The position numbers and the translations under genes are program-made. A stretch of DNA of 64,000 nt from the NCBI GenBank assembly GCA_963666365.2, contig CAXXNF010000001.1, positions 192,001 to 256,000 on the forward strand. Direction: 5' to 3'. The notes under the pieces were generated by a model. That model saw only the letters and a program-made list of their open reading frames with translations, was not told where the DNA came from and did no database searches. Positions 1 through 64,000 of this stretch are shown here, in pieces; the stretch's first letter is position 1; each line of letters begins with the position of its first letter. This stretch comes from Syntrophales bacterium (GTDB lineage: Bacteria; Desulfobacterota; Syntrophia; Syntrophales; UBA2210).

Positions 1-3000
1 AGTAAGAGTGACGGCGCTGACAGGTCCTCTTCCCATGCGAGAGCGTAAAGCTCACGGCTCTCATTTGCATAGACGATCAGACTGGGCTTCTCTGTGAAAT
101 CATCGCTTCCCAGGGCGTCGAAGCGGAAGATCTCAGACGATGTCAATTCAACCGGGTCGGACCAGGCGCCATCGGTTGCCAGCATGCCGTAGATACCCTG
201 ATTTCCTCCGGTTGCTCCGTCGGCCGCCCGGGTATAGAGCAGGGCTGTCGCAGTTCCGTGGGGCATGAATTTCAGATGTGCCGCCACATCGGGAAGCGCC
301 GCCGCCTCGGCGGGCGTCGACCACTGGTTTCCCTCAGCGTTTCCGGTCGCATACATGATGCGTGAAGGCGGATAAAAATTATCGGCCTGCTCCTTGTCGA
401 TCCGGGTCCAGGCGGCGAGCCATGTACCGTCCGAGCGTGCCATTACGGCCGTATCGGTAATGACGCCTTCCACAACCGCGATTTGCACAGGCGTTCCCCA
501 GGCGCCGGATTCGTTCCGCCGGCTCGCCTTGAGCGCCATATTCCCTTCGGCGGTCATGTCGGTATAAAGAAGCATATCGCCGTTTCCACTGCAGGTTGAA
601 AAAACACCCAGCGGCGGAAAGCCATCGACCACGACCGGGTCTTGCCCCTGAAATTCGGCCGGTTCGAACGTTCCCAGATCCCTGCGCTGGGTGACAATCT
701 CCATTTCAATCAGGTACATGGCAGATTCCGTGCCGAACTGGTAATCGATGGGCCAGGCTTTCCAGTGCCATTTCTTCTGCAACTGGGCGATCCAGGTCTT
801 CAGATATACATTGAGCACCGCCCGCAGATCGCCGCGGATGCGCCTGAAAATGGGGGAATCGCCATTGGGGTTCACGTCTATCAGCATGGCGGGCGCGCCG
901 GTCCAGGCGTCGTCGCCAGAAAGTTCAACCGTCCCTTTGGCGCCGACGCTCCCCCGGGCCAGCATGGCGTCCACGCCCACGCCGAAGCCGAAGGCGATGT
1001 CGAGGCTTTCCGTTTTCTGGGGATCCTGTGCCTTCACGGGATCGCCCACTTCGTTTCCCCCGAGGAAATGCCGGCGCCACTGTTTCGTCTCGGCACCCTG
1101 GATCGCATAGTGTTCTTCCTGGCGGGGAAAGACGGTTTTGAAGCCGCTCAGGGACCGCACCCCGATGAGCCCCTTGGTCAGGGCGCGGACATCCATGGCG
1201 CCTGACTTGTAGAGCAGCAGGAGCACAGGACCGATCTTGGGAATGTATTTGAGCACGGGGAAAATGCTCGCCGACACCTCGACGCCCGCCTGACCGCTCA
1301 TTCCATAGAGTACGGCAAGCTCGTCAGGCTTGTTGTCGGGGGCAAACTTGTAGCTGTCGATGTGGTAAAATTCACCCGCCGGCGGAGGCGTCAACCCCAC
1401 CTTGACATCGCCGAATTTTTTGAGAAATCCTGGCGTGTATTCGTTCTTGTTGACGGTGTTTTTCGCGATGCCGCCCTTCATCTGCACATAGAATTCCCGA
1501 TCTTCACCCTTGAGGGTGGCCTCGACGCCGCCGTAGAGACTGAGGCCCATGAATCCGGGCGACAGTCCCAATATGCCGCCGATCTTGCTTTGCATCCCTT
1601 CCTTCACCTGGGTATCGATGCTGTAGACGTAATCGAGGGCGTTCGTCGCGCGGAGAATGATATTGGCCGTGAAGGTGGGAAGGGCGATGATCTTTCCCTT
1701 CGGCAGCGCATTCTGGAGTCCCTCTCCCAGCATGACCTGAGAGCCCGCCACCGATCCCATGATATCGGCCATCCCGGCGAACCACGGCGGAAGCCGCGCA
1801 CCGGTCAGTTCTTTCCCTTCAAAGGCGCCGGTGTATTCAAAATTGTAGACGTTGACGGCCCCCAGCTTCGTGACCACGATGAAGGCGGGCTTGAAAAGGT
1901 CCGGCGGAAGCTGCCAGAGCTTCACCTGACCGGTGGCCTTCACGGTATTTTGATCGGTGGCGTCGGCGGTGAAATTCGTCAGGCGCTGGTAATAGACGTT
2001 CCTGTAGCCCTCGGCGCCGCTGCGGATGTTATTCAGGAACGCGGCAACCTCCCGCGGTTCGGCAGTTTCCGCCAGATTCAGGGCAACGGGCGCATCGTCG
2101 TAACGGTTGTCCGGAAAGGCCTTCATATCGACCAGCCAGACCTCCTGGATACCGTCCTGAAGGGTCACGGTCCGGTTTGCCCCCGCCGATCCGTCATCGT
2201 TATCGAAGCCGGGCAGTGTGACGGTGTATGTCGTCTGTTCCAGGCCCACATCGAGACTCCAGGTCATCGTCAGCGGACCTTCGGCGTTAAAGGCGGTGAA
2301 TGCCGTCTGATTTCCGGCCTTCTTCGCCCCCGGCAGAAAGGCGCCGCGGCGGTTCATGGTCAGGCTGTCCTTGGCGATAACCGGCCCTTTGATCGGCGTC
2401 AGTGCAATCGCGTTTTCTCCTTCGAAAAGATAGGCATTGGTCCTCGGGTCGGCGGGATCGGGTACCGCCATGGAGGGGTCGAGCCGTTTTCGAAGGGGCT
2501 CGAATCCGGGCGCCGTCACCTCCAGAAACCACCCCACATCGCCCATTTCGAAAGGCCATTTGAAGGCGCCGTCGGCGCCGGTGGGATCGCCCCGCTCAGA
2601 GAACCGGCCGTAGCGGTTCCACAGACGGATTTCGGCGCCTTCGACGGGGTTTCCCGACGCGGCGCTTTTCACCGCACCCTTGAGAGCGATGCCCCTGATC
2701 ATGGTGATGATTATCTTGAATTTCAGCTTCCCGCTTGTCACGTCAAGGGTTTCCAGCCGATAGCCGTTGTAGCGCCAGTTTGTGTGTTCCGCGGTCAGAT
2801 CGTAAAATTCCAGCGGGGAGGTCAGATCAGTCACCCAGGCGCCGCCGGTGGTGGTGATCTTTGTACGGTCTTCCTCCCATTCTCCTTTATCGAACCAGGA
2901 TACCGCAATGTCGTCGATCGCTGAGCCGTCCACGGCATCCCTGGTCTCGACCAGAATGTCGTGGGAGATGGCGAGGGGATCCACGCCCGCTGTCGGAGTT

Positions 3001-5546
3001 GGTCCGCCGATGTTGATTCTCGCTTCAAGGTCGCCGCCGCTGCTGGTGAAATGGTACCAGTGTTCGTTGGTGTCTTCGAAATAATAATTTTCCACGTAGA
3101 GCCACATCTCGTAGGGGGTGTTCGGCGTTCCCGCGCGCCAGCGTTCGGTATAATAGAAGATACGGTCTCCCGTGTAGTCCGGGCGGATGAACTGGGGGAC
3201 CACTTCACCGTTCTTCACATAATCATAGTTGTCTTGATCGACCTGCTGCCAGGAGTAGATCTCGACCCTGGCCGTCCCGTAACTGGTGGCCTCCATGATC
3301 CCCTTCAGGTTCAGCACTCCCATGGGAAAAACTGAACTCCAGTAGTCGTAATTCTCCGGGAAGGGCGCCTCGGGGACAAGGCCGGGAGCGGGGAATTCGG
3401 CAAAGGTGAATTCATAGGGATAGGGCCCAGCATACTCCGCAGCCAGATGAGTATAGCGGGGGTGGTTGAGCGCCATAGTGTAGGCGCCCGCCGGAAGGCC
3501 CTCGATCACCCGCCGCGCCGTTCCCTTGCGGTTTTCCAGGGCCTCGCTCCGGTTGACCGGTCCGGTCAGGGTGACGGAACCGCCGTCGGCGATTTCCGCA
3601 TAGAGCGTCTCGTAGCGCACCTCCGGCATCATGACGCTCCCTTCCGACTCGGCCTTGCTGCGGTCCAGGGCCACCACCTGGTGTTCCGTCGGGCTTTTCC
3701 ACATCAGCGCCGGGTCCACCGCCGCTTCGACGGCGCATCTGTTTTTCAGGGCAAAGAGGGTGCCCGCCATGTGCTGCCCGGAGGAAAGGGCCATGCCGCC
3801 GATGCTGGTGATTCTCCCCATCATCTGGTATTTTTGAAAGGCCTGGGCGGATTTCAGGCTGTGGGGCCAGACCTGGTAATAGGGCCACATCGCGCTTATG
3901 TAGCTGCCGGACTTAATATCTTCTCCCACAAAACAGTCGCCCCAGTAATCGGTGAGACCCGGCGCCGTAATGCCATACATGCCGGGGATCAGCGAAAGGG
4001 TAAACTCGCCTATTTCGTTGGTCTTAACTTCGATCAGCCGATATTCTTCCGGTATAAACCGGGCGTAATACTCGGAGGCCCGGATTTCGAGCACCTTGTT
4101 GGCCCCGGGATAGTAGGCCGGCTGGGCGGCCCTGAAGAAATCGAAATCGTGGCTCGCCAGTTCATCGGCCAGGAGAAGCGTGGCGGTGAAGGTTACGGGT
4201 TCTGGGTCGCAGAACAGGGTCGTCTCTCGGTTCACATCGGCCACGGCGTCCAGATAGTCCGAAGCGGCAAGGGTGACGGAAAACCTGCTGTAGGCGTCTT
4301 CATTGCCGGCGTTGATGTCGCTGCCTTCGATCAGAATGGGCACGTGGCGCTCCACGGTATCATTGACCGTGGCGAGGTAGTTTCCCGGAAGAATCTTGTC
4401 GAAGACCGCCACGGCCCGGTTCTTGTCCGCCTCATAGGTGACGGTGCGGGTGCGGTCGATGCCTGCGGTGTTGCTGTCCTTCAGACCCTGCAGGCGCACT
4501 TCAAGGCCGCTAAGCATCTCGGGATCATGGTAGGGCGTGTCCACGACCACGGTAAGCGCCGTGTTCTGGAGGGTCATATCGATGCGCAGCGTCTCCTGCG
4601 GCAGGGCGGTCACCAGGTGTGTGCTCACGTTGTAGCCCAGACGCTTTCCCTGAACATTCCAGTGGACGGGAGGCAGACCGGTGAAGCGCACCTTGCCGGC
4701 CATTGTGTTGTCCCAGTAGGAGTCATTCTCCTTTCGGATGCCGCTTACACCGACCTGGGCGGGAACGAGGACGATATCCTGGTTGTCGGGATGAACGCCC
4801 TCACATTCGACGATGATGCCCTCAAGGGGCACGTTCTCCTCCTCGGTCACCGGGTTGAACCCATAGACCGAAGCGATAATGTGACTGGTGAGGGGCTTCA
4901 ACAGCACGTCGGCCCAGTGGGGACCGGTCAGCTCTTTGCTGACCTGCTCAGAATAGGATTCCCAGCCGGGGTTGCTGTCGGCCCCCTCGTTTATGAAGAA
5001 ACTGTAAAATCCCGGAGAAAGTCCGGCAAACTGGATGAAGCCCAGGCTGTCCGTCTTTCCTGACCTGTCGACGGCGGTCCCGCTGCCCGAGGGGACGCCC
5101 GTGATCCTGACCGGTATATTGGCAAGCTTCATTCCCGTCGTCACACAGGCGACTTCCACAAAGATGTCGAAAAAGGGCTCCTTGAGGGTCAGCTCCTTGT
5201 GCCACTGGTACCGCCCCCCGGCGGTGACGGAAAACTCCGCGTCGCTTGCCGGATGATAGCCGGGATGCTCCGCCTGGATCGTGTAGCTTCCCGGCTCGAT
5301 TCCGTCGATGGCGTACATGCCGAATCCGTCGGTTCTGGCGGTGTAGGAGCGTTCTGTTGTGTGTACCGTAACCCGGGCGGCATCTATGGGAAGCTTCGTC
5401 GCCTGGTCGGTGATCATGCCCCTCAGTTCGGCGGTATCCGAGGCCAAGGAGTCGGTCGGCGTCTGAAACGCCACGTGGGTAATAAACAGTAAGAAAACAA
5501 AGGACACGATGCGGAGGGTATTGAGTTTGTTACACTGGCTTTTCAT
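1..5546 (-). CDS. Giant secreted protein (>1,840 aa, C-terminus beyond window) with carboxypeptidase-regulatory-like beta-sandwich repeats and a distal propeller-like region
   Basis: Absent from the ORF track because no stop lies in the window. Manual translation from ATG 5546 (AAGGAG upstream): MKSQCNKLNTLRIVSFVFLLFITHVAF (signal-like), LRGMITDQATKLPIDAARVTV..TDGFGMYAIDGIEPGSYTIQAEHPGY, later LKGAVKSAASGNPVEGAEIRL, and W-[GS]-x-P repeats near the left edge. Three long + ORFs are in codon register with it. Confidence 0.85.
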   Translation of the reverse strand, partial: MKSQCNKLNTLRIVSFVFLLFITHVAFQTPTDSLASDTAELRGMITDQATKLPIDAARVTVHTTERSYTARTDGFGMYAIDGIEPGSYTIQAEHPGYHPASDAEFSVTAGGRYQWHKELTLKEPFFDIFVEVACVTTGMKLANIPVRITGVPSGSGTAVDRSGKTDSLGFIQFAGLSPGFYSFFINEGADSNPGWESYSEQVSKELTGPHWADVLLKPLTSHIIASVYGFNPVTEEENVPLEGIIVECEGVHPDNQDIVLVPAQVGVSGIRKENDSYWDNTMAGKVRFTGLPPVHWNVQGKRLGYNVSTHLVTALPQETLRIDMTLQNTALTVVVDTPYHDPEMLSGLEVRLQGLKDSNTAGIDRTRTVTYEADKNRAVAVFDKILPGNYLATVNDTVERHVPILIEGSDINAGNEDAYSRFSVTLAASDYLDAVADVNRETTLFCDPEPVTFTATLLLADELASHDFDFFRAAQPAYYPGANKVLEIRASEYYARFIPEEYRLIEVKTNEIGEFTLSLIPGMYGITAPGLTDYWGDCFVGEDIKSGSYISAMWPYYQVWPHSLKSAQAFQKYQMMGRITSIGGMALSSGQHMAGTLFALKNRCAVEAAVDPALMWKSPTEHQVVALDRSKAESEGSVMMPEVRYETLYAEIADGGSVTLTGPVNRSEALENRKGTARRVIEGLPAGAYTMALNHPRYTHLAAEYAGPYPYEFTFAEFPAPGLVPEAPFPENYDYWSSVFPMGVLNLKGIMEATSYGTARVEIYSWQQVDQDNYDYVKNGEVVPQFIRPDYTGDRIFYYTERWRAGTPNTPYEMWLYVENYYFEDTNEHWYHFTSSGGDLEARINIGGPTPTAGVDPLAISHDILVETRDAVDGSAIDDIAVSWFDKGEWEEDRTKITTTGGAWVTDLTSPLEFYDLTAEHTNWRYNGYRLETLDVTSGKLKFKIIITMIRGIALKGAVKSAASGNPVEGAEIRLWNRYGRFSERGDPTGADGAFKWPFEMGDVGWFLEVTAPGFEPLRKRLDPSMAVPDPADPRTNAYLFEGENAIALTPIKGPVIAKDSLTMNRRGAFLPGAKKAGNQTAFTAFNAEGPLTMTWSLDVGLEQTTYTVTLPGFDNDDGSAGANRTVTLQDGIQEVWLVDMKAFPDNRYDDAPVALNLAETAEPREVAAFLNNIRSGAEGYRNVYYQRLTNFTADATDQNTVKATGQVKLWQLPPDLFKPAFIVVTKLGAVNVYNFEYTGAFEGKELTGARLPPWFAGMADIMGSVAGSQVMLGEGLQNALPKGKIIALPTFTANIILRATNALDYVYSIDTQVKEGMQSKIGGILGLSPGFMGLSLYGGVEATLKGEDREFYVQMKGGIAKNTVNKNEYTPGFLKKFGDVKVGLTPPPAGEFYHIDSYKFAPDNKPDELAVLYGMSGQAGVEVSASIFPVLKYIPKIGPVLLLLYKSGAMDVRALTKGLIGVRSLSGFKTVFPRQEEHYAIQGAETKQWRRHFLGGNEVGDPVKAQDPQKTESLDIAFGFGVGVDAMLARGSVGAKGTVELSGDDAWTGAPAMLIDVNPNGDSPIFRRIRGDLRAVLNVYLKTWIAQLQKKWHWKAWPIDYQFGTESAMYLIEMEIVTQRRDLGTFEPAEFQGQDPVVVDGFPPLGVFSTCSGNGDMLLYTDMTAEGNMALKASRRNESGAWGTPVQIAVVEGVITDTAVMARSDGTWLAAWTRIDKEQADNFYPPSRIMYATGNAEGNQWSTPAEAAALPDVAAHLKFMPHGTATALLYTRAADGATGGNQGIYGMLATDGAWSDPVELTSSEIFRFDALGSDDFTEKPSLIVYANESRELYALAWEEDLSAPSLL

Positions 5547-5746
5547 ACCGGCACATTTCTCCTTTTCTGCTTGGTGTCATAGGCATTCGAAGAGTTTATA
5601 CAGGATTGTGTCAATATAATGGAAATTGTGCTAAAAGTACACGTGTTATCTGTTTTTTTCAGACCGGGACGGGGGAAGCAATTCGCGTCATACTCATTAC
5701 ACAATCGGCACATGCCGGTTGAATTTATACCAGGAAGAGTGCACAT

Positions 5747-6091
5747 ATGCCGGAAAGTCAAATTGAGTTAAACGATATCAGGAAGAAACAGCTGGGGAAT
5801 TTGTTGCGCGCCATGCCGGATTTCGCACACATGCTTGGCGAGCTGGTGAATGAAGCCTACAGGGACGGCGCCCTGGACAGCAAAACAAAGCGACTCATGG
5901 CGATGGCCATCGCGCTCGGCGCCGGCTGTCGAAACTGCATTCTCAGTCAGGCCGAGTCGGCCCTGGCGCTCGGCGCAACCAGGGAAGAGTTTCTAGAAAC
6001 CATTTCAGTGGTGATCAGCATGCGGGGCACGACGGGCGTCGCAGAGTCCTTGCGAGTGATCCAGTTTCTGGATGAGCTGGAGAAACTATAG
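5747..6091 (+). CDS. Carboxymuconolactone decarboxylase/AhpD-like protein
   Basis: GALDSKTKRLMAMAIALGAGCRNCI with CxxC; GATREE motif; AGGA upstream. Confidence 0.85.
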   Translation: MPESQIELNDIRKKQLGNLLRAMPDFAHMLGELVNEAYRDGALDSKTKRLMAMAIALGAGCRNCILSQAESALALGATREEFLETISVVISMRGTTGVAESLRVIQFLDELEKL

Positions 6092-6154
6092 GTGGCCTGT
6101 TTGTATTCTGCATGTTGATTTTTTCTCAATAGCAGGACATCAGAACCGCTGAAA

Positions 6155-6305
6155 GAGACCTGCATAATTTCCTTTTCTGTCGTTCCGGGCTTGACCCGGA
6201 ATCCAGAAAGTGCGTGAAAAAACTGGATACCTCCCGGAGGACTTGATCCGGGATCTGCCGGCATGACGAAATTGGCGATTTTATAGGATTCTGCAAAGCG
6301 GTCTC
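6155..6305. repeat. Palindromic intergenic repeat, family A copy 1
   Basis: GTCGTTCCGGGCTTGACCCGGAATCCAG...CTGGAT...GGACTTGATCCGGGATCTGCCGGCATGAC with GAGACC/GGTCTC ends; homologous to 28819-28970. Confidence 0.7.
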
Positions 6306-6380
6306 CGAAAGAGTGTGCCTGCGGGGATATCTGCCGACAAAGGTAAACTGGTTTTTATTAGATACCTGGCACTGAAGAAA

Positions 6381-6716
6381 ATGATGGAAGCGCACACTCC
6401 CTGCCTGCGGTGCGGCAAGTGCTGTTTCGTCGATTTGACGGCCTATGCCCGGGAAAGCGATTTCGACCGCTGGCGCGCCGAACACAGGCAGGATATTCTC
6501 GATATTATCGAACACCGTCGTCGTGTCTGGGCGGGCGACCGATTGGTATCCGCCGACACGGGCGACTTTTCTCAGGTATGTCCATTCCTGGAAAGAGAGG
6601 GCAAACAGTGGCGCTGTGCCATATACGAGACACGGCCTCTCGTGTGCCGCGAGTATCAGCCGGGAACGTCGGAACTGTGTCCGCAGTATAGGAAAAACGG
6701 CATTTATAAAAAATAG
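6381..6716 (+). CDS. YkgJ-family cysteine-cluster (CxxCxxCC) protein
   Basis: CLRCGKCC...CPFL...CAIYETRPLVCREY; start chosen at ATG 6381. Confidence 0.85.
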   Translation: MMEAHTPCLRCGKCCFVDLTAYARESDFDRWRAEHRQDILDIIEHRRRVWAGDRLVSADTGDFSQVCPFLEREGKQWRCAIYETRPLVCREYQPGTSELCPQYRKNGIYKK

Positions 6717-6809
6717 GTTCCATTCCCTTTAGCGTTTCACCTGTTTTTGCTCTTCGAATGTCGCGCAACCTGTGGTAAAAGGATGCGCATTATTCCCTCA
6801 GGAGGCACT

Positions 6810-8255
6810 ATGAACAGAGACGACGGGTTGTTTGACTGTATCTTCTATCCCCGGAATGTAGCGATCATCGGCGCATCTCCTTCGGACATCGCGACACGGG
6901 CACAGATAAAAACGAAAATCCGCGACCGGCTCTACCTGGTGAACCCCAAGTATGAGGAAGTGCTGGGCAAGAAATGCTACCCGAGCATCCTGGATGTGGA
7001 AGCCGACATCGACTACGTCATTATTTCCGTCTCCGCCTCACGGCTGCCTCAAATACTTGAAGAGTGCATTCGCAAGGGCGTCAGGGTCGCACAGATGTTC
7101 ACGGCCGGATTCAGCGAAACGGGCATCCCCGAGCGGTCACAGCAGGAGGAGGAGCTGAAGCGGCTGGCGGCGGGAAGAATCAGGCTCATCGGTCCCAATT
7201 GCTTCGGCGTGTACTGTCCCGAATCGGGCCTGGCCATCGTGCCAGAGTCTCCCGCCGAGGAGGGGCACATCGGCGTTGTCGCGCAGAGCGGCAGTTTCGC
7301 CGAATCCTTTTCTTATTTTGCAAGGACGAAAAATCTCCGGTTCAGCAAAGTAATCAGTTACGGCAATGCAGCCGACCTGGACGGCGCCGATTTTCTGGAG
7401 TACCTTGCCGATGATCCCGATACGCATATCATCGCCTTTTATATCGAAGGAACAAAACAGGGCCGGCGCTTACGCGCCGCGCTTGCCCGTGCGGCAGCAC
7501 AGAAGCCGGTGATTGCAATCAAAGGAGGCATGACATCGCAGGGCATGAGGGCGGCCGCTTCTCACACAGCCGCCCTGGCCGGCACCCCCGGCGTCTGGCG
7601 CGGGTTCTTTACCCAGTGCGGGGTCCTACAGGTGGAAAATTTCAATGAAATGACAAATGCGCTGATCGCGCTTGACACCTCGCCCTTGCCCTCCGGACGT
7701 GCCATTGCACTTATTTCCAATTCCGGCGGTTTCAGCGTAATCCAGACGGATATGTGCCTGAACGAGGGCATACAGGTGCCGCCCTTTACTCCGGAAACCG
7801 TGGAGGCCCTGCGCGGACTGGTTCCGGCGGCAGGAACGGGCATGGGCAACCCCCTGGATGCGTGGCCCATATATTACAATGTGGGGCCGACACATAACAT
7901 TGCCGACATTATCCGGACAGTGGCCGCCGACCGTCACATTGACACAGTCCTATTCCAGTTCGACCAGTTCCGCTACTTGCGGCGCATCCTGGGAGAAAAA
8001 ATTGATGCCCACATGCAGCGGCTCCTCGAGTTGATGGTCGAAGGGTGCTGGGACGCCCGCCGGAAGGAAGGCAAACCGGTCATGATCACCGTTTCCCTGG
8101 ACCCCTATCTGGAAGATGAGGAAGACAGGCATTACAATCTTCTTCTCAAAAACACCTTCACTGCAGAGGGGTTCCCCGTGTATTCCACACTGGAGGCGGC
8201 GGTAAAGGCAACGGCCAACCTGTGCCGATACCATGAACATCGCAACAAAAAATAG
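6810..8255 (+). CDS. CoA-binding protein, NDP-forming acyl-CoA synthetase alpha-subunit-like
   Basis: PRNVAIIGAS, LIGPNCFG, VAQSGS, SYGNAADL, phospho-His motif ASHTAALAG, SNSGG; GGAGG before ATG 6810. Confidence 0.88.
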   Translation: MNRDDGLFDCIFYPRNVAIIGASPSDIATRAQIKTKIRDRLYLVNPKYEEVLGKKCYPSILDVEADIDYVIISVSASRLPQILEECIRKGVRVAQMFTAGFSETGIPERSQQEEELKRLAAGRIRLIGPNCFGVYCPESGLAIVPESPAEEGHIGVVAQSGSFAESFSYFARTKNLRFSKVISYGNAADLDGADFLEYLADDPDTHIIAFYIEGTKQGRRLRAALARAAAQKPVIAIKGGMTSQGMRAAASHTAALAGTPGVWRGFFTQCGVLQVENFNEMTNALIALDTSPLPSGRAIALISNSGGFSVIQTDMCLNEGIQVPPFTPETVEALRGLVPAAGTGMGNPLDAWPIYYNVGPTHNIADIIRTVAADRHIDTVLFQFDQFRYLRRILGEKIDAHMQRLLELMVEGCWDARRKEGKPVMITVSLDPYLEDEEDRHYNLLLKNTFTAEGFPVYSTLEAAVKATANLCRYHEHRNKK

Positions 8256-8258
8256 CAG

Positions 8259-8343
8259 GTAATTCCGGGGACAGTATACTTAATTAATGTTTAATTAAGT
8301 ATACTGTCCCCGGAATTACGCTGTCCCCGGAATTACGGAATTA
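8259..8343. repeat. Perfect 29-bp inverted repeat with tandem partial copies (REP-like, family B)
   Basis: GTAATTCCGGGGACAGTATACTTAATTAA-TGT-TTAATTAAGTATACTGTCCCCGGAATTAC, then CTGTCCCCGGAATTAC and GGAATTA; lies between convergent genes. Confidence 0.9.
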
Positions 8344-9399
8344 TCATCGCCGCTGCTGGTAAATCGCCATGGTTGCAGTAAACAGATCCTTTTCCGGCAC
8401 GAATTCCCTGTCCTTGTCTTTCCTGAAGATCTTTACGGCTTCGGTGGGACAGGAAACGGCGCATACACCACAGCCGATGCAGCGGTCCAGGTTGATGCGG
8501 GCAACTTCGTCCATTTCGATCGCGTCCATGGGGCATCGTTCCAGGCAGAGTTCGCATCCGATGCACTCTTCTTCATTCACCCGGGCAAAGAAATTGCTGT
8601 TTACCATTTCTGAGGGCTTGTCGTATTTTTTATAGGCAACCAGGGGGCCGCAGCAGCAATCGCAGCACATGCACATGGCAACAGGGTCCTGGGAGGCGCT
8701 CAACTGGCAGACCAGACCAGCCTCCTGGCCTTCCTTCAGGATAGCCAGGGCCTCTTCCTGCGAGATGTACCGCCCCATGTCGTTTTCCACGAAGTAGTGA
8801 CAGCCGCTGCCGAAATGGAAACACACCTCCAGGGGCTTGCTGCAGGGGGTCCCCAACAGATCTTTCATTCTGCGACACATGCAATCGGATACTGCGATAT
8901 ACTTAGCCGATTTTATGGCCTCTTCCGCACTCTCGTAGGGCATGACCTGCGCGTCCGAATCGACGCTTTCCGCAATCGGAATCGTCCGGAGATCCCTCGT
9001 CGTTCCCTTCATCCAGGTAGCCTCGTACAGGATAGGAGTGAATTCCTCCATATCCCTGGCAAACTCCGGGGTCATGCGATTCATCTGAAACTCGACGATC
9101 CCCACAAGGAACGCCGTTGCCATGTATTTGTGGCTTCCTGCCTTTCCCGTACGAAACACCTGCCCCTTGTGAGACATCTCATAGAGCGCCTTTTCCATTT
9201 CTCCCGGGTCGGCGCCGATACGTCCGGCTATCTCCGCCGCCGTCTCCGGCTTTGGCAGCAGTTTCATAAATATTTCGGCTTCTTCGGGAGTGAAAATGTG
9301 CCTCAGGATTCTCAGTTCGATACCCGACTCCGTATTCAGCGGGAACCGCTGAGGAAACGTGTCGAGAAACTCGGCCAATCTTTGATAGACGTCCTTCAT
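8344..9399 (-). CDS. 4Fe-4S dicluster protein with N-terminal HTH-like region
   Basis: CMCRR, CMCCDCCC, CIGCELCLERCP, CIGCGVCAVSCP; GAGGAG before ATG 9399. Confidence 0.85.
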   Translation of the reverse strand: MKDVYQRLAEFLDTFPQRFPLNTESGIELRILRHIFTPEEAEIFMKLLPKPETAAEIAGRIGADPGEMEKALYEMSHKGQVFRTGKAGSHKYMATAFLVGIVEFQMNRMTPEFARDMEEFTPILYEATWMKGTTRDLRTIPIAESVDSDAQVMPYESAEEAIKSAKYIAVSDCMCRRMKDLLGTPCSKPLEVCFHFGSGCHYFVENDMGRYISQEEALAILKEGQEAGLVCQLSASQDPVAMCMCCDCCCGPLVAYKKYDKPSEMVNSNFFARVNEEECIGCELCLERCPMDAIEMDEVARINLDRCIGCGVCAVSCPTEAVKIFRKDKDREFVPEKDLFTATMAIYQQRR

Positions 9400-9417
9400 A
9401 TTCATTCTCCTCATAGA

Positions 9418-11121
9418 CTATGCATGGTTGCTCCATGAAACAAACGTTTTCTCACCCTCGTAACTTCCGATCAGGATGAGTTCCGCATTCTCTTCAATAG
9501 GCGCCAGGGGGTCCGGATTGATCGTGATGACGCCGTTCTGATCCATGGCCACAACAGAACATTGCGTTGTCTCCCGAATCTTCGATTGAGTCAGGGATTT
9601 GCCGATCAGGTGGTGCGGCGCCTTCTGGCGGAATATATTCAGTCCTTCCGCCAGCATGAAGGTACCTTCATTTTTGTAGAAATTATAAATCGCATTGGCG
9701 CCTAAAGATGAGTATGACATGACGAAGTCTGCACCGGCGCGGTGCAATGTCGATACGTTGCGTTCCAGCGTCGCCCGGCTGAGAATTTGCATATCCGGTC
9801 GCAAACTCCTTAAATATTTTGTCAGATATATGTTCGTCGCATCATCGTGGGTAGTGATAATCGCTGCAAGGGATTTGTCGACAGATGCTTTCTTAAGAAC
9901 CGAGAGATCCGCCGCATCGCCGATGATCGAGTCTTGCTCCTCATCCCGCACATTACTCGACCTTTTTTCAATGATGCGATAGGGTGTTTCCTGCTCCTTA
10001 AAGCGTGCAGCGATGTTACGCCCCACCCTCCCGCCGCCGATGATCATGATCGGATTGGCCGACAGGTGATAACTATGATAAAAGGAGTAGACTTCGTTAA
10101 AGGCCGCGTGATTCTCCTCCCCACCTGCCATGACCAATACGCTGTTCCGGCTGAGGAGACTGTCTGCAGTGGGAATTTCAAACATTCCCCTGCTCCAGAT
10201 GCCGACTACGGTCACCCCGAAATTTTTTCTTATCTCACTTTCGGCAAGGGTTTTCCCGATCAGCGGGGTGCCGAAAACCGGGAATTCCACTATTACGAGA
10301 TTATCGAAACGGCCTATGATATTGCCGCGGCGGTCGCCGCCGACGGTCCATGCGGCAAGTGAGCGGGCAAGAATTTCATAGATCTGAAGCACCTTCGTAC
10401 TGCCCGCCATCTGCAGAATATCCTCCGAATAGGGAGAATCGGCAGTGGTAATAATAGGCACTTCCCCGCTCAACTCACGGACGGTAAAGGTGATATTTGT
10501 ATTGACCTCATCGGTGTTGGCGGCAACAACGAGGGCAGCATTTTCGACGCGCATTTTTCGATAGGTCGCCGGATCATCGATGTTTCCAACAGCAACGCGC
10601 ATGCCGGCATCATGAAGATCAAGGGCACGTTTGTAGTCCTCCTCGATAAGCACATAGGACTCTTGATAATCTTTCAATTTGTCGATCAGGGCCGAAGTTA
10701 CGGCATTGTAGGCGGTGATGATAATGTGACCTCTGGTTTCCGGCGGCAGTTCGCGGGGCGCACGGCTTCTTGCCTCGGCCTCAATCCAGGGCGCATAGAA
10801 AAACTTGATGAAGGTAAAGGGAAGAAGCGTGAGAAAAAAGATAACTCCGGAAATAAGAACCACGATAGAAAAGGCGCGGCCAAGATCAGAATTGAAAGTA
10901 ATGTCTCCGAACCCCAGGGTGGTCATTACCGTAAGCGTCCAGTAAAAACCTGTAATCCAGGAGTAGCTTCTCCCTTCAAGGGCCATCAGGCCGTGAAAAA
11001 TAACACTGTAAAGCGTTACCATGGCGGCCATGGCGCCAATGAATTTCAGCAGCAGACGCACATTACGTTTCGTATTTTCGCTGTACAGAATAGTGCTCAG
11101 TATGGCAGGTCCGTACTTCAC
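9418..11121 (-). CDS. Potassium channel protein with TrkA/RCK domains
   Basis: Filter TTLGFGD, two TM helices, tandem RCK domains (IIGGGRVG). Confidence 0.92.
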   Translation of the reverse strand: MKYGPAILSTILYSENTKRNVRLLLKFIGAMAAMVTLYSVIFHGLMALEGRSYSWITGFYWTLTVMTTLGFGDITFNSDLGRAFSIVVLISGVIFFLTLLPFTFIKFFYAPWIEAEARSRAPRELPPETRGHIIITAYNAVTSALIDKLKDYQESYVLIEEDYKRALDLHDAGMRVAVGNIDDPATYRKMRVENAALVVAANTDEVNTNITFTVRELSGEVPIITTADSPYSEDILQMAGSTKVLQIYEILARSLAAWTVGGDRRGNIIGRFDNLVIVEFPVFGTPLIGKTLAESEIRKNFGVTVVGIWSRGMFEIPTADSLLSRNSVLVMAGGEENHAAFNEVYSFYHSYHLSANPIMIIGGGRVGRNIAARFKEQETPYRIIEKRSSNVRDEEQDSIIGDAADLSVLKKASVDKSLAAIITTHDDATNIYLTKYLRSLRPDMQILSRATLERNVSTLHRAGADFVMSYSSLGANAIYNFYKNEGTFMLAEGLNIFRQKAPHHLIGKSLTQSKIRETTQCSVVAMDQNGVITINPDPLAPIEENAELILIGSYEGEKTFVSWSNHA

Positions 11122-11200
11122 CGCACACTCCGATCATTGCAACATTCCAGGGGTGCGTAACGCACACTGTGGATTACGCACCCTGACCCCGGAACCGGCC

Positions 11201-12358
11201 TTACAGGCAGAGTTGCAGCACCTTGCTCACCGTCTCGGGCGTCACGTCCCGCCGCTCGCCGAGGGTGACCATTCCATGCTTCTCCAACTGCGTCACCACC
11301 CGGGGTATGCCGTCGGCGCCGATACCGTAGTCGCTCAGGCGCGTCTTTACCCCGAGATGTTCAAAAAACTCCCGCGTTTTTTCCACAGCCCCGTCGATTC
11401 GGGCATCCTCATCACCTTCCTTCAACCCCCAGACGCGTTCGGCGTACTGCAACAGCTTCTCCCGCTTCTCTTCTCTCCTCACTTTCAGCATGGCCGGAAG
11501 GACGATTGCCAGGGTCTGTCCATGATCCAGGCCGTAGAGTGCCGTAATCTCGTGACCCACCATGTGGGTTGCCCAATCCTGAGGGACACCTACGGCGATG
11601 AGTCCGTTGAGGCCCAGTGTGGCGCACCACATCAGATTGGACCGTACATCGTAATCTTCCGGCGTCTGAAGCGCCTTGGGCCCCTCTTCTATCAAGGTCA
11701 GAAGCAATCCTTCGGCAAAGCGGTCCTGCACCTTGCCGTTGACGGGATAGGTAAGGTACTGCTCAGTGACATGGACAAAGGTGTCGACAATACCGTTGGC
11801 GATCTGTCTCGGTGGCAACGTATAGGTCTTTGTCGGATCCAGGGCCGAGAATTTCGGAAAGACCAGGGGATTGGCAAAGGGAAGTTTCGCCGTAAGAGAT
11901 TTCCGGGAAATCACGGCGCCGCTGTTCATTTCCGAACCTGTCGCAGGAAGTGTCAAGACCGTGCCAAACGGTACGGCACGAACAATTCCGGCACCATATT
12001 TCTCCAGAATAGTCCATGGTTCTCCTTCGTAGTGAACGGCCGCTGAGATGAATTTTGTGCCGTCAATCACCGACCCGCCACCCAGAGCAAGCAGAAAATC
12101 AACCTTTGAGGAACGGACCATCTCAACACAATTCATCAGCGTTTCATAGGTCGGATTCGGTTCGATCCCGCCAAACTCCGTCAGTTCGTATCCCTCCAGG
12201 GCCGCCGACACCTCATCGAACACACCGTTCTTCTTGACGCTGCCCCCCCCGTAGGTAATCAGGACCTTCGATCCCGACGGAATCTCCCTACTGATGCGTG
12301 CGATACAGTCCTTTCCAAATAAAATTTTGGTGGGGTTTTGATAACTGAAATTCAACAT
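11201..12358 (-). CDS. yqhD: Iron-containing NADPH-dependent alcohol dehydrogenase, YqhD-like
   Basis: NPTKILFG, YGGGS, GIEPNP, ALGGGSVID, LPATGSE, QDWATHMVGHE, GLDHGQTLA. Confidence 0.85.
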   Translation of the reverse strand: MLNFSYQNPTKILFGKDCIARISREIPSGSKVLITYGGGSVKKNGVFDEVSAALEGYELTEFGGIEPNPTYETLMNCVEMVRSSKVDFLLALGGGSVIDGTKFISAAVHYEGEPWTILEKYGAGIVRAVPFGTVLTLPATGSEMNSGAVISRKSLTAKLPFANPLVFPKFSALDPTKTYTLPPRQIANGIVDTFVHVTEQYLTYPVNGKVQDRFAEGLLLTLIEEGPKALQTPEDYDVRSNLMWCATLGLNGLIAVGVPQDWATHMVGHEITALYGLDHGQTLAIVLPAMLKVRREEKREKLLQYAERVWGLKEGDEDARIDGAVEKTREFFEHLGVKTRLSDYGIGADGIPRVVTQLEKHGMVTLGERRDVTPETVSKVLQLCL

Positions 12359-12519
12359 GCTCTCTCTCCTTTTTTGTGATACAAAAATTTTTATAGGCCA
12401 CGCAGTAATTTTCTGTCCACATCACCGACAATGGCTCAATGCATCACACAACTGTGCCGATAATAGTGGACAAGTGCACTGTGACCACAACCTACCTTCA
12501 TTGAACGGGGGGCGTCAAG

Positions 12520-13656
12520 ATGAAAATCGCACAGAAGGTATGGACAGAGGCCCGGGGCTGGGCTCTTCAGAAGGGCCCGGATATTGAAAATGCCGATCTG
12601 ATCTTAATATTTGCACCAGTTGAAATTTTAAAGCGGCATCATTTGTTTGAAGAGATCGCGCAAAGCTACCCGAGCGCTCATCTTTTCGGGTGTTCCACGG
12701 CAGGAGAGATATGCGGCGCCACCGTTTCAGACGACAGCCTCGTCGCAACGGCGGTCCTTTTCGAAAAAACGGGCATCAGGGGCGCACAATGCTTCTTTAA
12801 AGATGCTCCCGACAGTTATGAGGCGGGAGAAATGCTCGCACGGTCCATCCCTAATGAGGGCCTGCGCCACGTATTTGTTCTTTCCGATGGTCTCAGTATA
12901 AACGGAAGTGCCTTGGTAAGGGGCCTGACGCAGGCCCTTCCTGAAGGAGTGACCATTACCGGCGGTCTCGCGGGAAACGGAGACCGTTTTGAAGAAACCT
13001 ATGTTTTCTGTGACGCCACGCCGTCAAAAAATACCCTGGCAATTCTGGGACTATATGGAGACAGCATAAGAATCGGCTACGGCTCAATGGGCGGCTGGGA
13101 TCCTTTCGGACCGGAACGAATCATCACCAGGTCAGAGGGAAACCTGCTTTTCGAGCTTGACGGACAATCGGCATTATATATTTACAAGAAATACCTCGGC
13201 GCACATGCAGCGGGGCTGCCGGCCACGGGACTTCTTTTTCCTTTGAGCATTCGTACAAAAACCGGTGAAACGGGTATTGTGCGCACCATCCTTTCGGTGG
13301 ATGAACAGGAAAACAGCATGACTTTCGCAGGCGATATTCCTCAGGGCGCCTATGCCCGCTTTATGAAGGCAAATGTCGAACGGCTTATTGACGGCGCCAG
13401 CGCAGCGGCTGTCCGAAGTTGTGAAGGAACGGGAGGAAGCCCTCCAGAACTTGCGATTTTGATAAGCTGCGTCGGAAGAAAGCTTGTGTTAAAACAGAGA
13501 ACCGAGGAAGAAGTGGAAGCCATCCGTGAAGTGCTGGGCGGCAATCCTATACTCACGGGGTTTTACTCCTATGGAGAAATTTCCCCCTTCATGCCCGGCG
13601 CGCCCTGTACGCTTCACAACCAGACCATGACCGTCACCACATTTACAGAGGAATAG
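12520..13656 (+). CDS. FIST-domain signal transduction protein
   Basis: GCSTAGEI, SDGLSING, GGLAG, ISCVGRK, GFYSYGEI, LHNQTMT. Confidence 0.92.
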   Translation: MKIAQKVWTEARGWALQKGPDIENADLILIFAPVEILKRHHLFEEIAQSYPSAHLFGCSTAGEICGATVSDDSLVATAVLFEKTGIRGAQCFFKDAPDSYEAGEMLARSIPNEGLRHVFVLSDGLSINGSALVRGLTQALPEGVTITGGLAGNGDRFEETYVFCDATPSKNTLAILGLYGDSIRIGYGSMGGWDPFGPERIITRSEGNLLFELDGQSALYIYKKYLGAHAAGLPATGLLFPLSIRTKTGETGIVRTILSVDEQENSMTFAGDIPQGAYARFMKANVERLIDGASAAAVRSCEGTGGSPPELAILISCVGRKLVLKQRTEEEVEAIREVLGGNPILTGFYSYGEISPFMPGAPCTLHNQTMTVTTFTEE

Positions 13657-13663
13657 AAGCCAC

Positions 13664-16600
13664 ATGAAATCGGGTAAGATGCACAGCCTTCTGAAACGCC
13701 AACTGAAAAAATGCTTCGGTGATGCCTTCAGCATTCCGGAAGAGTGGCGAGGTTTTATCAATGCGGTCAACGACGCCTATCATGAATCGGACATGGATCG
13801 GAATATGCTGGAGCGTTCTCTGGAATTAAGCTCCCAGGAACTGCTGCAGGCCAATTCGGAAATGAGGGCGATTTTTGAAGCTGTTCCCGATATCTTCTTC
13901 AGAGTCGATATCTCGGGCACCATTCTCGATTGCAAGACAGGCAATATATCCGATCTCTTCGTTCCCCCTCAGGACTTGATGGGAAAAAAGATATACGACA
14001 TACCGCTCACCTCTGTGGCCAGGAAATTTCGCACGGCCCTGACGGATGCCCTGCACTCAAAAACTGCGGTAAGTTTTGACTATTCACTGGAGCTCCATGG
14101 GAGAGAACAGCATTACGAGACGCGACTGATTCCTCTTCTGGAGGACCAGGCCGTTGTTATTGTTCGAAATGTAACCGAACGCACGCGTGCAGAAAATGCG
14201 CTCAGGGAAAGCGAACGCAAATACCGGCTCCTCACCGAAAAAATGACCGATATCGTATGGATTGCCAACATGGATCTGCGCACAATCTATGTGACCCCCT
14301 CCGTGCAGGCGGTGCTTGGATTCACACAGGAAGAGCGAATGCAGCAGACCGTCGATCAGCAGTTCACCCCGGATTCTCTGGCTGTCGGGATGGAGGCGAT
14401 GGCCAGGGAGCTTGCCCTGGAAGAACAGGGAACGGCCGATCCCGACAGGACGGCAACCCTTGTGCTTGAGTATTACCACAAAGATGGCTCAACCCGGTGG
14501 ATGGAAACAATTATGAGCGGACTGCGCGACGAGGAGGGTACGTTGGTAGGTCTCCATGGCGTGTCCCGCGATATCACCAAGCGAAAGCGAGCGGAGGTAG
14601 CCTTGCGGGAAAGCGAGGCAAGTTACCGCCAACTCTTTGATAATGCACCGGCGGGGATATATCGGGTTGATTTCCGGACCGGCCGGTTGTTGCGGGCGAA
14701 TGATGTGCTCTGTGAATATCTCGGTTGCAGCCGAGAGGAGATACTACAGATCAACCCCTTTGATTTGCTCACGGAAGAAAGCAAAACACTGTTTCTGGCG
14801 CGCCTTAAAAACATGTCGCTCGGCAAAGAAGTACCGGAGGCGGTTGAGTATGAAATTGTGACAAAAAGCGGCAGAAAATTGTGGATTCACCTGCACAACA
14901 GGAACATCTATGACGCGGAAGGCCATGTGATTGCCGCCGATGTCGTTGCCCACGACATTACCGAACGGAAAAAGGCGGAACAAGCGTTGTATAAAAGCGA
15001 ACAGAAATACCGGATGGCGGCGTCTTATCATGAGCAGCTCAATACTATCGCCATTACCTTTACTGAATCGTTCGGCGCCCAGGAACTGTTAGACAAAATC
15101 ACCGACTCCCTTCTTCGTCTCTCAGGCGCCGTGGCGACTATGTTTACCGTGTATGACGACGCAACTCACACCTTGACTCCCGTCGCAGTGTCGACGGATC
15201 CCGTCGCAGGAGACATGCTTCATTCCGTCTTTCGCCCCCTGATGGCGAAACCCATACATTGCAGTGAAAATAACATGACACAAATGCGCACTCGGATTAT
15301 TTCGAGGCGAAAAAACCTCCATGAGCTTTCAGGCGGGGAAATACCCTGGGAAATTTCAGACATGGTCATGGACGCCGTCGGATGCCGGAGGCTCATTGCC
15401 CTGGCCATCAGCTATGCCGATGAGTTGTTGGGCATCTGTATCGCCTTTATTTCCAAAGACCGGCCGCTATTGCCGGACAACGTGCTGAAAACGTTTGTAT
15501 ATTTATCAGGCATGACAATCAAGCGCAACCGGGCGGAAGATTTCATCAGAAAAAGCGAAGAACGCTACAGAACAATCTTCGAAAGCACAGCGACCGCAAA
15601 TATTATCGTCGCGGAAGATACGACAATACTGATGGCGAATCACAACTTCGCCGACCTGGTGGGATATTCAAAAGAGGAACTCGAGGGGAAAATGAAATGG
15701 ACGGAATTGATTGTGTCTGAGGACATGAAACGAGTGAGGCTGAATCAAATGATGCGCCTGACCAATCAGACATTCGTTCCATCCACCTATGAGATCCATG
15801 CCAAAACCCGGGATGGTACAGTCAGGGAACTCTTCATGAGCGTTGCCGTCATTCCCGAAACAAGAGAAACTGTCGCTTCTCTGATCGATCTGACGGAAAG
15901 AAAAAAGCTTGAAACGCAGCTCATTCAGGCACAGAAGATGGAATCGGTGGGGCGATTGGCCGGCGGGGTCGCTCATGACTTCAACAATATGCTCAGCGTG
16001 ATAATCGGCAATACGGAAATGGCCATAACCCGCATTACACGAAACGACCCTCTGTACAAATCACTCCAGGACATTTTGAACGCGGGGAGGCGTTCCGCCG
16101 ATCTTACGCGGCAGTTGCTGGCCTTTGCCCGCAAGCAGACCGTCAGCCCGAAGGTAATAAACCTGAATGATGCCGTCGCCGGCATGCTGAAAATGCTTCA
16201 GCGTCTTATCAGTGAAAACATCGAACTGGGCTGGTATCCCGGTCATAATTTGTGGAAGGTATTGATAGACCCCTCTCAGGTCGACCAAATCCTGGCAAAC
16301 CTGACAGTGAACGCCCGTGATTCCATAAAAAAAACAGGGAGGATCTCTCTCGAGACATCCAACATCACGATTGACGGCACGTACAACCCTGAACGGCCGG
16401 AATGCGTCGAAGGTGATTATGTGGCATTGACGGTTAGCGACGACGGCTGCGGCATGGATAGGGAAACACTGCTTAACATATTCGAACCATTTTTCACCAC
16501 CAAAACTGAAGGAAAAGGCACCGGTCTCGGACTGGCGACAGTGTACGGCATCGTCAGACAGAACAACGGGTTCATCAATGTCTACAGTGAGCCGAACCAG

Positions 16601-17059
16601 GGTACCACGTTCAGGATTTACTTACCCCGGTACCGGGCGGAAGCTTCGGAAATCGACGACGAACCAAAGCTGGAGGTGCAGGGGGGCACGGAAACGATTC
16701 TGATCGCCGAAGATGACGAATCGGTCCTGGATCTGAGCAAGGCTATGCTTGAAGTGATGGGATACAGGGTACTGACGGCTAAAAGTAACACTCAAGCACT
16801 GCGGATTGTCAAGGATTATGACGGAAATATCGACCTGCTCCTTACGGATGTGGTGATGCCGCACATGAACGGAAAGGAGCTTTCGGAACTGATCAGGACC
16901 GTCAAGCCCGATCTGAAATGTCTTTATATGTCCGGCTACACGGCCGATGTTATTGCACATCAGGGAATTCTGGATGAGCACGTAAATTTTCTTTCCAAAC
17001 CATTTTCCCTGAAAGAACTGGCGGCAAAAGTCAGAGAAGTGCTGGATGGAATAAAATAA
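13664..17059 (+). CDS. Multi-PAS hybrid sensor histidine kinase/response regulator
   Basis: Several PAS/PAC repeats, H-box AHDFNN, N-box NARD, GTGLGL, C-terminal receiver (DVVMP..KPF). Confidence 0.95.
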   Translation: MKSGKMHSLLKRQLKKCFGDAFSIPEEWRGFINAVNDAYHESDMDRNMLERSLELSSQELLQANSEMRAIFEAVPDIFFRVDISGTILDCKTGNISDLFVPPQDLMGKKIYDIPLTSVARKFRTALTDALHSKTAVSFDYSLELHGREQHYETRLIPLLEDQAVVIVRNVTERTRAENALRESERKYRLLTEKMTDIVWIANMDLRTIYVTPSVQAVLGFTQEERMQQTVDQQFTPDSLAVGMEAMARELALEEQGTADPDRTATLVLEYYHKDGSTRWMETIMSGLRDEEGTLVGLHGVSRDITKRKRAEVALRESEASYRQLFDNAPAGIYRVDFRTGRLLRANDVLCEYLGCSREEILQINPFDLLTEESKTLFLARLKNMSLGKEVPEAVEYEIVTKSGRKLWIHLHNRNIYDAEGHVIAADVVAHDITERKKAEQALYKSEQKYRMAASYHEQLNTIAITFTESFGAQELLDKITDSLLRLSGAVATMFTVYDDATHTLTPVAVSTDPVAGDMLHSVFRPLMAKPIHCSENNMTQMRTRIISRRKNLHELSGGEIPWEISDMVMDAVGCRRLIALAISYADELLGICIAFISKDRPLLPDNVLKTFVYLSGMTIKRNRAEDFIRKSEERYRTIFESTATANIIVAEDTTILMANHNFADLVGYSKEELEGKMKWTELIVSEDMKRVRLNQMMRLTNQTFVPSTYEIHAKTRDGTVRELFMSVAVIPETRETVASLIDLTERKKLETQLIQAQKMESVGRLAGGVAHDFNNMLSVIIGNTEMAITRITRNDPLYKSLQDILNAGRRSADLTRQLLAFARKQTVSPKVINLNDAVAGMLKMLQRLISENIELGWYPGHNLWKVLIDPSQVDQILANLTVNARDSIKKTGRISLETSNITIDGTYNPERPECVEGDYVALTVSDDGCGMDRETLLNIFEPFFTTKTEGKGTGLGLATVYGIVRQNNGFINVYSEPNQGTTFRIYLPRYRAEASEIDDEPKLEVQGGTETILIAEDDESVLDLSKAMLEVMGYRVLTAKSNTQALRIVKDYDGNIDLLLTDVVMPHMNGKELSELIRTVKPDLKCLYMSGYTADVIAHQGILDEHVNFLSKPFSLKELAAKVREVLDGIK

Positions 17060-17207
17060 CATGTGTACGGGACGCTTCAGACACCGGTCATGGCGGCAGT
17101 AATCTCTTCATCATTAATCTTTTACGGATACGAGGCGTCAACAGTGAGGGAACCGTCCCCTCTTTCAGTCGCTGAAAGCGCCTGAATCTGAGGTCGTTTC
17201 CCCCAAG

Positions 17208-19268
17208 TCACGACTCCTCGACTTTTTCAATGCGGCACATAAAGTTTCGTCCCGACGCAGTGCCGATGACCGGATTGCGCCGATCGTCGTCGGTCATGAG
17301 ATTCAGACTGTAATCAGGCTTATAATCCCCCCACCCCCAGGCAATGCGAAGAACCCCACGGTGGATGACATTCGAAATCGCGGCCCTCATGCGCACCCGG
17401 CCGCGCGGCGTGGCAATCGTCACCCAATTCCCTTCACGGACGGCGTACTCTTGAGCGTCATCGGGATGGATGTCTACCACGCACCCTCGTTCCTGCTGCA
17501 AAAGGGACGGAATCATGCGGTACTGGGAATTGGTAAAACGCCTGTTGCGGGCGCCGCTGATCCCCAGGAGCGGATAGTGATCTGCCTGATCCATGAAGCT
17601 GACCGGTTCCTTTTCATGGCCGCGGGCGAAGGGAACCGGATCATGGCCATGGGCGCTCAACTGTACGGAAAAAAATTCAACCTTGCCGCTGGGCGTTCCG
17701 AATCCATTATCCTTGTACTTCTGATATTGTACCGGTTCGGCCATAATTCCCTCGGGATGTTCCCGCAGCATCGCCACGGTGATCCCCGCCGGTTCAAGCT
17801 GGTAATCGATCGCCTCTTCCGCAGTGCACCAGGGGAATTCTTTTTCCAGTCCGATACGCCGTGCCAGATCAAAGGTAATCTGCCAGTTCGGCCGACTGTC
17901 CCCTACCGGGGCAATCACCTGTTCCTGAATCCGCACAGGGCTTGAACGGACAAAGGCGCGGTTAAGCTGGGTGTGTTCAAAACAACTACCGGCGGGAAGA
18001 ATGACGTCTGCCATTTCTGCAGTTCCGTTCATGAACATATCGATCACCACGAGAAATTCCACCTTTTCCAGTGCCCGTCTTGCCCGGCCTGCATCCATGA
18101 AGGTGACCGCGGGATTTCCCGACTGGACAATCAGGGTTTTAATCGGGTAAGGTTTTTCTTCCAATATGGCGTCAATCACGCAGGACTGCACCTGATTTCC
18201 CCAGTTGCTGTGGAAACGATTGAAAAGATGGTACTCCGCGGTAACAGGCGCAACGGACGCGGGAAGTCGCTCCCGCAATTGCAGATTCCGGTTCGGAACG
18301 GTCTGCGGGATGAGATCGCCGCCCATGATGTCCAGATTGCCGGTGAGGGCGCGCAACATGGCCACCGCCCGTGTGGCGTCAAACGATTCAAGCTGCATAT
18401 CCAGGCCGTTGCCATCAACAATACAGGCCGGTTTGATCGACGTGTACACCCTGACGGCTTCTTTGACCAACGCCCGATCCAGCCACAACGTGTCTGCAAC
18501 TTTTTCAATCGGGTAGTGTGCTGCCGTCTTTTTCAATTCCTCGAAACCGACGGTCCACTGTTCCACGAACTCGTGATCAAATAAATCATGGGAAATAATT
18601 TCATTGATCATCGCCATGGCCAGCAGGCCGTCATGGGCTGGTCTGATCTGAAGCCAGATGTCGGCCATCTCTGCGAAATGCGTTTTCACCGGATCGACCA
18701 CAATCAGCGTTGCCCCGTTTTTCTTTGCCAGAAGGATGCTCTCAGCCGCATTGGGCGCCGTATCCCGGTCATTTTTCCCCCAGATCAGCATGCATTTGGC
18801 CTGCAGCGGCTGGGGTATCGTCATGGCGCCGTAGACGGCGGTGTGGGCAAAATCACGCCCCACGAAGCATATCGATCCATTTCCGATGCTGTTGGGAGAC
18901 CCGTAGGCATTCATCAGCCGGTTCACATAGTCCCAGGGCGCCCCCCAGTCCGCCGCCATGCCTCGCAACCAGCATACCGATTGCGCGCCATACTCTTTCT
19001 TGCAAAAAAGCATTTGCCGGGCGACGCGATCCATCGCTTCGTCCCAGGACGCCTCTCTGAAGCCGCCGTCACCCTGTTTGATCAAAGGCGAGACAAGCCT
19101 CTCGGAAGAATAAATGATGTCGGCCGCAGCGCTGAGCTTCGGGCAGAACAGTTGCTGATCTTCGGCAAGTGCCGATTTTCTTCTGGCCGAGATCCATCTT
19201 CCTTCTGCAGTCTCCACTTCTATGGGACAGCAGGCCGAACATAAACGGCAGACAGAGTGCGTTTGCAT
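17208..19268 (-). CDS. Molybdopterin-dependent oxidoreductase (DMSO-reductase superfamily), cytoplasmic
   Basis: CRLCSACC...CPK Fe-S motif, ASWDEA, GSICF candidate metal-ligand Cys, GNLDIMGG, TAEMADVILP, TPSGKVEF, IHPDDA; no Tat signal. Confidence 0.9.
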   Translation of the reverse strand: MQTHSVCRLCSACCPIEVETAEGRWISARRKSALAEDQQLFCPKLSAAADIIYSSERLVSPLIKQGDGGFREASWDEAMDRVARQMLFCKKEYGAQSVCWLRGMAADWGAPWDYVNRLMNAYGSPNSIGNGSICFVGRDFAHTAVYGAMTIPQPLQAKCMLIWGKNDRDTAPNAAESILLAKKNGATLIVVDPVKTHFAEMADIWLQIRPAHDGLLAMAMINEIISHDLFDHEFVEQWTVGFEELKKTAAHYPIEKVADTLWLDRALVKEAVRVYTSIKPACIVDGNGLDMQLESFDATRAVAMLRALTGNLDIMGGDLIPQTVPNRNLQLRERLPASVAPVTAEYHLFNRFHSNWGNQVQSCVIDAILEEKPYPIKTLIVQSGNPAVTFMDAGRARRALEKVEFLVVIDMFMNGTAEMADVILPAGSCFEHTQLNRAFVRSSPVRIQEQVIAPVGDSRPNWQITFDLARRIGLEKEFPWCTAEEAIDYQLEPAGITVAMLREHPEGIMAEPVQYQKYKDNGFGTPSGKVEFFSVQLSAHGHDPVPFARGHEKEPVSFMDQADHYPLLGISGARNRRFTNSQYRMIPSLLQQERGCVVDIHPDDAQEYAVREGNWVTIATPRGRVRMRAAISNVIHRGVLRIAWGWGDYKPDYSLNLMTDDDRRNPVIGTASGRNFMCRIEKVEES

Positions 19269-19295
19269 GGAAATAGTCCTCCCTTTGATATAGGT

Positions 19296-20237
19296 TCAGC
19301 GTGTGGCCTTTATATAACAGCTTCTGATGTGCTCATAGTGGTTGGCGTGGGTCCGTATGTGCCACCAGAGCTGCCCCTCTTTTTCAATGTTCCAGGGTGG
19401 TTGCAAAATGTCATTCTCCCCCGCCAGGAGTTTCATGATATGCGCTTGTCCCCGCAAGGTGTAGGGCCCTTCACTTTGTCCCCCCAGCCAGTTGTGTTCC
19501 GGCGCCGCCTCTTCGGACCAGGAAAAGGGATCGGAAAGCAGGAACTGCGCGTTCTCATCTCCGGTCACACGGTTCATCTCCTTTAGATGCATCAGAGGAT
19601 CGGGAACCTTATCCACCAGATTCAGCGAGGCAAAAGAAGATGCCATGTTCGCCCTGAAGGGCAGGGCCAGTGCGTCGGCAACAATAAATTCCGCCTTTTG
19701 ACTGTCCCAGTCTTCCGGTATTGCGAACTCGACAGTCCGGGTCAGCCATCCCTCTTCTTTCAGTGTGATGGTCCTGCGGCGATTCAGGAGAAGGTCTCTG
19801 GCCTCACGGATAAAGGCCCGCGCATTGTCCACCCCGATCACAAAGTCGCATTTACCCGTCATTTCAAAAGCAAACCGGCCGACGGCAGTCCCGACGTCAA
19901 TACAGATACCGGCATGGGGGCGCATCACCTCGCTCCAGCGCCGGTAGGCATCGGAACTGTTCTCCTCCTTCAGGAGATCTCCGTAGTGGCTCCAGAGATA
20001 GGACGACACCACGGCTGGGGTCTCATATTTGTTATGAAGGTATGCCTGCGAGGGGTGCAGTGCCGCATCGAGCAATGCGACGCCCTGTTCAATGCGATAT
20101 GCTCTGCCGCAGGCGGAACAGGTAAGGGCGCCCGTGAGAATATCGTCCCCCCGTTTCTCCTGAATCGCTTCTTTCAGCCGGTGTTCTTCCGGCAGGCACA
20201 CCGGACAGATCAGCAGCTCAAGCAACCGTTCCTTCAT
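19296..20237 (-). CDS. SAM-dependent methyltransferase with N-terminal Trm112-like Zn ribbon; resembles the OvoA C-terminal methyltransferase
   Basis: LLICPVC..LTCSAC..Y.I..GV; YETPAVVSSYLWSHYG; DVGTAVGRFAFE; NLVDKVPDP; SDPFSWSEE..NWLGG. Confidence 0.8.
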   Translation of the reverse strand: MKERLLELLICPVCLPEEHRLKEAIQEKRGDDILTGALTCSACGRAYRIEQGVALLDAALHPSQAYLHNKYETPAVVSSYLWSHYGDLLKEENSSDAYRRWSEVMRPHAGICIDVGTAVGRFAFEMTGKCDFVIGVDNARAFIREARDLLLNRRRTITLKEEGWLTRTVEFAIPEDWDSQKAEFIVADALALPFRANMASSFASLNLVDKVPDPLMHLKEMNRVTGDENAQFLLSDPFSWSEEAAPEHNWLGGQSEGPYTLRGQAHIMKLLAGENDILQPPWNIEKEGQLWWHIRTHANHYEHIRSCYIKATR

Positions 20238-20381
20238 CGTATCTCCTTATGTTAATGTATACAGTTATTACTTCGTTGGGCACGCGTATTGGTTTTGTAC
20301 CGCGAATCGCGACAACACATTGACAATAATAACGACTTTCGCCACATACCGGCGCGGCAAATACTGAACGATACATGTTGG

Positions 20382-20410
20382 AGTATATGGAGATGGAATA
20401 TCCCTGTCAA
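20382..20410 (-). promoter_or_regulatory. Sigma70-type promoter of the methyltransferase operon
   Basis: TTGACA-17 nt-TATACT on the minus strand, about 145 nt upstream of the ATG. Confidence 0.7.
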
Positions 20411-20470
20411 GCGGCTTTATGGAACCTTCTCTCACCTATCTCTCGGTAACATTTTATTATGAGGCAACGG

Positions 20471-20498
20471 GTAATTTCGGGGACAGTATACTTAATTA
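20471..20498. repeat. Solo arm of repeat family B
   Basis: GTAATTTCGGGGACAGTATACTTAATTA, one mismatch to the 8259 arm. Confidence 0.85.
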
Positions 20499-20819
20499 TT
20501 CTGAATACCTCCTTGCCGAGTAAAACAAGCGACTGGGCAGGGATTCCAGAAAGAGGAACAAGCAGGGATGATTTGTCCTCAATGCTGTTGACTGAGCGCC
20601 AGTGGGTTGATTTCGCCGGTACAGACGCTTCATCCGATAAAAACCTCATACAATGTCCCTCTTCCCCTCCATTTCAGCATCACTATTTTTATTATCAGCC
20701 TCTCAAAGTAAGGAAGTACAGGCAAGGAAGCGCCAGTGATAACACGATTCCATGTCTTCTCGAAAACCGGCTGTCTCCTTGCCTGTATTCCTTCACCGCC
20801 ACTATCTCAAGGCTCTGAT

Positions 20820-21974
20820 TTAAAACTCGAAGGCCAGTCTTGCAAACACCTCGTCCGCGGTATCCTGTGCGGCGCTGCCGGCTGCCTTTTCATAATTGCT
20901 CCTGCGATATTCGATCATGAGCGTGGTTGCGAAATCGCCCTTTTCAAAGAGCCTGTAATTGGCGCCGAGAGAGGATCTGTTCTCCAGATGACCGTCCTGA
21001 TCGCCGTCAATATCGTCATCGAAGGCCTCATAGCGGACGGCTATTTCCAATGGATCCGTTACTTGAAAGGCAAGTGCGGCAAACCATGCGGATTCCTTAT
21101 ATTCTCTCCCATCCGTCGTGTGCAGTTCCCGTGCAACCGCAGCGATATATTCGGCATCGAAGGTAACCATTCCAGCCTGATACGCTATTGATCCACCCAC
21201 TGTGGTATTGCGATCCTGCTGTCCCGGTTCCGAATCGAAATACACGCTGAGAGACAGTCCTTCCAGGGGCGCCATAGACAGATTAAGGACATAGGAATTG
21301 ACGTCATCGGTCGGATCTGGGTTCGGATCGGGATCCCTCGTCCATCCATAGGCTGCCGCGGAAACCTTGTCCGCCAGCACCTCTCCCTTGTATATCGTGG
21401 CCGATACATCAAGCCCCCCTACAGCGTGGGTCAGGCCGATTGTCGCCCCGGTTTTGACGATTTCATAGCAGTCCTGGGTAATGGGATCATTGATGAAGTG
21501 GCTGTTGAACACCCCAAAAGGCTGCGTCCGCTTACCTCCGACGAAATACAGGGGGAATCTCTCCTTTTGTATGGTTATCATGGTTTCGTCCCAGAATACC
21601 CGATCGTCTTGGTCGAGGTTTTCTCCCTTGAGGGTTACATTGCCCGTTACCCACTCATTAAATTTCACTTCCAGGCCCAGTTCGGCTGTTCCGATATCGA
21701 ACTCCGAAGAGGAATCGCTGTCTGCATCGTTCAGATTCCTCGGATCCGTATAACTGAAATCCAGCTCAAGGGCGCCGGATATGCTGATTTTATCCAGCCA
21801 GGCTGCCGCCAAACCGGCGGAGGCGCCCTTTTCGATCTTCTGTTCTATTTCCATCACCTTTTGCGCAAGGGCATCGTTCGACATGGCGCCAATGGCCGGC
21901 GGGACAACCGCCAGCGCTACGGAACACACCACGCACACCACAGTTAACAATTTAATATTACGAATTTTCTTCAT
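20820..21974 (-). CDS. Outer-membrane porin, LbtU-like
   Basis: Signal peptide, short coiled coil, ISGALELD, QPFGVFNSHFINDP, terminal ARLAFEF beta-signal; GGAGG before ATG 21974. Confidence 0.8.
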   Translation of the reverse strand: MKKIRNIKLLTVVCVVCSVALAVVPPAIGAMSNDALAQKVMEIEQKIEKGASAGLAAAWLDKISISGALELDFSYTDPRNLNDADSDSSSEFDIGTAELGLEVKFNEWVTGNVTLKGENLDQDDRVFWDETMITIQKERFPLYFVGGKRTQPFGVFNSHFINDPITQDCYEIVKTGATIGLTHAVGGLDVSATIYKGEVLADKVSAAAYGWTRDPDPNPDPTDDVNSYVLNLSMAPLEGLSLSVYFDSEPGQQDRNTTVGGSIAYQAGMVTFDAEYIAAVARELHTTDGREYKESAWFAALAFQVTDPLEIAVRYEAFDDDIDGDQDGHLENRSSLGANYRLFEKGDFATTLMIEYRRSNYEKAAGSAAQDTADEVFARLAFEF

Positions 21975-22077
21975 GTACTTTATCCTCCATTGCATAATCA
22001 TCAATAAAACAAACTCTTGTTCCCGTTGCATGTATCACCGCATAGCGCTCGGTGATGCATTTCATCGGATATTTCAT

Positions 22078-22140
22078 AAAAAAAAGACGCCATGTTCTCT
22101 GTATGATTACAGTTATCCATGCGTCTTCACTTGTTCCGCC
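22078..22140 (-). terminator. Terminator/attenuator-like hairpin upstream of the porin
   Basis: AAGACGCATG...CATGGCGTCTT running into a T8 tract on the minus strand. Confidence 0.65.
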
Positions 22141-22199
22141 CTCTGTCGGACCCGTAAGTTCGCTTTTTTATAAAATTACCTTGATATATCCATTTCGCC

Positions 22200-23003
22200 C
22201 TACTTCATATCTCTGGCCTGCACCCAAATCACCGCATCCTGCGACAATTCCTTGCCTTTATAGTCTTTGTCCGGTCCGACTCCGAGGGCGCAAAATCCCC
22301 ACCAGCCGGCCCTGGGAATACCGAAAGAGAATTCACCGTTCACATTGGCCTTTATGGTCATGGTCACAAAGGCGTCCTGAGGCGCTTCCACTTCCGCTCG
22401 GGCGGAAAAAGCGTTCTTGTCCGGTTGCGGTTGGTGATTCATGTACTCCACCTCGATTTCCGCATAGGGAATGGGTTTGCCGTCGCTCAGGACGATTCCC
22501 CGGAACACGTTGCCGGTCCAGAGTGCATAGGGTTTGTCAAGCGGAACTATTTCCGCAGGAAGGCCGATCTTTGCATCCCAATCCGTGGGAAACCCACCGG
22601 TATTGACAACCATTTTGCTAATCTGCTGAATATAGCAATTCTCTTCCTTCTCCAAATACGGCGCCGGCACCAGACAGAATACATTGTCTCCCATGCCGCG
22701 CAGCTTGTACGTCGTCTCATAGGCCGCACCGCTGTTGGTAAGGCTGGTCCAGGAAATCGGCTTGACCGTTCGGAGCAAATCTTCTTTCTTTCCCTTGCGC
22801 ACTACAAAAAACTGTTCCGGCGCACCCATGTCCATAGTATGCCCCGCTTCGAAAGGGTGAGTGAAGACAAGTTTAAGGTCAATGGCCTCTGCCTTTCCCA
22901 ATGCCGATTCTGGCGTGTAAATCATCTGGAAATGGGCAAATGCCGGACCGGTCATACACATCATCATTCCAACCAACATAATAATTGCTTTTTTCATAGA
23001 CAC
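22200..23003 (-). CDS. DUF4198-family periplasmic metal-uptake protein
   Basis: Signal peptide then AHFQMIY, VFTHPF, EIVPLDKPY, VFRGIVLSDGKP, GWWGFCAL. Confidence 0.85.
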   Translation of the reverse strand: MSMKKAIIMLVGMMMCMTGPAFAHFQMIYTPESALGKAEAIDLKLVFTHPFEAGHTMDMGAPEQFFVVRKGKKEDLLRTVKPISWTSLTNSGAAYETTYKLRGMGDNVFCLVPAPYLEKEENCYIQQISKMVVNTGGFPTDWDAKIGLPAEIVPLDKPYALWTGNVFRGIVLSDGKPIPYAEIEVEYMNHQPQPDKNAFSARAEVEAPQDAFVTMTIKANVNGEFSFGIPRAGWWGFCALGVGPDKDYKGKELSQDAVIWVQARDMK

Positions 23004-23033
23004 TTCTCCTTATTCTTTGTTTGATTTGGCAAT

Positions 23034-23357
23034 TTATTCAGCAATATCGTTCCCTTCTATCTCCACGACATGCCCCGGACCGGCGTCAAAATAAATCTTA
23101 TAGGGAACGGAAGGCTTCTCGAAGGTAAATTCACTGTTTTTATCCATTTTCCCATTGTTCAGCACCTTCCCCTGAACATCTTCCACACGCATCTGTACTC
23201 CCGAGGCCGAAGAGCCGTCCGAGAACCCGCCCTCGCACGTGACTGTTCCATCTCCGTTGTCGTAACAGGAGCAGAGCGGCGTATGGGCAATCACCCGGCC
23301 GGGCATTATGAATGCCAACGCCAGAATCCCCATAATTACTATTTTTTTTCTACACAT
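23034..23357 (-). CDS. Small periplasmic protein, Feo/DUF4198-associated
   Basis: Signal peptide, AHTPLCSCYDNGDG..CEGGFSDGS, FDAGPGH. Confidence 0.75.
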   Translation of the reverse strand: MCRKKIVIMGILALAFIMPGRVIAHTPLCSCYDNGDGTVTCEGGFSDGSSASGVQMRVEDVQGKVLNNGKMDKNSEFTFEKPSVPYKIYFDAGPGHVVEIEGNDIAE

Positions 23358-23375
23358 CTTCTTTCCTCCTCTCTC

Positions 23376-25844
23376 TTATTCATGTTCGGATTTGTTTTTC
23401 AAAAAACCGGTTGCAATCGTCAGCGCCAAAGCTACGCCAAAAAAAGCGCCCATGGCCTGAAGCCCGGAAAGACCGAGCGCGCTCCCTCCTGAAAAGATCA
23501 GGCTTGCCGTCGCCAATCCCAGCGCCATGGGATAGACGATGGAAAAGAGCATCCATTTAATGGAACCGGACTGCAGTTTTACGGCGATGGCCGTGGCGAT
23601 GCAGGGCGGATAGAGCACCATGAACAGCATCAGCGCCAGGGCGTGCAGGGACGTAAAGCCCGCTTCACCCCTGGCCATGCGCTGCTCCAGGGCTTCCCCC
23701 TCTTCTTCCGCTTCATACAGCGCCCCAAGGGTGGCCACGCTGCTCTCCTTGGCGGCAAGCGCGCTCAGAAGGGCTACATTTACGCGCCAATTAAAACCGG
23801 CCGCCTGCGTGACCGGTTCCAGCCATTTCCCCAATTTTCCCAAAAAACTGGTATCGATGCGTTCCTGTCGCATGTGGCGTAGAAGATCCCTTCGCTCATT
23901 AAAGAGAGTTTTGAAGGCACGATTGACCTTCCCAGCAGCCTTGTCCGTTCCCGGCTGCACAATGCGGAAAAACACCGGATCACGCGATTCAAAGCGGGCA
24001 TTGAGCGCGGCAACCGCTGAACTGTCCGATTTCCTCATTTTGGCATTCTTGTAGTCATTCCAGTAGAGCACGAGATCCATTATCCGTTCGCCCTGCAGGT
24101 CTTTCTCATAGGATGTACCGTTCACCTTACTGAGAAACACGCCCAAGGCCTTGTCCTTTTCCGCGTGGTAATAGGCCATCCTCTCCTGTCCGATGCCGGG
24201 GAACTGCAGCAACACGAACAGGACCACCGCAACGGCCGCCACAACCGTCGTAATCTTTCTCAGAAACAGCCAGACCCGTTCCAGGGCGCGTCCCAGAACA
24301 CCGCGAACCGAGGGAAGGTGATATGATGGCATCTCCATGACAAAGGGCGCTGTTTCTTTCTTTCTCAAAACGGTCAACGTCAAAATTTTTGCGGTAGGAA
24401 GCACCAGAAGCAGGCTGATGGTGCTTATGAAGAACATGGCCAATCCTTTGTGCGCCGCAAAATAGATATTTATCAAAAGGACATACAGGGGCACCTTGGC
24501 CAGGCAGTTAAGCATCGGAATAATTAAAATGGTGGCAAGCCGCGACCGTTCGTCGGGAATGCCCTTACAGGACATCACACCCGGTACCGCGCAGCCGCCC
24601 ACGTAAATGCCTCCCAGCACCATGGGCAGTGTTGACTGACCATGGAGCCCATAGCGGCTGAACAGTCGATCCATGATAAAGGCCATCCGAGGCATGTAAC
24701 CGCTGTCCTCCAGTATGGCGATAAGACCGAAGAGAATGAAAAAAATGGGAATATAGTTCAGCAGGGCGTTAATGCTGTCGACACACCAGAGCGTAAAAGA
24801 CCGGATCAGCGGTATTTCTATGAACCCGGGATTCGGAGTAACGGCTTCGGCCACACTTCTCAGTGTGGCAAGAAGCGGCCACGTGTAATTGGTGACATTA
24901 TAGCCCTGCACAATGGAAAGATAATACAGCAGCCAGATGACCGTCAGAAGGATAAGCGGTCCGAGGAATTTGTGGCAGACAAAGCGGTCTATGAAATCGG
25001 TCGCTCTGCCCCTGCTGTTCGTTTCGTTCGTAACACAGGATGCAGATATTTCATCGGCCCTTTGATAGCGACGATGGGCAATATGCAGTTCAGGCATCTC
25101 GCCGTGTTCATGTTCGAAATCTTTTCGCAGTTTCTCGACGAATTCAAAGAATGCTGCGGATTGGGCATGGGCATCCTCTATCAGGCGCTTCGCCTCGCCA
25201 TCGCCCTCCATGAGTTTAATGGCCAGCCATCTCAGAGGATAGTGCACCGCCAGAGTGGTTTCAGACGCAAGCCGTTCACTGATGTCGCGCAGAAAAGGCT
25301 CCATATCGCCGTAATCAATGCGAACCGCCTTCGCAGGTTCTACCCCATCCAAGGCAGCATCAATGGCTTTGAGCAAATTCTGCTTCCCGGAACCGTTTTT
25401 CATGGACGTGGGAACGACAGGAACTCCTATCGTCTTCGAAAGCTTTACAACATCTATTTCGGCGCCGCTCCGTTTCGCCACGTCCATCATGTTCAGATTC
25501 AATATAACGGAAATGTCCATTTCCAGTAGCTGAAAAGTAAAGTACAGACTGCGCTTCAGATTCGACGCATCTACGACATTGATGGCAACTGCCGGGTTCT
25601 CATGAAGAATGAAATCTCGCGTGACTCGTTCTTCTGGAGAATAAAAAGTAAGGCTGTACGCACCGGGAAGATCAACCACTTCCACCCTGACACCGTTATA
25701 TCGATACCATCCGACCATCTTGTCCACGGTTACGCCGGGATAATTGGCCACGTGCTGGCTCGCACCGGTAAGTGCATTAAACACGGTGGACTTGCCGCAA
25801 TTAGGCTGTCCGGCAAGAGAGATCAGGTACTTTTGGCCTTTCAT
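23376..25844 (-). CDS. feoB: Ferrous iron transporter B
   Basis: GQPNCGKS, NYPGVTVD, DLPG, NMMD GTPase motifs; LEDSGYMPR gate; PCIAT. Confidence 0.97.
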   Translation of the reverse strand: MKGQKYLISLAGQPNCGKSTVFNALTGASQHVANYPGVTVDKMVGWYRYNGVRVEVVDLPGAYSLTFYSPEERVTRDFILHENPAVAINVVDASNLKRSLYFTFQLLEMDISVILNLNMMDVAKRSGAEIDVVKLSKTIGVPVVPTSMKNGSGKQNLLKAIDAALDGVEPAKAVRIDYGDMEPFLRDISERLASETTLAVHYPLRWLAIKLMEGDGEAKRLIEDAHAQSAAFFEFVEKLRKDFEHEHGEMPELHIAHRRYQRADEISASCVTNETNSRGRATDFIDRFVCHKFLGPLILLTVIWLLYYLSIVQGYNVTNYTWPLLATLRSVAEAVTPNPGFIEIPLIRSFTLWCVDSINALLNYIPIFFILFGLIAILEDSGYMPRMAFIMDRLFSRYGLHGQSTLPMVLGGIYVGGCAVPGVMSCKGIPDERSRLATILIIPMLNCLAKVPLYVLLINIYFAAHKGLAMFFISTISLLLVLPTAKILTLTVLRKKETAPFVMEMPSYHLPSVRGVLGRALERVWLFLRKITTVVAAVAVVLFVLLQFPGIGQERMAYYHAEKDKALGVFLSKVNGTSYEKDLQGERIMDLVLYWNDYKNAKMRKSDSSAVAALNARFESRDPVFFRIVQPGTDKAAGKVNRAFKTLFNERRDLLRHMRQERIDTSFLGKLGKWLEPVTQAAGFNWRVNVALLSALAAKESSVATLGALYEAEEEGEALEQRMARGEAGFTSLHALALMLFMVLYPPCIATAIAVKLQSGSIKWMLFSIVYPMALGLATASLIFSGGSALGLSGLQAMGAFFGVALALTIATGFLKNKSEHE

Positions 25845-26065
25845 GGCAGTTCCACCTCGACAAATCGAGCCTCTTCGTGACGGAGACTGATGCAGTAGCC
25901 GTCCAGTGCAACTTCCATGGGATCGTCAAGAGGGGCGTTTCGAATTACCCTCATCCTCAAACCGGGATACACCCCCATATCGAGCAGTCTCTGCCCCAGT
26001 GTATCGACTGTTTTCAATTTTTTAATACGACACTCGCCACCCGGTTTAATCTGATCCAGCGTCAT
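25841..26065 (-). CDS. feoA: Ferrous iron transport protein A
   Basis: QRLLDMGVYPG..RNAPLDDP..SLRHEEA; 4-nt overlap with feoB. Confidence 0.95.
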   Translation of the reverse strand: MTLDQIKPGGECRIKKLKTVDTLGQRLLDMGVYPGLRMRVIRNAPLDDPMEVALDGYCISLRHEEARFVEVELP

Positions 26066-26084
26066 GTTTCATTCTCCTCAGTTC

Positions 26085-26155
26085 AAAAACAAAAAGGCGC
26101 AACCTGATGCGCTTCGCACGCTTCAAGTTGCGCCTTCGCTTCCATCGCGCCGATA
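26085..26155 (-). terminator. Terminator/attenuator-like hairpin directly upstream of feoA
   Basis: AAGGCGCAACTTGA...TCAGGTTGCGCCTT followed by TTTGTTTTT, just before the feoA RBS. Confidence 0.7.
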
Positions 26156-26331
26156 AAGGCCGACGGCCGCAAGCCGCACCACATAATGTTCGATTACTAT
26201 ACCTTAAAAATAATTGCCTAATGTACGTACTATTCTTACATCGTCACGCATTTTTAAATGCCCTTGATTCATCTTCATACCCTCATTGATCTTCAACATA
26301 TGATTTGCCCCTTCCGTTTCTGCTCGCGCAT

Positions 26332-26685
26332 TCACAAAAAATTCCTCTGGGACTGTGACACAGGCGATTCGATCAACACCTGCGTCAGTTTTTTACGCAA
26401 AATTTCAAGCTGCCTTGATTTGAAGGCCTTTCTACTCTGCTCCAATACTTCTATGGCTTCTTTAAGCGCATTTTCCAACTTGAGTTCTCTCGTTCGTGCA
26501 TGACACATCCATTCAAGTGCGTGCAGAGAGTGGTCATCGCCCTGTTCTTTCAGAAAAGAAGCTACAAGAATGCAATGTGCAGTTATACCGCGTTGAAGCT
26601 CTTTCATGCTTGCGCTGAGCGCATTAAGTAGAGTTGTATCTGAGATCTGCATAAACTTATATTTACCTTCCAATGTTATATTCAT
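26332..26685 (-). CDS. Hypothetical helical protein downstream of the DtxR-family gene (start uncertain)
   Basis: ORF with amphipathic C-terminus LKEAIEVLEQSRKAFKSRQLEILRKKL, co-oriented in the cluster. Confidence 0.6.
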   Translation of the reverse strand: MNITLEGKYKFMQISDTTLLNALSASMKELQRGITAHCILVASFLKEQGDDHSLHALEWMCHARTRELKLENALKEAIEVLEQSRKAFKSRQLEILRKKLTQVLIESPVSQSQRNFL

Positions 26686-26764
26686 CTAACAATACTGACA
26701 AAAAAAACCAGCGGGACATTTCTTTTCAAAAAACGGATGGCACTTCAGATTCCTTCTCACATAC

Positions 26765-27322
26765 TCACCCCTCATTATCTTCATTGTCACCCAAATCAAT
26801 CTGGCTTCTAAATTCACAGGAAAACGCTGCGCCGTTCTTTCGACATTTGTCAGGATCGCAGCCCTGCTGCCGGTATTCCTCGAAATAGCGAAGCCAGCTC
26901 TCGCCGGTTCGTGGGCATATCTGAACAAATTCCATAAAGTCCGTCAACGTTGCCAGCGTTGAGGCACTGAGTATATGCTCCATTTTGCAGGCCTCTTCGT
27001 CGGCAACGGTGCCTTCGATTCGCAATATTTCAGTCAAAAACCTGCGCAATGCTTCGTGCCTGCGGCGCATCTCCTTTCCGACGGCGGCTCCGCTTTTCGT
27101 CAGCTCTACATATTCATATCGTTCGTAATGGATCAATCCATTATTTTTCAATGTTTTCAACATGCTGGACACGGTGGGCATCTTGACGTTCATCCGCTTG
27201 GCGATATCTTTGACGCGCACCACCCTTTTTTCCTTATCGAGATCGAAAATGGTTTCCAGATAGTCTTCCATGACCGACGTCAAAGGTTTCTCATCCTCTT
27301 TTTTTTCATTATGGAGTATCAC
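26765..27322 (-). CDS. DtxR/MntR-family metal-dependent transcriptional regulator
   Basis: MEDYLETI, VRVKDIA..VKMPTVSSML, RRHEAL, EEACKMEH; Cys-containing tail. Confidence 0.93.
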   Translation of the reverse strand: MILHNEKKEDEKPLTSVMEDYLETIFDLDKEKRVVRVKDIAKRMNVKMPTVSSMLKTLKNNGLIHYERYEYVELTKSGAAVGKEMRRRHEALRRFLTEILRIEGTVADEEACKMEHILSASTLATLTDFMEFVQICPRTGESWLRYFEEYRQQGCDPDKCRKNGAAFSCEFRSQIDLGDNEDNEG

Positions 27323-27335
27323 GATGCATGCTCCT

Positions 27336-27395
27336 TGTTAGAATTATCTAACATAGATTTGATTAACTAATAATTTACTCTGCCCTTCATGTCAA
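27336..27395 (-). promoter_or_regulatory. Promoter and palindromic operator of the DtxR-family gene
   Basis: TTGACA at 27390-27395 (minus); perfect 7-4-7 palindrome TGTTAGA-N4-TCTAACA at 27336-27353 next to the RBS. Confidence 0.6.
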
Positions 27396-27565
27396 GCTTT
27401 TTTTGAAATAGTCTTGCGGCACACAGCGCAATATTGTACTCTTCTTCGCGTCGGGAACCGTTTTCCATCGCTGTACTCTTTGAAACTCCAGGGGACTTAC
27501 ACCACACAGACAGCCGCCACTACAAAGGATAGGGCGGTAATAACGCATTTAAAAGGGAGAACTCC

Positions 27566-28816
27566 ATGGCTGACAGGAAGGATTCCATTGTTTTTACGCC
27601 AGGCAGAATCGGCGCCATCGAGCTGAAGAATCGGCTCATCCGTTCCGCAACCTTCGAACATATCGCAACGGCCGAAGGAGAAATATCGGATGCGCTTATC
27701 GACTTTCACCGCACCCTTGCAAAGGGCGGCGTGGGGCTTATCGTAACGGGAATCTCATGGTTTTACCCTTACAGGGAAGCACCGCCGCATATGGCGAGAG
27801 TCGACAGCGATTCTTTCATCCCGGGACTGCGAAGACTTGCCCGCGCGGTCCATGAGGCCGACCGGGATTGCAGGATCATGCTCCAGCTGCATCATCCCGG
27901 CCGCCAGGTGACACGCCCGGAGGAGGCGGAGAAGATCGCCGCCGTAATCCCCCCTGCCCTTCTGAGAGTCATGCAAAATCAACCGGAAACGGGCAGCGAC
28001 AGTCCTGCGCCGCCGCATGCCGTCGAAGAACCGGTGGCCCCATCTGCCGTGCGGGATACCCTTTACGATCGTATCCCCCGGACCTTGACCGTCGACGAGA
28101 TAGAACAGATAATCGACAGTGCCGCCGAAGCCGTTCGCCGGGCCCGGGACGCCGGATTTGACGGGGTCCAGCTCCATGCCGCCCACGGCTGGCTCCTCTC
28201 TTCGTTTTTGTCTCCCAGGACCAATCGCCGCACCGACCGATACGGCGGTTCCACCGAAAATCGCGCGAGGATCGTCACGGAGATCTACCGCCGGGCGAGA
28301 ACAAAAGTGGGGGACCGTTTTCCTCTGTTAATCAAATTCAATGCCACTGATTTTCTTCCCGGCGGCACGGATCTGGAGGAAGGCATCCGGGTGGCGAAGA
28401 TTCTCGCGGAGACCGGCTTTGACGCGGTCGAGGTAAGCGGAGGAATGTGGGAGGCGACAACCCGCAGTGAGGATGAGCTGGGATGGCCGCCCGTGCTCCT
28501 GCCCGAATCCAGGACGAATATCAGGACCATCGATCAGGAAGGCTACTTTCTGCCGGCCGCAAAGGCCGTCAAGGACCACACGGCCAATACCGTCATTTCC
28601 GTCGGAGGATACCGCTCTTTTCGCAAGATCGAGGATGCCCTCGCATCGAAGAGCGCCGATTTTATCTCGCTGTCCCGACCTCTGATCAGACAGCCCGATC
28701 TTCCCAACCTCTGGTACTCGGGAGCGGGACCGGACAGGGCGGAATGCATTTCCTGCAATGCCTGCCTGCCCGTCGGCACCTTAACCACCGTCTGCCGGGC
28801 GAAAGGCCAGAGGTAA
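27566..28816 (+). CDS. NADH:flavin oxidoreductase (old yellow enzyme family)
   Basis: LKNRLIRSATFE, GGVGLIVTG, AGFDGVQLHAAHGWLLSSFLSP, NRRTDRYGGS, SRPLIRQPDL, CISCNAC. Confidence 0.92.
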   Translation: MADRKDSIVFTPGRIGAIELKNRLIRSATFEHIATAEGEISDALIDFHRTLAKGGVGLIVTGISWFYPYREAPPHMARVDSDSFIPGLRRLARAVHEADRDCRIMLQLHHPGRQVTRPEEAEKIAAVIPPALLRVMQNQPETGSDSPAPPHAVEEPVAPSAVRDTLYDRIPRTLTVDEIEQIIDSAAEAVRRARDAGFDGVQLHAAHGWLLSSFLSPRTNRRTDRYGGSTENRARIVTEIYRRARTKVGDRFPLLIKFNATDFLPGGTDLEEGIRVAKILAETGFDAVEVSGGMWEATTRSEDELGWPPVLLPESRTNIRTIDQEGYFLPAAKAVKDHTANTVISVGGYRSFRKIEDALASKSADFISLSRPLIRQPDLPNLWYSGAGPDRAECISCNACLPVGTLTTVCRAKGQR

Positions 28817-28818
28817 GG

Positions 28819-28970
28819 GAGACCCGCCTCCGATCGAGCGCTTTACATCACTCTCTTTTCTGCCCGGGCTTGATCCGAAATCAGAAAAGGGCTTAAAAAC
28901 CGGCTGCCTTCCGGACTTGACCCGGGATCTGCCGGCTCAACGAACTTGATGCTGCTATGAGGCTCTACAA
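28819..28970. repeat. Decayed copy 2 of repeat family A
   Basis: CCGGGCTTGATCCGAAATCAGAAA...GGACTTGACCCGGGATCTGCCGGC aligns with 6186-6263. Confidence 0.65.
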
Positions 28971-28984
28971 GGGAGGGATAGAGG

Positions 28985-29588
28985 ATGGGAAAAATCTTTC
29001 TTGAAACGGTCCGTTCGGAGAGATTGGCGCACCTGTCCTATGTGGTCGGTCGTGGCGGAAAAGCGGCCGTCATCGACCCCCCGCAGGGACAAACGTCGAT
29101 ATATGGACATCGCCTACCGCTATCCCGCACACGGCGCCGGTTCAGTGTGCGGGGCCGGCATGGCCGATCGGAAGTTTACCACACTGGGCTACGAACGAAG
29201 GCACAACCCTGTCTTGCGGAACACAAACGAGGGACTGCATGCATGGCAAATCAGCGGACGCACCTACGATCAGATACCTGCCGTTCACGCCTCGGAATTG
29301 GTCAGGAGAATCCAATCCGAAGAAAGCTTTACTCTTCTGGATATCCGCAAAATCGACGAATATGAAGAGAGACGACTGCCCGGTGCGGTCCATATCTTTC
29401 TGGGGGAACTTCCGGAAAGGCTTAACGAGATTCCTAAGGATCGGCCTGTCGCAACTTTTTGCGGCAGCAGCCAGCGGGCCATCATCGTCGCATCGATTCT
29501 GAAACAACATGGCTTTACAATGGTGGAAGACTCCCTGGGATCGATGGCGGCATGTCAGGCTATCGGCTGTCCTATAGTAGCGCGCTGA
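28985..29588 (+). pseudogene. MBL-fold hydrolase/rhodanese fusion, frameshifted and internally deleted
   Basis: LAHLSYVV..AAVIDP in one frame; +1 shift in the C6 run at 29077-29082; then RRD..YPAHGAGSVCG..TTLGYERRHNP and a rhodanese domain (FCGSSQRA); metal-binding region missing. Confidence 0.8.
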
Positions 29589-29759
29589 GCCCGATGTTCA
29601 TCAACAATGATTAGGGCGCAGGAATTACTCTTGCGATGAAAGCGGTCATAGTATACTCTTCGCAATTACGGGAACCGTTATCATTCATCGCACCCAGGCT
29701 GTGTTCAGGATTGTTCTTTCGCCATCTTTCGCTTCAGTTCCGACTAAGGGGGGAACACT

Positions 29760-30653
29760 ATGAATAGAGCTGCCTCAATCACTATCAAAAACGAAACCTG
29801 CACTCTCTGCGGTCTCTGTGCGGAAGTATGTCCCATCCCGGTTATCAGAAAAGATGGTAACATGGGAATGCGCATTCTCCCGGATCGGACGCCTCTCTGC
29901 ATCAGTTGCGGCCAGTGCATGGCGGTCTGTCCTGTGGAAGCAATCACCGTTGAAGGATTGGACTATCTGCGGGACTTCTTTCCGTTGCCCTCCGACGGGA
30001 CAGTCGAAACGCCCTTTTTGAAGATGATCCAAACGCGCAGATCGATACGGGTGTTCAAGGATACACCGGTACCCCGTAAAGTACTGGAGAAGGTGGTGCA
30101 GGCGATCGCCTTCGCGCCTCCCGGCTTTCCGCCTCTTAAAACCGAACTCGTCGTAGTTGAAGACAGGGGGGTGATTCGCCGGGCTTTGCCGGAAATAATC
30201 ACCTTCTATGATAAATTGATAACGGCAATGAGAAATCCCATTGCCCGTTTTTTCATTCGCCGTAACGCAGGACCATCGACATTCACGACACTGGAAAATC
30301 ATGTGGTGCCGTTGATGAAGAGCCGTCTCTCGGATTTAAAGGGCGGAGTCAATGACACGATTACGCGCAATGCCCAGGCAATGCTACTATTTCATGCCGC
30401 CCGCAATGCCGAGAACTATGAGACGGACATACACATCGCCCTGACTTATGGATTGCTGATCGCACACGAACTGGGCCTGGGGGCGACCGCGATAGACCTC
30501 ATTCCTCCGGCGATCGAGCATAGCCCCGCGTTGCGCAGGCTGTTCTCAATACCGGATGGGAATGTCGTGGTGTCTTCAATGGTCCTGGGCTATCCCCGCT
30601 ACCGGTACCAGCGGAGCATCAAGCGCGACCTCAAGAGCGTAACCTGGATATGA
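29760..30653 (+). CDS. Nitroreductase with N-terminal 2x[4Fe-4S] ferredoxin domain
   Basis: CTLCGLCAEVCP, CISCGQCMAVCP, TRRSIRVF, AHELGLGA, LGYP. Confidence 0.92.
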   Translation: MNRAASITIKNETCTLCGLCAEVCPIPVIRKDGNMGMRILPDRTPLCISCGQCMAVCPVEAITVEGLDYLRDFFPLPSDGTVETPFLKMIQTRRSIRVFKDTPVPRKVLEKVVQAIAFAPPGFPPLKTELVVVEDRGVIRRALPEIITFYDKLITAMRNPIARFFIRRNAGPSTFTTLENHVVPLMKSRLSDLKGGVNDTITRNAQAMLLFHAARNAENYETDIHIALTYGLLIAHELGLGATAIDLIPPAIEHSPALRRLFSIPDGNVVVSSMVLGYPRYRYQRSIKRDLKSVTWI

Positions 30654-30720
30654 GCACTGCAGGCTGATCGCTGAACAGTCGGCGCCATGGCGTTATAGAC
30701 TTCCTGTGTTCAGCGGACCC

Positions 30721-30924
30721 TTATTCATCGTGGTCTTCTTCGTCTTCTTCTTTATCGAATCCCATAACGTTCTCCAGGGCCACTGCTTCACGGCACTGCG
30801 GACAAAGATTATTCACCTGGGAATATCCGATATACCGAAGATATACGTCGGCATGCTCTTCGGAAGGGCTTAAGTTGTACAAATCATCCTCAAAACTCCT
30901 TTCGCAGCGGATACATCGTCTCAT
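30721..30924 (-). CDS. Small hypothetical protein with two CxxC pairs
   Basis: CIRC...CPQC, acidic tail, AAGGG upstream. Confidence 0.55.
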   Translation of the reverse strand: MRRCIRCERSFEDDLYNLSPSEEHADVYLRYIGYSQVNNLCPQCREAVALENVMGFDKEEDEEDHDE

Positions 30925-31171
30925 AATCGCCCCTTATAAACGTTTCTGAACCAAACTTTCGTGATGGTACTCCCAATTGAGGTATAACACCAGTATCATG
31001 TCATGCCGAAGGAGGTATTGGCATCTATTTTTTACCTCTCTTTCAGGAAAATCAGAGCTCTTGTCCACTCAATGATCACTCCTCTTTCCCGCTCTTTTTG
31101 ACTATCGGGACTGCAGTGGTTATATTGTCATTCAACAGAAAACAGATCAACTACCACCGAAGGAAATCGCT

Positions 31172-32185
31172 TTGACCATTATATTGAACAGCCTGAATTT
31201 CGTAAGAACGTATCTGCAGTATCTGATAATCGGAGTCATCGTTCTGGGACTTTTAAATGTGTATGTGTGTGGAGGGTTCGACACACCCAAATCGGTGCTG
31301 CTTATCATCGTGGTGTTCTTTGTGATTTATCCAGTGCTGATAAATACAAAATTTTCAGAAATTATCGGACATTTACGGGAGCCAAGGCCCATTTTCTGCA
31401 GCATCGCACTAAACTTTATCATATCTCCTCTTATCGCCTATGGTGTCGGCTTAACGATGCTGTCGGATCAGCCGGAGTTCTTTGCCGCGCTGATTCTTCT
31501 CTCGCTGATTCCCACAAGTGCAATGAGCGCTGCCTGGACATCCTTTTCAGGCGGCAGCATGGCGACGGTTCTGTATTTAATTCCATTGAATCTGCTCTTC
31601 GCAGCCTTTGTCGGATTGCCCTTCATACTGCCCGTACTCATCCGGGATGCCGTGTCGATACACCATGCGGCAATAATGAAAAATATCCTTCTTGTCTTTC
31701 TGATCCCACTTATTTTAGGCCAGATTACGCGCGTTTTTATCATTCGATATAAGGGAGCTGCCACATATCAGCGGCGTATTCAACCGGAACTGGGTGGAAT
31801 CAGCGCCATGGGCATCCTGGTGCTTCTGTTTCTTGTAATGTCCCTTAAGAGAAACTCGATTCTACTCCACAATTACCATCTGATACTTACTGCTGTCGTT
31901 CCGGTTATACTCTATTACATTTCGCTGTATGTACTCAGTGTTGTATGGGCGAGGCTCCTTGTCCGGCGAAAGATCCTGTCGCCGGACAAGGCGATAACGA
32001 TAATCTATACGTCTATCACCCGACATGTAAATATTTCCCTTGCTCTGGTTCTTTCCGCATTTCCTCTTGCGCAGGCTTCATTAATGATTCTGCTCATTGT
32101 CATAGCCTATATTATGCAAGTGCCAAGCATGGCGTTTTATGCACAGCACTATGGCAAGAAATTTGTCGCCGCAGGACCTGGTTAG
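31172..32185 (+). CDS. BASS/ACR3-family membrane transporter
   Basis: About 10 TM segments; IYPVL, LNFIISPL, PTSAMSAAWT..GG, PLILGQ. Confidence 0.75.
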   Translation: MTIILNSLNFVRTYLQYLIIGVIVLGLLNVYVCGGFDTPKSVLLIIVVFFVIYPVLINTKFSEIIGHLREPRPIFCSIALNFIISPLIAYGVGLTMLSDQPEFFAALILLSLIPTSAMSAAWTSFSGGSMATVLYLIPLNLLFAAFVGLPFILPVLIRDAVSIHHAAIMKNILLVFLIPLILGQITRVFIIRYKGAATYQRRIQPELGGISAMGILVLLFLVMSLKRNSILLHNYHLILTAVVPVILYYISLYVLSVVWARLLVRRKILSPDKAITIIYTSITRHVNISLALVLSAFPLAQASLMILLIVIAYIMQVPSMAFYAQHYGKKFVAAGPG

Positions 32186-32342
32186 CCTGTTCAGTATGAT
32201 GCGTGCAACTGTTTTGTTTTGCAGCGCCTTCTCACAAATGGGAATATCTGCCCAGGAAATACCTGGCCTATCATGGACTGCATCTTAGAAGTATTTGCTC
32301 TTTGGCTTCTCGAACTCATGTATCCGATTGGAACAATGTACA

Positions 32343-33119
32343 CTATAAGACGTTACCCCTTAACCAGCCGGGACGGTTTGTGGTCAAGGAATCGACACCG
32401 AGACTGCAGAAACGCTTTGCTTTCGCCACTGTGTTGACAGTCCACAGATGAAGCTCCTTACCGGCCCCATGGACTGCATCGACAAGAAAACGATCGATGG
32501 CGGCGCAGGCCTTGCCGTCGACGCCGTCGGCGCCCGTCAGTTCCAGCAGTGTCAGCATATCGCCCACAGGGGGATTCCAGGTTTCTGTTGCGCGGTCTCG
32601 TTTAAAATCAACGATCAAGAATGCTTTCAAAAGGGGAAGCATGCGCTTCGCTTTCATGACGATCCCGGTGTCGAAAGAAATAATCGCCATTTGTGTGGCG
32701 GCAAGTCCTGAAGATTCAACAATCTTTTTGAGGGATGCCATGATTTCAGGTCCGCTTTTGAGTTCCATGAATATTTTTTTTCCCTCGGGAACCGTGGCAA
32801 GCACCTCAGAGAGGGTCGGTATCCGTTCTCCTTTCCATTGGCAGCCTTTCCATAATCCAGCGTCCAGTCTCCGAAGCTCCCGAAGGCTCGTTGCAGCTAC
32901 ACTCAGTCGTACGCCGCAGGTACGCCTGGTGGTGGCATCATGGATGCACACTATTTCTCCGTCTCCTGTCAGGCGGAAATCACCTTCAATGCCGTCGGCG
33001 CCTTCCTTCCAGGCACGATTGAAGGCTGAGATGGTGTTCTCCGGGGCACCATGGGAAGCGCCGCGATGGGCGATCAGTGCAGGCATGACCATTTGAGTCT
33101 GCAGGGGCACCCTATCCAC
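32343..33119 (-). CDS. Glycerophosphodiester phosphodiesterase
   Basis: IAHRGAS, PENTISAF, GIEGD, CIHD, IPTLSEVL, ELK, WTVN. Confidence 0.92.
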   Translation of the reverse strand: MDRVPLQTQMVMPALIAHRGASHGAPENTISAFNRAWKEGADGIEGDFRLTGDGEIVCIHDATTRRTCGVRLSVAATSLRELRRLDAGLWKGCQWKGERIPTLSEVLATVPEGKKIFMELKSGPEIMASLKKIVESSGLAATQMAIISFDTGIVMKAKRMLPLLKAFLIVDFKRDRATETWNPPVGDMLTLLELTGADGVDGKACAAIDRFLVDAVHGAGKELHLWTVNTVAKAKRFCSLGVDSLTTNRPGWLRGNVL

Positions 33120-33121
33120 CG

Positions 33122-33625
33122 TCAGTCTTTTCTCCGCTGTTGCATCTGTAGTCTTTGAACGGCAATGCCGGCAACGGTTATAAGCACAAAGATGAGTGCG
33201 CCGATCGCCTCTTCAAGGCCCAGGGCAACCACTATTGCCCCGGCACCAGCCAGTGATGAAAGCATGATAAGCGCCCAGTCCATAATGAGTGCCGCAACTA
33301 CCGCGCCGATTACTCCCCCTATAACGGGACCGACGACGCTGACGCTTCCTATATCGTAGAACCGGCACACTGAAAAAAGGAGATAGGCACCGGCATAGAA
33401 GCCCGCCAAGGCAAAACCCACACGCTGCGCAAGAATGGCGACCACAATGCCCGCCAGTCCGAGCCCGGCGCCGGCCAGGAACTGCACCCATAGCGGCTGA
33501 TCGGGCAGAAGAAAGGCGGTAAATTCCAGGCCGGCAAGAAACCCTGCAATGCCTACAAAACACCAGAAGAGCTCACGCCCCAAAGTAAGAAGAACGACCC
33601 CCAAAATTATAAGCAGAATGTGCAC
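33122..33625 (-). CDS. DUF4203-like membrane protein
   Basis: Gly-rich hydrophobic helices GFLAG/GFYAG, SSLAGA, GIAVQ. Confidence 0.7.
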   Translation of the reverse strand: MHILLIILGVVLLTLGRELFWCFVGIAGFLAGLEFTAFLLPDQPLWVQFLAGAGLGLAGIVVAILAQRVGFALAGFYAGAYLLFSVCRFYDIGSVSVVGPVIGGVIGAVVAALIMDWALIMLSSLAGAGAIVVALGLEEAIGALIFVLITVAGIAVQRLQMQQRRKD

Positions 33626-33656
33626 GCCTTGCCACCTAAGAGAAAAGTGTTCCCCT

Positions 33657-33851
33657 TCACTGTAATATTTCTTTTACGCGGCCCACCTGGCCGGATACAA
33701 GGCGGACCTTGATACCGTGGGGATGAAACGCCGACTTTGTCAGTATGTCCCGCACAATTCCCTCGGTCGTCCTCCCCGATCGTTGATCCTCTTTAAGAAC
33801 AATGGCTACAGCCATCCCCGGTTTTATTTCTTCACGCTTTGTTCCATTCAT
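33657..33851 (-). CDS. YwbE-family (DUF2196) protein
   Basis: VLKEDQRSG..EGIVRDILTKSAFHPHGIKVRL..GQVGRV. Confidence 0.88.
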   Translation of the reverse strand: MNGTKREEIKPGMAVAIVLKEDQRSGRTTEGIVRDILTKSAFHPHGIKVRLVSGQVGRVKEILQ

Positions 33852-34019
33852 GAAATTCGCACTTTTTAAACGCTTTTCAATATAGTGATCAGATATAATA
33901 CAATCCGAAGGAAGCATTTACCACCTCTTTCTCCTTTTAAACGCTGCTTTCTTACATAAAAATATCCCCCCTATGTCTAAAAAACATTTGTTGTAGTCTC
34001 TATCACTTTGGAGATGAAC

Positions 34020-34108
34020 GGGGACACTTCCCTATTTTTGTACGGCAACTTGCTTATTTTCATTTTTATATCATGCACTTACAGACAAAAAAATAGGGAA
34101 GTGTCCCC
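34020..34108. repeat. 89-bp element with perfect 20-bp terminal inverted repeats (MITE/REPIN-like, family C)
   Basis: GGGGACACTTCCCTATTTTT (34020-34039) and AAAAATAGGGAAGTGTCCCC (34089-34108) around an AT-rich core. Confidence 0.85.
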
Positions 34109-34110
34109 TT

Positions 34111-35742
34111 TTATTTGCCGAAATGACAGAGGGGATAGACGCAGGTTTCGCAGTTGAGGCAAAAGCCGCCGTGCCCCAGGCGGGCAAGATCCTGCCGTGT
34201 GATGTCTAGTCCCGCCAGAATACGAGGGACAAGCACATCGAAACTGGTCGTCTTGAAGTAGAGCGCGGCGGCGGGGACGCCAATCAATTGTACGTTTCCT
34301 ATCCGGCCCGTCAGGGTCATGGCGCCAGGCAGAATCGGAGCACCGTAAACACTATCGACGGCGCCGGCATCGAGAAGTCCCAGACGGGTAACATCGTCAG
34401 GATCGACGGAAAGCCCTCCTGTCGTAACCAGAAGGTCGATTCCTTCACCGATCAGCTCGGCCACCCCTTCGGCAATGGCCTTTCGGTCGTCGGGAACGAT
34501 GCGGCTGTGAAAGGTTTCACAGCCCAGCTTCGTCAGTTTGGCCCGAATAAGCGGCTCAAAGCGGTCTTTCACAAGCCCCTTCGCCACTTCAGTTCCCGTC
34601 ACCAGTATGCCCACAACAGCCTTTCGAAGCGGCAGCACTTTAAACAGAGGAGCGCCGGCAAGCACCTGCATGGCCCTGTTAAAATTATTTTTCGATATAT
34701 ACAGTGGAATTGCCCGAGTTGCACCGATGCCGGAATCCGCCGACACGTACGTCCCGCTTCTGCGGCTTGCGCACATGACATCGGGAAGCAGGTTAAAAGA
34801 GGCAAGGCGTTCGACGTCTATGCTCAAGTAACCGTCTCTTTCTGCGTAAAAGGTTATTTTCCCTTCGCTCGGTGTCTCATTATGGCTTATCCCCTCCCCT
34901 GCCATGGCAGCGGCAAAGGCGCGGGCCGCGTCGTCTTCGTGAACCCAGTTTGCATCCGGCTCGCCCATTTCTTTGACATAGACACGTTCCCTCCCCATTG
35001 TGCGGAGCATGTCTATATCCTCGGACCTGACCACCTGATTATGCCTGAAGGCAGGGCCTTTTGCCTCGAAGGGAACAACCCGCGTCATATCGTGAAGACC
35101 GGTTTTCCCCAGAGCGTCCTCCACGGCAAGGGCTTTCAGCTCGGGGCCGGCCTCTCCCCCGGAGGGATCCTGCACCTGATAAGGGATTGCATCGCGGCAC
35201 CCCTTGCACAGGTCGCCGTCCCTGCCCGGGTAGGCCTCGCCACAGAGAGGACAGATGACGATTGTTTTGCCCTTGCTTCTTTTTTCCATAAATTTCGACT
35301 GTATTGCAACCCGCTGCGAGCCGAACATTTGATAGCCTGCATCTTTTATCTGATCGAGCAGCACCTCCAGATCCTGTTCTCTTTTCGGTTTGAGTTTCAG
35401 GAACCAGTTTTTGATTTCCGGCCAGTTGTCCAGTTTGGCCGCGTCGAGAAAGACTCGCACTCCGTTGCCCCCATATTTATCATAGAGGGTAACGGCATAG
35501 CGGCCGAGATCGACGATCTTCAACCAGCCGTTGCCGATGGTGCAGGGCGTGAGAAGCTGGACGGCATCGGGAAGGCAGCTGGGTGTTTCGCAGATCGCGT
35601 CACAGAGCGCCTCTTCCGGCATCTGGCTTCGCGCATATTGCACCATAAAACCACCGATGACTATGCCGGGAGCAACACTCCCGTGAAAGGATTTCGCCAG
35701 TTGGATATATTCTTCAAAGGAATAAATTCCTACATTCGCCAT
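34111..35742 (-). CDS. FmdE-domain / Zn-finger / MoeA-like molybdopterin-binding fusion
   Basis: FHGSVAPG..CLPDAVQLLTPCTIGNG, CPLCGE..CKGC, LHDMT, TGGLSVDPDDVT, PILPGAM, GHGGFCLNC..C. Confidence 0.88.
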   Translation of the reverse strand: MANVGIYSFEEYIQLAKSFHGSVAPGIVIGGFMVQYARSQMPEEALCDAICETPSCLPDAVQLLTPCTIGNGWLKIVDLGRYAVTLYDKYGGNGVRVFLDAAKLDNWPEIKNWFLKLKPKREQDLEVLLDQIKDAGYQMFGSQRVAIQSKFMEKRSKGKTIVICPLCGEAYPGRDGDLCKGCRDAIPYQVQDPSGGEAGPELKALAVEDALGKTGLHDMTRVVPFEAKGPAFRHNQVVRSEDIDMLRTMGRERVYVKEMGEPDANWVHEDDAARAFAAAMAGEGISHNETPSEGKITFYAERDGYLSIDVERLASFNLLPDVMCASRRSGTYVSADSGIGATRAIPLYISKNNFNRAMQVLAGAPLFKVLPLRKAVVGILVTGTEVAKGLVKDRFEPLIRAKLTKLGCETFHSRIVPDDRKAIAEGVAELIGEGIDLLVTTGGLSVDPDDVTRLGLLDAGAVDSVYGAPILPGAMTLTGRIGNVQLIGVPAAALYFKTTSFDVLVPRILAGLDITRQDLARLGHGGFCLNCETCVYPLCHFGK

Positions 35743-36497
35743 TTCTCAACCTCCAGTGAATCGTAGAGGACCGATCGATCGAACTCGTGATAGCGGTTGA
35801 ATCCGTATTTATAATCGTCTTCGGACCTTTTCTTCGCATTTCGTTCTTTTAATATGAATTGAAGCATCCATTTTCTTACGATCTTTCCATTCAGAATGGG
35901 GAGCACGTCGTCGGCGAGAAACAGCGCTTCGTCGATATCGTGCGTTACATGTATGATGGGCACGGAAAGTTGATTTCTCAGCGTTTTCAGCTCGTCCCTC
36001 AAATTCCTTCTCGTATTGGCGTCAAGAGCCGAAAAAGGTTCGTCCAGCAGCAGCACACGGGGCTTTCGCGCCAGGGCCTGGCAGATGGCGCATCGCTGGC
36101 GCTCGCCGCCGGAGATCTCGTGCTGCTTGCGATCCTTGAGATGCCAGATATCGAAGAGTTTGAGAAGTCGTACCACTTCATCCTTCGACTCGGCGGCGAA
36201 GGCCACATTTTTAAACACATTGAGGTGAGGAAAAAGCGTGTAATCCTGAAAGACAAACCCTAAAGACCGTTCCTGCGGAGGGCGTACTATGCCTTTTTCC
36301 CCATCGAACCACACTTTGTCATTGTAGGAGATTATACCGCTGTCGGGTCGCGTCAATCCGGCGATCATCCGTATGATCGTCGTTTTACCCGCGCCTGAAG
36401 GACCGACCAGGGCCAGCACATTTTTCTCGTCGCAGGAAAAGGCGACGTCCAGTTCGAAGTGGGGAAGTTTTTTTGTGATTTTCACTCTAAGACCCAT
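35730..36497 (-). CDS. modC: Molybdate ABC transporter ATP-binding subunit
   Basis: GPSGAGKT, ISGGERQR, LLLDEPFSALD, HVTHD; follows modB. Confidence 0.9.
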   Translation of the reverse strand: MGLRVKITKKLPHFELDVAFSCDEKNVLALVGPSGAGKTTIIRMIAGLTRPDSGIISYNDKVWFDGEKGIVRPPQERSLGFVFQDYTLFPHLNVFKNVAFAAESKDEVVRLLKLFDIWHLKDRKQHEISGGERQRCAICQALARKPRVLLLDEPFSALDANTRRNLRDELKTLRNQLSVPIIHVTHDIDEALFLADDVLPILNGKIVRKWMLQFILKERNAKKRSEDDYKYGFNRYHEFDRSVLYDSLEVEKWRM

Positions 36498-37152
36498 AGA
36501 TCTTACTCCTGGTGAGTCGATTAATAATTAAAAGAAAAAAATAACTGATCGGCACCAGTATCAGGCACATAATGCCCGCCTCCCGATAATTGAGCGCTTC
36601 CACCGCCTCGTATATGGCGATGGACGCTACCCTGGTCTCGCCGGGAATGCTGCCGCCGATCATGAGAATGACGCCGAATTCCCCCATGGTATGGACGAAA
36701 ACAAGTATGGCCGATGCGGCAACGCCCCCCAGCGCGTTCGGCACAATAACCTTGAAGAAGGTTGCCAGCGGGGAAAGGCCGAGCACATAGGCCGATTCAA
36801 GAAGCCGCCGATCGATCTTTTCAAAGGCCGTCTTCATCGGTTGTATGGCGAAGGGAAAACTGTAGACGATCGAGGCAATGACAATCCCCGTAAAGGTGAA
36901 TACGAGCGGCGACGACGTGACTGTTTCCCATATCCGTCCCAGGGCGCCCTTCGGTCCCATGACGACAAGGAGATAAAAACCCAGCACGGTCGGCGGCAGC
37001 ACCATGGGAAGATTGAGCAGGGCCTCAAGAAAGGACTTTCCGCGAAAGCGGAAATAGACCAGCAGATAGGCCAGGGGCGCCGATAGGATTATCAATATGA
37101 CTGTCGAAAAGATCGCCAGCTTTATCGAAAGATAAAGGGGAACAAGATCCAT
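36487..37152 (-). CDS. modB: Molybdate ABC transporter permease
   Basis: LPMVLPPTVLGFYLL, HTMGEFGVILMIGGSIPGET. Confidence 0.95.
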   Translation of the reverse strand: MDLVPLYLSIKLAIFSTVILIILSAPLAYLLVYFRFRGKSFLEALLNLPMVLPPTVLGFYLLVVMGPKGALGRIWETVTSSPLVFTFTGIVIASIVYSFPFAIQPMKTAFEKIDRRLLESAYVLGLSPLATFFKVIVPNALGGVAASAILVFVHTMGEFGVILMIGGSIPGETRVASIAIYEAVEALNYREAGIMCLILVPISYFFLLIINRLTRSKIYGS

Positions 37153-37926
37153 TTATTTATACCCGTAACGCTCCTTCACCTTAACGGCCGCGGGAGAGAG
37201 CAGAAATGCGGCATACTGCTCCGCCGCCTTCCGGTTGGCGGTATTCGAAAGTACGCAGGCGGCCTGCATGATGGGCGGCGCCTGCGGGATCCTGTAGACG
37301 CAGCCCTTTCTGCCGTCATCGGACAGCGCCGAAGAATAGGCGCAGAACCCCAGATCGGCAGACTCCGTGACCGCATACTGGAAGGCCTGGGCAACCGTCT
37401 GGGGAAAGACAAACTTCCCCTCAAGGGCATCCCAGAGCCCCTCTTCTTTGAGCGCGTTCATGGCAACCGTTCCATAGGGGGCGGTCACTGTATTGGCGAT
37501 GGCAATTTTATGAATTTCTTTTCGCTGGATCACCTCCCGCCAGTCGGCAGTACCGCAGAACTCTTTTTTCGCCGTCCAGAGGACAACCTGCCCCTGAGCA
37601 TAGACAAAGGGTTTATCCGACAGCCCCTTTTCGAAAAGGAGACCGGGGCGTTTCTCGTCCGCGGCGAGGAAAATATCGTAGGGCGCCCCTTTTACGATCT
37701 GGCTGTAGAGCTTTCCTGTGGAAGTGTAGGTTGCCTCGGCTACTATGCCGGTTTTCTCCCGAAACATTTTCACAAGCTCCTGGGAGGGCAGAATAAAATT
37801 GGCCGCCACGGCCACAATGAGCTTGTCCCCCGCCCAGGCCGAAGAAAAAGATGCGAAAAAGACTGTTGCTATGACGGTTATGGCTGTAAATATATTTTTC
37901 AGACCTCTATTCCACGTAAGTTTCAT
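37153..37926 (-). CDS. modA: Molybdate ABC transporter substrate-binding protein
   Basis: Signal peptide, VAVAANF, STGKLYSQI..GAPYDIFLAAD, TAPYG. Confidence 0.93.
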   Translation of the reverse strand: MKLTWNRGLKNIFTAITVIATVFFASFSSAWAGDKLIVAVAANFILPSQELVKMFREKTGIVAEATYTSTGKLYSQIVKGAPYDIFLAADEKRPGLLFEKGLSDKPFVYAQGQVVLWTAKKEFCGTADWREVIQRKEIHKIAIANTVTAPYGTVAMNALKEEGLWDALEGKFVFPQTVAQAFQYAVTESADLGFCAYSSALSDDGRKGCVYRIPQAPPIMQAACVLSNTANRKAAEQYAAFLLSPAAVKVKERYGYK

Positions 37927-37974
37927 CTCTGTATCCCTTTGTAAGTAGCAGCCGATTTACGGCTTCGAGTCTTG

Positions 37975-38027
37975 ATATGCTACAATTAACATATAATGTG
38001 CATACCGTAAAATGATGGACCTGTCAA
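37975..38027 (-). promoter_or_regulatory. modA promoter with ModE-like palindrome
   Basis: TTGACA-17-TATGCA then ATATGTT-N6-AGCATAT (37975-37994). Confidence 0.55.
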
Positions 38028-38159
38028 AGAAAATATGTTTATTTTAGCATAGATAACGGTGATACACCCTGTCTTGCACCGGGTTACTCGCCCAGCGCCT
38101 GTGACGTCTCATCGAGCTGCGGGGCTGAATTCGTTGCCTAGGACCGTGGTGACACCACG

Positions 38160-38190
38160 AAAGCGGGCGCCTCGGGGGCGCCCGCTTTTT
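38160..38190. terminator. Rho-independent terminator after the formate dehydrogenase gene
   Basis: AAAGCGGGCGCC-TCGGG-GGCGCCCGCTTT. Confidence 0.8.
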
Positions 38191-38194
38191 CGTT

Positions 38195-40888
38195 CTAGAG
38201 CTTTTCCACAGATACGGCGCAGGCCTTGTACTCGGCGGTCAGTGTTGCCGGATCGAACACAGGATTGGTCAACCAGTTTGCACAGGCGTCCCGGAAATGA
38301 AAGGCCATCCACACCATGCCGGGCGGCACCTGCTCCGTTACGTTCGCCTTGACTTTCACATCGCCGCGTCTCGATCTGACCCGGATTATCTCGTCATGGA
38401 CGATGCCGAGCCGTTCGGCATCGGCAGGCGATATATCGGCGGTTTCCTCGGGCAGGAGAAAGTCCATATCGGCGCGGCCGGTCTGCGTCCTGGTGTGATA
38501 CTGATAGAGACGTCTCCCCGTACTGAGTACGAAGGGATAATCCTCGTCGGCCACTTCAGCCGGCGGCGTCCAATCCACCGCATTGAACAGGCCGAGTCCA
38601 CAGGTAAATTTACCCTCTTTGTGAAGGAAGCTGGTGCCCGGATGATTTTCGTCCGGGCAGGGCCACTGCAGACCGTCCTGCTCTATTCTCCGATACTTGA
38701 TTCCGCAAAGGGCGGGCGCCAACACAGAGATTTCGTTGTCCCATATTTCCTGAGAACTTTCGGACTTCCACTCGTGACCCATCCTTCGGGCCAACTCCCT
38801 GAAGATCCACCAGTTCGGACGGGCAATGCCCGGTGGTTCGCTTACCTTGCGCACACGGCTGACGCGGCGCTCACTGTTTGTGAACGTACCGTCATCTTCG
38901 CACCAGGCGGCGGCCGGGAACACAACATCGGCAAAACGGGTCGTTTCCGTGGGGAAAATATCCTGACAGACGACAAACTCGGCCGCCGCAAGTTCTTCTT
39001 CCACCTTTGCGATATCGGGTTCACTGTTGGCCAGATTCTCGCCGAAGATATAAAATGCCTTTACGGCCCCGCTTTTCAGGCCTTCCATCATCTGGGGAAT
39101 CATAAGGCCGTTTGTGTCGGGCAGATCCGTGACGCCCCAGGCCTTCTCGAACTTGGCGCGGGATTCAGGATCGATCACTGCCTGATATCCGGGAAACACA
39201 TTGGGAAGTGCGCCCATATCACAGGCACCCTGCACATTGTTCTGGCCTCGCAGCGGATTGACGCCGCCGCACTCTTTCCCCATATTCCCCAGAAGCATCT
39301 GGAGGTTCGCCGTGGACATGACGTTGTTCTTTCCGCAGGTATGCTCGGTAATGCCCAGCGTGTAGCAGAGCATGCAGGAATCGGCGGCTGCCAGCCTGTG
39401 TGCCACATCCCGAATCATATCTTCTGAAATGCCGGTGATTTCCGCCGCTCTCTCCAGAGGATATTCCAGGATCTTCACTTTCAACTCATCAAAACCGATA
39501 CAGCATGAAGAGACAAATTCCTTGTCATAAAGATTTTCTGTTATAAGCACATGCATAACGCCGTTCAGAAAGGCGATATCGGATCCCACGTTAATGGGCA
39601 CATGGAGCGAGGCAAATTCGACCAGGGGTTGTTTCCTTGGATCGACCACGATCAGTTCTGCACCGTTCGTCACGGCGTTTTTAAGGAACGTGGCCGCAAC
39701 CGGATGGGCCTCGATCATATTGGTGCCGATGCAGAGGAACATCTTTGCCCTGCTGAATTCTTCGAAGGAATTGGTCATCGCGCCCGAACCGAAAGATGCC
39801 GCCAGACCGGCGACAGTGGGGGCGTGTCAGGTACGGGCACAGTGATCGATGTTGTTCGTCCCGATCACCGATCGAAAGAGTTTCTGCATCTGGTAGGAAT
39901 CTTCGTTGATGCTTCGGGCGCAGCTCACACCGGCAATGGCGTCAGGCCCGTATATTTCTTTTATCTCAGTGAACTTATCGGCAACAAGACCGAGGGCCTC
40001 ATCCCAGGAGGCCTCACGGAATTTACCATGCTCCTTGATGAGCGGGGTGGTAAGTCGGTCTTCGGAATAGATGAAATCGTAGGCAAAGCGGCCTTTCACA
40101 CAGAGACGTCCCTTGTTCGGCGCGCCGTCCTCGACGCCGGTCACTTTGGCAATGCGTCCCTCCCTGTTCATGTGCAACCAGAGCTGGCAGCCTACACCGC
40201 AATAGGGACAGGTGGTGCGCACCTTTGTAAGTTCCCAGGGGCGTCCCCTGTACCTCGATTTCTTTTCAATGAGGGCCCCCACGGGACAGACTTGGACACA
40301 GTGGCCGCAGAACACGCAGTCGCTCTCGAAATAGGGCTGGTCGGTTCCTGCAACGATCTTGGAGTCGGAACCCCGGTAGCCGTAACTGATCGCCCGGTTC
40401 ACCACTACTTCATTGCAGGCCTGGACGCAACGGCCGCAGAGAATACAGCGGGAGAAATCGCGAATGATAAAGGGATTGTCTTCTTCTTTCGGAAATGGTT
40501 GGGGAGTGAGGGGAAAATGAACTTGTGTGATTCCGTACTTGTATGCCAGATCCTGGAGACGGCAGTCGCCGTTTGCCTCGCAGGTAAGGCAGTCATGGGT
40601 GCCGCTGGCAAGAAGAAGTTCCACATTCAATTTTCTTGCCCGGTTAACCCGTTCCGAGTCGGTCCATATTTCCATCCCCTCAGAGGCCGGAGTGCTGCAG
40701 GCTGCGACAAGCGACCGCGCCCCCGCCACTTCAACCATACACATGCGGCACGCACCCGTCGGGGTTGTGCCCTTTAAATAACAGAGCGTCGGTATCTCAA
40801 TCCCCGACTCTGTTGCGACGTCGAGAATCGACTGACCGGGCTCAAATTCAACACGTCTCCCGTTCAATTGCAACGTTGCTTTCGCCAT
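38195..40888 (-). CDS. fdhF: Selenocysteine-containing formate dehydrogenase alpha subunit (897 aa) with N-terminal 2Fe-2S and 4Fe-4S domains
   Basis: The two track ORFs join in frame through TGA 39827-39829: NNIDHCART-U-HAPTVAGL; also TTCPYCGVGC, PLRGQNNVQG, EYKACAV; SECIS-like hairpin follows the UGA. Confidence 0.93.
39797..39829 (-). promoter_or_regulatory. Bacterial SECIS element
   Basis: UGA, 11 nt, then UGUCGCC-GGUCU-GGCGGCA; spacing and GGUCU apex resemble the fdhF-type SECIS. Confidence 0.85.
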
Positions 40889-41030
40889 GGTTTCACCTCA
40901 ATGTGGAAGTTATCGGTCTCACTGAACCTCGAAACAGAATCGTTTAGAATTCTCCAAGGATAGTGAACAATGACACAGCATACGCGGAGGGATTGCCTCA
41001 CGTGCTCGCCCTCTCATCTCTCCATGCACC

Positions 41031-41072
41031 CTATGTCGTTGCAGACATATGTCATTAATGTCACGTTGTCAA
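41031..41072 (-). promoter_or_regulatory. fdh promoter region with ModE-like palindrome
   Basis: TTGACA at 41067-41072, repeated TGACA, then TATGTC-N6-GACATA within 41031-41050. Confidence 0.5.
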
Positions 41073-41187
41073 GCTTTTATAAGAGAAGTTTTTGCGAGAC
41101 CGTCATGTTTTGTCCTTGAAAAAAGGAAGTAACATCTGTTTAATGATTCCCCTGAAAAATAATGCAGGAAAGACAGGTAACTGATGT

Positions 41188-42156
41188 ATGGATTTTCGTG
41201 TCGTGCTGAATGGGTTGGGGCATGCCTTTCTCAGGGAATTCGGATGCCTCTGTGCGCGCTGCCACAGGAGTGAGCATGCGGCAAATACCTCCGCATCAAT
41301 TGTCGGCAGAGACAGTGAAACCGGCATGGCGGCATGGCACTGCCTTGTCGATGCAGGACTTGGAGTAAACGACAGCCTCTGCAACTATTTCACGCCGGCC
41401 GATGCACGGCTCGACTGGCTTCTTTTTTCTCATTGGCATCCCGATCACACACTCGAACTGAACAGGCTCGGCGAAACGGCCCGGCGCAGGGCACGCAATC
41501 GGGGAGTAAAATTCGTGCGAATCCCCACGTGGTGCCGTACCGGAACGGCCCGATGGATTCAGAAAAATCACTCCTACGAGTGGTATCGGCATCTTCGTCC
41601 CCATACCAGCGAAGAGGTCTCAGCCCCGGGCGCCCTGTTGGAACCTGTTCCTACGGGAATAGACGGACTGACCATTACACCGGTGACCGTATCCCATTAC
41701 ACCGCCGACATCGATCCGGCTTCTTTCAAAGACAAGCTCTACTCAAGCGCCGTTTTCGTCATTGAAACAGACTCGAAAAAAGCGGTGCTTCTTTGGGATC
41801 TTGACAACAGGAACAACTGGATTTTACATCCCGAAACCGAAGAGCACAGACAGGCACAAAAATTGGTATCGGAGGCCGACTATCTTTTCGTCGACTCTTT
41901 CACCTGGTCGATTGAGGAAGTAAACGGATTCAACACGGGACACCTGTCGTTTGCAACGATCAAAAAATATGCCGCCCTTCTGCGTCCCCGCCAGACGCTT
42001 CTCGTTCATATGAGCGGCCATGAAGACGGTGAAGGAAACTGCGGCTACGGCTGGTCCGACGACAAGTGGGAGAGAGAAGCGCAAAAGGCCTGGAAGAGTG
42101 CCGGCCTGGCGGGCGCCGTCCGGGTTCCCACGATTGGAGAGGAATTTCCTCTGTAA
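41188..42156 (+). CDS. MBL-fold metallohydrolase, PhnP/PqqB-like
   Basis: GCLCARC, LVDAG, SHWHPDH, VSH, TGHLS, LVHMSGH. Confidence 0.8.
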   Translation: MDFRVVLNGLGHAFLREFGCLCARCHRSEHAANTSASIVGRDSETGMAAWHCLVDAGLGVNDSLCNYFTPADARLDWLLFSHWHPDHTLELNRLGETARRRARNRGVKFVRIPTWCRTGTARWIQKNHSYEWYRHLRPHTSEEVSAPGALLEPVPTGIDGLTITPVTVSHYTADIDPASFKDKLYSSAVFVIETDSKKAVLLWDLDNRNNWILHPETEEHRQAQKLVSEADYLFVDSFTWSIEEVNGFNTGHLSFATIKKYAALLRPRQTLLVHMSGHEDGEGNCGYGWSDDKWEREAQKAWKSAGLAGAVRVPTIGEEFPL

Positions 42157-42162
42157 AAGATT

Positions 42163-43263
42163 ATGATTCGTACAGCCACATACGAAGATCTGGACGACCT
42201 CCTTGAAATCGAAAATCGCTGTTTCGTGCTCGATAGATTTTCGCGGCGGACTTTCCGCTACCTGCTGACCAAGGCAAATGCCGAAACAATTATAGACGAA
42301 GGAAAAGAAGCCGTTCGCGGGTATGCGACGGTTCTCTTTCACGCGGGAATTTCACTGGCCCGGCTCTACTCTATCGCCGTCGATCCGGTCTTTCAGGGAC
42401 AATCCATTGGGAAAACACTGATAAACAAGGCCGAGGAGAAGGCCCTGGCACAGGACTGCGTGGCAATGCGCATCGAAGTGCGGAGGGACAATACACAGGC
42501 CCTTTCTCTTTATGAAGCACTGGGATACAGGCGGTTCGACATCGTCGATGATTACTACGAAGACCACATGGAGGCGATTCGGCTTGAAAAATCGCTGGCG
42601 CCTCACTTAAAGCCCGACATGGTGAGAATTCCCTTCTACGAGCAAACCCTGGAATTTACCTGCGGTCCCTCGGCGCTTATTATGGCGATGAAAACGCTGG
42701 ACCCCTCCATTGCACCGAACCGGACCCTGGAACTGAGACTCTGGAGAGAGTCCACATCCATCTTTATGACCTCCGGCCATGGCGGATGCGGGCCCTACGG
42801 GATGACTCTATCAGCCTATCACAGAGGCTTTGACGTAGAGGTATACGTAAGCGAAGACAACCCTCTCTTCATTGATTCGGTAAGAAGCCCCGAAAAAAAA
42901 GAGGTTATTCGAATAGTCCAGAAGGATTTTATGGATGAGATCAATGAACTTCCCATAAAGCTAACGCAGGAGAGTCTTACCATAGCCGAGATTCAGCAGA
43001 AATTCGAGGAGGGGGGAATCCCTCTGGTGCTCATCAGCTCATACAGGATCTACCACGAGAAATCGCCCCACTGGGTCGTCGTCACCGGGTTCGACGAAAA
43101 ATACATCTATGTCCACGACCCCTACGTGGATAAGGACATGGGCAAGACGGCCACCGATTGTATCAACATGCCTATTTTAAGGCGGGATTTCGAGCGCATG
43201 GCACGCTATGGAAAGGCAGGACTGAAGGCAATACTGATCATAAAAAAAATGAGTCAAAAATAG
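42163..43263 (+). CDS. RimI-like GNAT acetyltransferase fused to peptidase C39-like (DUF3335) domain
   Basis: RLYSIAV..QGQSIG, DYYED; YEQTLEFTCGP, ELRLWRESTSIFMTSGHGGC, PHWVVV, VHDP. Confidence 0.9.
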   Translation: MIRTATYEDLDDLLEIENRCFVLDRFSRRTFRYLLTKANAETIIDEGKEAVRGYATVLFHAGISLARLYSIAVDPVFQGQSIGKTLINKAEEKALAQDCVAMRIEVRRDNTQALSLYEALGYRRFDIVDDYYEDHMEAIRLEKSLAPHLKPDMVRIPFYEQTLEFTCGPSALIMAMKTLDPSIAPNRTLELRLWRESTSIFMTSGHGGCGPYGMTLSAYHRGFDVEVYVSEDNPLFIDSVRSPEKKEVIRIVQKDFMDEINELPIKLTQESLTIAEIQQKFEEGGIPLVLISSYRIYHEKSPHWVVVTGFDEKYIYVHDPYVDKDMGKTATDCINMPILRRDFERMARYGKAGLKAILIIKKMSQK

Positions 43264-43279
43264 GGAAGTGTCCCTATTT
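43256..43279. repeat. Solo end of family C forming a hairpin between the GNAT-C39 and RimK genes
   Basis: AAAAATAGGGAAGTGTCCC identical to 34089-34107, followed by TATTT. Confidence 0.75.
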
Positions 43280-43289
43280 CGGAGTTTTT

Positions 43290-44771
43290 ATGACAAAGCA
43301 TATAGTTCTGGTGGAAAACAAGCGAGACTGGAAGACGCACTTCCCCGACACTTTCGTTGTTTCAGCAAAGGATTATCTGGGACGTACGGAATATCACCAA
43401 CTGCGTGACATCCGGGTTATTAATCTATGTCGCAACTATCGTTATCTGAGCATGGGCTATTACTGTTCGCTTCTCGCCACCGCACGTCGGCACAAGATAA
43501 TCCCTTCGGTACGAACGATCACCGACCTCAGCAGCCGTGCCATTTACAGCCTCAATACAGAAGATCTTGACCCGCTGGTACAAAGGAGTCTGAAAAAGCG
43601 TAAAAACGATACACAGGAGGGACGTTACGAAATCGATATATTTTTCGGGCTCTGTCGCGACAAGGGGCTTCAGGAACTCGCCCGTCACATATTCGACCTC
43701 TTCCGCGCACCGCTTCTCAGGGTCGTGTTTCATCTGAACGGTACCTGGCACATCGAAGCAATCCGTCCGGTTCCCTTTCAAAATCTTACAGAGGAGCAGG
43801 AATCGCTCTTTTTCGATGCGTTCAGTGCCTATACCACCAGACGCTGGACCATTCCCAGGGAAGAAAAACCCGCCCGTTATGATCTGGCAATTCTTTTCGA
43901 CCCCACCGCACCGCTCCCCCCTTCCAACAAGCGGGCGATAAGAAAATTCGCCCGTGCAGGAGAAAAGCTGGGCATTGACGTTGATATAATCGGAAAAAAG
44001 GACTTCCCCCGCCTTGCCGAATATGATGCGCTGTTCATTCGCGAAACAACCAACATCGATCACTATACCTACCGTTTTTCAAAAAAAGCCGAGGCGGAAG
44101 GCATGGTGGTTATTGATGATCCCGATTCCATTGTGAAGTGCACCAACAAGGTCTACCTCACAGAATTACTCTCGGCAAACCGCATACCGACGCCGAAAAC
44201 CGCCGTGCTTCAAAAGCTGCGGGGAGGGCGTATCGGCGGCCTGCCTCCTTCAGTTTCATACCCGCTGGTGTTGAAAATTCCGGACGGCTCATTTTCCAGA
44301 GGCATTCATAAAGTGAGAAATTCGGACGAGCTGGGAAACATCGCATCACTCCTCTTCAAAGAATCGGACCTGATCCTGGCACAGGAATTTCTCTACACGG
44401 CCTTCGACTGGCGTATCGGCATCCTCAACCGCACCCCTATTTACGCATGCCAGTATTTTATGTCGAAGCGGCATTGGCAGATCGTAAAACACGAACCGTC
44501 AGGGCGATTCACCGAAGGAGATTCCATAGCGCTCCCCATTGAAAAAGCGCCGGAAAAAGTAGTCAAGACGGCGCTCAAGGCGGCAAACCTGATAGGGAAC
44601 GGTCTTTACGGCGTTGATGTGAAGGAGACCGGTTCAAATGTCTTCATTATGGAAATCAACGACAACCCCAGTATCGACGCCGGCGTGGAGGACGAAGCAC
44701 TGGGAAACCGGCTCTACGAAATCGTTATGGCCGAGTTTGTACGCCGTCTCGAGTCGCGACGGGCTCCTTGA
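43290..44771 (+). CDS. RimK-family ATP-grasp ligase with RimK-like N-terminal domain
   Basis: INLCRNYRYLSMGYYCSLLA, YDALFIRETT, CTNKVYL, KIPDGSFSRG, QEF, YGVDVK, EINDNP; GGAG before ATG 43290. Confidence 0.92.
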   Translation: MTKHIVLVENKRDWKTHFPDTFVVSAKDYLGRTEYHQLRDIRVINLCRNYRYLSMGYYCSLLATARRHKIIPSVRTITDLSSRAIYSLNTEDLDPLVQRSLKKRKNDTQEGRYEIDIFFGLCRDKGLQELARHIFDLFRAPLLRVVFHLNGTWHIEAIRPVPFQNLTEEQESLFFDAFSAYTTRRWTIPREEKPARYDLAILFDPTAPLPPSNKRAIRKFARAGEKLGIDVDIIGKKDFPRLAEYDALFIRETTNIDHYTYRFSKKAEAEGMVVIDDPDSIVKCTNKVYLTELLSANRIPTPKTAVLQKLRGGRIGGLPPSVSYPLVLKIPDGSFSRGIHKVRNSDELGNIASLLFKESDLILAQEFLYTAFDWRIGILNRTPIYACQYFMSKRHWQIVKHEPSGRFTEGDSIALPIEKAPEKVVKTALKAANLIGNGLYGVDVKETGSNVFIMEINDNPSIDAGVEDEALGNRLYEIVMAEFVRRLESRRAP

Positions 44772-45078
44772 ATTCAGCCCGTGGAATGTTTTGCTGTTGC
44801 AACATTACCGGCGCTTTGATATGAAGCAGACGTATAGCGTGGTAAACCTTTCCCTCTTCAGGGAACGCACCACTCGCAATCAATTGTGAGCGGGCATGCC
44901 GATCCGTGACGCCTTATAACAGGACCTGTGACGCAGTTCACAGCCGTTCCCGCCGACACCACCTTCGAGACAACCAGACGCTTAATCAGAACATTGATTC
45001 TACGGTCAGCAGATCCATGTCTCACAGTGATTGTGAGCAACAAGGACTTCGAGCAATGCGATCGCAAGGAGATGTGAA

Positions 45079-46227
45079 ATGCACTATGTAAACTGGGTTG
45101 ATCCCGATATTGACGGCAACAAGGGAGCGCAGACAGCGGAACCGGATTCTCATGAAGGAATGCCTTCCACAAAACCGGCGGTTCGTTCTTTCAGACTGTC
45201 GTTTTACGGCGCCGGGGGCGAGTATTTCAAAATATGGATACTGAATCTGCTTTTAACCGTTCTCACGCTGGGAATATACGCCGCCTGGGCAAAGGTACGA
45301 AGCCGCCGATATTTTTATGCACAGACCCGTCTTATGGGACACCCCTTCGAATACCTGGCAAATCCGATAGCCATCCTGAAAGGGAATCTGATTATCGGCG
45401 GCAGTGCCGTCTGCTACGTGCTTGCGGGCCACTTTCTGCCCTGGGCGGGCTTTGCCGTAATGGGTATCTTTTACCTGATCATCCCCTTCCTTATCTATAA
45501 ATCGCTCAGATTCTATGCCCACAATTCTTCTTATCGGAATATAAGATTTCATTTCAGGGGCACATTACCACGAGCCTACGTCGTCTACCTTCTCTACCCG
45601 ATTCTTATACCTCTCACACTGGGACTCATAGTTCCTTATTGGTCTCTGCAGCAAAAACGATACGTTATGAACAACATCGCCTACGGAACGACAAAGGCGG
45701 CGCTCAGTGCAAAAGCAGGATTTTTTTACAGAACCTATCTTAAGGTATTCTTCACTTCTTGCGCATTGGCCCTGGTAGGTATCGCACTCATAGTCCTGTC
45801 GTTCCATCAATTTGCAGGAACACTGCACACAGCCTCTCCCAAAGCGGAACCGTTCCCAATGATGACTGCAGTAACGATACTGTCCAATGTGATAACCTTT
45901 TTTTACATTATTCTGCTGCAGCAGTTTCTCTATGCCAGATTGACAAACTATACCTGGAGCGTTACAAAACTCGGTACAGTGCGTTTCGAATGCGGCCTCA
46001 AGGCCCGGGAGCTGATGTGGATACAGATCACCAATCTCCTGGCCATGATTGTCTCACTGGGGCTTCTCGTCCCTTGGGCCAAAATTCGTAAAACAAGGTA
46101 TATTCTTGAAAATATCACGGTAAAAACCGACGGCGATCTGGCAGGATTCATGGCCTCTTCTGAAGAAAGCATAAGCGCCGTAGGCGACGCGGCAACCGAC
46201 ATTTTTGATGTGGATATCGGACTATGA
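45079..46227 (+). CDS. DUF898/YjgN-family membrane protein
   Basis: F.GAGGEYFKIWILNLLLTVLTLGIYAAWAKVR, SSYRNIRF, SLGLLVPWAKIR; start may be further downstream. Confidence 0.9.
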   Translation: MHYVNWVDPDIDGNKGAQTAEPDSHEGMPSTKPAVRSFRLSFYGAGGEYFKIWILNLLLTVLTLGIYAAWAKVRSRRYFYAQTRLMGHPFEYLANPIAILKGNLIIGGSAVCYVLAGHFLPWAGFAVMGIFYLIIPFLIYKSLRFYAHNSSYRNIRFHFRGTLPRAYVVYLLYPILIPLTLGLIVPYWSLQQKRYVMNNIAYGTTKAALSAKAGFFYRTYLKVFFTSCALALVGIALIVLSFHQFAGTLHTASPKAEPFPMMTAVTILSNVITFFYIILLQQFLYARLTNYTWSVTKLGTVRFECGLKARELMWIQITNLLAMIVSLGLLVPWAKIRKTRYILENITVKTDGDLAGFMASSEESISAVGDAATDIFDVDIGL

Positions 46228-47261
46228 TCGAATTTCGCGGTACCTATTTCGATGGAAAAATGTCCATGGGACATAGCGTAGCCGTCCGTGTCACTGAAGG
46301 GGTTCTTTCGGTATACGACATAGAAAATCGAAAGATCGTGGAACTACCCGTCCATTGGACAACATTTGATCCCCCACTCGGTCGGACTCACCGAACAATA
46401 ACCTTTCCTGGCGGTGGAAAGATCCTAACCTACAATTTTGATGCCTTCGACCGTCTTCAACACACACTCGGAAAAAATTCGTGGACCTTTCTCCTCTGTC
46501 GGTTGGAATCACATTGGACATCCGTGTTGATTGGCCTGACTGTACTCATTGTCTGTGTTTTTTTCTTTACGTTCTGCGGAATTCCCTGGGGTGCAAAAAT
46601 AGCGGCATCATTCATCCCTTTTCAACTGAAGGAATCAATCAGTACCCAAACGCTGAATCTGCTTGATAAACAATTTCTTTCTCCCTCGACACTTGAACGG
46701 GAAAAAGCCGAATGTATTCAGAGATGCTTCACTGCAGTCATTGAAGATATGGCCTTATCGGGCGCCTATCGTCTTGAACTTCGCAAAGGAAATCGTCTGT
46801 CCGCCAATGCCTTCGCGCTTCCTTCGGGCATCATTGTTTTCACCGACGAACTGGCGGGGTTGGTCGAATCAGACGAAGAAGCTGCAGGCATATTCGCCCA
46901 CGAGATATGCCACGTGGAGCATCATCACGGCGTGCGCAGCGTTATTCAAAATACGGGCATCTTTTTGTTACTAGCCATTCTCGCAGGCGATGTGGCGTCG
47001 ATTACGTCAGTCTCCGCATCGCTTCCTACAATTTTTATCGAAGCGGGATATTCGCGCCGATTTGAAAACGAAGCCGATGAGGCGGCCGCTCGCTACCTTC
47101 TTCGAAAAGGATACGGCATAGGACCGTACAGAGACATTCTGATGCGGATCCGCGAGCAGTCGCCTCATAAAGCACGCATTTCCTGGCTCTCTTCACATCC
47201 GGCGTTGGCGGACCGTCTCTCCCGTATAGACGCCATCGGGAACGATCCGGACGTTCAGTAA
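46224..47261 (+). CDS. M48-family zinc metallopeptidase
   Basis: ANAFALPSG, AHEICHV (HExxH), YSRRFENEAD, SSHP; overlaps the DUF898 stop. Confidence 0.9.
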   Translation: MIEFRGTYFDGKMSMGHSVAVRVTEGVLSVYDIENRKIVELPVHWTTFDPPLGRTHRTITFPGGGKILTYNFDAFDRLQHTLGKNSWTFLLCRLESHWTSVLIGLTVLIVCVFFFTFCGIPWGAKIAASFIPFQLKESISTQTLNLLDKQFLSPSTLEREKAECIQRCFTAVIEDMALSGAYRLELRKGNRLSANAFALPSGIIVFTDELAGLVESDEEAAGIFAHEICHVEHHHGVRSVIQNTGIFLLLAILAGDVASITSVSASLPTIFIEAGYSRRFENEADEAAARYLLRKGYGIGPYRDILMRIREQSPHKARISWLSSHPALADRLSRIDAIGNDPDVQ

Positions 47262-47305
47262 GGAACCCCTTCGCCACCTGCATAACGCAGAGCGTCTCAC
47301 ATCGA

Positions 47306-48442
47306 TTATTTTCTGAGCAGCGTTCTGCCGATGATCAGTCTCTGGATTTCACTGGTCCCTTCATACACCCGGAGCGGACGTATCTCCCGGTAGAGCCTCT
47401 CCACCACGGATCCTCGCAGAACGCCGATGCCGCCGTGGATCTGAACGGCCTCGTCAACGGCCCGCCACCCCGCTTCGGTGGCGTACAGCTTGGCCATGGA
47501 CGAAGCGAGGCTTACATCGGGGGCGTTCGTATCTTTCTTTATGGCGGCCCGGTAGACGAGCAGTCTCGCCGCCATAAGTTCCGTGGCCATATCGGCCAGT
47601 TTGAACATGATCCCCTGCTGGCCGGCAATAGGCGACCCGAACTGCACCCGCTGGGGCGCATAGGCAAGGGCCTCGTCCAGGGCCCTTTGTCCCATCCCGA
47701 GTGCTGCGGCGCCGACGGTCACCCGCATGAGATCAAGGGTCTGCATTGCCAGTTTAAAGCCGTCGCCCGGATTACCGACAAGATTTTCCGTCGGTACAAA
47801 CACCTTGTCCATACTGAGGCTGACAATATCGTGGGCAGCCATGATAGTGAGACGATTGTCCACCTCGAAGCCCGGCATCCCCTTTTTGAAGATAAAGGCA
47901 GAGATGGAACGGGGATTCTCATCGGTAGCGGTCTTGGCAAAGACGACCCCCATGTGGGCCGAGTAGCCGTTCGAGATAAACCGTTTTCTTCCGGAAATGG
48001 AGTACCCGCCTTCGACGGGGGTGGCCGCGGTTTCCAGACTCGACACATCCGATCCCGCCGCCGGCTCGGTCAGTGCAAAGGTGGACAGTATCTCGCCGGT
48101 TGCAATCCCCGGCAGATAGGCCTTCTTCTGGTTCTCCGTCCCGGCCAGCACGATCGGGTGAGATCCCAGCCCCTGGAGCGCCAGGGTCACATCGGCCGGC
48201 CCGTAGGTCCCCGCCAGAACCTCCCTGGCAAGACAGACGCGAAGGGCGCTGACGCCATACCCGCCGTATGTCTCGGGAATAAGATACTTGAAGAATCCTT
48301 CATCTGCCAGGCTTTGCCGCAGCTCGTCGGGCACCTCGTAAATCTCCCCGTACTTCTTCGCCAGGTTCGCCAGCGCACCAGCAGCATACTCCCGGCATCG
48401 GACCTGGTAGACCCGATCTTCCGCACTCAATATGGACTCCAT
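47306..48442 (-). CDS. Acyl-CoA dehydrogenase
   Basis: FALTEPAAGSD, GRKRFISNG, RVQFG, AVQIHGG, YEGTSEIQR. Confidence 0.95.
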   Translation of the reverse strand: MESILSAEDRVYQVRCREYAAGALANLAKKYGEIYEVPDELRQSLADEGFFKYLIPETYGGYGVSALRVCLAREVLAGTYGPADVTLALQGLGSHPIVLAGTENQKKAYLPGIATGEILSTFALTEPAAGSDVSSLETAATPVEGGYSISGRKRFISNGYSAHMGVVFAKTATDENPRSISAFIFKKGMPGFEVDNRLTIMAAHDIVSLSMDKVFVPTENLVGNPGDGFKLAMQTLDLMRVTVGAAALGMGQRALDEALAYAPQRVQFGSPIAGQQGIMFKLADMATELMAARLLVYRAAIKKDTNAPDVSLASSMAKLYATEAGWRAVDEAVQIHGGIGVLRGSVVERLYREIRPLRVYEGTSEIQRLIIGRTLLRK

Positions 48443-48533
48443 ACACGCTCCCTCACTTTCTATGACCTCTTACGGTTTCATCATATTCAGACATTAAAGA
48501 TTTAAAATTGATACACGCCCTTGAACCACTTTT

Positions 48534-49763
48534 TTAGGGCACCCCCTTGGACTTAATGGCAAAAACAGCGCGATTGACCGTTTCCAAGGCCTCGGGGCGC
48601 CCGTTTTTAAGGGTTTCCCGGGCCTCTTCGACAAGCTGTCGCAGCCCGTCGTCATATTTTCCCCACCGTTTCACAAAGGAAAGATAGCCGCCTTCGGTAT
48701 AGCGTTCGAAAATAACACGGGCCCTGTCAAATTCCGACATCTCCTGGTATGCATCAATCGCGGCGCACATGTTCCCTTTTATTTTTGAAAAGGTCCCCTT
48801 GACGGTAAAAAGCGGGTTGGTCATCTGGAGCGTTTCGAAAGTGCAGTCGAATGTCAGACCTTCGATAAGCGCCCGGAGCTCATCGATCATCAGGTCGTCG
48901 CCGGGCGGAACGAATTCGCCGGCACGCCACCGTTCATAAAGCAGTGAGTTCTCCTGTACCGCAAGGCTGCGCACCCGCACTTCCGACGGCTTTATTTCAT
49001 TAAGAACGGAAAGCGTATCCACAATATGACACCGTGAACGATCCTCAACGCCCCCCGCAAGGCCGGGCATGACAAAGGCGGCCATGGAAATTCCCGATCT
49101 CATAACCGCTCGTCCTCCTTCGATGTGCTCCTTGTGCGTGACCCCCTTTTTCATGAAGGAAAGCACGTCGTCGCAACCCGACTCCAGGCCCACATAGCAC
49201 CAGGTCAACCCGGCATCATGCAACTCCGCCAGTTCCTCCGGGTGCTTGTGCTGACAGGTTTTCGCTCTCCCATAGGAAGAGACCGTCGTTACGGAAGGAA
49301 AGGTTTTTTTCAGATGCCGGATCGTCTCAACAAGTTCCGGTGTTTTCATTATGAGGGCATCGGCATCCTGGAGAAAGACCCGTTTTGCACCGCAAAGAAT
49401 CCAGTTGACCACGGCACCCAGGGTATCGGCGGCCCGGGCCTGTGCAAAGGTCATGTCGACCGGGTAGGTTCCGTAGGCGGCAGGGTAGCGGCGCAGCATC
49501 TCTCTGACCGTTTCGCCGCTGATTCTGCCGCTGGTCCCCATCTCCAGCGATATCGATTCGAGTTCGTCACGAAGGCGGGCCACGATATCGATATCGCCCT
49601 TGATTTCATCCAGGCTTCGCAGACTGAATCGTCTGTTTTTGTACACGGAACAGAAGAGACATCGATTCCAGGGGCAGTGGCGGTTCACACGAAATATCAG
49701 CGCTTCCTTCTCGCCGATGGGTCCCATGGGACCCAGTTCGATTGTCGCGTCCTTCGGCTCCAT
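48534..49763 (-). CDS. Radical SAM protein
   Basis: CPWNRCLFC, VFLQDAD, VGLESG, MPGLAG. Confidence 0.9.
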   Translation of the reverse strand: MEPKDATIELGPMGPIGEKEALIFRVNRHCPWNRCLFCSVYKNRRFSLRSLDEIKGDIDIVARLRDELESISLEMGTSGRISGETVREMLRRYPAAYGTYPVDMTFAQARAADTLGAVVNWILCGAKRVFLQDADALIMKTPELVETIRHLKKTFPSVTTVSSYGRAKTCQHKHPEELAELHDAGLTWCYVGLESGCDDVLSFMKKGVTHKEHIEGGRAVMRSGISMAAFVMPGLAGGVEDRSRCHIVDTLSVLNEIKPSEVRVRSLAVQENSLLYERWRAGEFVPPGDDLMIDELRALIEGLTFDCTFETLQMTNPLFTVKGTFSKIKGNMCAAIDAYQEMSEFDRARVIFERYTEGGYLSFVKRWGKYDDGLRQLVEEARETLKNGRPEALETVNRAVFAIKSKGVP

Positions 49764-49796
49764 TTATTTTATTTTCTAAGCAACTGATTCATTTTT

Positions 49797-49870
49797 CCCC
49801 GCAGAGACGCCAAGACACAGAGAAAAAAATTATATTCCCCTTTGTCCTCAGCGTCTCTGCGCCTCTGCAC
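49797..49870. repeat. Imperfect palindromic repeat (CGCAGAGACGC...GCGTCTCTGCG type, family D)
   Basis: CGCAGAGACGC..CACAGAG and CTCAGCGTCTCTGCG..CTCTGC arms around an AT-rich spacer. Confidence 0.65.
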
Positions 49871-49980
49871 GAAATTTTGCTTTTCCGGTATGCTGCCCGA
49901 AAAACTTTGAGTTATTTTCCATTATAATGCTGATGTGTCGGCATAGTTGAGCTTTTTAAAAACCTTTCCGGCTCGGGACC

Positions 49981-51684
49981 TTATTTGTCCCACTTCCCTT
50001 CGGAACGCAGACGCTCCACAATTGCCTTCGCCTGTTCCTTGAGGGTCACGTAATCGGTCTTCGCCACCCGGTTGAGGGGGATCTCCCCCACCTTGACGAC
50101 CTCTATGTGAGAAGGCCGTGAATAGGCCGAAATCTGCTTGCAGGCTTCATTGATGTCGTCGGCTGTAATGTTCTCGCCGTCGGGCACCTCGACAAAGGCT
50201 ATAATGCCCTCCGTAAAGACATCGTGCTCTGCGCCGACCACGGCGACGGTTCCCAGTCTCCCCTTGAAGCTGTGCTCGATGTGATTTTCCACATCCCCGG
50301 GAAAAACCTGATATCCTTTCGGTTTGATGACCATTTTACCCCTGCCGGCGAAATGAAGCCCCTCATCGTCGTAGTAACCCAAATCTCCCGTATATACGAT
50401 CCCGTCCGACGAGATCGTCTTTGCCGTGTTTTCGGGATCTCCCAAATAGCCCAGAAACACCTGCGGCCCCTGGAAGCAGATTTCGCCTACCTCTCCGGCC
50501 GGCTTTTCATCACCGGCGGATCCGTCCTTTTTCATCATGCCGCGGATGCTGATGGGAAAGAAGGGCATCGCATAGCCGATCCCTTTCATGATGTCGTCCA
50601 CTGTGGAAGGTATGTCAGTATAGGTGCAGAATCCCCCCGTCTCCGTCAGCCCCAGACCGGTGGCGATTTCCGGGGCCATGGTCTGCATCTTCTCAAGAAA
50701 CTGCCGTGAGACCGCCTGGCCGCCGTAGATGGCCATCTTGATACTGGAGAGATCGTAGCTGTCGTAATCGGGAAGTCGCCATTCCATGTTGAAAAGCGCC
50801 GGGATCTGGCCCAGATGGGTGATCTTGTGTTCCTGCACGGCTTCGAGACTCAGCTTTGGATCGAAGATGTGAAGAATCACCGGCGTGGCCCCCATGAAAA
50901 GGGGAGTCTGCAGCAGCTCGGTGGTGCATCCCACATGCGAAGGGGGCAGATTGACCAGCATTCTGCTGGATTCATCCATTTCAAAGGCCACACCGAGCGC
51001 CACATTCTGCACGAGAATGTTCTCATGGCAGAGCAGGGCAGGTTTCGGTGAACCGGTGGAACCGGTGGTAAAAATGATGAGACAGGGATCACGCCTGTCC
51101 ACGAGTTCCCGGGCCTTTTGCACCACCCCCGTTTCCAGGCTCTTCATAAATATCTCAGGGATGTCCTTTGCGAATTCAGCGAGACCGACTGCCCCTTCCA
51201 TGACAAGATCCGCTTCCTTCTGTACCTGGACCCAGGTTGTGATCGAAGGAGTTGTTTTCATCACTTCTTCCACCATGGGACGGAAATCGGCCATGAGCGT
51301 CTTTCCCAGAAAGAAATAGGCCTTGGGCTCTATCTTGCCCATTGCGTACTGGATCTCGGCAACCTTGAGACGCAGGTCCAGAGGAGCAAGAATAACGCCT
51401 ATCCGGTAGCAGGCGTACATCAGGTACACATGCTCCTTTAACAGAGGAAGTGACGTCGCAATAATGTCCCCTTTCTTCAGTCCCATCGAGAGCAGTTTTG
51501 CGGCAAAGGCGGACACGGCCATGTCGAAGGCCTGCCAGGTGATTTTTTCGCCTGTATTGTGTTCGATGAGCGCGGTTGCGTTCGGTTTTTCCTGTGCATA
51601 TTTGGCCACACAGTCGGCAATGTTCGGTACGATGTCCTGCAGCAGCTTCTCGGCACGTGCTATCTTCTCCTGACTAATCGGCAT
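49981..51684 (-). CDS. AMP-forming acyl-CoA synthetase
   Basis: IFTTGSTGSPK, GLGLTETGG, YTGDLG, VFPGDVE. Confidence 0.92.
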   Translation of the reverse strand: MPISQEKIARAEKLLQDIVPNIADCVAKYAQEKPNATALIEHNTGEKITWQAFDMAVSAFAAKLLSMGLKKGDIIATSLPLLKEHVYLMYACYRIGVILAPLDLRLKVAEIQYAMGKIEPKAYFFLGKTLMADFRPMVEEVMKTTPSITTWVQVQKEADLVMEGAVGLAEFAKDIPEIFMKSLETGVVQKARELVDRRDPCLIIFTTGSTGSPKPALLCHENILVQNVALGVAFEMDESSRMLVNLPPSHVGCTTELLQTPLFMGATPVILHIFDPKLSLEAVQEHKITHLGQIPALFNMEWRLPDYDSYDLSSIKMAIYGGQAVSRQFLEKMQTMAPEIATGLGLTETGGFCTYTDIPSTVDDIMKGIGYAMPFFPISIRGMMKKDGSAGDEKPAGEVGEICFQGPQVFLGYLGDPENTAKTISSDGIVYTGDLGYYDDEGLHFAGRGKMVIKPKGYQVFPGDVENHIEHSFKGRLGTVAVVGAEHDVFTEGIIAFVEVPDGENITADDINEACKQISAYSRPSHIEVVKVGEIPLNRVAKTDYVTLKEQAKAIVERLRSEGKWDK

Positions 51685-52130
51685 ATCCCTGACCTCCCCT
51701 TTTTATTGTACACACCCCTACTATGCCTGATTTGCTATCACATTGTCACATTCGCTGCAACCATAGAACTCTTTAGAACGGCAATTTGCAGATAAATAGT
51801 ATTTTCCATCTATTGCGACAGCGTCCGTTTTCATTAATCGTACAAATTCGTCCAGCACAACCCGGCTATCTCCGGAGCAGCAATTCCTTGAACCCACGAG
51901 CACCACTATGGTCCCGAATAAACCTCTCTTATCTTGCCGTCCGTAATGAAATGAATCAGTGACGGGATTAATCTGTGCACCCGTTCAAGGAATCTTGCAG
52001 TGAATCCGGGTGTGATGAGATATCGGTTTTTTTGAACATAGAATCACCCCCTATGGATGCCTCCCGCCCAAACTACGGAATTATGATCCGTGACCAGGGC
52101 AGAATGTGCCCCGGTCACGCGAACACGGCT

Positions 52131-54712
52131 TTAGTAGACCTGCCTATAAAGTGCCAGCACGTCACCCGGATCGGTCACAGGACGGGGATTGAAAAGAACG
52201 GTGGCATCCCCTAATGCGTGGAATGCAGCTATTTCAAGCCCATCCTCGGTAACCCCTACATCACGCAGACGAAGCGGGTGTTTGACCGAGTTAATAAGTT
52301 TTTCTATATCATCCGCCGCCGCCAGAGCTGCATCACGATTACTCATGCCCGGTTCTCTGATGCCCAGGGCCTCTGCCACCATGGCCAGTTTGTCCGTGGC
52401 ATGGTCCACATTGAAGCGCATCACTTTGGGAAGCATGATGCCACAGGCCATACCATGAGGAATGTCATACAGCGCTCCGAGTGTGTGAGCCGTGGCGTGC
52501 GCAAGCGCGGTCTGAGTCATGTTGATTGCCCAACCCGCCATTGTGGCCGCAGTCTGAAGATTGCCTCTTGCTTCCTCGTCCTGACCGTTGGCCATTACCT
52601 TTGGAAGATTTTCCTTGATCAACCGTATGGCATGCATGGCATTCCCGTCGCTGAACGCATGCGGCATGGCTCCGGTAAGCGATTCTATGGCGTGCGTCAT
52701 GGCATCCATGGCAGTCTGCGCCGTTAGCGAAGGCGGAAGGGTAACGGTGAAACAGGGATCGAGAATCGCGACATCGGGCACAATATAGGGGTCCAAAATG
52801 AACACCTTCCGGCCTGCCACTTTACTCTTGATCACGCATGCATTGGTCACTTCGCTTCCTGTCCCGGAAGTCGTCGGAATCACGATGTGGGGGGTCTGGC
52901 GCTCGGTGAGGCGCATGAGAGTGATGTGATCGTCCGCTTTTCCCCCGTTTTTCAATGTCACACATGCCGCCTTGCCCGTATCGATGACGCTGCCTCCTCC
53001 CACACTGACGATGCAGTCGGCATTCAGTGCACGGGCCAGTTCGGTGGCCTCATCGACTGTGTCAAGATCGCTGTCATGCCCGATTTTATCGAAAACACCC
53101 ACACAAAAATCTCCCAGGGCATTCTGGACCATCTGAGCAAGCCCTGCATCACGGACCCCCTTATCGGTCAGAACAAGTGCCCGGGTACATTTCAAACTGG
53201 CAACCTCCTTGGCAATCGAAGCGAGACATCCCTTTCCCGAAATAACGTTTGTGTGGGAGTGAAACGGCAGGAAATTGCCCACCTTCGGGTTGTCGCTGAC
53301 TAAATGCCACATGGTGAAATTAGTATCCGGATTGGCATAGGAGCTCACATGCACCCTCTTGACCTGTGTATATTCCCGCAATCCGATCTCGCCCAGTTCG
53401 CGGCCGACGCCGGATTGCTTGTACCCGCCGAAAGGCGCAAAATCACCGAAGGCATGGTAACTGTTGATCCACACCGTGCCCGTGCGGATCCTGTGGGCAA
53501 TCTTTTGTGCCCGTTCGCTGTTCCTGGAAAATACCCCTCCGGCCAACCCGTAGGGGGAATCATTGGCGATGGAGACGGCCTCGTCCTCATCATCGTACTT
53601 TATCACACACACAACCGGTCCGAAAATTTCTTCCTGAGCGATTTTCATCGAGTTCTTTACATCCGTGAAGATGGTAGGCGCGAAGTAGTACCCGCCCATA
53701 CCGGTGATCTCGACCCTTTTGCCGCCCGCGGCGATACGGGCCCCCTCTTTCTGCCCCAATTCCACGTAACTCTCAACCTTTGCCAGCTGAACGTCATTGA
53801 CAAGGGGTCCGAGATGGGATTCCGGAAGGAGTTGATATCCTATCTTCATGGCATCGGCCCGTTTTTTCAGCTTTTCTACAAATTCATCGTGCATCGTTGC
53901 CGGAACGAGAATACGCGTCCCCGATTCGCACACCTGCCCCTGATGCCAGAATGTTCCGAATGCCGCAGTAGCAGTTGCCAGTTTCATATCGGCGTCGTCG
54001 AGTATTATGTTAGCCGATTTGCCGCCCAACTCCAAAGTCACCTTCTTGACCGTTTCCGAGGCCAATCTCATAATTGTGCGGCCCACCTCAGTGCTGCCGT
54101 TGAGGGATATCTTGTCCACAGCAGGATGTGTAGAGAGCACGTCCCCGAGTTCTGCACCGGGCCCGGGAAGAATATTGACGACACCCGCCGGAATACCCGC
54201 CGCCTGGGCGGCCTCGCCTATGATACATGCACTCAGCAGCGTTGAGGAGGCCGGTTTCACCACGATGGTGTTGCCCATGACAATGGCGTGGGCAATCTTC
54301 CATACCGCCTGAAGCGATGGGAAGTTCCACGGAACGATGCCCACGCATACTCCAATCGGTTCGCGCCGTATATAATCGCGCCCCGGGGCGAACACATTAC
54401 CGGAACTCAATATTTCCTCTTCCCAGGGAAACTTGTGGACCGCGTAATAGGCGAAGTTACGAAGGGCCCCCTGGCACATCATTCCCCATAATGAACTGAG
54501 TCTTATGCACTGTCCCGAATCCATCGCTTCGACCATGGCGATGCGCAACGACTGCCTGGCTATCTCATCGGCAAAGAGGTACACGATATCAGCACGTGCC
54601 CGCGGGCTCAGTCCGCTCCACTCCCCCCTGTCAAAGGCCTTCCTGGCCGCCATGACAACTTTTTCCGCATCGGCCTGGGTGGCTTTCGCCACAGTAGCAA
54701 AGGGCTGTCCCG
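52131..54712 (-). pseudogene. Aldehyde dehydrogenase + iron-containing alcohol dehydrogenase fusion, 5'-truncated
   Basis: PWNFP, GSTEVG, LELGGKS, GQVC, EEIFGPV, then VGGGSVID, PTTSGTGSE, DAMTHAIE, PHG; homology starts abruptly at GQPFATV; the track's first ~70 aa are antisense to the neighbouring gene. Confidence 0.8.
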
Positions 54713-55990
54713 GATATTCCGCAGCGAGGATTTGGAGACGTCCGTCAGTCTGATATACGACTATTTCAAGAAATATATACCGCTCGACTTCATTACCATC
54801 GTTGTCTACGATGCAACGCAGCATGCCGTACAACACCGGATTCACTCCACCGATGCCGGCATAATCCTTGTGGAAGAACTTATAAAATTTTCTGAGGATA
54901 CGAAAAAAGAAGCTCAAGATCTCTTTCACGGAAATACCAACATACGCTACATCCCGAATTGGTCATTGCCCATCTGAGAGAACGTATTATTTCCCATAAT
55001 CGGGAACTCCGGAAAAGACGGGGGCAGAACGCCGCAGAGGGAACAACCGGCCTGCAGGATGTCATGTCACAGGTCGAACAGGTGGCAAAGCTCCACACCC
55101 CGGTACTGCTCATCGGCGAAACCGGCGCCGGCAAGGAGCTGCTGGCCACTACAATCCATCACCTGTCAAAACGCTCCTATGGCCCGCTTGTCAGCATAAA
55201 CTGCGGAACGCTCGCGGAAACATTGCTCGACAGCGAATTGTTCGGCCAAGAGAAAGGGGCCTTTACCGGCGCCAGCTCTCTAAAAAAGGGGATTTTCGAA
55301 CAGGCGGATGGGGGCTCGATTTTCCTCGATGAGATCAGCGAATTATCAAAACAGGCCCAAGTGAAGTTGCTCAGAGTACTTCAAACCATGGACTTTCGCC
55401 GTGTCGGGGGGCCGAGGCCTATCTCCGTCGATGTGCGGGTAATTGCAGCGACGAATCGGGATATTGCCGGGATGGTGCAACATCAGGAATTCAGAAAGGA
55501 CTTATGGTTTCGGCTTAACACATTTCCCATTAAAATCCACCCTTTGAGGAATCGCAAAGAAGACATCCCTATTCTTGCGGAATATTTTGCCAACCGTCTT
55601 TCAGTAGAAATGAATCTTCCCTATCAGTATCGTTTTGCACCGCATGCCATGGCGCAACTCCAAGAATACGGCTGGCCGGGAAACGTCAGGGAACTGGAGA
55701 ATGCCATTGAAAAGTCACTGATTGTCAGCAGGGGAGCCCAATTGTCATTTCCCTATCTCAATGCGGCACTCCCCAAAGATTTTCCCCTCTATCCCGACGA
55801 TGACGAAGGCACACCTCCAACCATGAATGAAGTGATGACGCGTCATATCATGCGTGTCCTTCAACTCACCAGTGGCCGGATCGAAGGGAAAAGAGGAGCA
55901 GCCGAGATCCTCGGCATGAAACCATCGACGCTGAGAGCAAGAATAAAAAAGCTTGGAATTAGGATATCAAAATCTCCGTATTTCACGTGA
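54709..55990 (+). pseudogene. Sigma-54-dependent activator with disrupted N-terminus; AAA+ and HTH intact
   Basis: RIFRSEDLETSVSLIYDY.. fragment without start or RBS; frame change near 54960; then GETGAGKE, GAFTGA, FLDEI, WPGNVREL, terminal HTH. Confidence 0.8.
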
Positions 55991-56036
55991 AGAAAACGGG
56001 GCCGGACCTACCTGACGGCATTTCCCATAGGAGAGA

Positions 56037-56426
56037 CTACTGATCAAGCGGGCGACAATAATTATCTACTACTACTCCCCCGGGGAAAGTCACACATATG
56101 TGGTTAATAACGCGAATGTCTGGCATGCGTATTGGAGGATATCTTCGGAGGCATTCATCCATCCAGTAGTCAGGAGTGGTATAGTTGTTTGCACAATGCC
56201 ACGGTCTGCATCCAAGTCCGAATCTCCAACAGGTGGGAGTCTCAATTACTCCCAGTTCTATCGAATTCTGTGGAGCAAACGTATTATAATTTTTATGATT
56301 ATCCATTAAATCGAAAACATGCGTCTGTAATTGCCAACATCTCGCTACATTAGGACAGTCAGCACCCGCTATCGCAGGAACGATGAGAAGTGCGAGCGCC
56401 ATGCATTCAACCGCGATTCTTTTCAT
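56037..56426 (-). CDS. Secreted Cys-rich protein, paralogue A (8 Cys in mature chain)
   Basis: Signal peptide ending AIAGA, AAGGAGG RBS, clear paralogy to 56599-56970. Confidence 0.88.
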   Translation of the reverse strand: MKRIAVECMALALLIVPAIAGADCPNVARCWQLQTHVFDLMDNHKNYNTFAPQNSIELGVIETPTCWRFGLGCRPWHCANNYTTPDYWMDECLRRYPPIRMPDIRVINHICVTFPGGVVVDNYCRPLDQ

Positions 56427-56495
56427 TATGTGCCTCCTTGTCGCATTCCCGTAATATTGTTTCCTTACCGCTTCCTCACTGCCGATGGTTATAAA

Positions 56496-56522
56496 TTACG
56501 CTCGGGTAAGCGAGTTGTCAAG
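56496..56522 (-). promoter_or_regulatory. Conserved upstream element of paralogue A
   Basis: CTTGACAACTCGCTTACCCGAGCGTAA, 25/27 identical to 57031-57057. Confidence 0.65.
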
Positions 56523-56598
56523 ATCCCTTTACTACGGGCTGCTGTCGGAGGTAAATGGGGGTTTTTTTGAGGAGACCTTCATTGTCCCGTAGATAAGA

Positions 56599-56970
56599 CT
56601 ACTGATTAAGCGGGCGGCAGTAATCATTGACCACTATTCCACCGGGAAAGGTCACACATATCTTGGGATCAAGGTTAAATTGCCTGTTAAGTGCGATAGG
56701 AAACCTTCTGATACATTCGTCTATCCAGTAGTCAGGAGTGGTATAGTTGTTTGCACAATGCCATGGTCTGCATCCAAGTCCGAATCTCCAACAGGTGGGG
56801 GTCTCAATTGTTCCTATTTCGACTGATTGCTGAACAATAGTTGTCGACGGACTAAGACCAAATCCCCATTGGAGTACCCAACATCTTGCTGTATCAGGAC
56901 AGTCAGCACCCGCTATCGCAGGAACGATGAAAAGAACGAGCACCATGCATGCAACCGCGATCCATTTCAT
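56599..56970 (-). CDS. Secreted Cys-rich protein, paralogue B
   Basis: MKWIAVACMVLVLFIVPAIAGA-DCP; AAGGAGG before ATG 56970; same 8 Cys. Confidence 0.88.
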   Translation of the reverse strand: MKWIAVACMVLVLFIVPAIAGADCPDTARCWVLQWGFGLSPSTTIVQQSVEIGTIETPTCWRFGLGCRPWHCANNYTTPDYWIDECIRRFPIALNRQFNLDPKICVTFPGGIVVNDYCRPLNQ

Positions 56971-57030
56971 TGTGTGCCTCCTTGTCATGCTCCCGTAGTC
57001 TTGCTTCCTTATCGCCGTCGGGTGTGAATT

Positions 57031-57057
57031 TACGCTCGGTTACGCGAGTTGTCAAGC
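57031..57057 (-). promoter_or_regulatory. Conserved upstream element of paralogue B
   Basis: CTTGACAACTCGCGTAACCGAGCGTAA. Confidence 0.65.
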
Positions 57058-57134
57058 CGCTTTTAATAAGAAGCCCCCTTTAATATGCATGTTCTTATGA
57101 CGTAAGACATTTACCTTGGTCCGTCTCCAAGATA

Positions 57135-57533
57135 TCACCGCTCGCTGATGCACTGAAGTACGTAGATCGCTTCCGTCAAATCAATGCGGTCGTCGGCATT
57201 CACGTCGCCCCCGATAAAAGTCAACCCCGTATCCATACTGCAGGCGAGTTTGGCCGCCACGATCGCGTCCTCAAGTCCGATAACACTATCGGCGTTCACG
57301 TCTCCGGGTATAGATCCCTCCACAAGGCGGAGGATATTCCCCATGGCGTCGTAGGTATAGCGGATGATCTTGCCGTTGTCGTAATTGACCCCCGTGAGCC
57401 TTCCCGCCTGGTCGTAGGTATAGGTAACGGTTCCGGCCCCGGCAGCAAGGGGCGCCCCGATACACAGAATCAAAAGAACAGCCACCCAGGTTTTTCCCGA
57501 CCTGCTTGCATTCCTCGCTTCACTCCTGAACAT
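57135..57533 (-). CDS. Small secreted YD-repeat protein with C-terminal dockerin-like domain
   Basis: Signal peptide; YTYDQAGRLTGVNY..YTYDAMGNI; twin GDVNADSVIGLEDAI / GDVNADDRIDLTEAI loops; GAGGTG RBS. Confidence 0.85.
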   Translation of the reverse strand: MFRSEARNASRSGKTWVAVLLILCIGAPLAAGAGTVTYTYDQAGRLTGVNYDNGKIIRYTYDAMGNILRLVEGSIPGDVNADSVIGLEDAIVAAKLACSMDTGLTFIGGDVNADDRIDLTEAIYVLQCISER

Positions 57534-57612
57534 ATGCACACCTCACAATTCCCGAGAATATAAAAATGAGTCGAACGTAGACTTGCCCCTATCTCCCGGA
57601 AAATCCGTTTTG

Positions 57613-60600
57613 CTATTCGGGGGAAAAGCCCATCCTTTTGAGTTCTTTTTCGGCTGCGTCCACACTTTGCCTGAAGGATTCAGCCTGCTCCATGCGCTCC
57701 CGTGCACTATATATCTCTGCCTCACAGTCCTGGATGAGACCGGCGATTGAGGGAGAGTCATAGTGACCAGCTGCCTCATCTAAAATTTTATCCAGCAGTG
57801 CGTATTCCTTATGAATTATCTCTTTGTTTTTCGGCTGTTCGAGTTCACGGATTTTCGCCCTCCCCTCGGAGACCCTCTTCAACAATGCGTTGACCTTCTT
57901 CTCGATCCGGACCGCTTTTTGCTGCATTTCCCTTCTTCCCATAAAGGACAACTTCTTGATAATCTTAATGCTATGGGCAAGAAAACAACGAACCATGTGA
58001 AGATCAAAATCTTCGCAGTCTTCATACAGGTCCGCATGATCAATGCAGCTCTGGTAAACCAATGCTTCAGTCTTTGCACGTTCATACTCCCGATGCAGAT
58101 CGAGGAACTCTGAGGGAGTCATCGTTGCAGTCGGCGCAAAGCCCGTTACGTCCACCGTGGAAACAGGATTGGCGTAGGCGTAGAGGTAGGGATTGAGCAT
58201 ATGCAGATCCGGCTCCTGGGGCCGGAGGGGTTCCGGCGACAGAAATCGACCGTTCCCTGCATCGTAGTAACGGGCACGTATGTGGAAGAGATCTCCGCCC
58301 TCGCCTTCCTGGCGCACCCCCCACTTGCCCGCATAGGTAAAGAACTGGAGGCTTTCGCCCTGGTGCCCCAGGACCCGGCCGTAGGGAGTATAGGCGTAGG
58401 CGTCCGTCACCAGCCCGTTTTCATCCGTGAGGGCCAGTGTCGAACCGGTCAGATTGAAATGGTAGAACCTGACCGAGGGCTCCGCCGTCGCCATGCCTAT
58501 GCTGTAGAGGAGCTCTCCCTCTGGACTCCATACGTAATAACGGGTCACCGTGCCGGTCGCTCCCACCTCCTCCGCCACGACGGGATGGAGACCGATGCCG
58601 TAGTTGTAGTGGTAGCGGGTGGTGCTGTCGTCTTCGGTCCGGGTCAGGAGATCCCCCATTCCGTTGTAGGACAGGTCTGTGTCGTCCACCCTCGCAAGCA
58701 GGGATTCCGCGTTCCACTGGAAACGGTGCGAGGGCGATGAGGTGGTGTTGCCCGCATTGTCCGAGGAATGACCGGGGGATTGCGGGCTGCAGGCGCTGTC
58801 GTATGCGTAGTGGCGTGTGCGAAAGCCCAGCGCTTCGGCAGGATCCAGGGGCACGGTCATGTCCGCGGAGACGACCTGGCCTGCATTGTCCAGGGTGTAG
58901 GCGCAATCGACGATGCTGCCTTCCTGTATGCGTACAAGTTCGCCCGCACCGTTGTAGGTGTAGGTCCCGTTGACGCCGTTTGAACGGGTGATCCCGGTGA
59001 GACGCCGGTCCCGGTCGTATGAAAGGGTCATCCACGTGCCGGTCAGGGTATCACCCAGGCCGGTGAGCAGTCCCGTGTCCCCGTCATAGGAATAATCCAC
59101 ATTGAAGTCGTTCCCGTAGGATGCCGTTACCAGCCGCCCTGCCCCGTCATAGACGGCGCCGAAAGTCTTTCCCCCTGTGGAGGTGGTTTCAACCAGTCCT
59201 TCGGCATCCCTTGTCAAAATGAGACCTTCGGTGGAGGTGAGACGGCCGAGTTCGTCGTATTCATAGGTGAAAACGGTCCCGTCTGAGCAGGTCTTCCCGG
59301 TGACGTTTCCTGCGGCATCCCTGATGAGAGACACGCTACGCCCGTCGGATCCGGTCTCGGAGGAGACCCTTCCCTGATTGTCGTATTCATAGGTTATTTT
59401 ATACCCGGAAGGAGTGGCGGCCGATTCCATGCGGCCGGATTCGGAACGGGTAAAAGGCCAGGAATTGCCCCTTCTGTCCGTAATACCGGTGAGCGCACCC
59501 ATGGCATCGTACTGAAGGGTCATGGTACCGGTTTCCGGAAGGGTGATCGACGAGAGGTTGCCGCCGGGTCCATATGCAAGACCGCCGGTCCTGCCCAGGC
59601 CGTCGGTGACCGAGATGATCCTGTTCATGGCATCCCACTCAAAATAAATGCTGCGGCCGCAGGCATCGGTCATCCGGGTCACCTGCCCCAAAGCGTCCGT
59701 CACGTATCCGGTGGTATACCCCAGGGGTGTGGTGCGGGAACTCACCACGCCTTCCGCGTCGTAGGCGGTCTGCCACGTGTCTCCGCCCCGGGTCATACCG
59801 ACCAGACGGCCAAGGGAATCGTAATGAAAAACGCTTGCCACACTCGCAGGGTCGGTCATGGAGGAAATCCGCCCCATGGTATCGTAACCGGTTGTGGTTA
59901 CCGCCCCGGTCCTGTCGGTGGCGCTTACCGTCCTGTCCATATCGTCAAAAACCAGGGATGCGGCATTTCCCGTGGGATCGGTAATCGAGGTCAGGTTTCC
60001 GTTCGTATCGTAGGTGAATTGATAGGTGCTGCCGGTGGGATGGGTGATTCCGGTTATACGGTCGTTCCCGTCGTAGTCCATGGTGGTGGTGGAAGTTCCC
60101 GCCACGGTAATACCGGTTCGCCTGCGCATGGCATCGTAGGTGAATGCGGCGGTCACGCCGTCGGGATCGGTTGCGGATGCGGCGGTCCCGTCGGTATTGT
60201 AGGTATAGGTAGTAGTGCCTCCCACAGGATTGGTGCTCGAGGTCATGCGGCCCTGTTCGTCGTAAACAAATGTCCATGTCTCGCCGGAGGGGTCCGTCAT
60301 GGAGGTAATATTCCCTCTTTCATCGTAGGCCAGGCCAAGGGATGTCCCGTCAGGGTAATCTTCCTTTGTCGGGTCGTGAAACGTGAAGTTCACTGACTCT
60401 TCGTCTTCCGGGTGGCTGAATGTCTGCTCCTGTGAGGTATAGGTATAAGAAATCCTGTTTCCGAGTGCATTGGTCACCGAAGTCGTAAAACCGGTGTCGG
60501 GGTCCGACGTCAAGGTCGCCACCCCGCCGAGCCGGTCGGTGACGCCTGTGATTTCGTCCCGGACGGAGTCGGATGAAAATTGCGCCGTATTGCCGGCAGG

Positions 60601-62925
60601 ATCGGTCAAGGATTTTGCCACCCGGCCCTGGTGATCGTGCCGGTATGTGTAGGAAGTGCCGTCGGGCCTGGTCTCGGTCAGGGAGCTTTCCTCACTTATA
60701 TAAGGCACAAACTCCTCCCCTTCCGAATCCTGAAGGGAAAGTGTCGTCACGTTTTCATCGGCATCCTGCTGAGTCGCCGCTACGCCGCCGCCCTCCCGAT
60801 AGGTCTGCCTGTAGGGGGTGTTTCCCTCGGGATAGGTCACGCCGGTAATGGCGCCGTAACCGGCATAGGCAAAAGTGGTTGATGCGGCCATGGGATCAAT
60901 TACGGACCGCAGGACCAGTTCCTGAGGGTTGTCCGTTGGATTTTCCTCGTAGGCAAGGTCGAAGGTACGGCCCTGGTCGTCGGTAACCGACACCAGATAC
61001 TTGTTCGTATCCTGCGTTCCGACCTGGGCGTAGGCAAAGGAGAGGGATCGGCCCAGGCCGTCTTCCACCGATTCGGGCATGTGGGAGAAATCCCCTTCAC
61101 CGTAGCGGTACGTGAGGACGTTGCCGTTGCGGTCCTCGATGCGGACCAGACGTGCCCGGGAGGCCTGGGTCACCGCCGCCAGATAGACGTCTTCCTGTGA
61201 TTCGTTGACCACACCGTCGACCAATGTCGTTGCCCCGGTGTAAAAAACTACGAAACCTCCATCCGCTGAGATGGAGGACCGAAAACAGCCATCATCCGCC
61301 TCGACGCCTGCGCTGCTGACGCTCGCCCGCGTGGTGGCGCTTCCCTCCATGTCCCGAACGAACACGTCGTAGGACCAGTTCATGTCGTCCGCTACGAGAT
61401 TTGAAGCCCAGGACTCGAAAGCCACAAAGCGGCCGTCCGCCGAAATGGACGGATAACGCGAGCTGTTGTCGGATGCGGCGCCTTCCATACCCACGCTTAC
61501 CAGAACGGTGGCTGTTTCTTGACTGTCGTACAGGAAGACATCCGAACGCCCGTTTGTATCACCTGCAACGAGATTGGTAGCAGACGAGTAAAAGGTCACG
61601 TACCGGCCGTCAGCGGACAGGGATGGCCATTCCGAACTGCTGTCGCCTTCCGTTCCCTCCGAGTCTACGCTCACCCGTGTGGTCGTACCCGTCTCCCGAT
61701 CATGGACGAAAACGTCCCTGGCACTGTTGGCATCGTCCGAAACCAGGGTGCTCGCTTCTGAGGTAAAGGCCACATAGCGGCCGTCTGCCGAAATCGCGGT
61801 GTAAAAAGAATTGCCATTACCCTGGGTCCCGTCCGAATGGATACTTACCAGCGTGGTTTCTCCGGTCTGCCTGTCATGGATAAAAACATCCTTCATCTCG
61901 TTTACATCGTTCTCTACCAGATTTGAGGCAGAGGAGGCAAAGGCCACATAGCGGCCGTCTGCCGATATGGCAGCATAGGAGGAATGACCGTTTCCCTGCG
62001 TTCCGTCGGAGGACACGCTCACAAGACAGGTCTCGCCCTGTTCCCGATCGCAAACGAATATATCCTCATACCCGTTCACGTCGCCTTCAACCAGATCGGA
62101 TGCGTAGGATTCAAAGACTACATACCGGCCGTCCGGGGTAATGGCGGGATTACGCGAAATATTGTTTCCCGACGTCCCTACAGGCGTCACGCTGACCAGA
62201 GAGACCTGTCCCGATGCTCTGTCGCGTACAAAAACGTCCATTTTCCCATTGGTGTCGGGGGTCACAAGGTTGGAAGCCACCGATCCAAAGGCCACGACAC
62301 GTCCTCCTTCGGAAACGCATGCGACGGTTGACCAATTATCCGCCTCCGCTCCTTCGGAGGTCTCGCTTATACGCTCTGAGATCGCCATGGACCAGGGAAT
62401 CGCCTCTTTCTTATAGGAGTATACCAGCTCTTCTTCGGGCTGGAGAAGATAGAAAAACCCGTCCGTTTCCTTAAGACTGCACCGCACACCCTCGAGGGAA
62501 AAGGGCTCCCAGGCAGCGCCGTTTTTGCGGAACCCGTATTCCTTTCCCGCGCCGATGTCCGCATAGACCTCTTCCGGCGTTGTATCGGCATAGCGCGTCA
62601 CACCGCCCGTGTGGGTCCCGGCGAATACCGATGGCAGGCCGTCGGAAAAACGCTTGGCATCCATTTGTGAACCGTAGAAAAGAGAAAAGGAAACCGGCAA
62701 CGGCCCGCCCAGATCGAAGGGATTCATGGTGAAGAAATACTCGCCTGTGGCGGCATTAATCGGATCGCCCACTTTCAACACCGTCGTTTCTGTTTTGGAG
62801 ATCCCTATCTTCGAATATTCTGTCGGTTCCTCGCCATTGGCAGCACAGGTGACACCCAGAAGCAGCACGACAACAAGCAAGAGTATCATCCCCCGCATAC
62901 CGAGTGGGTTCATCTCATTTCGCAT
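57613..62925 (-). CDS. Rhs/YD-repeat protein with Sec signal, DUF6531-like N-terminus, TolB-like beta-propeller, Rhs core and helical C-terminal extension
   Basis: VGDPINAATGE; about 7 repeats of SADGRYVAFxSxAxNLVxxDxNxxxDVF; many YD repeats; YAYTPYG..RARYYD..GRFLSPEP..NPVSTVDVTG. Confidence 0.92.
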   Translation of the reverse strand: MRNEMNPLGMRGMILLLVVVLLLGVTCAANGEEPTEYSKIGISKTETTVLKVGDPINAATGEYFFTMNPFDLGGPLPVSFSLFYGSQMDAKRFSDGLPSVFAGTHTGGVTRYADTTPEEVYADIGAGKEYGFRKNGAAWEPFSLEGVRCSLKETDGFFYLLQPEEELVYSYKKEAIPWSMAISERISETSEGAEADNWSTVACVSEGGRVVAFGSVASNLVTPDTNGKMDVFVRDRASGQVSLVSVTPVGTSGNNISRNPAITPDGRYVVFESYASDLVEGDVNGYEDIFVCDREQGETCLVSVSSDGTQGNGHSSYAAISADGRYVAFASSASNLVENDVNEMKDVFIHDRQTGETTLVSIHSDGTQGNGNSFYTAISADGRYVAFTSEASTLVSDDANSARDVFVHDRETGTTTRVSVDSEGTEGDSSSEWPSLSADGRYVTFYSSATNLVAGDTNGRSDVFLYDSQETATVLVSVGMEGAASDNSSRYPSISADGRFVAFESWASNLVADDMNWSYDVFVRDMEGSATTRASVSSAGVEADDGCFRSSISADGGFVVFYTGATTLVDGVVNESQEDVYLAAVTQASRARLVRIEDRNGNVLTYRYGEGDFSHMPESVEDGLGRSLSFAYAQVGTQDTNKYLVSVTDDQGRTFDLAYEENPTDNPQELVLRSVIDPMAASTTFAYAGYGAITGVTYPEGNTPYRQTYREGGGVAATQQDADENVTTLSLQDSEGEEFVPYISEESSLTETRPDGTSYTYRHDHQGRVAKSLTDPAGNTAQFSSDSVRDEITGVTDRLGGVATLTSDPDTGFTTSVTNALGNRISYTYTSQEQTFSHPEDEESVNFTFHDPTKEDYPDGTSLGLAYDERGNITSMTDPSGETWTFVYDEQGRMTSSTNPVGGTTTYTYNTDGTAASATDPDGVTAAFTYDAMRRRTGITVAGTSTTTMDYDGNDRITGITHPTGSTYQFTYDTNGNLTSITDPTGNAASLVFDDMDRTVSATDRTGAVTTTGYDTMGRISSMTDPASVASVFHYDSLGRLVGMTRGGDTWQTAYDAEGVVSSRTTPLGYTTGYVTDALGQVTRMTDACGRSIYFEWDAMNRIISVTDGLGRTGGLAYGPGGNLSSITLPETGTMTLQYDAMGALTGITDRRGNSWPFTRSESGRMESAATPSGYKITYEYDNQGRVSSETGSDGRSVSLIRDAAGNVTGKTCSDGTVFTYEYDELGRLTSTEGLILTRDAEGLVETTSTGGKTFGAVYDGAGRLVTASYGNDFNVDYSYDGDTGLLTGLGDTLTGTWMTLSYDRDRRLTGITRSNGVNGTYTYNGAGELVRIQEGSIVDCAYTLDNAGQVVSADMTVPLDPAEALGFRTRHYAYDSACSPQSPGHSSDNAGNTTSSPSHRFQWNAESLLARVDDTDLSYNGMGDLLTRTEDDSTTRYHYNYGIGLHPVVAEEVGATGTVTRYYVWSPEGELLYSIGMATAEPSVRFYHFNLTGSTLALTDENGLVTDAYAYTPYGRVLGHQGESLQFFTYAGKWGVRQEGEGGDLFHIRARYYDAGNGRFLSPEPLRPQEPDLHMLNPYLYAYANPVSTVDVTGFAPTATMTPSEFLDLHREYERAKTEALVYQSCIDHADLYEDCEDFDLHMVRCFLAHSIKIIKKLSFMGRREMQQKAVRIEKKVNALLKRVSEGRAKIRELEQPKNKEIIHKEYALLDKILDEAAGHYDSPSIAGLIQDCEAEIYSARERMEQAESFRQSVDAAEKELKRMGFSPE

Positions 62926-63112
62926 CGCAACCTCCCGCGTAACAGTAAGGATAAAAAAAGATCCAAATTTTTATCATGAAAGGGAAATATAAGAAAAACG
63001 GCATTGCGAGTCAATGAATAATACCCGTCATACAGGCAATGCAAAATATATCAAATTGATTTCACAATATATTTACCGCGTCTTTTTTATTAAGGTGGAA
63101 TTTTTTCAGTGC

Positions 63113-64000
63113 TCAGGGCAACCCGGCGGATTTTCGAAGGGTATAGATAAGATCTTCCACGCCTGCCTTCCCGTCGCCGTTTACGTCGCCGGTAACGAAA
63201 CAGTCGTCCGGAACGGTACCGGCGATCACCTGTAACAGTATAACGGAGTCTGCCAGACCGACCTCCCCGTCATTGTTGAAATCGCCCCTTATATACTCAG
63301 AGGAGAAGACGGCTTCGATCACATGATCGGCAATTACGTCGCTGAGGGTATAGTGAGCCGGCATACCGTACAACGGATCGGCGGGGATCACCGCCGCCAG
63401 TACCGACATACCGTCCACGGCGACGTCGATGAGCGACGCGCCAGGATCGGGAACGAACATCCACATATATGATTCGTGATCTTCGAGATACACCGGTTCG
63501 GAAGGCAGGATTTTACCCCTTCCCGAACTGACCGGTGTGATCTCGTGTTCGTTCAGAGCAAATCGCGCCTCTATCGCATGCCCCTCGTTTACGTTGCTGA
63601 AAACGTATGTCTCGACGGGACCGACGGACAGGCCGTCCACAAGAACATCTTCGAGATGATAATTCGCCCCGGCACCCATGTAATAAGTGATTTCGCCGCC
63701 GTGGGTTACGGTGGAATCGCCTGCGGGGTCGATGTACCCCCCGGCGCCCGCCGTTGCGGATATAATATAACGGTTTGCCTCGAACCAGGCCGCGATGGAA
63801 TGGTAATCGTTCGTAACCTCTATAAACGTGTAGGTATCGACCGGTTCGGGAAGCACAAGCCCGTCCACAATTACGGATGATACATGAAACCCCTCGTCGG
63901 CACCGATGGTAAAGGTGAGGTCGCCGCCGTGGTATACGGGCGCTTCTCCCGAAGGATCGATCCAGCCTCCGCTGCCCGCGTCGGCGCTGATCGTGTACTG
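63113..64000 (-). CDS. Surface protein (N-terminus beyond window) with divergent InlB B-type repeats and C-terminal dockerin-like domain
   Basis: Frame open to the window edge; three repeats like YTISADAGSGGWIDPSG..VIVDG..YTF..HSIAAWF; GDFNNDGEVGLADSV / GDVNGDGKAGVEDLI. Confidence 0.88.
   Translation of the reverse strand, partial: QYTISADAGSGGWIDPSGEAPVYHGGDLTFTIGADEGFHVSSVIVDGLVLPEPVDTYTFIEVTNDYHSIAAWFEANRYIISATAGAGGYIDPAGDSTVTHGGEITYYMGAGANYHLEDVLVDGLSVGPVETYVFSNVNEGHAIEARFALNEHEITPVSSGRGKILPSEPVYLEDHESYMWMFVPDPGASLIDVAVDGMSVLAAVIPADPLYGMPAHYTLSDVIADHVIEAVFSSEYIRGDFNNDGEVGLADSVILLQVIAGTVPDDCFVTGDVNGDGKAGVEDLIYTLRKSAGLP

Follow-up and report, generated by a model that had tools for sequence, protein, structure and literature searches.

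A conserved two-gene pair of an OvoM-like methyltransferase and a cytoplasmic molybdopterin enzyme in a Syntrophales bacterium: a candidate oxygen-independent cassette of the ovothiol type

Ergothioneine can be synthesized without O2 by two routes, one using EanB and the other the metallopterin ergothioneine synthase (MES). For ovothiol, O2 is required for C-S bond formation in every published route that we found. No O2-free route of the ovothiol type appeared in the literature searched, in which the radical-SAM search might miss work worded as '5-thiohistidine'. The methylation step is catalyzed by the C-terminal domain of OvoA or by the related enzymes OvoM and OvsM, which use SAM to methylate an imidazole nitrogen of 5-thio- and 5-selenohistidine (PDB 8khq, 9bxl-n, 9bxh-k). 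According to the accessible part of PMC9516567, MES forms a C-S bond on an imidazole, which sets a precedent within the superfamily of Mo/W enzymes. Here we describe a gene pair of a Syntrophales bacterium in which a methyltransferase related to OvoM is followed by a Mo/W enzyme. Our preferred reading, to which we give a probability of roughly 45%, is that the two genes form one O2-free biosynthetic cassette, whose product would be an ovothiol-like amino acid with an N-methylated thio- (or seleno-) imidazole.

The pair lies in a window of 64,000 nucleotides (positions 192,001 to 256,000 of contig CAXXNF010000001.1, assembly GCA_963666365.2), and all coordinates below refer to this window. Both genes are on the minus strand. 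The first (19296..20237) encodes a 313-aa Trm112-fused, OvoM-like SAM methyltransferase, P0001, matched by Pfam Trm112p and Methyltransf_11 and by TIGR04345. The second (17208..19268) encodes a 686-aa cytoplasmic bis-MGD enzyme, holding Mo or W, with PF04879, PF00384 and PF01568 matches; this enzyme, P0002, is called type 1 below. Both frames are open, and the 27-nt gap reported in the first-pass annotation is confirmed (19269..19295, minus strand). It contains a GGGAGG ribosome-binding site, and a Shine-Dalgarno-like AGGAG or GGGAGG precedes each of the two frames. In 62 related loci the corresponding gap measures 6-241 nt, with a median of 45. Next to the Mo gene on its downstream side, in convergent orientation, is a gene for a PAS histidine kinase; the upstream neighbours of the methyltransferase gene encode a 403-aa protein of unknown function, a DUF4198 protein and FeoB. 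As first noted, no Fe-S or membrane partner gene adjoins the Mo gene and no sulfur-donor gene is linked to the pair. The promoter ascribed to the pair fared less well. A sigma-70-like candidate, TTGACA-17-TATACT, with 11/12 consensus matches, is indeed present some 145 nt ahead of the start codon (20382..20410, minus strand), but promoter-like sites in the region do not exceed the number expected from shuffled sequence, so that a promoter of the cassette's own is only plausible. Rfam found nothing relevant in the whole window at the gathering score or in the 5' region at E up to 1, with no family in the leader, and a tRNA scan of the window found none.

The methyltransferase begins with a Trm112-like zinc ribbon (residues 1-54; 20076..20237, minus strand). 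PF03966 matches it at residues 2-52 with 38.6 bits, against a Pfam cut-off of 22, and NF038101 matches the protein with 46.5 bits, short of the 77 that its cut-off requires. The four cysteines of the ribbon, C11, C14, C40 and C43, are invariant in 24 methyltransferase sequences. The methyltransferase domain proper (residues 68-313; 19299..20036, minus strand) carries an N-terminal YET..YLWSHYG helix and a C-terminal PFSW..WLGG, motifs common to OvoA C-domains. All the OvoA-like motifs that had been picked out by eye are found in the translation, namely YETPAVVSSYLWSHYG (residues 71-86), DVGTAVGRFAFE (114-125), EEG (161-163), NLVDK (206-210) and PFSWSEE..NWLGG (237-253), and each of them can be aligned to the consensus derived from 11 true OvoA C-domains. 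The protein has more than 1200 homologues, mostly of 313 aa.

How close this kinship is can be judged from TIGR04345, an equivalog model with a curated cut-off of 170 bits. It matches P0001 with 80.2 bits (E 1.6e-22) over profile positions 1-232 of 242; the next methyltransferase family model reaches E 0.029, and the second-best TIGR04345 match in the same genome has 23.5 bits. In 300 Gammaproteobacteria, true OvoA C-domains score 251-351 bits with this model and members of the Trm112-fused family 75-96 bits. The best PDB sequence matches are OvsM (3e-16), OvoA (6e-12) and OvoM (3e-11). The AF2 model of the methyltransferase domain has a pLDDT of 88, and the ten best Foldseek matches of the predicted model are all OvoA, OvsM or OvoM structures (8khq, 9bxh/j/k, 9bxl/m/n; E 2e-19 to 7e-17), with a TM score, normalised to the target, of 0.78-0.85 for the stand-alone enzymes. 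The next match has E 2.7e-9, a gap of eight orders of magnitude. Moreover, 30 positions, many of them outside the SAM motifs, are invariant both in the Trm112-fused family (24 sequences) and in the 11 OvoA C-domains. The family is monophyletic against OvoA-C (tree support 100). On sequence comparison, with 80 bits against a cut-off of 170, P0001 thus belongs to a sister family of the OvoA C-domain, OvoM and OvsM, and is not OvoA. The designation as an OvoA-type methyltransferase therefore stands as a specific kinship, by HMM, PDB sequence and fold, and does not stand as membership, since the score is below the family cut-off. A search of the ESM Atlas returned only generic methyltransferase and Mo clusters for P0001 and P0002.

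The partner enzyme has the Pfam domains Molybdop_Fe4S4, Molybdopterin and Molydop_binding. Its N-terminus leads at once into the Fe4S4 motif, C7-x2-C10-x3-C14...C42 (19143..19250, minus strand, by alignment to 2e7z), which means that it has no twin-arginine leader and agrees with the earlier description of a cytoplasmic enzyme devoid of a Tat signal. The codon of Cys134, the predicted Mo/W ligand, is at 18867..18869 (minus strand); this residue aligns with the Cys of SAMYMC in 2e7z and that of SVSLC in 2vpw, both of which we take to be metal ligands. For acetylene hydratase, the accessible part of PMC9516567 names this Cys as the ligand. The cysteines of the Fe4S4 motif, an extra Cys13, Ser11 and Cys134 are invariant in 53 sequences (P0002 and 52 orthologues from the loci), and none of the 44 representative relatives listed has the Cys13-Cys14 pair. 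Three Mo orthologues had been flagged for an in-frame TGA, and selenocysteine was considered and rejected for them, as translation shows terminal stops. The best PDB matches are acetylene hydratase (2e7z, 278 bits) and then PsrA (2vpw, 203 bits). At E up to 0.001 the enzyme has 13,976 representative relatives, the best 150 of which are all uncharacterised, and neither MES nor acetylene hydratase is as near to it as over 150 50%-identity clusters of uncharacterised proteins. A respiratory reductase of the Psr/Phs/DMSO type was rejected, given that P0002 has no Tat leader and is not flanked by genes for B or C subunits; the enzyme is cytoplasmic and, in line with the first-pass annotation, not of the respiratory kind.

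A grouping of the Mo enzyme with MES, which the first-pass annotation had envisaged, was not recovered. In a FastTree phylogeny of 65 sequences, built without acetylene hydratase, PsrA and Caldithrix MES sequences, MES and the type-2 enzymes introduced below form one clade (support 100), and type 1 together with P0123 forms a separate one (support 100). P0002 is 28-30% identical to the MES modules of the phylum (258-285 bits), which makes it about as distant from MES as from acetylene hydratase, and of the 48 residues that set MES and its sister clade apart it has only 1. None of its 30 nearest relatives in the ESM Atlas has a desulfurase fusion. As far as the alignments and this tree can tell, the sister of MES is not the Mo enzyme of the window but another partner of the same methyltransferase family, the type-2 enzyme (P0274). 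This 735-aa Mo enzyme follows the methyltransferase in 6 of the 37 methyltransferase-bearing genomes sampled; it has no desulfurase, and in full-length comparison its identity to Mo modules of MES architecture is 47-50%. This kinship makes the type-2 pair (P0275 with P0274) the stronger candidate of the two. In the reference proteins of that architecture the Mo module is fused to Aminotran_5 and EgtD adjoins.

The methyltransferase family has a third kind of partner. In seven loci the gene follows those for a B12 radical-SAM enzyme and for a 36-61-aa peptide made of CHAP[A/S/E] repeats. Five of these loci have an ATG start for the peptide, and there a strong ribosome-binding site lies before it. 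The radical-SAM enzyme has RRE-like C-terminal matches, and the Cys-His repeat precursor weakly resembles the NCBIfam 'Cys-every-fifth RiPP peptide CefA'. The methyltransferase of this cluster, which also encodes an M19 dipeptidase, belongs to the Trm112-fused family and shares 42-47% identity with P0001; its partner acts on a ribosomal peptide and no Mo enzyme is present, unlike in the pair of the window. The genome of the window does not contain the cluster. By association, these other partners tie the methyltransferase family to O2-free chemistry that places sulfur on histidine, which favours the first-pass proposal indirectly.

This association bears on an alternative that we consider unlikely, in which the Mo/W enzyme would hydroxylate, hydrate, reduce or sulfurate some other heterocycle or an S-, Se- or As-compound, and the methyltransferase would cap the new N, O, S or Se, its likeness to OvoM reflecting common descent only. 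Such a role would fit a Mo enzyme that lacks the MES signature and sits within a large radiation of cytoplasmic, uncharacterised enzymes of ~690 aa. It would also fit a methyltransferase that scores under the OvoA-C cut-off and whose next fold neighbours are assorted class I enzymes, mostly small-molecule N-methyltransferases (NNMT, PNMT, CARNMT1). It would leave aside, however, the 30 invariant positions common to the family and OvoA-C, which include the two non-Rossmann motifs, and the fact that both alternative partners point toward sulfur on histidine.

The radical-SAM context suggests a peptide-bound substrate, so the substrate of the family need not be a free amino acid. It is conceivable, though improbable, that the methyltransferase of the window targets a histidine of a peptide or protein, or a Cys-His cross-link, carried by the Mo enzyme or by an unlinked peptide, with the Trm112-like ribbon serving as a protein-binding module. 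Trm112 proteins pair with methyltransferases that act on proteins and RNA, and NF038101 matches P0001, although below its cut-off; the relatives encoded directly after the repeat peptide and the radical-SAM enzyme argue in the same direction. Nevertheless, no Cys-His repeat peptide was found in the genome of the window or in any type-1 or type-2 locus, and the small ORFs upstream of type-1 methyltransferase genes are only out-of-frame shadows of neighbouring genes, none being conserved in its own right. The substrates of the nearest solved relatives are free amino acids, judging by their PDB titles.

Conservation of the pair, an important point of the initial proposal, is well borne out. Among 80 methyltransferase loci, 62 have a full-length Mo orthologue on the same strand, 5 have one cut by the contig end, 3 have a fragmentary one, 8 have none, and 2 leave no room for it. 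Setting these last two aside, the Mo gene lies directly downstream in 70 of the 78 assessable loci, three of these genes being broken. Among 400 further genomes, sampled evenly from the phylum, at least 13 contain a Mo orthologue, all with the methyltransferase adjoining and none alone; two candidates were scored per genome, so these counts are a floor. Across the 80 loci, neither a third conserved gene nor a sulfur donor recurs next to the pair. On the other side, 13 of the 87 methyltransferase genes in the type-1 clade are not accompanied by a Mo gene next to them, showing that the methyltransferase can persist without this partner; four of the genomes concerned hold only Mo paralogues of at most 35% identity. 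A methyltransferase-Mo fusion, represented by a single 550-aa metagenome protein (P0273), was not retained, as this one sequence from one contig could be a gene-calling join. Co-complex prediction for the two proteins, both given as alignments, yielded a score of 0.01, a value given no weight in either direction.

The genome of the window, which is 94% complete, contains no OvoA N-domain over the TIGR04344 cut-off (best match 36 bits) and no match to EgtD (PF10017). In the balanced sample, OvoA exceeds its cut-off in 1 of 13 pair-bearing genomes and EgtD in none. The expected occurrence of the pair in genomes lacking OvoA is therefore seen in 12 of these 13, the exception (G470) having a true OvoA. 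These figures weigh on a further possibility, which we regard as quite improbable: that the Mo enzyme does not form the C-S bond but reduces or salvages a thio-imidazole that has been oxidised or imported, such as an S-oxide or disulfide, or else removes or exchanges sulfur, and that the methyltransferase finishes a precursor obtained from elsewhere. Most characterised members of the superfamily are, by family matches, S- or N-oxide, polysulfide or thiosulfate reductases. Some methyltransferases occur without a Mo gene, including three from genomes with OvoA, and MES itself swaps sulfur between ergothioneine and trimethylhistidine, according to the accessible part of PMC9516567. Against this, with OvoA missing from all but one and EgtD from all of the sampled pair-bearing genomes, there is no evident source of the precursor, and no transporter is conserved beside the pair.

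We return to the reading that we favour, that of an O2-free biosynthetic cassette. The sequences themselves show how the genes are built, that the pair is conserved, where each protein belongs and which other partners the methyltransferase family has; substrate, regiochemistry, sulfur source and product we infer as follows. The Cys-ligated Mo/W centre would carry a sulfido or persulfide-derived sulfur and transfer it to a ring carbon of histidine. The sulfur could come from the sulfide and polysulfide pool of sulfur-cycling anaerobes, perhaps via the family-specific Cys13, a route suggested by the lack of a fused or adjacent desulfurase. The OvoM-like methyltransferase would then methylate a ring nitrogen with SAM. 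We put forward, as a doubtful but possible extension, that the Trm112-fused OvoM-like family marks three separate O2-free routes to thio- or selenohistidine, using respectively the Mo enzyme that is sister to MES, the B12 radical-SAM enzyme with its Cys-His peptide, and the Mo/W clade of the window. The enzyme of the window would then represent a second, independent invention of Mo/W-dependent C-S (or C-Se) bond formation on imidazole, and its product might be a low-molecular-weight thiol that has so far escaped notice in sulfate reducers and syntrophs.

If the proposal is true, an O2-free route of the ovothiol type would close the gap relative to ergothioneine, would extend C-S bond formation by Mo/W enzymes beyond MES, at present the sole example, and could name a redox-active thiol of sulfate-reducing and syntrophic bacteria. 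A functional lead is also provided for one clade among the many Mo/W enzymes of the cytoplasm that lack an assigned role. The idea is directly testable, since the cassette has only two genes and is present in cultured strains, among them Syntrophus buswellii DM-2, Desulfobulbus elongatus DSM 2908, Desulfobulbus rhabdoformis DSM 8777, Desulfogranum japonicum DSM 18378 and Desulfogranum marinum DSM 2058, and since MES is active when expressed in E. coli (accessible part of PMC9516567).

Comparison with known systems places the two proteins as follows. P0001 shares with OvoA-C, OvoM and OvsM the fold, the extra N-terminal helix YE..Y...HYG and the C-terminal P-aromatic-x-W...W-x-G-G, with an identity of only ~19-24% to the solved chains. 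The accessible part of the OvoA_Th2 paper does not mention the substrate residues of its methyltransferase domain. The chains of OvoM (273 aa) and OvsM (267 aa) leave no room for a Trm112-like ribbon, whereas P0001 has one of about 50 residues and four cysteines, which here is part of the methyltransferase chain and not a separate subunit. Unlike in the OvoA system, the non-haem-iron sulfoxide synthase never adjoins the Trm112-fused methyltransferase in the loci considered here.

On the Mo side, acetylene hydratase (2e7z) resembles P0002 in size, cytoplasmic location, Fe-S motif and position of the Cys ligand. Its Asp13, beside the second cluster Cys, has a catalytic role; P0002 has the invariant Ser11 at this place, which ruled out an identity as acetylene hydratase, and its active-site loop is an invariant polar WLRGMAADWGAPWDY, unlike that of acetylene hydratase. 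PsrA/PhsA (2vpw; NF012032), a Mo enzyme that handles sulfur, has the same Cys ligand. P0002 differs from it by the lack of a Tat leader and of PsrB/PsrC-type partner genes, and reaches 270 bits with NF012032, whose cut-off is 694. MES differs from P0002 in having a fused C-terminal PLP cysteine desulfurase, the proteins of MES architecture in the phylum being of 1127-1166 aa with Aminotran_5, a domain that P0002 lacks, and in being co-encoded with EgtD, while the partner of P0002 is an OvoM-like methyltransferase. Common to MES and P0002 are a cytoplasmic, acetylene hydratase-like bis-MGD module, an N-terminal four-Cys cluster and a Cys metal ligand, and both are encoded, in strict anaerobes, beside a histidine-directed or OvoM-like methyltransferase.

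The cassette consists of two open frames on the minus strand, each with its own ribosome-binding site and separated by an intergenic gap of 27 nt: the gene for the methyltransferase P0001 (313 aa; 20237..19296) and the gene for the molybdenum/tungsten enzyme P0002 (686 aa; 19268..17208). By Pfam, P0001 joins a zinc ribbon of Trm112-like type (residues 2-52) and a class I methyltransferase domain in one chain, and P0002 carries all three domains of a bis-MGD molybdenum/tungsten enzyme. There is no Tat leader on P0002, since the protein begins directly at the cluster motif. A near-consensus sigma-70 site (20410..20382, minus strand) is a candidate promoter; no known RNA family was found in the leader of the cassette. 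On one side lies a convergent PAS histidine kinase gene; on the other, directly upstream and on the same strand (20820-25844, minus), lie genes for FeoB, a 107-aa ORF, DUF4198 and an unknown protein of 403 aa that belongs to no Pfam family. None of these flanking genes encodes an Fe-S or membrane subunit. The first-pass annotation had described the two genes, their domains and the lack of a Tat leader and of Fe-S or membrane partners, and this gene-level description was correct.

A DtxR-type iron-dependent repressor is also encoded near the cassette (26765-27322), and this metal-uptake context, FeoB included, is not kept in other genomes. Further along are a 543-aa FmdE-MoCF_biosynth fusion (34111-35742, minus strand) and, about 9 kb from the cassette, a 195-aa rhodanese-domain protein (29001-29588, plus strand). 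These two are possibly cofactor and sulfur-handling helpers; they are unlinked in other genomes.

Among NCBIfam models, the sole meaningful methyltransferase match of P0001, a member of the METHYLTRANSFERASE family, is TIGR04345, the OvoA C-domain (80.2 bits, E 1.6e-22, profile positions 1-232 of 242; curated cut-off 170 bits). The second-best match to this profile in the same genome reaches 23.5 bits. In 300 Gammaproteobacteria, the profile recovers 12 true OvoA proteins at 251-351 bits and three outliers at 75-96 bits, one of which is a P0001 orthologue. Because its score lies, like those of the outliers, far under the range of true OvoA, P0001 is, as judged from its sequence, a member of a sister family and not OvoA itself. 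Its best sequence matches in the PDB are the thio-/selenohistidine methyltransferases OvsM (3e-16), the OvoA_Th2 C-domain (6e-12) and OvoM (3e-11). An AlphaFold2 model built from 24 homologues (mean pLDDT 88) gave the same neighbours: OvoA C-domain, OvsM and OvoM structures fill the first ten places in a Foldseek search of the PDB (E 2e-19 to 7e-17), with TM-scores of 0.78-0.85 when normalised to the stand-alone OvsM and OvoM enzymes. The next match, at E 2.7e-9, falls among assorted class I methyltransferases, and these weaker neighbours are mostly small-molecule N-methyltransferases such as NNMT, PNMT and CARNMT1. In an alignment of the 24 P0001 homologues with 11 of the 12 gammaproteobacterial OvoA C-domains, 30 positions were invariant in both sets, including Y71 E72 ... 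Y80 ... H84 Y85, N206 L207 x D209, P237 x x W240 and W250 x G252 G253. The OvoA-like motifs that had initially been picked out by eye are among them. The methyltransferase does group with OvoA C-domains as proposed, but it does so as a sister family that scores under the curated cut-off.

More than 1200 homologues of P0001 are found in the protein collection, the best 120 being 53-92% identical and nearly all 313 aa long. A scan of one genome per species yielded 232 relatives, and the loci of the best 80 were analysed. A full P0002 orthologue (52-78% identical) lies directly downstream on the same strand in 62 of these 80 loci, at a distance of 6-241 nt (median 45); it is truncated by the contig end in five, in fragments in three and missing in eight, and two have too little flank to tell. 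No recurrent third gene accompanies the pair in these loci. Five genomes whose loci lack a downstream P0002 were searched: one carries the orthologue on a different contig, and in the remaining four only paralogues turned up, at 35% identity or less. Another 400 genomes of the phylum were sampled evenly, with no more than two candidates scored in each, which makes the counts a floor. In this sample the methyltransferase is present in at least 37 genomes and the P0002 orthologue (E up to 1e-150) in at least 13, adjoining the methyltransferase in 13 of 13, and none was seen without the methyltransferase. The pairing is thus conserved, though not obligatory. Its distribution is patchy: in the order to which the window belongs, 13 genomes were sampled and none carries the cassette. 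The two gammaproteobacterial loci (L028:1317-1875 and L045:1234-2688; Thiotrichales and an unclassified MAG) keep an intact methyltransferase, while their Mo gene is broken or a helicase gene stands in its place. A single metagenome protein of 550 aa (P0273) joins the methyltransferase to the start of a Mo enzyme.

The best solved relatives of P0002 are the tungsten enzyme acetylene hydratase (278 bits) and the polysulfide/thiosulfate reductase PsrA (203 bits). Its cluster cysteines C7, C10, C14 and C42 and the ligand Cys134 align with both, and the Asp of acetylene hydratase is replaced by Ser11. An extra Cys13, Cys678 and the polar loop WLRGMAADWGAPWDY are conserved in P0002 and 52 orthologues; the extra Cys13 and the loop were not seen among the 44 representative relatives listed. 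Relatives number 13,976 among 1.8 billion representatives, and the best 150 of them, each at 299 bits or more and hence above acetylene hydratase, are all uncharacterised. The three longest of these 150 are fused to other domains, none of the three to a desulfurase. Fusions to an FNR-like NAD/FAD/2Fe-2S module (P0254) and to BtrH_N/DUF4872 (P0262) occur among the relatives.

The methyltransferase has other partners as well. Loci were examined in 24 sampled genomes of the phylum that hold a METHYLTRANSFERASE family methyltransferase and no P0002 orthologue. In six, the gene immediately after the methyltransferase (35-43% identical to P0001; 112 bits against TIGR04345 for P0275, the one scanned) encodes P0274, a Mo enzyme of 735 aa that is 29% identical to P0002 (L120:3023-6198, minus strand; likewise L121, L122, L130, L138 and L139). 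We call this arrangement type 2, the window's pair being type 1. In seven others (type 3), the order on one strand is a B12-binding radical-SAM enzyme, a peptide, the methyltransferase and usually an M19 dipeptidase (L126:1980-7384, minus strand; likewise L123, L128, L129, L132, L134 and L136, and partly L118 and L124); two more loci, whose sequence starts at the methyltransferase, carry the dipeptidase as well. The radical-SAM enzyme (672-686 aa, except in one locus where the contig ends after 446 aa of it) has as best family the RiPP enzyme ApyD (250 bits, below cut-off) and weak RRE-like matches at its C-terminus. The peptide has 36-61 aa, made up of a leader plus four to ten repeats of CHAP[A/S/E], of which the final one is often CHGP. 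Its match to 'Cys-every-fifth RiPP peptide CefA' of NCBIfam is weak, at 19.5 bits against a cut-off of 30. Five of the seven loci have an ATG start for the peptide with a strong ribosome-binding site ahead of it; in L126 and L128 an ATG was not found. The methyltransferase occurs without either partner type in nine of the 24 genomes. In a FastTree phylogeny of 118 sequences, the METHYLTRANSFERASE family forms one clade against OvoA C-domains (support 100), within which 87 type-1 sequences group together (support 95), 13 of them with no Mo gene beside them. The type-2 sequences also group together (support 100), and type-3 and lone methyltransferases are basal, with branching order unresolved.

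Candidates for MES, the ergothioneine synthase that depends on a metallopterin, were sought via EgtD, which is present in 36 of the 401 genomes sampled. The end or start of a P0274-like Mo enzyme flanks EgtD in 16 of the 30 loci examined, and larger stretches, retrieved for eight, revealed a frame of 1127-1166 aa adjoining EgtD in seven (L172-L178, e.g. L174:3794-8211, minus strand). Pfam scans of four of the long frames showed in each a Mo module with Aminotran_5 fused to it, and three of three neighbours scanned are PF10017 (EgtD); such a fusion beside EgtD is the architecture by which MES is defined in PMC9516567. Along the whole of P0274, the Mo modules of MES show 47-50% identity (681-744 bits); to P0002 they show only 28-30% (258-285 bits). 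A FastTree phylogeny built from 65 Mo modules unites MES and type 2, each monophyletic, in one long-stem clade (support 100). Type 1 groups apart from them with P0123 (support 100), in another part of the radiation, and has one of the 48 positions that are typical of MES plus type 2 and seldom seen in paralogues. The expected grouping of the window's Mo enzyme with MES did not hold.

Of the 401 genomes sampled from this phylum, most of whose members are anaerobic, nine have a true OvoA (684-719 bits; among them G376, G476, G619 and G470). One, G470, also carries a type-1 pair, which counts against the initial idea of an O2-independent ovothiol module. Three related ones hold a lone Trm112-fused methyltransferase unlinked to OvoA, which could provide a second methylation step. 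EgtD is present in none of 19 sampled type-1 or type-2 genomes, and in the window's own genome (94% complete) EgtD and Cys-His repeat peptides are absent and no OvoA N-domain exceeds the cut-off.

What keeps the idea alive is the context of the methyltransferase family: its type-2 partner belongs to the sister clade of MES, the one Mo enzyme known to add sulfur to a histidine ring, and its type-3 partners are a radical enzyme and a peptide with adjacent Cys and His as only reactive residues. The simplest common reading would be that the METHYLTRANSFERASE family methylates a sulfur- or selenium-substituted histidine ring. The three partner types may then represent alternative oxygen-free ways of making that ring, with P0002 as a non-orthologous replacement for the methyltransferase's partner. 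By this association, we give slightly less than even odds (about 0.45) that the cassette serves Mo-dependent thio-imidazole biosynthesis joined to an OvoM-type methyltransferase.

The accessible part of the literature that was searched describes no oxygen-free ovothiol-type route (PMC12631010, PMC13674229 and PMC13603875 included). By title or abstract, no paper on ovoselenol or 5-selenohistidine was relevant, and none linking thiohistidine with radical SAM was found. For ovothiol in an anaerobic/molybdopterin or acetylene hydratase context, this search turned up the MES paper alone (PMC9516567). The active site of MES is clearly unlike that of type 1. Of all these enzymes, the type-2 Mo enzyme, which forms a desulfurase-less sister clade of MES, probably has the strongest claim to be a Mo-dependent ovothiol-type synthase.
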